Assembly (NCBI GenBank): GCA_036379555.1
Contig: DASVGM010000002.1
Location: 1 to 38,676, forward strand
Source: Pirellulales bacterium
GTDB taxonomy: Bacteria > Planctomycetota > Planctomycetia > Pirellulales > JAICIG01
Length of the DNA stretch: 38,676 nucleotides
Direction of reading: 5' to 3'
Positions 1 to 38,676 of this stretch are shown piece after piece; position 1 is the first letter of the stretch, and the number at the start of each line of letters is the position of its first letter. A program made the position numbers and the translations under genes. The notes under the pieces were generated by a model that was not told the DNA's origin, ran no database searches, and saw only the letters and a program-made list of their open reading frames with translations.

Positions 1-8132: not shown

Positions 8133-9632
8133 ATGAATTACCCCCGCCAACCCGTTTATTCATCAGAAACGCCGCGAGTGACGCCGCGCGCTCAGCCACC
8201 ACGCGATGAAAAGCAATCGCATGGGCCACCGCGGCCGGCGGGCGTTGCGCCGACGGCCAATGCGGCGCCGCGAGCGATTCTTCCAAAGCTGCGCGACATC
8301 CGCACGCTCAATCTCATTTATCATATCTGGCCGGTCGCCACCAACGATCTTTGGCGTTGGAACATTACGCGGCTTTTGCCGCGTATCAACGTCTTCAACG
8401 GAAAGCGCATCATCGCCATCGCCACCGATGAAGAAACCGTTTCAGCCGATGAAGTCGTGTCTGAACTTGAGGGACACAACATCACGTTCATCACGATGGC
8501 CAACGACGCGCGCCTGCGCGAAGGAACGACCTTTTTGCCGCTGCTTGACGCCGTGCATACGGTTGATCCAAGCGAGGCCACGTTTTACGGCCATGCCAAG
8601 GGCGTGTCGCGCGCCAAGTCGGTGCATGCGGTCGAAAAAGCGTGGGCCGAGTGCATGTATCACCATTGTCTTGACTTTCCTGACCGCGCGAAGGACGCGC
8701 TGGCGCGCAAGGCGATGTACGGCGTTTCGTTTCCGATCGAAAAAGCCTGGATCTATCCGGGCACGTTCTGGTGGTTTCACAACGCCAGCCTGTTCGCCCG
8801 CGACGACTGGCGAACGCTTGAGAACCACGTCACGCGTGAAGGCGTCGGCTGGTCGGTCGAAGCTTTTCCCAACCGCTTTTTCTCCGACGATTGCGAGCGC
8901 GTTTATCCGCCCGAACTGGTCTATCCGCCGGATCGCAAATTCGGTCTTTACGACGATCGCATCTGGAATGCCGACGTGCGCGTTCCCTCGCTCAACGAGC
9001 GGGCGAAATGGCGCTGGGGGCATGCCATCGAACGCGAATGGCTGACTTGGGGCAAGATTCTTTCGGGCGACTCGATCGTGGAAGCGGTGCGACGGCACGC
9101 AACGCTTGAGGGCGCGCGAATTATGGAAATCGGCCCGGGCTATGGACGTTTCTTTGAAGCGCTCAAGAACCAACGGCTCGGTTTCGGGAGTTATACGGGC
9201 GTGGATCTTTCGCCTCAGCGCTCGCGCGAATTGCGGCGGAGCCATCCTGAAGGGCGATTCGTCTGGGGCGACATCGAGAGCTTTCGCGACATTGAGCCGC
9301 TGGGGCCGTGCGATTTGATCGTGGCCACGTTGGTTTTCAAGCGGCTTTGCCCGACGTTTCAATTGGCGGCGACCAATTGCCGCTGGCTGCTGGCGCCGGG
9401 AGGCAAGCTGATTTTCGACGTGCCCGAAACGGGCGTCGATTGGCCGGCGACCGAAGAGGCGCAAACCGGCTCGTTTGAAAAAGGTTGGGGCTACGGGGCG
9501 TTTTCAAAATCGTATCGCCGCGAAGAAGCGCGGGAGTTGCTGGAGGCGGCGGGCTTCGCCGACGTGCGCTTCGATTCGATCGTGCATGACGGCGACAAAC
9601 GCCGTCTGTTGGTGATCGCCACGCGAGGATGA
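8133..9632 (+). CDS. Two-domain protein: N-terminal domain of unknown function plus C-terminal class I SAM-dependent methyltransferase
   Basis: ATG at 8133. C-terminal third (about 9030-9632) has IMEIGPGYGRFF (GxGxG motif I), DLIVATLVFKRL and GGKLIFDVPETGVDWPA. It is clearly paralogous to the next gene. The N-terminal domain (LNLIYHIWPV...FYGHAKGVSRA...YPGTFWWFHN) is not recognised. Confidence 0.75.
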   Translation: MNYPRQPVYSSETPRVTPRAQPPRDEKQSHGPPRPAGVAPTANAAPRAILPKLRDIRTLNLIYHIWPVATNDLWRWNITRLLPRINVFNGKRIIAIATDEETVSADEVVSELEGHNITFITMANDARLREGTTFLPLLDAVHTVDPSEATFYGHAKGVSRAKSVHAVEKAWAECMYHHCLDFPDRAKDALARKAMYGVSFPIEKAWIYPGTFWWFHNASLFARDDWRTLENHVTREGVGWSVEAFPNRFFSDDCERVYPPELVYPPDRKFGLYDDRIWNADVRVPSLNERAKWRWGHAIEREWLTWGKILSGDSIVEAVRRHATLEGARIMEIGPGYGRFFEALKNQRLGFGSYTGVDLSPQRSRELRRSHPEGRFVWGDIESFRDIEPLGPCDLIVATLVFKRLCPTFQLAATNCRWLLAPGGKLIFDVPETGVDWPATEEAQTGSFEKGWGYGAFSKSYRREEARELLEAAGFADVRFDSIVHDGDKRRLLVIATRG

Positions 9633-9636
9633 ACCC

Positions 9637-10296
9637 ATGAGCTTGGACGACATCGCCACCGAGCGCTGGCGCACACACACCAGCGCCGAGGGGCTAACCT
9701 GGGGCATGGTGCTGGACGGCGCGGCGCTCGTCGAGGCAATTGAAAAGCACGCTCGCCTGGCCGGGGTGGCGGTACTGGAAATCGGCCCCGGCTACGGCCG
9801 GCTTTTGCGGTCGCTCGTCGATTCATCCGTCCCGTTCGCGAGCTATGCCGCGCTCGACATATCGGAGCATTGGGTGCGCGAACTTACGAAGGAGTTTCAC
9901 AGCCACCGCAACATTTCGTTTATGTGCGCGCCGGTTACCGAGGCGAACACTAAATTCGCAGGCCGGCAGTTCGACTTGATTGTTTCGATGTTGACTTGGA
10001 AACACTTCCATCCTGATTTCGCCGCGGCCGCGCGCGCTTGTCGTTCGCTGCTCGCCACGGACGGCCGTTTGATATTCGACCTGCCTGAGACAGATGTCGC
10101 CTGGCCCGCGCCGACGAATGTGGCGAGCGGAACCTTTGAGGAAACCGGGGCCTTCACGCGCACCTACACGCGGCATGAGGTGCAATCGTTGCTCGGCGAG
10201 GCCGGCTTGACCGTCGTGATGTTTGATGAAATCGCGCATGCGCCTGATAAGCGGCGTTTGCTCGTCGTCGCGCGGCGGGCCGCCGGCCCGTCTTGA
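9637..10296 (+). CDS. Class I SAM-dependent methyltransferase (paralog of the C-terminal domain of the upstream gene)
   Basis: ATG lies 4 nt after the upstream stop. VLEIGPGYGRLL, DLIVSMLTWKHF, GRLIFDLPETDVAWPA and DKRRLLVVARR align with the upstream protein. The last codons (AAGPS) and the stop lie inside a palindromic repeat. Confidence 0.8.
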   Translation: MSLDDIATERWRTHTSAEGLTWGMVLDGAALVEAIEKHARLAGVAVLEIGPGYGRLLRSLVDSSVPFASYAALDISEHWVRELTKEFHSHRNISFMCAPVTEANTKFAGRQFDLIVSMLTWKHFHPDFAAAARACRSLLATDGRLIFDLPETDVAWPAPTNVASGTFEETGAFTRTYTRHEVQSLLGEAGLTVVMFDEIAHAPDKRRLLVVARRAAGPS

Positions 10297-10366
10297 AACG
10301 AAAGACGGCGCGGCGAGCCGCCCCACGATACGCTGCCACGGCGAAATCCGAGTTTTCGGATAGCCT
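10272..10366. repeat. ~95-nt palindromic 3'-end element (family R6), copy 1
   Basis: gcggcgggccgccggcccgtct...agacggcgcggcgagccgccccacgatacgctgccacggcgaaatccgagttttcggatagcct. This is over 90% identical by eye to 28952-29045. It fills the gap between convergent genes ending at 10296 (+) and 10367 (-). Confidence 0.85.
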
Positions 10367-12025
10367 CTAATTCGCCGCGGCGGGGTCAAGAAACAAGTCG
10401 CCCTCGGCGAGCGACGAGCCGCGCCGCCCGCCGTCATCGTGGCCATCCCGGTTCACACTGTATAGCAGGTAGTCGGGTGACACGACTTTGTAAATCAACG
10501 GCTTCCCGCTGAACGGATCTTCCGGCACGCGATGGAGATAATCTGGGACAAGATTCTCCAATTTTCCGGGCGGACAACCGCGCTCGGCTTGGTACAGACC
10601 GATTGCCAAATGGCAAACGAGCAACCTGATCATGGCAGAACGTGTGTGGTCGCTTTGTTCGAGACGTTGAAAGCCCGCCTCCGGACTGAAATCCTCCGAA
10701 AGAGCGAACGGGATTCGCGACACCCAACCAAGGGTTTTATCGATTACGGCATACTCGCGGTCGCGCAGCTTGACGAGTGGCTCCCAGGCGGCGTCATTGG
10801 TCTGTAAGGCCACGATCAACGCGCGCCGCTCGTTGAGCGGTAGCTCGTCGCGGATCCGCCCTAGACCCTCAACTCCCAAACCGGTAATGGCGGTTCCGAC
10901 CAGCCGGTCAGCGATAAATCCGCCTCGGGCGGCGACCAGGCCAAGCTCAACAATGTCCAAATACGTTTTTTGCACGTCGCTTGTCTTGGCCGCCAACTGC
11001 TGTCGTGCCGCCTCGGCATACAGATCGCGGGACAACTGTCTCAGCGATTGGATGGGAGAGAGATTATGGTATCCGAGAGCATATTGGATGGGTACGCCGC
11101 TCGGGTGGCGCAATGCCGCATGCAGTCGTGCGAACTGCTCGCTACGATGCTGCTCGATCCATGCTTCCGGATCGCCGGCCACGCCACCGGCGGAGCGTGG
11201 CGGCGGAGCGGCCAGAGACGCGGCAATTCGCAGGACTTCGTCGTAGCCGTTTGGCTCAGGAAGCGGCTCGACGGGAATTGGCGCGTCTTGCAGCATGTCG
11301 TAATAAGCCGCCAGCGGTAAAAGCACCATCGGCAGCGAGAGAACGCCGATCGCGACTTTCGCAAGCGCCGCACGGAATGGCGGCGAGCGTTGGTGCCTGT
11401 TTTCCGTGGCCCGTTGCGAAGCAATACCATGCGACACCGTAATAAGACCCGCCCGCCGCGCCAGGCAAATCCAAGTTGCGACGAGAAGACCCACAGTCAG
11501 AGTCGTGTACCACCAGGCAACGCCAATGCCCGCCGCGACGACACACAAGACCACAAAACGCATCGCCCGCCTCCCGCGAGACATCGCGGCCCAGGCACCG
11601 ACGAGGGTGGCCAGGCCGAAGGGACAGCCGGCGATGGCATAGTACCACCAAATTTGCCGTTCCGTCGTGGGCATGTAGGCCGCCAGGGCAAACACCGACG
11701 CGATCAACAACATGGCTCGAAGTAAGTCGCTCAGGGAAAATCGCAGCCAACGGTTGGCCGGCGGAGGCCCAGCTTCAGATACCGCCGCCGGCACGGCATG
11801 GAGCCGACGAACGACCGCGAGTGAGATGGCGATAACGAACGCTTGCGATACGGCCCCCACGGCAAGATCAAAGGCGGGAACCGGAATGAGGCAGGCAACA
11901 ACCGCCGCGATAAGAAGGAAACGCGGCAACCAATGACATCGCCCCACGGCGGCCCAAACCACCGCCAGGCCGAACGACGCACCAGATACCGCGGCGAGCA
12001 GGTGAAAAATCAAGAAGTACGGCAT
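10367..12025 (-). CDS. Multi-pass membrane protein with C-terminal soluble domain (hypothetical)
   Basis: Track ORF 10367..12052 (TTG); internal ATG at 12025 (MPYFLIFHLLAAV...). Several hydrophobic helices in the N-terminal 200 aa. The C-terminus PEDPFSGKPLIYKVVSPDYLLYSVNRDGHDDGG resembles pseudopilin-like C-terminal motifs. Antisense ORFs are Arg/Pro-rich. Confidence 0.7.
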   Translation of the reverse strand: MPYFLIFHLLAAVSGASFGLAVVWAAVGRCHWLPRFLLIAAVVACLIPVPAFDLAVGAVSQAFVIAISLAVVRRLHAVPAAVSEAGPPPANRWLRFSLSDLLRAMLLIASVFALAAYMPTTERQIWWYYAIAGCPFGLATLVGAWAAMSRGRRAMRFVVLCVVAAGIGVAWWYTTLTVGLLVATWICLARRAGLITVSHGIASQRATENRHQRSPPFRAALAKVAIGVLSLPMVLLPLAAYYDMLQDAPIPVEPLPEPNGYDEVLRIAASLAAPPPRSAGGVAGDPEAWIEQHRSEQFARLHAALRHPSGVPIQYALGYHNLSPIQSLRQLSRDLYAEAARQQLAAKTSDVQKTYLDIVELGLVAARGGFIADRLVGTAITGLGVEGLGRIRDELPLNERRALIVALQTNDAAWEPLVKLRDREYAVIDKTLGWVSRIPFALSEDFSPEAGFQRLEQSDHTRSAMIRLLVCHLAIGLYQAERGCPPGKLENLVPDYLHRVPEDPFSGKPLIYKVVSPDYLLYSVNRDGHDDGGRRGSSLAEGDLFLDPAAAN

Positions 12026-12489
12026 TCGATGGCTTCGGCTGGCGTTCGTCAACGAGGGGAATTCAATTCATTATTGGGCTAACCGCCCGCGAATGGCAAC
12101 GGATGCTGGTGGGGTCCGGCCGGCTTGATTAGCACGAAGCGCGGCCGAAGACGCAATCCGTTACCCACTCGATTGGCTCGCCGGGCTGAACCTGGCGACC
12201 GACCGGACTGTCAGCGCTCTCGACGTCGATCTTTCGACGTTATCGGCCGCGGGCGATTCCGTGCTCGGCATTGGCGACCCGCTTTCGTTGGTGGTGCAGA
12301 TCGAAACTAAAAACATTAAAGGAAAACCTTGCCAGGGTTGATTTACGCGAGTCGAGCACGTACTGGCTCATCCTTGAGGAGGGCATCGCTCAAGGCTTGG
12401 CGAACGGAAAGACGAAAGGAATGGAAATGTCCTCCACAAGGGTCTATGCTAACCCCGACGCGCGAGAATTCCAGTTCCATGAGGTGCAA

Positions 12490-12551
12490 CAAGACTTCGT
12501 AAGAAGTCTGGCCATGACCGTGTTTACGGCCAGAACTCTCACGAGTTCTGC
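12490..12551. repeat. Inverted doublet of short hairpin repeats (family R3: agacttcgtaagaagtct / agaactctcacgagttct)
   Basis: aagacttcgtaagaagtctggcc (12490-12512) faces ggccagaactctcacgagttctgc (12528-12551). Related hairpins occur at 34144-34168 and 18740-18762. Confidence 0.7.
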
Positions 12552-12597
12552 TATGCTTCAGTGCGCCGTCCATGCGAGGGCCGCTGAATTATCCGGG

Positions 12598-13659
12598 CTA
12601 GGCCCAGCGAACGCCGCGAGGGCCGGACGTGATGTGACCAATCGGCCAGGAGGCCAAACCGCCATCCGCGAGTTGCTGTCGAATACTGTCGGCGTAGTAG
12701 GGGCTGATGGCCAGCACCAGGCCCAGCCCCATGTTGAAAACACGGTCCATCTCCTCCGGGTCGATCTGCCCCAATTTTTGCAGCCAGCCAAACACCGCCG
12801 GCGCCGGCCAACTGCCACGCTCGATCACGGCTTGAACCTTGTCGGGCAAAATCCGTTCCAGGTTTTCATGCAGGCCGCCGCCGGTGATGTGCGCGATGCC
12901 GTGAACCACGCCTTTGACCTTGTAATTGCCGAGCACCCGCCTCAGCGGGCGAACGTAAATCCGCGTCGGTTCCAGCAACGCCTGGCCAACGGTGGTTCCC
13001 AACTCGTCAACCAACGTATCGACCGACAGCCCCGCCATCTCAAACACCACTTTGCGCACCAGGCTGAAGCCGTTCGAGTGCAGGCCGCTGGAGGCCACGC
13101 CCAGCAACACGTCACCGGGGGCGATCGCGCGGCCGTCGATCACGCGCCGCCGCTCGACCACGCCCACGCAAAAGCCGGCCAGATCATAATCGCCATGCGC
13201 GTAAATGTCGGGCATGATGGCCGTTTCTCCCCCCAAGAGCGCACAATCGCCCTCAATGCAACCGGCGGAAATGCCCTCGACGATTTGTTCCAAGAGCGCG
13301 GGATCGTCGTGCGACATGGCCACGTAATCGAGAAAAAACAGCGGCTCGGCGCCGCAACATAAGGCGTCGTTCACGCTCATCGCCACCAGGTCGATACCCA
13401 CCGTGTTGTGGCTGCCCGCCAGTTGGGCCACTTTCAGCTTGGTGCCGACGCCATCCGTGCAGGAAACCAACACCGGATCGACATAATGCCGGGCAAACAG
13501 CGGACTGGCGAAATCGAGTTGAAACAGGCCGGCAAAGCCGCCTTCCAGCGGCAGCACGCGCGGACTGTGCGTGCGCGTCAACAGCCGCGGTAATCGTGCC
13601 ATGCTCTGGCGGTAGACGTCGAGATCGACGCCCGCATCCTTATAAGTCGCTTTTCCCAC
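12598..13659 (-). CDS. purM: Phosphoribosylformylglycinamidine cyclo-ligase (AIR synthetase)
   Basis: [56 protein letters not shown] and GGETAIMP. The start is placed at GTG 13657-13659 ([12 protein letters not shown]) by analogy with PurM N-termini. The track ORF extends to 13746. Confidence 0.9.
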
Positions 13660-13850
13660 ATGTCTGCCTTGGATGGAACTCGTTTTTTGGCCGCCACGGC
13701 CAGTAGCACAGAATAAGGCACCCGACGGCAGTCTGCCAAGCGGCAATGCTCTTGTGGCAAACGCTCAAGCGCCCTAAACTTGCCGCCGATTGTGTTCCGT
13801 CGCGGAGATTTTGGAGCGTCTTTCGCAATACGAAACCGTTTGCCTTTGTC

Positions 13851-14765
13851 ATGATGTCTGTGTCGATTCTCGAAGCCGAGCCCCAGCTTGCGGCGCGGCC
13901 CGATCAAGACGACGTTCTCCTTGAGGCTGAGAAACGTGCGTTCCATACCGATATGCCTCGCTTGCCGATCGCGCTCGACCGGGGCCGCGTGGCCCGCGCG
14001 TGGCTGCCCCCCAATGCGCGTCTGCTCGATATTGGCTGCAGTTCCGGCATGCACGTCAGGCACCTGGCGCGCAAGGCGCAATACGTGGCAGCCGTGGACG
14101 TCGATCGCGTGGCCCTGGAGGTGGCGCGGCGCAAAATCAGAAGCAGCCGCGTCAATTTTTTCCAATACGACGGCGCGCAACTTCCCTTCGCCGACGAAAG
14201 CTTCGACGCCGTTTCCACGCTGGACGTGCTCGAACACGTCGCCGATCGCGAAGCGTTGGTGTGCGAAGTGCTGCGCGTCTTGCGGCCGGGCGGCGTCTGG
14301 ACCGTCACCGTGCCTTATCGCGGGCCGCTGACGCGTTTCAGTCCTGAGAACATGTCCGCCGATTTCCCGCGGTTGTTCGCCTGGCTCCGGGCATGGACTA
14401 GGCCGCAGCCGTGGATTACCGGGCACAACGCGACCGGTCGCCGGCACCATCATTTTTCCATCTCGGACATGCGGAACCTGATCGCCGGCCGCATGACGAC
14501 CGAGCGTGTCACGCGCCGGGGTTCTTTGCCATACGCACTTTTTTACCTGGGGCTTTGCTTTCGGCCGCGCCGGTTGGCCCGCCTCTGGACAATGGCGTGC
14601 GGCGCCGCCATGGCCGCCGACTATCAGATTGCCTACGGGCCGTTCGCCTATAATTTAGCCATGCAATTTCGCAAGCCCGTGGCGGCGCCGCTGGCCGAGT
14701 TGCTGGAAGCGAACGCCGACGGCGAGGAGCAAGTCTCACTACAATGGTCGCGGCGGGCGGCGTAA
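13851..14765 (+). CDS. Class I SAM-dependent methyltransferase (Methyltransf_11-like)
   Basis: LLDIGCSSG (motif I), AVDVD, FDAVSTLDVLEHV and LRPGGVWTV. ATG at 13851 (MMSVSILE); the track start 13746 is an alternative. Divergent from purM. Confidence 0.8.
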   Translation: MMSVSILEAEPQLAARPDQDDVLLEAEKRAFHTDMPRLPIALDRGRVARAWLPPNARLLDIGCSSGMHVRHLARKAQYVAAVDVDRVALEVARRKIRSSRVNFFQYDGAQLPFADESFDAVSTLDVLEHVADREALVCEVLRVLRPGGVWTVTVPYRGPLTRFSPENMSADFPRLFAWLRAWTRPQPWITGHNATGRRHHHFSISDMRNLIAGRMTTERVTRRGSLPYALFYLGLCFRPRRLARLWTMACGAAMAADYQIAYGPFAYNLAMQFRKPVAAPLAELLEANADGEEQVSLQWSRRAA

Positions 14766-14772
14766 CGCCCGG

Positions 14773-16644
14773 TCACGGCATTGGATAAACCAACGGCGGC
14801 GTCCTTCCTTCCAGGACGTCGATGGCATGCTTCAGGGAATACTGCGGCGGATACTTTCCCCCTTTCTGATCGGCGGCAGGCGCAAAGGCGCGTTTCATGA
14901 TCGCCAGCGACGGACGGGCCAACTCGCCCAACCGGTCAAACACGTTGGCCGTTTGCATTACGACACCGGGTGAGTGGCCCAACTGAACCAGGCGTTCCAG
15001 CGCGGGCAAGGCCAACTCAGGTTTGCCAAGACGGGCCAGCGCTTCGGCCACGGCCACCGATACCGCGCCCGATTCATCATCCAAATGGCGGCGCAGCGCG
15101 CCTTCGGCAGCCGCGGCCTGTGTGCCCAAGATCGTGCAGCCTTGCGCGGCCCACCAGCGAACCGGCTCGCTCTCGTCGTCGATCGACGCAATCAGCTTAG
15201 GGAGGTCCGCCGGATTGCCGTCCGAGGCGAGCGTCGCCAGGTCGAACACGCGCTCCACCGGCCATGCGCCCGCCGCTTGCGACGCCTCATACCCTTCCAG
15301 CGGCGAGCCTTCCGGCAGGAAACCGTTGTCGCTGGTTTCGAGCACGTGCCGCTTTAGCGCCGCGCGCATCCGCGCGATGATTTCACGGTGCTCCGGCGAG
15401 GCGGCCAGATTATGCACGTTGTCGCGATCGTCGTCCAAGTCGTAAAGTTCCTCTGCCGGCTTATGGCCCCAGAACTGCGCGGTGGCCGGCGTGAGCTTGC
15501 CCTCCGCGGCCACTCGCGCCCACGATTGATAACCACGCGCCCGCATTTGGTATTCCAGCGGCTGCACGTAGGGCAGATCGGGCCGGTAATTGCGAATGTA
15601 CAGCCAACGTGAATCCATCACCGAGCGCATCATGTCGTAGAGCGAGTCCATGCGGTCGCGCGTGCAAAAGACAAACTCGTTCGGCGCCGCTCGTTTTGCA
15701 CCGGCAAACGCGCGACCGTGCATATAATCGGGAATCGCCACGCCCGCCAGCGAGAGCATCGTCGGCGCGAAATCGACGAAGTGAACCGGTTGCTTGAGAC
15801 GCGAACCGGGCCCAACGGGCGACAGATGTCGCCATTTCGGCGGAAAGTAAACAATCAGCGGTATATGCGTGCCGCTTGCTTGAAGAAAGCGCTTGCTGCG
15901 CGGCAGCACGCCGCCGTTGTCGCCGTAATAGAACACGATGGTGTCGTCCGCCAGCCCGGCATCGGCCAGATCCTTGAGCTTCGCCGCGATCTGCCCGTCG
16001 ACCAGCCGCAAGCGGTTGTACTGCCGCGCCCAATCGGCCCGCATTTCAGGCGTGTCGGGCTGATAGGGCGGAATCCTCACGGCCGCCGGATCCAGCGACG
16101 GAAAATCGAGCGGCAGTTCTTTTTCGGGAAAGAGACAGCTTTCGTGGCAGACTTCGTGATTGAAAACGCTGAAGAACGGTTGGCCCGGCGCGCGATGTCG
16201 CCAGTGGGCGTTTTTTCCCGATTCGTTCCAGGCCTCTTGGATGTTGATCGGCGCGTTGTAATCGGTTTTGGCGTTGTTTGAGGTGAAATAACCGGCCGAT
16301 CGCAGGTAGGCGGGAAAACCTTTGAGCCAGGCGGGAATCTTGCCTTGTGCCCGCATGTGCTGCGCCGGGCCGCAGGTGGTCGGATAGATGCCGCTGATGA
16401 GCGTGAATCGCGAGGGCGCGCAGACCGGCATGGTAAAGCAGCGTTCAAACAGCACGCCTTCGCCGGCGAGCTTGTCGAGTGTCGGCGTTTGCCGCTGCGG
16501 ATCGCCATAGCAGCCCAGCAGGCAATCCGTATCCTCACTGACGACACAGAGGATATTCGGCCGTTCGGCCGTCGCGGCATCGGCCGCGGGCGATGTGACG
16601 GTGGCGAGGGTGAGGATGGTTAGCAGAGCGGATGTTTGTTTCAT
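14773..16644 (-). CDS. Secreted formylglycine-dependent sulfatase with C-terminal HEAT-repeat domain
   Basis: Signal peptide MKQTSALLTILTLATVTSPAADA. CAPSR motif (MPVCAPSRFTLISG, about 16408-16422). Sulfatase core PNILCVVSED...YFTSNNAKTDYN. The C-terminal ~150 aa have HEAT-like repeats (SEPVRWWAAQGCTILG, GAVSVAVAEALARLG). Confidence 0.9.
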   Translation of the reverse strand: MKQTSALLTILTLATVTSPAADAATAERPNILCVVSEDTDCLLGCYGDPQRQTPTLDKLAGEGVLFERCFTMPVCAPSRFTLISGIYPTTCGPAQHMRAQGKIPAWLKGFPAYLRSAGYFTSNNAKTDYNAPINIQEAWNESGKNAHWRHRAPGQPFFSVFNHEVCHESCLFPEKELPLDFPSLDPAAVRIPPYQPDTPEMRADWARQYNRLRLVDGQIAAKLKDLADAGLADDTIVFYYGDNGGVLPRSKRFLQASGTHIPLIVYFPPKWRHLSPVGPGSRLKQPVHFVDFAPTMLSLAGVAIPDYMHGRAFAGAKRAAPNEFVFCTRDRMDSLYDMMRSVMDSRWLYIRNYRPDLPYVQPLEYQMRARGYQSWARVAAEGKLTPATAQFWGHKPAEELYDLDDDRDNVHNLAASPEHREIIARMRAALKRHVLETSDNGFLPEGSPLEGYEASQAAGAWPVERVFDLATLASDGNPADLPKLIASIDDESEPVRWWAAQGCTILGTQAAAAEGALRRHLDDESGAVSVAVAEALARLGKPELALPALERLVQLGHSPGVVMQTANVFDRLGELARPSLAIMKRAFAPAADQKGGKYPPQYSLKHAIDVLEGRTPPLVYPMP

Positions 16645-16941
16645 GGGTCACTCGCGGCGAACCGATATCCCGATTAGTGTAAATCAGTGTGAATGAGTGT
16701 TCCGAAGTCTGCAACCCTTCAAGCCGGATCGATTTCCTACTCTCGCTTCACGAAATCGGGCCGGACTCGGAAACAGGCCCGACCGTCCGCCCATTTCAAC
16801 ACCTCGGGTGATTTGGTCGCCGCGCTGCAAAGGCGGCTGGGGTGCGGAACGATGCCCACTCGGCTAAGGTCGAGCCGGTCTGAACCCCAGCAAGTTTGAA
16901 TGGTGATATCAGGATGGGAATGAAAGCCGCAACACCCTCCG

Positions 16942-16990
16942 GTTCCGCGGTGGCGTCGGTCGCATTGGGCGGCGCACGCCACCGCGGAAC
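16942..16990. other. Perfect 14-bp stem hairpin (gttccgcggtggcg / cgccaccgcggaac, 21-nt loop)
   Basis: Read directly from the sequence. It is followed on the plus strand by ggaaaaaacg. Function unknown. Confidence 0.5.
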
Positions 16991-17049
16991 GGAAAAAACG
17001 CGTTCGCAGTGTCGTTCTAGCTTGTCAGTCGTCGCAACACCAGGGCGAG

Positions 17050-17316
17050 CCCTAATGTCACGAGATGAAGCGACAACCTGACATTCAGCGAAGGTAGTGG
17101 AAGATGCCCTCGGCTTGCCCGAGGGAGTTTTCCCGTTGGCCGTCTACAAACGCGGCTTTCCCTACCCTCCGGATTTTGCCCCGCTTGGCCGCCGAAGGCA
17201 GCCAAGCGGGGCAAAATCGGGAAAAGGGGCGCGGGCAACGCCCGATTGTAGACAGCCAACGGGAATCTCCACCCGGCAAGCGGGTGGCATCAGAGCTTAA
17301 TCTCGTGACATTAGGG
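17050..17316. repeat. Long rod-like palindromic element (family R1) copy A, nested in a further 17-bp inverted repeat
   Basis: Core 17100-17291 begins gaagatgccctcggcttgcccgagggagttttc and ends ctccacccggcaagcgggtggcatc. Its internal stems are paired. The outer perfect 17-bp inverted repeat is ccctaatgtcacgagat (17050-17066) / atctcgtgacattaggg (17300-17316). Confidence 0.85.
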
Positions 17317-17418
17317 GCGAACCTGGCGGAAGCGGGAACTCGCCCGCGAATCAAAAGCTGCGATGGCAGCAAGTTGCTGAAGTCTCCAAAACCGTGGGGA
17401 TGTCGGAGATTCGCGTTA

Positions 17419-18675
17419 CTATCGAACCGGCCAAACCGTGCCGCGGGGCCGCCGCAAAAGATAACACCATAGCCCGATCGCGCTGAGCAACATCAACACG
17501 CTCGCGTTTTGCGAAATCGTCATGCCGGTGCCGAAAACGCTCGCTTCGTCCACACGCGTGCATTCCTGCAAAAATCGCGAGATCGGATGAATCGTAATCA
17601 TCATGGCGAACACTTCGCCATCGTGGCGGCGATAAGGATAGTAGGCCAATAGTAAGAGACACATCAACAAGCCGTCGATCGCCGCATAAAGTTGCGCCGG
17701 ATGGATCGGCAGCGTACGTTCAGGAACCCAATCAACCGTCCAACTCGCGGGCAGCGACTCAAACGAGGCATCCGTGACAAAAACGGTCACCTTGTCGCCC
17801 GGATGACGCGCCTGCGAAAGCGTGAAGGCGGCATCGTCGAGAGTTGGCGTGGCGTAGTCGAGGTCGTTAATTACAATTCGTTTCAACCGCTGTCCGGCAT
17901 GCAAGCCGGCACGAGCCGCCGCCGAATCAGGCAGCACCGATTGAATGACGGGGCGGTGCCGCTCGTCGGCCTTCAGCACCAGCCCAAAGAGCGGCAATTT
18001 TCCGTCTTCGACTTGCGCCAGATAGGCGGGACTGCCGGGCGGAAAGCGGACGGCCCAAGGCTCATCGCAAAGGCCGCCGAAGCAGCAGCCATTGAGAAAA
18101 CAGCCCACGCGACCGCACGCCAGACCCAGCATGACGCTGGGCGAAACGAGATCGGCCAAGGCCAACCCCGGCAAGCGGTATTTGCGCACGAACAGGAGCA
18201 GAGCCAAGCCCGCGCCGCCGGCGGAGCCGAAGACCACCAGCCCGCCCTTGGTGAAATTGACGATCTCTTTAATGGTGTCCAGCCACGTCGGCTGCCGGTA
18301 TTGGTGCCAATATTCAATGACATAAAACGCCCTCGCGCCGACAATGCCGCCGATGACCATCCAAAAGGCGAGCGCCTGAATCATATCGGGATTCAGACCC
18401 ATGCGGCGGGCGCGGTACATGGCCAAACCGACGCCCGACATCAGCCCCATGAGCAACATCACGCCATAGCCGCGAATCGGCAGTCCGCCGTTTTCGGCGA
18501 GCCTGGGCAGCAGCAACGCCACGATCGCGCCCACGATGGCCACGGTGGGCAGATAACCTCGCAACGCCGCCGGCCATCCCTGCTGCCGCGCGGCCCAAGC
18601 GATGGCGGCGGCCGACGCCACCGCCCAGAGCAGCAAGAGCCAGGTCAGCGGCAAGTGGAAGAGGGTTTGCAGCAT
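17419..18675 (-). CDS. lgt: Prolipoprotein diacylglyceryl transferase with inserted PDZ-like domain
   Basis: MLQTLFHLPL... from ATG 18673-18675. GLPIRGYGVMLLMG, GRVGCFLNGCCFG and IHPAQLYAA are Lgt-like. A ~90-aa insert (aa ~225-305) looks like PDZ: PVIQSVLPDSAAARAGLHAGQRLKRIVINDL...PGDKVTVFV. The track ORF to 18933 runs into a repeat. Confidence 0.9.
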   Translation of the reverse strand: MLQTLFHLPLTWLLLLWAVASAAAIAWAARQQGWPAALRGYLPTVAIVGAIVALLLPRLAENGGLPIRGYGVMLLMGLMSGVGLAMYRARRMGLNPDMIQALAFWMVIGGIVGARAFYVIEYWHQYRQPTWLDTIKEIVNFTKGGLVVFGSAGGAGLALLLFVRKYRLPGLALADLVSPSVMLGLACGRVGCFLNGCCFGGLCDEPWAVRFPPGSPAYLAQVEDGKLPLFGLVLKADERHRPVIQSVLPDSAAARAGLHAGQRLKRIVINDLDYATPTLDDAAFTLSQARHPGDKVTVFVTDASFESLPASWTVDWVPERTLPIHPAQLYAAIDGLLMCLLLLAYYPYRRHDGEVFAMMITIHPISRFLQECTRVDEASVFGTGMTISQNASVLMLLSAIGLWCYLLRRPRGTVWPVR

Positions 18676-18682
18676 TGGGGGA

Positions 18683-18732
18683 GGGTTCAGGGTTCGGGGT
18701 TCAGGGTTCAGATGAGGGATGAGGGATGAGGG
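18683..18732. repeat. Tandem heptamers (GGGTTCR)x4 followed by (ATGAGGG)x3, immediately upstream of the lgt start
   Basis: gggttca gggttcg gggttca gggttca g atgaggg atgaggg atgaggg, read directly. Confidence 0.85.
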
Positions 18733-18774
18733 ATGAACCGTAGCCGACTTCGTGCGAAGTCGAACCGTGACGTT

Positions 18775-18965
18775 GAAGATGCCCTCGGCTTGCCCGAGGG
18801 AGTTTTCACGTTGGCCGTCTACACCGGGCATTTGCCACCAATCCCTTCTCCGATTTTCCGCTGCTTGGCCGCCTTTGGCGGCCAAGCAGCGGAAAATCGG
18901 AGGATTGGGAAAGCCGGCGGTGTAGACGGCCAACGTGATTCTCCACCCGACAAGCGGGTGGCATC
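18775..18965. repeat. Long rod-like palindromic element (family R1) copy B
   Basis: Same ends and architecture as copy A, in the same orientation. Perfect 26-bp central hairpin ctccgattttccgctgcttggccgcc ttt ggcggccaagcagcggaaaatcggag. 16-bp stem acgttggccgtctaca / tgtagacggccaacgt. Confidence 0.85.
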
Positions 18966-19105
18966 AACGGTCCAACGCCGCCACGACGAAACGAAGAAAC
19001 AACTGTCAACCCTTCATGTTGCGATTTGAGACGGCGCCAATTCCACTACAAATTATCACGCGTTCTCCAAGGCCGGTGCGCAACGCGGGTTAGCGGGGCG
19101 AACCA

Positions 19106-19138
19106 CCCTCACCCCAGCCCTCTCCCGGAGGGTGAGGG
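19106..19138. repeat. Short REP-like hairpin ccctcacc...ggtgaggg
   Basis: ccctcaccccagccctctcccggagggtgaggg has an 8-bp outer stem. The sequence type recurs in many genomes (translates as SPLPEGEG). Single copy in this window. Confidence 0.5.
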
Positions 19139-19177
19139 AGCACGCGCAAGCGGATGCGTTCTTTCCATTCTCCACTT

Positions 19178-19233
19178 TCATCCCTTATCCCTCATCCTTC
19201 ATCTCTCATCTCTCATCCTTCATCTCTCATCCC
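19178..19233. repeat. Tandem heptamer array (TCATCYY)x8, inverse orientation to 18712-18732
   Basis: tcatccc ttatccc tcatcct tcatctc tcatctc tcatcct tcatctc tcatccc in perfect 7-nt phase. It overlaps the last 4 codons and the stop of panC (stop at 19220-19222). Confidence 0.85.
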
Positions 19234-20071
19234 CCAAAAACACATTGTCAATCAGCCGCGTTTTGCCAACCCGTGCGGCGACGGCGGCGACCGCCGGACG
19301 GTCGATCTGCGCTAGCTCCGCCAGCGTGTCGCGGTCGGCGAGCGCCATGTATTCAATGGCCACGTCGGGAGTTTCGGCAAAACTGGACCGCATCGCTTGT
19401 CGGACGGCATCGGCACTGGTTTGACCGCCTTTTACCAACTCCTGGGCACGCTTCAAAGAGCGATAAAGCACCGTGGCTTGCCGCCGCTCGTTGCCGGTGA
19501 GATAGGCGTTGCGACTGCTCATCGCCAGGCCGTCAGGCTCGCGAATCGTCGGACAAACGCGGATCTCAATGGGTAGATCAAGATCGGCCGTCATCCGCCG
19601 TACGACCAGCGTCTGCTGATAGTCTTTTTGCCCGAAATATGCGCGGTCGGGCGCGACCATATTGAAGAGCTTGAGCACAACCGTCGCCACACCTTGAAAA
19701 TGGCCGGGACGAGCGGCCCCCTCAAGCGGTTCGGCCACGCCGCCGACCGTAACGAACGTGGCATGTTCGGGCCGGTAGACTTCGCTTCGGTCGGGCACGA
19801 ACACCAGGTCGGCGCCGGCGGCGTCGAGAGCTTTCAGATCGGCCTCAAGCGTGCGCGGGTAGCGCTCAAAATCTTCGTGTGGCCCGAATTGAGTCGGGTT
19901 CACAAAGATGGTCGCCGTCACAAAGTCGCCGGCGGCGCGCGCGGCCTCGACGAGGCTCACGTGGCCGGCATGCAGCGCACCCATCGTGGGCGCCAGACCG
20001 ATCGTGCGCCCGGCTTGCCGCGCCCTCCTGATGGCGGTTCGCAGTTCGTGTTTTTCCTTAACTACTAGCAC
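19220..20071 (-). CDS. panC: Pantoate--beta-alanine ligase
   Basis: GLAPTMGALHAGHVSLV, ATIFVNPTQFGPHEDFERYPR, FGQKDYQQ and MSSRN. 283 aa, a typical length. Confidence 0.92.
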   Translation of the reverse strand: MLVVKEKHELRTAIRRARQAGRTIGLAPTMGALHAGHVSLVEAARAAGDFVTATIFVNPTQFGPHEDFERYPRTLEADLKALDAAGADLVFVPDRSEVYRPEHATFVTVGGVAEPLEGAARPGHFQGVATVVLKLFNMVAPDRAYFGQKDYQQTLVVRRMTADLDLPIEIRVCPTIREPDGLAMSSRNAYLTGNERRQATVLYRSLKRAQELVKGGQTSADAVRQAMRSSFAETPDVAIEYMALADRDTLAELAQIDRPAVAAVAARVGKTRLIDNVFLGDER

Positions 20072-21152
20072 GAGTTTCCATGATCGCTAACAATTCAGCC
20101 ACCGCGCCCGGCCAGTCGCCGCTCGACAGCCAGATCACCGGTGGGTTGCCATGCTGGCTGACCAATCGCCACAGCGCCTGGCGAAGCCGGTCAGGTGAGT
20201 CATCGCCGTTAATACTCTCGGACTGCGGACAACCGCTTGCTCCACCTAAATCGATCGCCGCGATGAAGCGGGGAGCAAGCGTTGTTTGTCCGGCGGCCGC
20301 TAACGCCGTCGCGACTTGCGAACACGACGCTTCGCCCGCCAGCGCCTCGGCCCAAGCCAACGATTGCGGCAGCCAAAAATCACTGATCGTCCAGTTTGAG
20401 CCTATCTCAAAACCAGTTTCGAGGCTGTAACATGCCTTCGTGGGGCGACCCGCCGGGCCGTCCGACGCCAAAGACGGCCCGGCGGGCCGCCCCACAGCCG
20501 GGTTGTCGCACGAATCCTTTGCCTCGACGGCCAACGCTTGTGTCCGCCGGGCGAGCAATTCTATCCCTTCCGCCGCCCGCAGGCCAGCGCAATCGAGAAG
20601 CAACCGGCAGCCCGTTTGGCTCGCGACCTGCTGAGCCAACTGCGTCTTTCCTGAGCCGGGCGGACCAACCAAAGCGAGATAGCGGGGCGTGTCGTTGAGA
20701 TGAACCAGCAATTGAGCCACGGTCTTGCCGGTGGCGGGGTGCGGCAAATCTCCGGCGATTTCCGCCGCCGGCTCAAGCACAAAGCGGCGATAGACCATGC
20801 GCGGGTGCGGCACGGTCAGGCGATCGGTGGCAATAATCTGATCATCGTAAACAAGCAGGTCGAGATCGAGCGTACGCGGCCCCCAACGAACATCGCGCCG
20901 CCGTCCGGCGAGCGTCTCGATCTGTTGAAGACGGTCGAGCAATTCGAGCGGCGGCAAGCTGGTTTCCACCAAGATCGCGCCGTTGAGAAACAGCCCTTGC
21001 CCGGCCGGCCCTCCCAGCGGCGCCGACGTGTGCCATCTGCTGCGCCGTAGCAATTGCGTCGCGGGCAATTCACCGATCGCCGCCACGGCCGCGTCGAGCG
21101 TCGCCGCGCGATCGCCCAGATTGGCGCCCAGTCCGATTAACGCGCGAGCCAT
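20058..21152 (-). CDS. folK: HPPK (2-amino-4-hydroxy-6-hydroxymethyldihydropteridine diphosphokinase) fused to a C-terminal P-loop kinase-like domain
   Basis: ATG 21150-21152 (MARALIGLGANLGD). RWGPRTLDLDLLVYDD and LTVPHPRMVYRRFVLEP are HPPK motifs. They are followed by ALVGPPGSGKTQLA (Walker A) and ~190 further aa. The gene overlaps the panC start by 14 nt. Confidence 0.85.
   Translation of the reverse strand: MARALIGLGANLGDRAATLDAAVAAIGELPATQLLRRSRWHTSAPLGGPAGQGLFLNGAILVETSLPPLELLDRLQQIETLAGRRRDVRWGPRTLDLDLLVYDDQIIATDRLTVPHPRMVYRRFVLEPAAEIAGDLPHPATGKTVAQLLVHLNDTPRYLALVGPPGSGKTQLAQQVASQTGCRLLLDCAGLRAAEGIELLARRTQALAVEAKDSCDNPAVGRPAGPSLASDGPAGRPTKACYSLETGFEIGSNWTISDFWLPQSLAWAEALAGEASCSQVATALAAAGQTTLAPRFIAAIDLGGASGCPQSESINGDDSPDRLRQALWRLVSQHGNPPVIWLSSGDWPGAVAELLAIMETRASS
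20442..20493. repeat. R6-type palindrome embedded in-frame in the folK fusion gene
   Basis: ggggcgacccgccgggccgtc cgacgccaaa gacggcccggcgggccgcccc pairs at 20 of 21 positions. It encodes GRPAGPSLASDGPAGRP in the minus-strand reading frame. Confidence 0.8.
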
Positions 21153-21160
21153 GTTGCGTC

Positions 21161-21679
21161 TCACTTCGTTGGGCGCAGCACGTCGCGCAGGCCCGACGCG
21201 ATCGGTCGCAGGCACGCCGTGGCGCCGGTTTCCACAAGCATCACGTACTGGAAATCGTCGGTGAAGACCAACGTGGCCGTCTGGTCGTCTTGACGAAATC
21301 GCAACATCGATCGCCAGCGTCTCGCGCCGGCCGCCGTGTCAGACCAATCAAAACTGTAATCGTGCAGCAGGCTGTTACGCAAATGAATGAAGCCCGGCCG
21401 CCGCGCGACATCTTGGCAACCGTGCTCGAAATAAGGCTCACCCGCGATTACCACTGAGTTTGAAGACGACTCGCCGGGCGATTGTTCAAGCTCGCAGAAG
21501 GCGACTTCGGGCGCGTACAAGATCAACCGGGCCGCGTTTCCGCCCCATAACGCCAACGGGCGGCGTTGCAAGCCGTGTTGATACCACCATCCGGCGCCCG
21601 CGCCCACCACGCCAATCGCCAGCACCGCCAGCAAGGCGTGTTTGCCTTCGATCATGCGCGGGGTCGTGTCGTTTGTCAT
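21161..21679 (-). CDS. Hypothetical membrane-anchored protein (single N-terminal TM)
   Basis: ATG 21677-21679 overlaps the upstream stop (ATGA). MTNDTTPRMIEGKHALLAVLAIGVVGAGAGWWY is followed by a ~130-aa soluble domain. The longer track ORF upstream of this ATG is Arg-rich and overlaps the CoA-transferase. Confidence 0.6.
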   Translation of the reverse strand: MTNDTTPRMIEGKHALLAVLAIGVVGAGAGWWYQHGLQRRPLALWGGNAARLILYAPEVAFCELEQSPGESSSNSVVIAGEPYFEHGCQDVARRPGFIHLRNSLLHDYSFDWSDTAAGARRWRSMLRFRQDDQTATLVFTDDFQYVMLVETGATACLRPIASGLRDVLRPTK

Positions 21680-22884
21680 GGGGCCGCCTCGATCGCTCCC
21701 GCGGAACGCAACTGCTCGATATGCTCGGCCGGATAGCCAAGCCATTCTTGCAAAACTTCGGCGGAATGCTGGCCCAAGTTCGGCGCGGCGACGGCTCGCC
21801 GCGGCGGTTCGTCGCGCCAATGCGCGGCCGAGCCAAGCAGGCGATACGACCGCCCTTGCGCATCGCCGGTTTCGAGCACCATCTGCCGCGCCGCCACTTG
21901 CGGCGAAGCCAACACTTCGTCCAAGGCCGATACCGGCGAGTGCGGCACCTCGGCCGCCGTCAGCAGCGCTTGCCACGCGCCGGTCGTGCGTGTCGCCAAG
22001 ATTTTTTGCAAAACGGGAATCAAGTCTTCGCGGTTTTCCACACGGGCAGGGTTGGTGGTGAACCTCGTATCCTGAGCCAAATCGTCGCGCTCGATCGCGC
22101 GGCAAAAACGCCGCCACTGTCGATCCGCGCCGATCGCCAAAACCAGATGCCCGTCGGCGGTGGCGAAGGCTTCGTAGGGCACGATTTGCGGGTGCGCGTT
22201 GCCCCACCGCCGCGGACGCTCGCCGGTGAGCAACGCGCCTTGGGCCACGTTCACCAAACTGGCCAGCGTACAGTCCGCCAAGGCCAGGTCAAAGTGCGGG
22301 CCGTCGCGGCCCTTTCCGACCGCGTAAAGCCCCGCCAGAACACTCGCCGCGGAATAAAGGCCGGTGATGACGTCCGTGATCGCCACGCCCACTTTCATCG
22401 GCGCGCCGGACGCTTCGCCGGTGATCGACATGATGCCCGCGCTGGCTTGCATCATCAGATCGTAGCCGGGCACCGTCGCCAGCGGCCCCGTGCGGCCATA
22501 GCCCGAAATGGAGCAGATCACCAGTTTCGCGTTCAGGCGGCGGAGTCGTTCGGGTTGCAGACCGAGATGTTCCAGGGAGTCGGGCAAAAAATTCTCCACC
22601 AGCACATCGGCCGCTCGGATCAGATCATCGAGCACGGCTCGTCCGGCCGGGTGCGCCAGATCGAGGGCCAATGAGCGTTTGCCGCGGTTGCAGGAAATAA
22701 AATAGCCGCTTGGCCCGCCGTGCGACACGAAGGGCGGTCCCCATTGGCGCGTATCGTCGCCGCCGCCGGGCCGCTCCACCTTGACCACATCGGCGCCTAG
22801 ATCGGCTAGAAGCTGCGTGCATACCGGCCCCGCCAGCACACGCGAAAGATCGAGCACTTTAAGGTCGGTGAGTGGGTATGTCAT
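21676..22884 (-). CDS. Family III CoA-transferase (CaiB/BaiF-like)
   Basis: MTYPLTDLKVLDLSRVLAGPVCTQLLADLGADVVKVERPGGGDDTRQWGPPF is the characteristic N-terminus. The length (~402 aa) is consistent. Confidence 0.88.
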   Translation of the reverse strand: MTYPLTDLKVLDLSRVLAGPVCTQLLADLGADVVKVERPGGGDDTRQWGPPFVSHGGPSGYFISCNRGKRSLALDLAHPAGRAVLDDLIRAADVLVENFLPDSLEHLGLQPERLRRLNAKLVICSISGYGRTGPLATVPGYDLMMQASAGIMSITGEASGAPMKVGVAITDVITGLYSAASVLAGLYAVGKGRDGPHFDLALADCTLASLVNVAQGALLTGERPRRWGNAHPQIVPYEAFATADGHLVLAIGADRQWRRFCRAIERDDLAQDTRFTTNPARVENREDLIPVLQKILATRTTGAWQALLTAAEVPHSPVSALDEVLASPQVAARQMVLETGDAQGRSYRLLGSAAHWRDEPPRRAVAAPNLGQHSAEVLQEWLGYPAEHIEQLRSAGAIEAAP

Positions 22885-22947
22885 GCACAAACAGGATTTC
22901 GCCGCGGGGCCGCCAGAGCGCAATATAACAGATCGGCCGCGTCGAAA

Positions 22948-25803
22948 TCAGTCAGTCTCGCGGGCGGCATAGCGGCGCACCAGGCCGTCGATCGTGAGCA
23001 GGGCGAATTCTCCGGGACGCTCGCCGCGGATCAGCCCGGTCAGCGGGCGGCCCGGCCCGGCCAGCAGCCCGCGCAGGACAACGCTGCGATTGCTGGTCGA
23101 ATAGACGTGCAACTCGCGCTCGTTGGCCGCCACGAGTAGGCCGTCGAGCGTAAAGATCAACTCCGGCCGCTCCATGTCGGCGACGATGTTGACGACTTCG
23201 TGACCGTTCAAATCGTCCCAGATCACCGCGGCGCCGTGGTCTTCAAAGCCGGCGGCCAGCCTAAGCTGCAACACCAACGGCGCCGCCGCCAACTGCCGCA
23301 CCCAGCCCTTGAGACCGGTTTCTTGAATTCGATCGTTTTTCAGCTTAATCAGAGAATGGCCGAGGCCGAGAAACAGTTCATCGCGGCGAGCCAGCATCAC
23401 CGCCAGCCGTTCAGGCGGTTCTTCGCGCGGCTCGAGGCGCACACCCAACTCGCTTAGCGAGAGCTGCCGCGAGCTGAGTTGCAGGGCCTCGCCCTGAAAC
23501 GCCGTCAACAGCAACTGACTGTCAATCGTCCAAGTAACGCCGAGGCTGCTGACGGCAACCGCCAAGGTTTCAGGCGTGAACCAGGCGGGCGTTCCTATTC
23601 CGATCTGCTGTTTGAAAGGCGATCCGCCGATGGAAGCCATCACCGTGACGTGCCCCCGCTCGTCGGCCGCCAAGAGAAGCGGCTGCCGTTCCGCCAACGG
23701 ACGCTTCCAATCGGCCCGCTGTAATTCGCCTTGAAAGTCAGCCTCGACGACCGCCACGCCTTGCGCGGTGAACCCCGCCGCGAGGAAGCCATCGGGTAAC
23801 GATACGAGCGTCCGATACGAAACATCGACCGGCAACCGAAAGCTGCCGGTTTCAACGATGGCGACTTGCCGCGGCGATGACCGGACGGGCGCCTTCGCGG
23901 GAACGGACGGTTTACGCAGACGCGCGAGCCACCGCGCGGCGTCACGCCCCAACAGTTCGTCTTGCGGCACAAGCGCACGGACGGCGCCCACCAGGGCTGC
24001 CGCTTCATCCTGATCGGCTTGCGGCAGACGACCGCCGGCCAGCACGCGCACGGCCTCCGCCGCCTCGTGCCGGGCCGTAACCTCGGGATAGCTCCGCGCC
24101 ACATCGACCAAAACGCCGACCGAGCGGCCCAACTGCACGCGCAAGCCCGGTTCGGCGCGTAGTCGAGCGATCAGGGCCGCCGCCTGTTCGTGTCGCCCGT
24201 GACGGCCAAACAGCTTGAACAGTTCGCCCAGGCAGATGGCGGCTTTCCGCGTATCGGGCCAGGCTGCCGCCAGCAGTTTGATGGCTTCGTCAACGGCGGC
24301 CAGTTTTTCTTCCAGCAGCTTCGCCGCGCGCGGCCGGTCGCCCTGCGCCACAAAGCGGTCGGCGGCGCGGCGATACATGACGGCGGCCTCGTCGGGGCGA
24401 TCGAGCCGCGTGAGTAGTTCAGCCGCTTTTTCAAACTGCTGTTGGTCACGGTAGATATCCAACGCCTCCTGCCAACTGCCACAGCGTTCGAGACAGCGAG
24501 CGGCATCGAGCGGGCGACCGAGCCGCTCGCGATAGAGCGCCGCCGCCTCGCGGTCGTGCCCGCCTTGTTCCAGAGCGCTGGCCGCGGCCGACAAGTCGCC
24601 CAGCAACTCGGCGAAGATATAGGCCGCCCGGCGATGGCGGCCGAGCCGCATTTCGCGATTGGCCAACTCGCGATAACGGCGCTCAAGCGCCTGGCGTTGC
24701 TGCTGTTCGATCTCCCACGGATCGGCCGCCCTACCGCCGCCCAGGCGATCGAGCCGAAAGCTGGTGTCGCGCGCCGGCAACCGAGTTCCGGGCGGCCCTA
24801 CTCCACGATGGCCGCCAATCGCATTCATCGGCAGCGCATACCGCAGGCCGCCGTCCGGGTCGCTATCGAGCAGGTGCAACAAACGATCGATCTCCTTGTG
24901 GCGCGCGGCGGCCAGCGACTTGCCGACCTGCTGAAACTTGCGATTCGCCCAGCCCGCCAGCTTGATCGCCCAGGCGGGCATTTTGGCGATGCGCGCGAGC
25001 AACGGGTCCGATGCCGACGCCACCCCCGCGGCGACGAGCGACGGCAGCAGGCGCGCGAAGAGCAGCGCCAACGCCAGCCACAGCACAACCTCCAGCAGTG
25101 TGACTGGCGCGGCGGGCCAATTCGACGCCAAGTAAGCGATTGCCAGAATCAACATGACGCAAGCGACCGCCAAGATCGCTTTCCGCGGCAATCGGGCCAG
25201 CCGCGAAAAGAGCGGTTCTTGCGAACCGGGCGGCAACTCTTCGACAGGCCGCGAGCCAATATCGTCACGCCAATCGGCCAGCGATTCTTCAAAACCGGGC
25301 GGCGCCGCCGTCAGAATCGCCGTGAGGCGAGGCGGCGGCGCCAGACCCGGCCGCGCCAAATCCCAAGCGCGCGAGCGTTCGCTTGGCGGCGCAAGCAGAT
25401 CGGCCACACCGATCACGTCGGCCTTGTCAAACCCGACCAGCCCCGCGCCGGGATGCCAGACCGCAAGCTCATTGAGCACGGCGGCCTCAATTTCGGCTTC
25501 GCTCGCCGGCGGATCGAGCCGCGACAGGATCGGTAAATAGAAACGCGACGCGCAAAGGCCGTAGGCTTCCGCCCTGATCGTCACTCGCGGCGCGCTGCCG
25601 GGCGGCGGAATCACAAGCACGCCACACGCGCGGCCGCCCGCCGCTGATTGCGGCAGCGGACAGAGCCGCACATCGTCGAGCGGAATCTGCCAGGCGGCCA
25701 GTTCTTCGAGCCAGACGCGCGGATCGTCGCCCGGAATAAACCAGGCGTCGGGCGGCCGCTGTGGCCGCTCGGCGGCGCGGAGGTGAAGAACGGTTGCGGG
25801 CAT
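22948..25803 (-). CDS. Large hypothetical protein (951 aa): N-terminal globular domain, two predicted TM helices, helical-repeat (TPR-like) middle, beta-rich C-terminal domain
   Basis: ATG 25801-25803. Hydrophobic stretches AILAVACVMLILAIAYL and LLEVVLWLALALLFARLLPSLVAAGV. Repeated A/L/R-rich helical pairs span aa ~390-600. The last ~300 aa are rich in short hydrophobic strands (LHVYSTS, LLTIDGLVRRY). No family recognised. Confidence 0.8.
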   Translation of the reverse strand: MPATVLHLRAAERPQRPPDAWFIPGDDPRVWLEELAAWQIPLDDVRLCPLPQSAAGGRACGVLVIPPPGSAPRVTIRAEAYGLCASRFYLPILSRLDPPASEAEIEAAVLNELAVWHPGAGLVGFDKADVIGVADLLAPPSERSRAWDLARPGLAPPPRLTAILTAAPPGFEESLADWRDDIGSRPVEELPPGSQEPLFSRLARLPRKAILAVACVMLILAIAYLASNWPAAPVTLLEVVLWLALALLFARLLPSLVAAGVASASDPLLARIAKMPAWAIKLAGWANRKFQQVGKSLAAARHKEIDRLLHLLDSDPDGGLRYALPMNAIGGHRGVGPPGTRLPARDTSFRLDRLGGGRAADPWEIEQQQRQALERRYRELANREMRLGRHRRAAYIFAELLGDLSAAASALEQGGHDREAAALYRERLGRPLDAARCLERCGSWQEALDIYRDQQQFEKAAELLTRLDRPDEAAVMYRRAADRFVAQGDRPRAAKLLEEKLAAVDEAIKLLAAAWPDTRKAAICLGELFKLFGRHGRHEQAAALIARLRAEPGLRVQLGRSVGVLVDVARSYPEVTARHEAAEAVRVLAGGRLPQADQDEAAALVGAVRALVPQDELLGRDAARWLARLRKPSVPAKAPVRSSPRQVAIVETGSFRLPVDVSYRTLVSLPDGFLAAGFTAQGVAVVEADFQGELQRADWKRPLAERQPLLLAADERGHVTVMASIGGSPFKQQIGIGTPAWFTPETLAVAVSSLGVTWTIDSQLLLTAFQGEALQLSSRQLSLSELGVRLEPREEPPERLAVMLARRDELFLGLGHSLIKLKNDRIQETGLKGWVRQLAAAPLVLQLRLAAGFEDHGAAVIWDDLNGHEVVNIVADMERPELIFTLDGLLVAANERELHVYSTSNRSVVLRGLLAGPGRPLTGLIRGERPGEFALLTIDGLVRRYAARETD

Positions 25804-25870
25804 GCTTAACTATCCACAATTCCTGACGACTTTGGCGCGACAGCCCCGCTTGCGGATTCAATCAGGCGCA

Positions 25871-27091
25871 CTACGACACCGTCACCTCAACTTGTTGCAC
25901 GCCGTTCCAGCCATAGCCGGCGGGATTCCAACCGATGGCGCCGTCGATGGGTTGCGTGCGGCCGAGCGCGTCGACGGCCCGAGCCAGCAGACGCTGTTTG
26001 CCGGCTTTGAGCGTCACGGTCGTCGACCAGGGCTGCCAGGCATAGGGGCCACCCGACCGCTGCAGGTCGGCTTGCCGCCAGGTGCGACCGTCGTCGAGAG
26101 AAACCTCGACGGCGGTGATTCTCACTTCGCCGTCGTTCCACGCCACGCCGCGCACTTCGACCTTGCCCGCTTTGAGCGTCTCACCGTTGAGCGGCGCGAA
26201 GATGGTGCTTTTGATGCGCATGCGCCAGTTGGCGTCGCCGGTGTCAAAATCGTAGGTGAAATCGCTGCCCGGCTTGATCGGCGTGCGAGGAGTTCGATAA
26301 CGCCGGCGCTGGTGGTGGTTGAAGGTTTCCCGCGTTTCCAATCGCAATCGCGTGAGCCATTTGACTTGCATGGTGCCGTAATAGCCTGGCGTAATCAGCC
26401 GCACCGGCCCGCCATGCACGGCGGGTATTGGTTCGCCGTTCATCTCCAAGGCGACGATCGAACGAGCCAAGACGTCGTCGAGCGGCAGACTATGCTCAAA
26501 GTCGGGGGTGGTCGCGTCGGGCGGGCCGTCTTTGCCTTCGGCCGTCAGGTAGTGGGCGTCGGGGGAAATGTTCAGGTCGAGCTTGTCGAACAGCGCCGCC
26601 AGCTTCACGCCGCGAAAGCGGACGTTGCCCACCGCGCCATCGGTCCACGGCGCGCCTTTGGCGGGCACCGAACGGCGGAAATTCGCTCGGCCGTTGCCCG
26701 AACACTGCAACACCATCTCCACTTCGGTTTGCTCCATGTCATGCAAGCTAGCCAGATCGACGGTGCGTGGGTATTCGACCATGCCAATCACGTCGAACCG
26801 CCAGTTGTCGGCGCTGAGCGGCTTGATGGTTCGCGTGTGGGCGAGGTCTTGGTTGTTGCGGATGAAGAGGACTTTCGCCGGGGTGATTTCAGATTCACGC
26901 AGCAGCTCGAGCGGCGTTTCCAGCTCGAGCGTTTTCGCGTTGTGTACGATCAAACGCGAGTCTTTCCCGGCCACCAACATCGAAGCGTCTTGTTCGGCGG
27001 CCCAACCGGCCGGCCGCGTGCCAACCAGCGCCAGCGCGCCGCCCGCGGCGGAAGCGCGCAAAAAACGTCGGCGATTGAATTGGAAAAACAT
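25871..27091 (-). CDS. Tat-exported sulfite-oxidase-family molybdopterin oxidoreductase
   Basis: MFFQFNRRRFLRASAAGGALALVG (twin-arginine signal). LQCSGNGR (Mo-ligand Cys motif). C-terminal Ig-like dimerisation-domain pattern (VEVSLDDGRTWRQA). Alternative start at 27112. Confidence 0.88.
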   Translation of the reverse strand: MFFQFNRRRFLRASAAGGALALVGTRPAGWAAEQDASMLVAGKDSRLIVHNAKTLELETPLELLRESEITPAKVLFIRNNQDLAHTRTIKPLSADNWRFDVIGMVEYPRTVDLASLHDMEQTEVEMVLQCSGNGRANFRRSVPAKGAPWTDGAVGNVRFRGVKLAALFDKLDLNISPDAHYLTAEGKDGPPDATTPDFEHSLPLDDVLARSIVALEMNGEPIPAVHGGPVRLITPGYYGTMQVKWLTRLRLETRETFNHHQRRRYRTPRTPIKPGSDFTYDFDTGDANWRMRIKSTIFAPLNGETLKAGKVEVRGVAWNDGEVRITAVEVSLDDGRTWRQADLQRSGGPYAWQPWSTTVTLKAGKQRLLARAVDALGRTQPIDGAIGWNPAGYGWNGVQQVEVTVS

Positions 27092-27173
27092 GGGGTCCAC
27101 CTTTCGTTCCAAGTTGTGACGTCAAAGGCCAGCATTTGATTATACCATTCACAGCCCGAAATGAGGTTTCCTT

Positions 27174-27340
27174 CTTGGAGTGCGGCGATTCATCGCCGCT
27201 TTCCCCCGTCGCGGAGCGACCTTTGCTTTTCAACCAAGACGGACAGCGGCGGCGGCGGTTGCCAGGCCGACGCTACGCGCGAGGCGGCAAAAGGCGGCTC
27301 CCACGCAAAGGAAAGTGGTGATGAATCACCGCACTCCAAG
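27174..27340. repeat. Inverted doublet of R2 elements (cttggagtgcggcgattcatcgccgctttcc...gtcgcggagcgacc)
   Basis: Plus-orientation copy 27174-27221. Inverted, more diverged copy ending at 27340 (gaaagtggtgatgaatcaccgcactccaag). Each has a 7-bp hairpin gcggcga ttca tcgccgc. Confidence 0.8.
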
Positions 27341-27390
27341 AGGCGGCCAAAAATCGAGTCAGCGGCATTTCTGGCCGCGATTCAGACGAC

Positions 27391-28125
27391 TTACGCGTCA
27401 AGCACATCGCGCCAAAACTTCGGCATTTTTTCCCAAGCGGAGCGATAGGTCGTCTCGAGCGGGGCCGGCACATACAACTCGGGCGACAGGAAGAGCGGCA
27501 TATCGGGCAAATCGCGGCCTATGGCAACCGGCTCGACGAATGCCTCGCAAGAGTCGCCCGCGATGTATGCCGCCAACGTGAGGCGGCTTTCCTGAGGCAA
27601 CGCGAATTCATTGTCGATCAGTTCATCCCAGATCACCTTGTGGATTCCCTCAGGATCGCGCGGGCCTGGCGGGAACAGATCGACGATGAGCAGATGCACG
27701 CCGGCGCGGAGCATCTCGACCGCTTTGTCAAGAAACGCTCGGAGGGAATGGCGGCTGCTTTTATTGCCCGGCGAGACGACCTCCACAACCGCGACAACCC
27801 GGTGGCCGCTGACATGCCGAACCACAACGGCGTTGGCCTTGGTCGCATACCAATCGCCTTCGGCCTTTTGACGAAACCGTACCTGGGGCGGCGCATCGGC
27901 GAGCGCCACGCCTCTCGTCGGCTCAGGCGTGTAAACCGCCTCGGCTGCCGGACCTTGAAGCGTGAGAACGTCGGGGCCGCGTCCACCGGCGAACTGTTCC
28001 GCCAGGGCGTAATAATTGGCGGGCAATTCCCCTTGGTTCAATCCGCCGGCCAGTTCCGCGATCCAGCTTTGGTGAAAATGGTGGAAAATCCCGGCATCAA
28101 CCTTTGTCCAATCATGTATTGGCAT
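27391..28125 (-). CDS. DUF4058-family protein
   Basis: MPIHDWTKVDAGIFHHFHQSWI is the N-terminus typical of DUF4058 as I recall it. VVAVVEVVSPGNK resembles an E-x-K nuclease-fold motif. ATG 28123-28125; the track ORF extends to 28212. Confidence 0.75.
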   Translation of the reverse strand: MPIHDWTKVDAGIFHHFHQSWIAELAGGLNQGELPANYYALAEQFAGGRGPDVLTLQGPAAEAVYTPEPTRGVALADAPPQVRFRQKAEGDWYATKANAVVVRHVSGHRVVAVVEVVSPGNKSSRHSLRAFLDKAVEMLRAGVHLLIVDLFPPGPRDPEGIHKVIWDELIDNEFALPQESRLTLAAYIAGDSCEAFVEPVAIGRDLPDMPLFLSPELYVPAPLETTYRSAWEKMPKFWRDVLDA

Positions 28126-28218
28126 TGCAAGGTCCGTCAGCCCGAAATCACTGTGAATCTTTTCTACCGCCACAAACGCCCCGACCACAAAGCGCTGGTG
28201 TTCCCTCGTCAACGTCTG

Positions 28219-28659
28219 CTATTCAGCCCCACCCATCAGCCTGTCAACACTTTCCAACAGCCGGTCCATGGGAAACGGCTTGCGCAAATAATCCTTCACG
28301 CCGAGCATTTCGGCGTAGGCCTTATGCCGGCTGCCTTCATTGGCGGTGATCATGATTGTCGGCAAGCCGGGCTTGCTGCGCAGCAGCTTTTCGAGCACCA
28401 AGAAACCGCTGCGTTTGGGCATCATCATGTCCAAAATCAAGAGGTCGGGGTTTTCACGCTCGGCCATCGCCAGCCCCTGATTGCCGTCGCGGGCGATTAA
28501 AACCTGATAGCCCCGCGATTCGAGCGTCAATTGTATGGATTCGACGATCTCGTGGTCGTCATCGACCAACAAGATGCGTTTGCCAGCGGCGGCGGTTTTT
28601 TTTTCGGCACCTTCGGGTTCGGCCTCGGCCTTGGCCCGTTTGCTTGTTCTTTCTGCCAT
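28219..28659 (-). CDS. Stand-alone response-regulator receiver domain protein (CheY-like)
   Basis: KRILLVDDD, DLLILDMMMPKRSG, PTIMITA and DYLRKPF. Lys/Ala/Glu-rich N-terminal tail. Alternative start at 28674. Confidence 0.85.
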   Translation of the reverse strand: MAERTSKRAKAEAEPEGAEKKTAAAGKRILLVDDDHEIVESIQLTLESRGYQVLIARDGNQGLAMAERENPDLLILDMMMPKRSGFLVLEKLLRSKPGLPTIMITANEGSRHKAYAEMLGVKDYLRKPFPMDRLLESVDRLMGGAE

Positions 28660-28951
28660 GATGATTTCTCGCACTTACTCGCACGCCACCGGGCAAGGTG
28701 GCAAAACATCAGAATTAGCCGATTGGTGCCGCGTTTGCAAGCGGTGCGTCTGGACGGTGGCAAACTTTGCCGAAGGCGCTATTCGTGACGTTGAACAATT
28801 CAAATCCCTCTGGTGCGCGGTCCAGCCCAAGCCGGTCGCATCCCCCAGCCTAACAGAAACCGCCGCCTTGCCAGCACGCTCCGCATCGCTGCCGGCCGTC
28901 GTGTTGTTTGAGAGCGAGGAGCCTCTTATAGGCTATCCGACAATTCGCCGT

Positions 28952-29045
28952 GGGGCGGGCCGCCGGCCCGTCTGGTGGCAAAAGACGGCTCGGCGAGCCG
29001 CCCCACGATACGCCGCCACGGCGAAATCCGAGTTTCGGACAGCCT
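28952..29045. repeat. ~95-nt palindromic 3'-end element (family R6), copy 2
   Basis: ggggcgggccgccggcccgtct...agacggctcggcgagccgccccacgatacgccgccacggcgaaatccgagtttcggacagcct. It ends 1-2 nt before the stop codon of the minus-strand NUDIX gene, the same placement as copy 1 relative to the gene ending at 10367. Confidence 0.85.
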
Positions 29046-29046
29046 G

Positions 29047-29463
29047 TTACTTGGTGGCTGCGAGACGCTCGGCCAGGCGGTCGAGAAAGGGCGCCTGATC
29101 GGGATGAATGCGCTCTCTGGCCAAGGTCAGCATCACGAATTCGGCGCCATCGACCTCCCACGAGGCGCAGCGCGGCAGCGCGTCGTGCGGCGCTGGGCCG
29201 GCGAAGCAATGCACACGCTTGCCGCTTTTGCGATAATCGATCGATCCCAGCGATACGAGATCGCCCGCCGCCACGCCCGCCACGCCCGCCTCTTCCGCCA
29301 ATTCACGGCGCGCGGCCGCTTCCAACTCTTCGCCCTCGTCGGGCAAGCCCTTGGGAATGCTCCAAGGTTTGTGGCGATTGTAATTGCCCGAAGGATGCAC
29401 CAAAAGCACCTCCCATTCGTCCGCGCCACGTCGATATAACAATACGCCGGCTGATTCAACCAT
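29047..29463 (-). CDS. NUDIX hydrolase
   Basis: ATG 29461-29463 (MVESAGVLLY). NUDIX box GLPDEGEELEAAARRELAEEAGV. The track ORF N-terminal extension is Arg-rich and overlaps the upstream gene. Confidence 0.85.
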   Translation of the reverse strand: MVESAGVLLYRRGADEWEVLLVHPSGNYNRHKPWSIPKGLPDEGEELEAAARRELAEEAGVAGVAAGDLVSLGSIDYRKSGKRVHCFAGPAPHDALPRCASWEVDGAEFVMLTLARERIHPDQAPFLDRLAERLAATK

Positions 29464-30046
29464 GCTCTTTTTGATGCGCTGCTTGCCGCCGCCAAGCGAC
29501 GATCGCTGCGGCGTCGATCGCGCTGTCGCGTTGACGAAATTGATCGAGTTCGGCGCGACGTTCCGGCGGCGCGAGCCTGAACAACTCCCGCGCCGTAAGC
29601 GGCGCGTCGCCACGGTTTTGCCGCGCCGCCACCACCTCGGCCACGTAAACCGTTCGATCGCCGGTATCCAACCGCGACTCGACACGGCAATCCAACCAAC
29701 CGATAGCCTCGCTCAACAACGGCGCGCCGGTCACGGCCGTTTGATACGCCCACCCCGCCAACTTGTCGGCCGCGTGGCCGGACGAACCGCCAAAGTGCCA
29801 GACCCAATCGATTTGTTCCGCCGAGAACAAATGCAGTCCGAACGAACCGCTGTCTTCAATCAACTGCCATGTATGGTGCTGTTTGGCCAGCGCCGTCAAA
29901 ACGCGCGGCAGCGCGTCCACCAGCGAAGCGCGGCAGACAAACGTGGCCACGAGTCCGCCGCGGCGGCGGCCGTGCGCCGCCGTCACGATCCACAATTCTC
30001 GATCGGTGAGATTGAAAAGGTCCGTGGCGGCGGCGGTCGATTCCAT
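29456..30046 (-). CDS. Flavin reductase-like (FMN-binding split-barrel) protein
   Basis: LWIVTAAHGRRRGGLVATFV..., GSFGLHLF, GAPLLSEAIGWLDCRV and GDRTVYVAEVV. ATG at 30046 or GTG at 30058. It overlaps the NUDIX start by 8 nt. Confidence 0.8.
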   Translation of the reverse strand: MESTAAATDLFNLTDRELWIVTAAHGRRRGGLVATFVCRASLVDALPRVLTALAKQHHTWQLIEDSGSFGLHLFSAEQIDWVWHFGGSSGHAADKLAGWAYQTAVTGAPLLSEAIGWLDCRVESRLDTGDRTVYVAEVVAARQNRGDAPLTARELFRLAPPERRAELDQFRQRDSAIDAAAIVAWRRQAAHQKEHG

Positions 30047-30054
30047 CAGCCGGC

Positions 30055-31563
30055 TCACGTTGAAAGCGCCGCGCGCGTGCGGGCGACAAGCTGGTTGTCA
30101 GGCTCAGCGGAGCCGCGCAGGTTAAATACGCCCGAAGCCAGGTAGCGGTCACGCCAGCCGGGCGAAAGGTGGGCGTAGTCTTCCAACAAGGCCGAACTGA
30201 ACTTGTAATCGTGGGCGTTGCGGCCCTTGAAAAAGACCAGCAGCCGGGCGGCGTCAATATAGGCTTTGACATCGCCCTCGTTTTGCAAAAACGCCAGCGT
30301 TTTCCGCGCGGCGGTCGTGCGGTCGCTGCCGACCGCGGTGAAGATGTCGGCCAGGGCGTCGCCCTCGGCCAAGGGCGCCGGCTGCAACGTCCGCAGATCG
30401 ACGTCGGCCACTTTGCCGCGCCCCTGCATCGCGCCGCGAAAGAGCGGGACAAAGGCCGCGTTTTGCAGCAGCAGCAAGCGGCGCAGCGAGTCGTCTTGAT
30501 TGGCGCGATAGGCATAGTAAAGCGCGTTCGCCGAGGTGACGGCATGCAAGGCCACGATGCCCGGTTGCCGCGCGAGTAATTCGCCCGCGCCCACCAGCAC
30601 GGCATCCCAGATCGACTGCGGGGCCACGCCCCGATTCAGCATCTCCACCACTTGTTGGCAGGCGTCATCGGCCGAGGCGCCGTGAAACGTGGCGAGCAAT
30701 TCGCTCGTCGCTTGCCCGTCGACTTTGCCGTCTTGCCAGGCGTCGCGAATGGTCTGGGCGCGTTTCAGATTCTCTTTGCCGGGGCGATCGGCATCGAGAT
30801 CGTCACGGGCCGGATTGCCTTCGCCATGTTCGAGCAAAGCGTAGGCCAGCGACCGCAGCACCGGTTCGGCGTGTTGCCAACCGATGCAATCGAGCGTGCG
30901 CCAGCTATTGGCCACATAAATGGCCTTGTGGCCGATGTCGCGAAAGTCTCGGCAGCCAAAGCGCGAGAACAACTCGTAGACTTCGGCCGGCTTGCCGGTG
31001 CGTGCCAAACCGGCCGCGGCCGCGTCGGCCTTGGCTTCGTCCCATTCGTTCATCGCCTCGATGAACAGGTTCTTGGCTTTTGCGGCGTCGGGCACGGCGG
31101 CCTCGTCGACCGGCGCCATCGTCCAATCGCCTTGTTGCGCGTCTTGCGCCTGCGAATCCTTGAAGTAGTCGAGCGCCCAGAAAATCGGCAGCCAACGATG
31201 TTCTTCGGGCGAAGAAATGCTGGCCAAGTGCGCCGAGTTGACGACCAGCACCGCATGAAACTTAAAACCCACCGGCCGCGGCTGCACGTTGCGCACGCCG
31301 GCCAAGAGCAAGGCCGCCAACACTTCTTTGTAGGTCGTGCCGCCACGAATGCGGCCGGCGACTTCTTCCAGCAGCCGCTCGCGCGGCGTTTCCTCCAGCA
31401 GCCGCACCAGCGGCTCAATGTCGGGCTTGAGCTCGACAACGCCTTTCTTCGTCTCTTCCGCACTCACTCTCGGCAACGTGTTGAGAAACTTCAAATCGGC
31501 CATGCCGGCCAAAGTTCCGCCCGCCACCGCCGCCTCAATAAACCGCCTACGTGTCGTCGACAT
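30055..31563 (-). CDS. Tat-signal hypothetical protein (~502 aa, mostly helical)
   Basis: ATG 31561-31563 gives MSTTRRRFIEAAVAGGTLAG (twin-arginine motif). Balanced composition; the antisense ORF 30652..31578 is Arg/Gly-rich. Family not recognised. Confidence 0.75.
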   Translation of the reverse strand: MSTTRRRFIEAAVAGGTLAGMADLKFLNTLPRVSAEETKKGVVELKPDIEPLVRLLEETPRERLLEEVAGRIRGGTTYKEVLAALLLAGVRNVQPRPVGFKFHAVLVVNSAHLASISSPEEHRWLPIFWALDYFKDSQAQDAQQGDWTMAPVDEAAVPDAAKAKNLFIEAMNEWDEAKADAAAAGLARTGKPAEVYELFSRFGCRDFRDIGHKAIYVANSWRTLDCIGWQHAEPVLRSLAYALLEHGEGNPARDDLDADRPGKENLKRAQTIRDAWQDGKVDGQATSELLATFHGASADDACQQVVEMLNRGVAPQSIWDAVLVGAGELLARQPGIVALHAVTSANALYYAYRANQDDSLRRLLLLQNAAFVPLFRGAMQGRGKVADVDLRTLQPAPLAEGDALADIFTAVGSDRTTAARKTLAFLQNEGDVKAYIDAARLLVFFKGRNAHDYKFSSALLEDYAHLSPGWRDRYLASGVFNLRGSAEPDNQLVARTRAALST

Positions 31564-31720
31564 GATTGGTTCTCCTGAAATGAGGACTATCCAAGGACAA
31601 TATACCAGGTTCATCCAAGGATTGGCTAGCGTCCGCGTCGATGCCGCCGCCATGAGACGCACCACACGCGGTGCGGCGACAAATTGAGCGCGATCTGGCG
31701 CACGGAAAGGGCGCGCGATG

Positions 31721-31933
31721 TTAAGCCGGCTGTTGACTATCAACGCTCGTAATGAGCGGCAGCGAACAAAACGCCACCCGTTCCGTTTCTGGGTAGGCAA
31801 CCACCATGACGCTGCGCATTAAAATGACGTTTTCAGGATGCCGAATCTCGTGCGATTCGCCGCCGGCAAGGCGCACAACAAACGGCTGGAAGGGGCGACG
31901 GTTAATCCAGGCTTGAATGGCTTCGGCGTTCAT
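31721..31933 (-). CDS. Small hypothetical protein (70 aa)
   Basis: ATG 31931-31933, MNAEAIQAWINRRPFQPFVVRLAGGESHEIRHPENVILMRS... Plausible composition, no recognised family. Confidence 0.45.
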   Translation of the reverse strand: MNAEAIQAWINRRPFQPFVVRLAGGESHEIRHPENVILMRSVMVVAYPETERVAFCSLPLITSVDSQQPA

Positions 31934-32092
31934 CCCGTCCAATCTAGCACGGGTGACAACGAATGACAAACGCGAACTCCCCACCCGCCGGCAAGACGCG
32001 TTTGGCAATGAAACGCGGTGCGGGCCGAGCGACCGCCCGGCATCGCGTGAGGCGGCCCGCTACGCGGTCGCGCCGCGCTGGCCGTTGGCGTC

Positions 32093-33118
32093 TCAAGTGC
32101 GGCCTTCAACCACGATTCGCCAGTTCCCGGTCGGCAGTTCGTCCATGCCTATCCGCACGTTCAAAAAACGGCGGATGATGTCGGCGTTGGTTCTAAGGTG
32201 CGAGGAAGGCGGCAGCGTGACGTACTCGCCTCCGCCGGCCAGCGCCAATGGCAGCAACAATTGATCGGCCAGATGCTCGCCTACCGGCACGCCGGCGTCG
32301 AGGTAACGCTTGGCTTCGGCCGCCGCCTCGCCGGCGACTTTCTCGGCCGCCACGCCGCGCCGACCGAAGCCCGTGAAAACCTCGGTCACATGTTCGCTCT
32401 CAATTTCCAGGTTGACGACGTTACCGACGCCAACAAAACAGCCTTCGTCTTTCCGTAGTTCAAGGCATTCTTCCGGCCAGTCCAGGGCCGCCGCCACGGT
32501 GGCCAATTCGCGCCGGCCGATATGTTGAGGCAAGTTCGCCACGATGGCGCGGCACAAGCGGCGGCGAATTTCTCCACGTTCAACGAGCCGTAGCGGAGTG
32601 AGCGAACCGGTCGCAGCGATTTCGATATGAACCTTTCCGCCGCCCGCCGGATAAAAGCCGAATCGCTCAACGTCAAACGAGACCTTCGCGCCCATGCGGT
32701 TCAGCAGAGGCAAGAAAGCCTGTTGCAAAAAGTCCGCCGGCGGTGCGAACGGATTATGCGTGCCGCCGGTCAATTCGATGGTCGAGTGGCCTTCCGCCAG
32801 CAAGAGCGGCGGCAAGATGGTTTGCAGAACAAGCGTGGTGCTGCCCGCGGAACCAATATCGAAGTGGTAGCGGCCGGGCCGCGCCGCTTGGGGCTGAAAC
32901 TCCAACTCGCGCGAACCGACTTCGTCGCCGGTGAGTTTGCCGCCGCTGATGTCGGCGGCCGCGCGCACGGCCACCAGGTGTTGCCGCCGCAGGCCCGGCT
33001 TATCACGCTTGGCCCGAATGCGTTCGATACGCAACGGCTGGTTGGTGATGATGGCCAAGGCGAGAGACGTGCGCAAGATTTGGCCGCCGCCCTCGCCTTG
33101 CGATCCATCGATGACCAT
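32093..33118 (-). CDS. rtcA: RNA 3'-terminal phosphate cyclase
   Basis: MVIDGSQGEGGGQILRTSLALAIITNQPLRIERIRAKRDKPGLRRQHL and GEHLADQLLLPLALAGGG. ATG 33116-33118 shares one base with the upstream TGA (TGATG). Confidence 0.9.
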   Translation of the reverse strand: MVIDGSQGEGGGQILRTSLALAIITNQPLRIERIRAKRDKPGLRRQHLVAVRAAADISGGKLTGDEVGSRELEFQPQAARPGRYHFDIGSAGSTTLVLQTILPPLLLAEGHSTIELTGGTHNPFAPPADFLQQAFLPLLNRMGAKVSFDVERFGFYPAGGGKVHIEIAATGSLTPLRLVERGEIRRRLCRAIVANLPQHIGRRELATVAAALDWPEECLELRKDEGCFVGVGNVVNLEIESEHVTEVFTGFGRRGVAAEKVAGEAAAEAKRYLDAGVPVGEHLADQLLLPLALAGGGEYVTLPPSSHLRTNADIIRRFLNVRIGMDELPTGNWRIVVEGRT

Positions 33119-34014
33119 CACACGTTCCAAGTGTAAATCTCTTCCGGCAGCGGCTCAAAGATGTTGGCATCGGCAATGTTCGGCAAGTGGGCCAGCGAGC
33201 GAAACTCCGAAGAAATGGCCACGTAATCGTCGGTTTCGGCCACGACGGCGGGTTTGCAGGCGAACGCGTCGCGAACCAGCGTCAGGTTATCGGCCGTGGC
33301 GATTAAGAGCGTGTAAAAGCCGTCCAGCTCGGCAAAGGCCGCTTCCAACGCCTGGTGAGTTGAATCGCCCAAACGCAACCGCCACTCGATAAAGCGGCAG
33401 GCCGCCTCGGTGTCGTTGTCGGTTTCAAACGTCAGGCCCTGCGCTTCGAGCTTGCGGCGCAGCATGTAAGGATTGGAGAGCGAGCCATTGTGAACCAGGC
33501 AAAAGTCTTCGCCCGCCGTGAAAGGATGGGCGTGCGCCGGCGAAACGGCCGATTCCGTGGCCATCCGCGTGTGGCCCACGCAATGGCTGCCCGACAGTTT
33601 GGAGAAACTATAGCGATCGGCAATTTCGCAGGGGTGGCCTTCGTCTTTGTAGACGTCGATCGAATGGCCGACCGACAGCAGGTGCAGCGCGGCGTCATAG
33701 GCGGCCAGCCATCTCTTGGTTTCAGCGGCAGCGGCCGCGGCGGTGAGGATGGCGTGTTTTTGCAAAGGCTCAAGGCGGGCCTGCCGGTCGCATTGTTCTC
33801 GGAAGCGATCGCCCAGCGCCTGCCAGTCGTAGTTGCGATCGCTCGTGTACAGATTGAATCGACGCAGGGCCGCCGCCGGCGCCGGTTGAAACACCGCCAG
33901 ACCGGCTGAATCGGGTCCGCGGTCGCCCATGCAATTAAACATGGGCACCACCAGTTCGCCCAACGACGAAGAGGCCGCGCGGTCTTTCAGTAACAAGCCG
34001 ACGATGCCACACAT
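33118..34014 (-). CDS. Class II (Ntn-type) glutamine amidotransferase family protein
   Basis: ATG 34012-34014 gives MCGIVGLLLKD (catalytic Cys2). GHTRMATES, LVHNGSLSN and DTEAACRF are typical GATase-2 motifs. About 298 aa, stand-alone. Confidence 0.85.
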   Translation of the reverse strand: MCGIVGLLLKDRAASSSLGELVVPMFNCMGDRGPDSAGLAVFQPAPAAALRRFNLYTSDRNYDWQALGDRFREQCDRQARLEPLQKHAILTAAAAAAETKRWLAAYDAALHLLSVGHSIDVYKDEGHPCEIADRYSFSKLSGSHCVGHTRMATESAVSPAHAHPFTAGEDFCLVHNGSLSNPYMLRRKLEAQGLTFETDNDTEAACRFIEWRLRLGDSTHQALEAAFAELDGFYTLLIATADNLTLVRDAFACKPAVVAETDDYVAISSEFRSLAHLPNIADANIFEPLPEEIYTWNV

Positions 34015-34143
34015 GAACTCAACCTTCAAATCTGGATGCGGAAGCAAATGGCGCAAGTGCTTTGTCAGCACGGTACGGCTATTATATCGACGAATGTTTC
34101 GCGGTTGTAGCGGTTGGGTCTAGGCCGGATTATTCATCGGCCC

Positions 34144-34336
34144 GTAGCAGACTTCGTAAGAAGTCAGGCCGCGGCCGCCTTCTTGGAGTGCGGCGATTCA
34201 TCGCCGCCTTCATCCGTCGCGAAGCGACCTTCTCCCCAACTGCAATGACCGAATCGACCGATTCAAAACGCACCGAAATGAAGAGAAGGTCGCTCCGCGA
34301 CAACGGAAAGCGGCGATAAATCGCACGCACTCCAAG
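34144..34336. repeat. R3 hairpin plus inverted doublet of R2 elements in a divergent intergenic region
   Basis: gtagcagacttcgtaagaagtcagg (34144-34168). R2 plus copy at 34182-34229. R2 inverted copy at 34288-34336 (ggtcgctccgcgacaacggaaagcggcgataaatcgcacgcactccaag). Confidence 0.85.
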
Positions 34337-34437
34337 ACAGCATCTTGGCATGGCGTCTCCCTTCGATGAAAATAGAGGCACCCGCCCGCGACGTGAAAAC
34401 CCGCGCAATCGACCAGACCTGTTCCCGACCTGCCGCC

Positions 34438-36579
34438 ATGCAACACCGACGCTCGCTATTTTGTCACACCGCTGTTGGCTTTATCGTCATTGCGCTTTCG
34501 GCCGCCGCCAAGGCCGACCTGCCTGCGATGCGCCTCGATCGCATCGTCCCCTTGGGCGCGACGGCGGGAACGACCGTCGACGTACAGATTTCAGCCGCCG
34601 AGGCCGACGACGCGAAGCAACTGACATTCGACCATCCCGGCATCAAGTCTGAGTGGCTTGAGAAAGGGAAGTTCAAAGTCACGATCGCCGCGGACGTGCC
34701 CGCAGGCACCTACGATGTGCGATTGCTCGGTCCCTACGGCGTGAGCAATCCGCGGCTCTTCGCCGTATCGCACGGGCTGACCGACGTGGTGGAGAAGGAA
34801 CCGAACGACGTTCCCGCCGCCGCGCAAGTGCTGGCGATCAATTCGGCGGTGGCGGGCGCCAGCGATGGCAATGGCCGCGATCTTTATCGCTTTGCCGCCC
34901 GACAGGGGCAACGCCTGACGATCGACTGCCAATCGACCAAACTCGATGTCGCCGGGGACGCCTGCCTGAGTGTCGTTGCCGCGGATGGCGCCGTGCTGGC
35001 CGGCAGCGGTGATTATCACGGTCGCGACCCGTTGATTGATTTCGTCGCGCCGGCCGACGGCGAGTTTCTCATTGAAATGCACGACCTTTCGTATCGCGGC
35101 GGCTTTCCGTATCGCTTGATCGTGACCGATCGCCCTGATGTGGAGAATGTCTTCCCGCGCGCCGTCGAGCCCGGCAAGCCGGTCGAGCTGATCGCGCTGG
35201 GCCGAAATTTCGGCACCGCCGGCAAGCCATCAACCTGGAAGATCGACGAGTGTTCCCTGGACGAATTCCGCTTCAGCATCACGCCGCCCGGCCCCACTGA
35301 GGCGTTGGGCAGTTACCGCTTTATCGATCATCCGAGTGATCATTCGGTATTGCCCACGGCGGCCACCTGCACGCTCGCGGGTTTTCAACTGCGCGTACCG
35401 ATCGGCGGCGGCGCGAACCCGCCCGTCACGCTCATGTACGCCGATGGACCTGTGACGTTGGAGCGCGAACCAAACGACGCGCGCGAGCAACCGCAGCCCG
35501 TCACGCTGCAATTGACCCTAAGCGGGCGTTTTGACGTTCCGCGCGACGGCGATTGGTTCGAGTTCACTCCGGCGGAGCAAGGCCGCTACGGCATTCAGGT
35601 TTATTCGGAGCGGATTGCCGGGCAGGCCGATCCGTACGTGGTGGTGGTCGATGAAAAGGGAAACCGCTTGACGGAAATCGACGATTTTGGCCATCGCGTG
35701 AACGCCTTTGACGGCCATCTGCGCGATCCGGTCGGCGCGGTCGATCTGCAAGCAGGCGCGAAGTATCGCCTGCTGGTGCAAGACCGTTACGGTCGCGGCG
35801 GAGCGCGCTACCAGTATGTGTTGACGGTTCATCGCGCGCGGCCTGACTTTTACGTGGCGGCCATTGCCGCGACGAACCCCGCTCCTTCCGGCATGAACAT
35901 TTGGCGGGGCGGGGCGACGTGGTTCGATTTGATCGTTCACCGCGAGGACGGCTTCGACCAGCCGATTACGATCGCGGCCACGGGTCTGCCGCCCGGCATG
36001 CATGCGGCGGAGGTGAAAATTCCCAACGATATTCGCGGGTCACTCGTTTTGTGGGCCGACGCCGACGCGCCGGCGTGGAACGGCAGCATCCGATTGACGG
36101 CCACGGGCCAGCACGGCGACGCCACGCTGCGGCATGAAGTGCGGCCCTATACCCGTGTCTGGAACGACGGCGGCGTGCCCACCAGCCGGCCGATGCGCGA
36201 GTTGGCTGTGGCGATCGTTGAAAAAGCTCCTTATTCGTTACAGGCGATGCCCGATAATCCGACGGTGGAGATGAACGGCAAGCTGCAATTCAAGATTAAG
36301 GCCGAGCGGCTCTGGCCGGAATGCCAGGCGGCGATCAAGGTCATCGGTCTTGGCCTGCCGGGCGGGTTTCAATTTAGCGAGCGTGAAATCGCCAGCGGTC
36401 AGAACGAAGGCGTGTTTGAGTTGCAGGTGGGCAACATGCGTCCCGGCGAATACACGCTCACGCTGTTAGGGCAGTGCCAGGTGCCGATCAAGAAAAACGC
36501 GGACGCGCAAGCGGTCAATACGCTGGTGGCCATTCCTTGCCGGCAGATCACCGTGAAGGTGGTGGAAAAACCAAAGTAA
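34438..36579 (+). CDS. Secreted protein with PPC (pre-peptidase C-terminal)-type domains
   Basis: ATG 34438, MQHRRSLFCHTAVGFIVIALSAAAKA signal. Two EPND-type modules (EKEPNDVPAAAQVL...DLYRFAARQGQRLTI; EREPNDAREQPQPV...GDWFEFTPAEQGRYGI). Confidence 0.8.
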   Translation: MQHRRSLFCHTAVGFIVIALSAAAKADLPAMRLDRIVPLGATAGTTVDVQISAAEADDAKQLTFDHPGIKSEWLEKGKFKVTIAADVPAGTYDVRLLGPYGVSNPRLFAVSHGLTDVVEKEPNDVPAAAQVLAINSAVAGASDGNGRDLYRFAARQGQRLTIDCQSTKLDVAGDACLSVVAADGAVLAGSGDYHGRDPLIDFVAPADGEFLIEMHDLSYRGGFPYRLIVTDRPDVENVFPRAVEPGKPVELIALGRNFGTAGKPSTWKIDECSLDEFRFSITPPGPTEALGSYRFIDHPSDHSVLPTAATCTLAGFQLRVPIGGGANPPVTLMYADGPVTLEREPNDAREQPQPVTLQLTLSGRFDVPRDGDWFEFTPAEQGRYGIQVYSERIAGQADPYVVVVDEKGNRLTEIDDFGHRVNAFDGHLRDPVGAVDLQAGAKYRLLVQDRYGRGGARYQYVLTVHRARPDFYVAAIAATNPAPSGMNIWRGGATWFDLIVHREDGFDQPITIAATGLPPGMHAAEVKIPNDIRGSLVLWADADAPAWNGSIRLTATGQHGDATLRHEVRPYTRVWNDGGVPTSRPMRELAVAIVEKAPYSLQAMPDNPTVEMNGKLQFKIKAERLWPECQAAIKVIGLGLPGGFQFSEREIASGQNEGVFELQVGNMRPGEYTLTLLGQCQVPIKKNADAQAVNTLVAIPCRQITVKVVEKPK

Positions 36580-36585
36580 CACTTC

Positions 36586-36633
36586 CTTGGAGTGCGGCGA
36601 TTCATCGCCGCTTTCCTTTGTCGCGGAGCGACC
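36586..36633 (+). repeat. Single R2 element 7 nt after the stop of the PPC-domain gene
   Basis: cttggagtgcggcgattcatcgccgctttcctttgtcgcggagcgacc is nearly identical to 27174-27221. Confidence 0.85.
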
Positions 36634-36657
36634 TTTTCAAGAGCTATACTTGCCTGA

Positions 36658-36816
36658 ATGCGATCCTTGCGCGACGTCGCCTGGTATCTGTGGTGCCCCA
36701 AGTGCCACGCGATTTATTTCGTCGAAGAGGCCAAAGAAGCGATCGAGCCCCGCGCGGCCGATACGCCGCCACCAGAAGCCAAGCAGGAGCAAAGCGGTTG
36801 GCTGTTTGAGACGTGA
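36658..36816 (+). CDS. Possible small ORF (52 aa) with one CxxC
   Basis: MRSLRDVAWYLWCPKCHAIYFVEEAKEAIEPRAADTPPPEAKQEQSGWLFET. It is below the track length cut-off and is followed by hairpin ggaacagccgccctcggctgtttcc. No homology known to me. Confidence 0.25.
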   Translation: MRSLRDVAWYLWCPKCHAIYFVEEAKEAIEPRAADTPPPEAKQEQSGWLFET

Positions 36817-37049
36817 ACCAGTCTATTTGACAAGGTGGAACAGCCGCCCTCGGCTGTTTCCCCGTCATTGAGGGCGACCTCCAGACAGCCGCACCCGCAA
36901 GCAGGTGCGCGGGCTGTCCACGCTTCTGGCGGACGTCGCTTTCGTGGCCGAGTGAAGTTTGATTGCCTCGTGCGCCGCCGCCAATTAAACTATGGGAATC
37001 TTTGTTCGTCGAGGTGCTGTCAGAACGTAAAGCTTGGAAGCCGACAGGC

Positions 37050-37703
37050 ATGAGTCGTGATGAGTGGTTTCGCCGCAATACGTGGACCGAACGCGACCGC
37101 GAGGAGTTCAACACTCGTTTGAAACGCTCTCGCTCCAGCAAGGCGCAGTATCTCCGCATTCAAGCGTTCCACCTCGCTGAAGCGCACCACCACCGTGCGG
37201 CGATCGAACTGCTCGATCGGATCTTCGCGGATTTTCCCGAGCGCACTGAGATGGCCTGTGCGCACCTACAGAAAGCGAAATGTCTTGTCAGGCTCGGCCA
37301 AGACGACGCGGCGATCGAAGAATTTCGTGCTGCGTTACAAACCGAGCGTTCGTTCCCCAACAGTCGCACTTCGGCATGGCTCGGCTTTGGCTGCTTCATC
37401 GTCGAAAAGCGGCGAACCGAACTGTATGACGAAGTCGAGCGCGTCTTAAAGGAATTCAGCGCTGCCTGGCATCTGCCGCTACCTGTTGAGCGATACCGCT
37501 ACTTTGGAATCCGTGCGTATGTGGCGGCCGAGAAAGGAATGATGACAGAAGCGAGTGACTTCGCGAGGGAGGCGATTGCCGAGGCCGCCAAACAGCAATC
37601 AGGCCTGCGATATCATCCAAAGCTGGGGCTGGTCGAAAACGTCGATTCCCAGTTCGCGCGGGGGTTGGCGGCGTTGGCGGCTGAATCGGTGCGCGATTCA
37701 TGA
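37050..37703 (+). CDS. Hypothetical helical-repeat (TPR-like) protein
   Basis: ATG 37050, MSRDEWFRRNTWTERDREEFNTRLKRSRS... Helix-pair pattern (AHLQKAKCLVRLGQDDAAIEEFRAAL). Confidence 0.65.
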   Translation: MSRDEWFRRNTWTERDREEFNTRLKRSRSSKAQYLRIQAFHLAEAHHHRAAIELLDRIFADFPERTEMACAHLQKAKCLVRLGQDDAAIEEFRAALQTERSFPNSRTSAWLGFGCFIVEKRRTELYDEVERVLKEFSAAWHLPLPVERYRYFGIRAYVAAEKGMMTEASDFAREAIAEAAKQQSGLRYHPKLGLVENVDSQFARGLAALAAESVRDS

Positions 37704-37784
37704 CAAGCAATCGCAGCGATAAATGACTAGGGGCACGACCACATTGCAAATCACAGCTATAAACCAGAAATCAAAACTACGCCG

Positions 37785-38420
37785 ATGAGTAACCTCGTTC
37801 TGTTGGGCGACTCCATTTTCGACAACCACGCCTACGTGCATGGTGGTCCGGCGGTGATCGACCATGTCCGTCGCGGGCTGCCCATTGGTTGGCAAGCGAC
37901 ACTCTTGGCTCGTGACGGCGCCATGACGACCGGCGTTTCGCGCCAACTTGAACAGATGCCGCTCGACGGCAGCCATCTGGTTGTCAGCGCGGGCGGCAAC
38001 GACGTATTGGAGCACGCGAGCATGATTCTGTATGACGCCGCAGCATCCTTTAACGAGGTTATGTCCAAGTTGGCGAAAATACAATCCGACTTCAGGGCCA
38101 TGTACCGCGAGATGATCGAGGCTGTCGTCTCTCTTGGTAAACCAACTTTCGTCTGCACGGTTTACGATGCCATTCCCGGCTTGGAGCCGTCGCTGGTGGC
38201 GGCGCTGTCGCTTTTTAACGACGTGATTCTACGCGAGGCCATTCGCGCCGAACTGCCCGCGGTCGATTTGCGGCAGGCATGTACCGACCCGGCCGACTAT
38301 GCCGGAATCTGGCCCATCGAACCTTCCGCGACCGGAGGGGCGAAGATCGCGTCGGCAGTCCTTCGCGCGGTGGCAACGCCCTGGGCGGATCGGCGCGGTT
38401 GCCATGTCTTCCGGCGATGA
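37785..38420 (+). CDS. SGNH/GDSL-family hydrolase
   Basis: LVLLGDSIFDN (block I GDS) and VVSAGGNDV (block III). The expected block V DxxH is not obvious (WPIEPSATGG). Confidence 0.8.
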   Translation: MSNLVLLGDSIFDNHAYVHGGPAVIDHVRRGLPIGWQATLLARDGAMTTGVSRQLEQMPLDGSHLVVSAGGNDVLEHASMILYDAAASFNEVMSKLAKIQSDFRAMYREMIEAVVSLGKPTFVCTVYDAIPGLEPSLVAALSLFNDVILREAIRAELPAVDLRQACTDPADYAGIWPIEPSATGGAKIASAVLRAVATPWADRRGCHVFRR

Positions 38421-38676
38421 TGGCAACCACGGATGGCGCGGATGGGCACGGATCGAGAAGAGACGCTGGCGGGTCGGACGCCGCCCCAATCGCCCCCACG
38501 GAGGAAGCGAACCTGTTGGCCGCCGGGCTGTCCATACCAATATGGACCGACGACACGACGACCGAAAGACGCGCCAGCTTTGCAGTCAGGTGGCCGACAC
38601 GTTGAATTATGTTTTGAGCGGCGAGTGCGATGATGAATTGCTGCAAAACCTGCAAGTGATGAGCGTGGCGCCGGCC
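38417..38676 (+). CDS. Partial CDS (3' end outside window), possibly ribosome-binding factor A-like
   Basis: The frame is open from ATG 38417 (ATGA overlap with the SGNH stop) to the window end. RKTRQLCSQVADTLNYVLSGECDDELLQNLQVMSVAPA resembles the RbfA N-terminal pattern R..R....v...l..vL.....D..L....V..V. Alternative ATG at 38543. Confidence 0.4.

Follow-up and report, generated by a model that had tools for sequence, protein, structure and literature searches.

The closest described counterparts of the elements reported here are the REP/REPIN-RAYT systems ('REPtrons', the GTAG-tagged REP superfamily), in which short palindromic units carry a conserved GTAG/CTAC tag (PMC3733652, PMC3116915, PMC3333891). 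The tag lies directly at the foot of the hairpin. Inverted pairs of units form hairpin doublets, which are intergenic, present in high copy number and grouped in tandem clusters; the stems are lineage-specific, the tags are conserved, and a Y1 HUH gene is flanked by its own units. In the BIMEs of enterobacteria, REP units form tandemly reiterated mosaic clusters that have conserved linkers. Elements of the IS200/IS605 group (IS608, ISDra2) and the gene-less PATEs lack target-site duplications, and the IS enzyme is a homodimer of ~140-aa subunits. Canonical IS200/IS605 ends are same-orientation hairpins on one strand. Class 3 TnpA_Y1 proteins, described from Planctomycetes and Acidobacteria, are flanked by 'atypical secondary structures' and have been described as intermediate between IS and REPtron (Quentin et al. 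2018; PMC6006769).

We analysed two palindromic elements, copy A and copy B, that bracket the gene lgt in a 38.7-kb stretch of Planctomycetota DNA (the window). With a probability of about 0.8, both are non-autonomous, REPIN-like members of a Planctomycetota REP/Y1-transposase repeat family. This reading draws on the observed anatomy of the elements, their family, the covariation of their stems and their association with a transposase gene.

Two inverted doublets bracket lgt

The preliminary description of this DNA placed two copies of ~190 nt, in shared orientation, on either side of lgt, and we found both there, on the + strand. The elements and their parts are as follows (positions are those of the window).

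17051..17315: long form of the repeat, i.e., copy A core plus outer arms; related genomes and metagenome runs contain repeats of the entire stretch
17050..17071, + strand: outer inverted repeat, left arm; 22 nt, 95% complementary to 17295-17316
17295..17316, - strand: outer inverted repeat, right arm; L006 and L020 carry it on the right side of their cores as well
17100..17291: core of copy A, in which unit(+), central hairpin and unit(-) form an inverted doublet; unit HMM matches 17102+ and 17291-17239(-)
17103..17147, + strand: unit(+) of copy A, from motif positions and the consensus of 360 distinct units; stem 17107-17113 / 17119-17125, CTTGC loop 17114-17118, GATGCC foot, GGAG, CCCGTT (variant of the CACGTT consensus), CTAC tag 17144-17147
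17168..17222: copy A, central hairpin with arms of 26 nt that are 92% complementary and a GAA loop of 3 nt
17248..17291, - strand: unit(-) of copy A, from motif positions and a unit HMM match; GTAG tag 17248-17251, AACGGGA, CTCC, stem 17269-17275 / 17281-17287, GCAAG loop 17276-17280, GGCATC foot
17419..18675, - strand: lgt (prolipoprotein diacylglyceryl transferase; PF01790, E 7.6e-53), the bracketed gene, given as context and not part of an element
18775..18965: core of copy B, likewise an inverted doublet, but lacking the outer arms seen in copy A; unit HMM matches 18777+ and 18965-18920(-)
18778..18822, + strand: unit(+) of copy B, from motif positions; stem 18782-18788 / 18794-18800, CTTGC loop 18789-18793, CACGTT 18807-18812, CTAC 18819-18822
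18848..18902: copy B, central hairpin with arms of 26 nt that are 100% complementary and a TTT loop
18922..18965, - strand: unit(-) of copy B, from motif positions; GTAG 18922-18925, AACGTGA 18932-18938, stem 18943-18949 / 18955-18961, ACAAG loop (base 18950 is A here and G in nearly all other community copies), GGCATC foot 18960-18965

The left 33 nt of the two copies are identical, as are the right 25 nt except at the one position (R) that had been described as variable, and neither end recurs elsewhere in the window (chance expectation: 0 matches). Loose ends in metagenome contigs mark the left repeat boundary of copy B at ~18772. Self-complementarity is extreme relative to shuffled sequences (copy A -133.8 kcal/mol, z -11.9; copy B -138.1 kcal/mol, z -13.7). 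The double substitutions reported between the copies are present, one in the outer stem (17133C/17262G in copy A, 18808A/18936T in copy B) and three in the central hairpin (17178G/17212C, 17180C/17210G and 17182C/17208G in copy A; 18858C/18892G, 18860G/18890C and 18862T/18888A in copy B). An overall count of one mismatch and one bulge, as first given, is too low for copy A, in which 17149-17167 and 17223-17246 pair only partly; these two segments cannot be aligned with copy B.

Copy A had also been described as nested in a 17-bp inverted repeat. The repeat is real, its outer 17 nt being perfect within a repeat of 22 nt, but the nesting is not specific to this locus. L006 matches window positions 17051-17148 and 17247-17302, and L020 matches 17101-17326. 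Contig depth rises from ~75-90 to thousands between ~17055 and ~17327, with loose ends at 17313/17315. The outer repeat of copy A is a component of a longer form of the repeated element. We did not identify core-free 'empty' versions of the outer arms, either of copy A or of the Pirellulaceae form, in the collected loci.

Both copies are intergenic within a row of same-strand genes, copy A lying 128 nt 3' of the lgt stop and copy B ~100 nt 5' of the lgt start (the start codon is at 18675, and not at 18678 as first reported). This placement is consistent with elements of mobile origin that are retained through host use, for example in 3'-end protection or termination, or as protein-binding or supercoiling sites, as for enterobacterial REP/BIME. 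In other phyla, too, REPs are found mainly 3' of genes, and they have been proposed to function as RNA elements (PMC3733652). However, the hairpins have no following U-tract, and a separate small terminator-like hairpin is located between lgt and copy A (17357-17370, - strand). Such host use, which would add to the REPIN-like reading, is in our view unlikely.

The suggestion that the two direct copies could mediate rearrangement of lgt finds no support in reads or contigs. The metagenome and 'transcriptomic' contigs aligned to the locus show nothing but chimeric joints and contigs of collapsed repeats, without any deletion of lgt, and no empty site or insertion polymorphism was seen at the locus in the aligned metagenome contigs. 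The bracketing of lgt by the two copies appears incidental.

The repeat unit and its family

The doublets are composed of a unit of ~48 nt in which a GATGCC foot is followed by a 7-bp stem enclosing a CTTGC loop, and then by a tail of the form GGAG-N2-TCACGTT-N5-GCTAC. Stem sequence varies among units, and the CTTGC loop and the single-copy tail are conserved; the 360 distinct units share unpaired positions that hardly vary (T, ACG, T, G and CTA). The CTAC/GTAG tag is also conserved across units (CTAG in some lineages). In the window doublets, (+) and (-) units face each other, with the hairpins outward, the tags inward and a variable, near-perfect central hairpin separating them.

The palindromic units with their conserved tag and lineage-specific stems, the pairing of inverted units into hairpin doublets and the high-copy, intergenic, tandem occurrence are shared with REP/REPIN-RAYT systems. 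Unlike in those systems, the tag is ~20 nt from the hairpin stem, with the TCACGTT motif between them, which is atypical for REP, and both the GATGCC foot and the CTTGC loop are conserved.

A search for further copies, as had been proposed, established that the elements are not unique to the lgt locus and are dispersed, multi-copy and tandemly amplified. True family members containing the left-hairpin 20-mer were identified in Planctomycetota MAGs only, with at least 10 copies, counted as exact 20-mer matches, in one Pirellulaceae MAG. A stem-agnostic pattern was found in >120 metagenome contigs among the matches listed; the free N5/N5 stem positions of these matches are nearly all complementary, and there are many different stems. 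Copies of the window type occupy non-syntenic contexts, and in a sludge metagenome the depth of the element is ~60-215x single-copy depth. With the unit HMM we identified 496 units in 918 kb of selected loci. In almost all loci a run of (+) units is followed by a run of (-) units, in arrays of 1+1 to 10+11, and at one locus the number of tandem units varies by sample (4 vs 9). BIMEs resemble these arrays in being mosaic clusters of units with conserved linkers and tandem reiteration, but they alternate two REP types; here, direct runs switch orientation once and do not alternate, a difference also from REPINs. The preliminary description had offered a REPIN/MITE-like DNA hairpin as one of its two alternatives, and this alternative is supported, the elements being inverted doublets of a dispersed, tandemly amplified REP-like unit.

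The units affect assembly and annotation. They fragment short-read assemblies, so that many transposase genes are on ~1-kb contigs. They also cause spurious open reading frame calls, and all-vs-all clustering of nearby open reading frames mostly yielded spurious, repeat-spanning ones.

Covariation and the origin of paired changes

Compensatory stem changes occur in further copies too. For the small hairpin we counted 85 double-sided cells, compared with 27.9±3.6 in shuffles; this value is reached by 0 of 500 shuffles, and slid controls collapse. The stems of the small hairpin differ by lineage, with complementarity kept. A perfect central stem is family-wide, with a median of 20 bp versus 4 bp (maximum 9) in shuffles, and is represented by 70 distinct sequences. 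The paired substitutions that distinguish copies A and B trace back to their descent from separate palindromic sub-lineages. Pairing would be kept if only intact hairpins are mobilised, or by template switching from arm to arm.

In E. coli, quasi-palindromes are known to be corrected by template switching, and the paired substitutions may have arisen by mutation and not selection, in a single step of intrastrand or sister-strand template switching. Several observations are consistent with this. Within one lineage, compensated cells in the central stem (7) equal uncompensated ones (4 wobble and 3 broken). The central stems are perfect and the adjoining spacers imperfect, and the complementary triloops TTC/GAA, GTA/TAC and TTT/AAA are similarly frequent. 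However, template switching leaves the conservation of the unpaired loop, foot and tail across lineages unexplained, and selection for mobilisable hairpins predicts an identical pattern. We regard template switching as a real possibility, although we lean slightly against it. Homogenisation of the arms by intrastrand templating, as previously proposed, is a viable account of the paired substitutions alongside selection for hairpin integrity.

Very stable folds, the strong covariation of the small hairpin and central stem, and the intergenic position of both copies in a co-directional gene row would also be expected of a structured non-coding RNA (a cis-regulatory element or sRNA gene), with the rod selected at the RNA level and the compensatory changes representing RNA covariation. 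Specific support for this, the other alternative of the preliminary description, is lacking. No Rfam family matches at gathering score anywhere in the window, and at relaxed threshold only generic hairpin models match, on both strands, with 25-30 bits against cut-offs of 70-99. Among 3017 stem positions, G·T/T·G oppositions (23) are not in excess over A·C/C·A (17), and there is no strand bias. The most conserved positions are unpaired motifs that are common to lineages with different stems. Tandem arrays contain units of both orientations, and units adjoin a transposase gene. No promoter- or terminator-like sites are tied to the elements, scan counts being no higher than in shuffles. Runs labelled transcriptomic (assembled contigs, strandless) have flat, DNA-like depth over the genes. 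A structured RNA is very improbable as the explanation of these elements.

A two-domain Y1 transposase flanked by the units

No transposase of the type described below was identified within the window. In related genomes, the search for a RAYT- or IS200-like transposase that had been recommended led to a Y1 (IS200-type) gene directly flanked by the units. The gene encodes a 280-aa protein and is flanked by units in 8/8 contexts looked up. It is between two unit clusters in L155-157, and units adjoin it in L158, L159, L160-162, L163 and L164; a divergent version adjoins it in L165. Gene and units are arranged as (+) units, gene, (-) units in L159, L163, L164 and L165 (the last with the divergent unit variant), and the order is inverted or mixed in L155, L158 and L160. 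From the order in these relatives, the window doublets look like a gene-less version of this arrangement. Because the units directly flank a Y1 transposase gene in related genomes, we favour mobile REPIN-like DNA over a structured RNA gene.

The 280-aa protein matches PF01797 in two stretches (2.3e-23) and NF033573 (IS200/IS605) with 97.9 bits. It does not match the RAYT model NF047646 (REP_Tyr_transpos) at E<=1, although a neighbouring 221-aa protein does. Proteins of this type (280-290 aa) have tandem Y1 domains, with the HUH motif kept in the C-terminal domain only (HUH in DHVH, followed by LWQPSAY...Y). The N-terminal half matches a solved IS608 TnpA chain and the C-terminal half matches IS200/ISDra2 TnpA chains. 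An AF2 model of the protein has a pLDDT of 95.9 and a pTM of 0.92, and its top Foldseek matches are ISDra2/IS608 TnpA-DNA complexes. The flanking of a Y1 HUH gene by its own units is shared with REP/REPIN-RAYT systems, but the fused two-domain, NF033573-type protein is outside the RAYT clade.

The gene was recovered by gene calls on the extended L105/L155 contig, having been missed by a screen with a RAYT query. That screen (motif regex plus phmmer/tblastn) found a RAYT in the 142 repeat-bearing loci. This classical 221-aa RAYT of L105/L155 is flanked by a different GTAG-REP, and was therefore rejected as the partner of the units; the nearest unit is ~2 kb away, beside the 280-aa gene. In control contexts of the classical 221-aa RAYT, units were next to the gene in 0/4 cases; in L143-L145 the surrounding ±10 kb contained no unit at all.

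In fold and motifs the enzyme resembles that of IS200/IS605 elements and PATEs, no target-site duplication was seen at the element ends examined, and the small end hairpins are probably read as single-stranded DNA, as in those elements. Unlike in IS200/IS605, two Y1 domains, one of them without HUH, are joined in a single transposase chain, and amplification of the units goes well beyond the gene copy. Each end is an inverted copy of the other (CTTGC versus GCAAG, GATGCC versus GGCATC), and they are not same-orientation hairpins. Thus, the peel-and-paste model is not directly transferable. The Planctomycetes host and the REPtron-like, high-copy hairpins recall class 3 TnpA_Y1. However, class 3 is characterised by proteins of ~178 aa, the motifs NHVH, W[TA] and YV..EQ, and a foot of the form CnGA (PMC6006769), in contrast to the 280-290 aa, DHVH, WQ, domain duplication and GATGCC foot here. 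A literature search returned nothing specific on a tandem-domain Y1 transposase, or on a Planctomycetota REP system, of matching design.

We also considered a classical MITE derived from an IS with a DDE transposase, with terminal inverted repeats, target-site duplication and cut-and-paste movement. The paired units could be taken for terminal inverted repeats of ~45 nt, and a form of ~320 nt in one lineage ends CTAGCACCAAACGG...CCGTTTGGTGCTAG, which recalls the CTAG/TA targets of IS630-type elements. But copy A, copy B, L006, L020 and L014 show no target-site duplication where they end, no unit-bracketed DDE transposase was identified in the 918 kb of loci, and the protein encoded between the units belongs to the Y1 HUH enzymes. 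That loops are conserved and stems free to vary further indicates recognition of a hairpin rather than a duplex. An origin as a DDE-type MITE is extremely unlikely. No DDE gene supports an IS630-like reading of the long form with CTAG ends.

Proposed mechanism and significance

For the REPIN-like doublets, we propose that the 280-aa enzyme may recognise the small hairpins in their folded, single-stranded form by way of the conserved loop, foot and tail, and that it would move or copy doublets in trans, in the manner of IS608/ISDra2 TnpA and RAYT with their own hairpins. Folding of the long rod in single-stranded DNA would place both small hairpins at a four-way junction, where the two-domain enzyme could engage them. 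Strand-transfer chemistry, cleavage sites and current activity are all putative here.

The wider proposal is tentative, at close to even odds. It is that these repeats belong to an undescribed Planctomycetota REP-like system, in which a single-chain 'pseudo-dimer' Y1 transposase with one HUH site services a composite 48-nt hairpin-plus-tail unit. Such a system would yield gene-less doublets and convergent arrays of up to ~20 units, with the rod aligning the end hairpins.

For annotation of the window, the two elements are best treated as selfish or semi-domesticated repeats, and probably as neither an RNA gene nor an lgt-specific regulatory feature. To our knowledge, REP/REPIN-RAYT systems have been studied almost only in Proteobacteria. 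The family described here has the logic of REP in Planctomycetota, with three differences: the design of the unit, the direct-then-inverted arrays and the one-polypeptide transposase. This transposase is predicted to combine the usual homodimer in a single polypeptide with one catalytic HUH site. The system may offer a naturally occurring case in which to examine how two DNA hairpins are paired by Y1 enzymes and how REP systems originate from IS200-like elements.

Paired elements on either side of lgt

Two palindromic elements, here copies A and B, had been reported to lie in the same orientation with common ends, and this was confirmed. The copies are offset by 1675 nt. Their first 33 nt at the left are identical, as are the right 25 nt except for the one position given as R, and these end sequences have no further occurrence within the 38.7-kb window (0 expected by chance).

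17100-17291, + strand: copy A (from sequence)
17419-18675, minus strand: lgt (PF01790, E 7.6e-53)
18775-18965, + strand: copy B (from sequence)

For the four double substitutions that separate A from B, every base given earlier is also correct. Single-strand folds are far beyond those of shuffled sequences (A, -133.8 kcal/mol, z -11.9; B, -138.1 kcal/mol, z -13.7). The earlier count of one mismatch and one bulge overall is too low for copy A, in which the segments on both sides of the central hairpin pair incompletely and are not alignable with B.

The perfect 17-bp inverted repeat in which A was said to be nested is real, and forms the outer part of a 22-nt repeat (95%; 17050-17071/17295-17316). 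Its surroundings (17051-17099 and 17292-17315) recur as arms beside cores in loci L006 and L020 (another MAG), and metagenome contig depth is high from ~17055 to ~17327, with contig ends at 17313-17315. Thus, the repeat is not mere nesting but belongs to an extended version of the element that is itself repeated. The amplified form in a Pirellulaceae MAG differs; it is ~320 nt long, with ends CTAGCACCAAACGG...CCGTTTGGTGCTAG. Among the collected loci, the outer arms of either form occurred only together with a core.

The copies lie in a minus-strand gene row of sulfatase, lgt, panC and folK-AAA. We found no link between the repeat family and lgt, and other copies sit in unrelated contexts. The suggestion that direct copies around this gene mediate rearrangement gained no support: no contig in the metagenome runs indicates an A-B deletion or inversion, and the joints are repeat-collapse chimeras with undefined middles. 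Identical stretches common to A and B are at most 35 nt. Lgt itself has 418 aa, and the 240-position Pfam model is stretched over residues 62-406, implying that ~100 aa are inserted compared with that model.

Other repeats in the window

A second palindromic family, unrelated to the elements, occurs at 27170-27341, 34178-34324 and 36582-36638 (83-93% alike). It comprises two full inverted doublets and one half copy.

27173-27224/27290-27341: arms of first doublet
34193-34234/34283-34324: arms of second doublet

A third repeat (10265-10355 and 28945-29035; 91 nt, 89% identical) is GC-rich with an internal hairpin, and L020 contains an exact 26-nt part of it. Immediately upstream of the lgt start codon (18685-18737) are heptamer runs, (GGGTTCA)n followed by (GATGAGG)n; their inverted partner lies past copy B (19177-19232), at a distance of 440 nt. 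Other Pirellulales loci (L001, L144, L155-157) carry the same runs. To the right of copy B, 18966-19147 is another high-copy repeat, as over-represented as the element (depth 500-8500 vs 8-90 in metagenome runs), with breakpoints near 19038 and 19106-19141; it is absent from all collected loci.

The repeat unit and its distribution

Each copy consists of a unit, a central hairpin and then a reverse-complement unit. Alignment of 360 distinct copies defines a ~48-nt unit, G-ATGCC, stem, CTTGC, return stem, GG-A-G-nn-T-C-ACG-yT-n-G-C-n-G-CTA-C, with 87-99% conservation at the unpaired positions of the tail. Repeat boundaries fall at the GATGCC/GGCATC feet, and the CTAC/GTAG tags are internal. A profile search identified 496 units in 143 sequences (918 kb), exactly four of them in the window.

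A scan with a 20-mer of the left hairpin (one genome per species, in a collection that excludes the window's own genome) hit 22 places. The true relatives are all Planctomycetota MAGs: Pirellulales SMAG_U2130, a Pirellulaceae MAG (10 copies), Anammoximicrobium and a Planctomycetia MAG. When only ATGCC, CTTGC, GG, GCAAG and GGCATC were fixed and both stems left free, the listed metagenome matches came from more than 120 contigs (a lower bound). The free N5/N5 positions are complementary in nearly all of these, with more than 12 distinct stems (including CTCGG, ACGGC, ACCGG, CCGGG, ACCCC, AGGGG, CACGG, GCGGG and GCAGG). Among community copies, 17133C-17262G versus A-T, which distinguishes A from B, marks two abundant sub-families, and the pair 18862T-18888A of copy B is C-G in essentially all other copies.

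Almost every locus has n (+) units followed by m (-) units, hairpin ends outward and tags inward, with n and m from 1 to 14 and a tandem period of ~67 nt (e.g., 10+11, 4+14, 7+8). The window has the 1+1 type with a central hairpin. The largest convergent arrays (L114:890-2300, L097, L134, L119, L037) reach 10 (+) then 11 (-) units at a 67-nt period; because the ~20-nt tails are unlike between halves, such arrays are not simple palindromes. Array length is polymorphic: at one locus in different samples, 4, 9 and 4 tandem (-) units lie right of a transposase gene (L155, L156, L157). Public gene calls without a Pfam match cross tandem arrays (L163:3369-3989 and 4970-6046); the repeats yield spurious ORF predictions.

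Constraint on the stems

All five free pairs of the small hairpin covary among 66 distinct sequences. Double-sided changes fill 85 cells, compared with 27.9±3.6 in shuffles (0/500 reach 85), and the covariation score is 0.484 versus 0.129 in shuffles and at most 0.127 with partners slid. The central stem was measured in 90 distinct candidate doublets that had passed a screen against intact internal units; its longest perfect stretch is 20 bp at the median (shuffles, 4 bp; maximum 9). These stems have 70 different sequences, and their triloops mostly occur in complementary pairs (TTC/GAA, GTA/TAC, TTT/AAA). Eight copies of one lineage have 7 compensated, 4 wobble and 3 broken central-stem cells.

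A structured RNA under selection had been one of two readings offered for the elements. However, Watson-Crick pairs occupy 2910/3017 stem positions, and G·T/T·G (23) and A·C/C·A (17) pairs are about even, so the strand preference expected of a wobble-tolerant RNA is not seen. An Rfam search returned no family for the elements, and a promoter and terminator scan gave nothing above background. These results argue against a structured RNA. Runs labelled transcriptomic (contigs only) have flat depth of ~7 on genes and are uninformative on transcripts. Read-through transcription and a host role, as suggested for REPs (PMC3733652), are possible.

The associated transposase

No transposase was found in the window. 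A motif screen of repeat-bearing loci identified one classical RAYT-like ORF, in L105 (221 aa; PF01797 matched, NF047646 below cut-off). It was rejected as partner of the units, as its flanking repeat is an unrelated GTAG-REP. Extending this contig (L155-157, Pirellulales MAG GCA_035533075.1) revealed a second gene, encoding 280 aa, between two unit clusters.

L155:5873-6715, (-) strand: tandem-domain transposase gene (relatives P0121-P0240)

Two stretches of the protein match PF01797 (2.3e-23), and NF033573 (the IS200/IS605 model) scores 97.9 bits; the RAYT model gave no match. Its relatives, about 280-290 aa long, number at least 380 (E ≤ 1e-5), and many of them are on ~1-kb contigs, which fits repeats breaking assemblies on both sides. 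Six further relatives were picked by protein alone and their contexts inspected. Units abut the gene in L158, L159 (where the gene starts at a codon overlapped by the tag and has its stop codon within the (-) unit), L160-162, L163 and L164, and L165 has a divergent unit version in a like layout (three (+) units, gene, four (-) units). The layout is not uniform among contexts. In four contexts of the 221-aa RAYT, used as a control, the gene is never unit-flanked: L143-L145 lack units within ±10 kb, and in L105/L155 the nearest unit is ~2 kb off, beside the 280-aa gene. Thus, units adjoin the gene in 8/8 contexts of the 280-aa family versus 0/4 for the RAYT, and the search for a RAYT/IS200-like enzyme leads to this Y1 gene of related genomes.

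Separate GTAG-REP doublets, GTAGCCCGCTCGCTCCGCGAGCGG, flank the RAYT-like gene (L105:830-2000 = L155:2340-3510), which is ~2.6 kb away from the tandem-domain gene, so two different REP/Y1 systems stand side by side in one Pirellulales genome.

In a 98-member alignment, the N-terminal half lacks HUH and keeps RGYFACT.GKS...YL..QGEHHGY; the C-terminal half, with DHVH and LWQPSAY.GS.G...Y, is the only one with HUH. Against solved structures, the N-half resembles IS608 TnpA and the C-half IS200/ISDra2 TnpA. The AlphaFold (AF2) model has high overall confidence (pLDDT 95.9, pTM 0.92), and the structures closest to it are ISDra2 and IS608 TnpA-DNA complexes, each matching a single domain (TM 0.75-0.85 on target). 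From these motifs and model matches, the protein appears to be the equivalent of a TnpA dimer, joined as a single chain and with just one catalytic HUH site.

Relationship to known systems

Unlike canonical IS200/IS605 elements, the unit system has inverted ends. These, with the uneven gene layout, make it resemble REPtron/REPIN systems more than IS/PATE. It is like REPtron/REPIN overall, but its enzyme is not a class-2 RAYT. Nor does the enzyme fit class 3 of TnpA_Y1, described for Planctomycetes (PMC6006769), and the family (members ~285 aa) falls outside all subclasses of the 2018 TnpA_Y1 survey. A literature search found no description of such a Planctomycetota REP/Y1-transposase system.

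Analogy with IS608/ISDra2 TnpA and RAYTs suggests, with moderate confidence, how transposition may proceed. The enzyme would recognise the small hairpins as single-stranded DNA via loop, foot and tail, and would move or copy doublets in trans. The rod may bring the two hairpins together, as in the four-way junction predicted for the copy B fold.

The other early reading, a REPIN/MITE-like DNA hairpin, is upheld as REPIN-like by the inverted unit doublets, their dispersal and the units abutting a Y1 gene in related genomes. Copies A and B belong with high confidence to the unit family, whose anatomy, distribution, covariation and gene association are directly observed, and they are best filed as non-autonomous, REPIN-like elements within a REP/Y1-transposase system of Planctomycetota.
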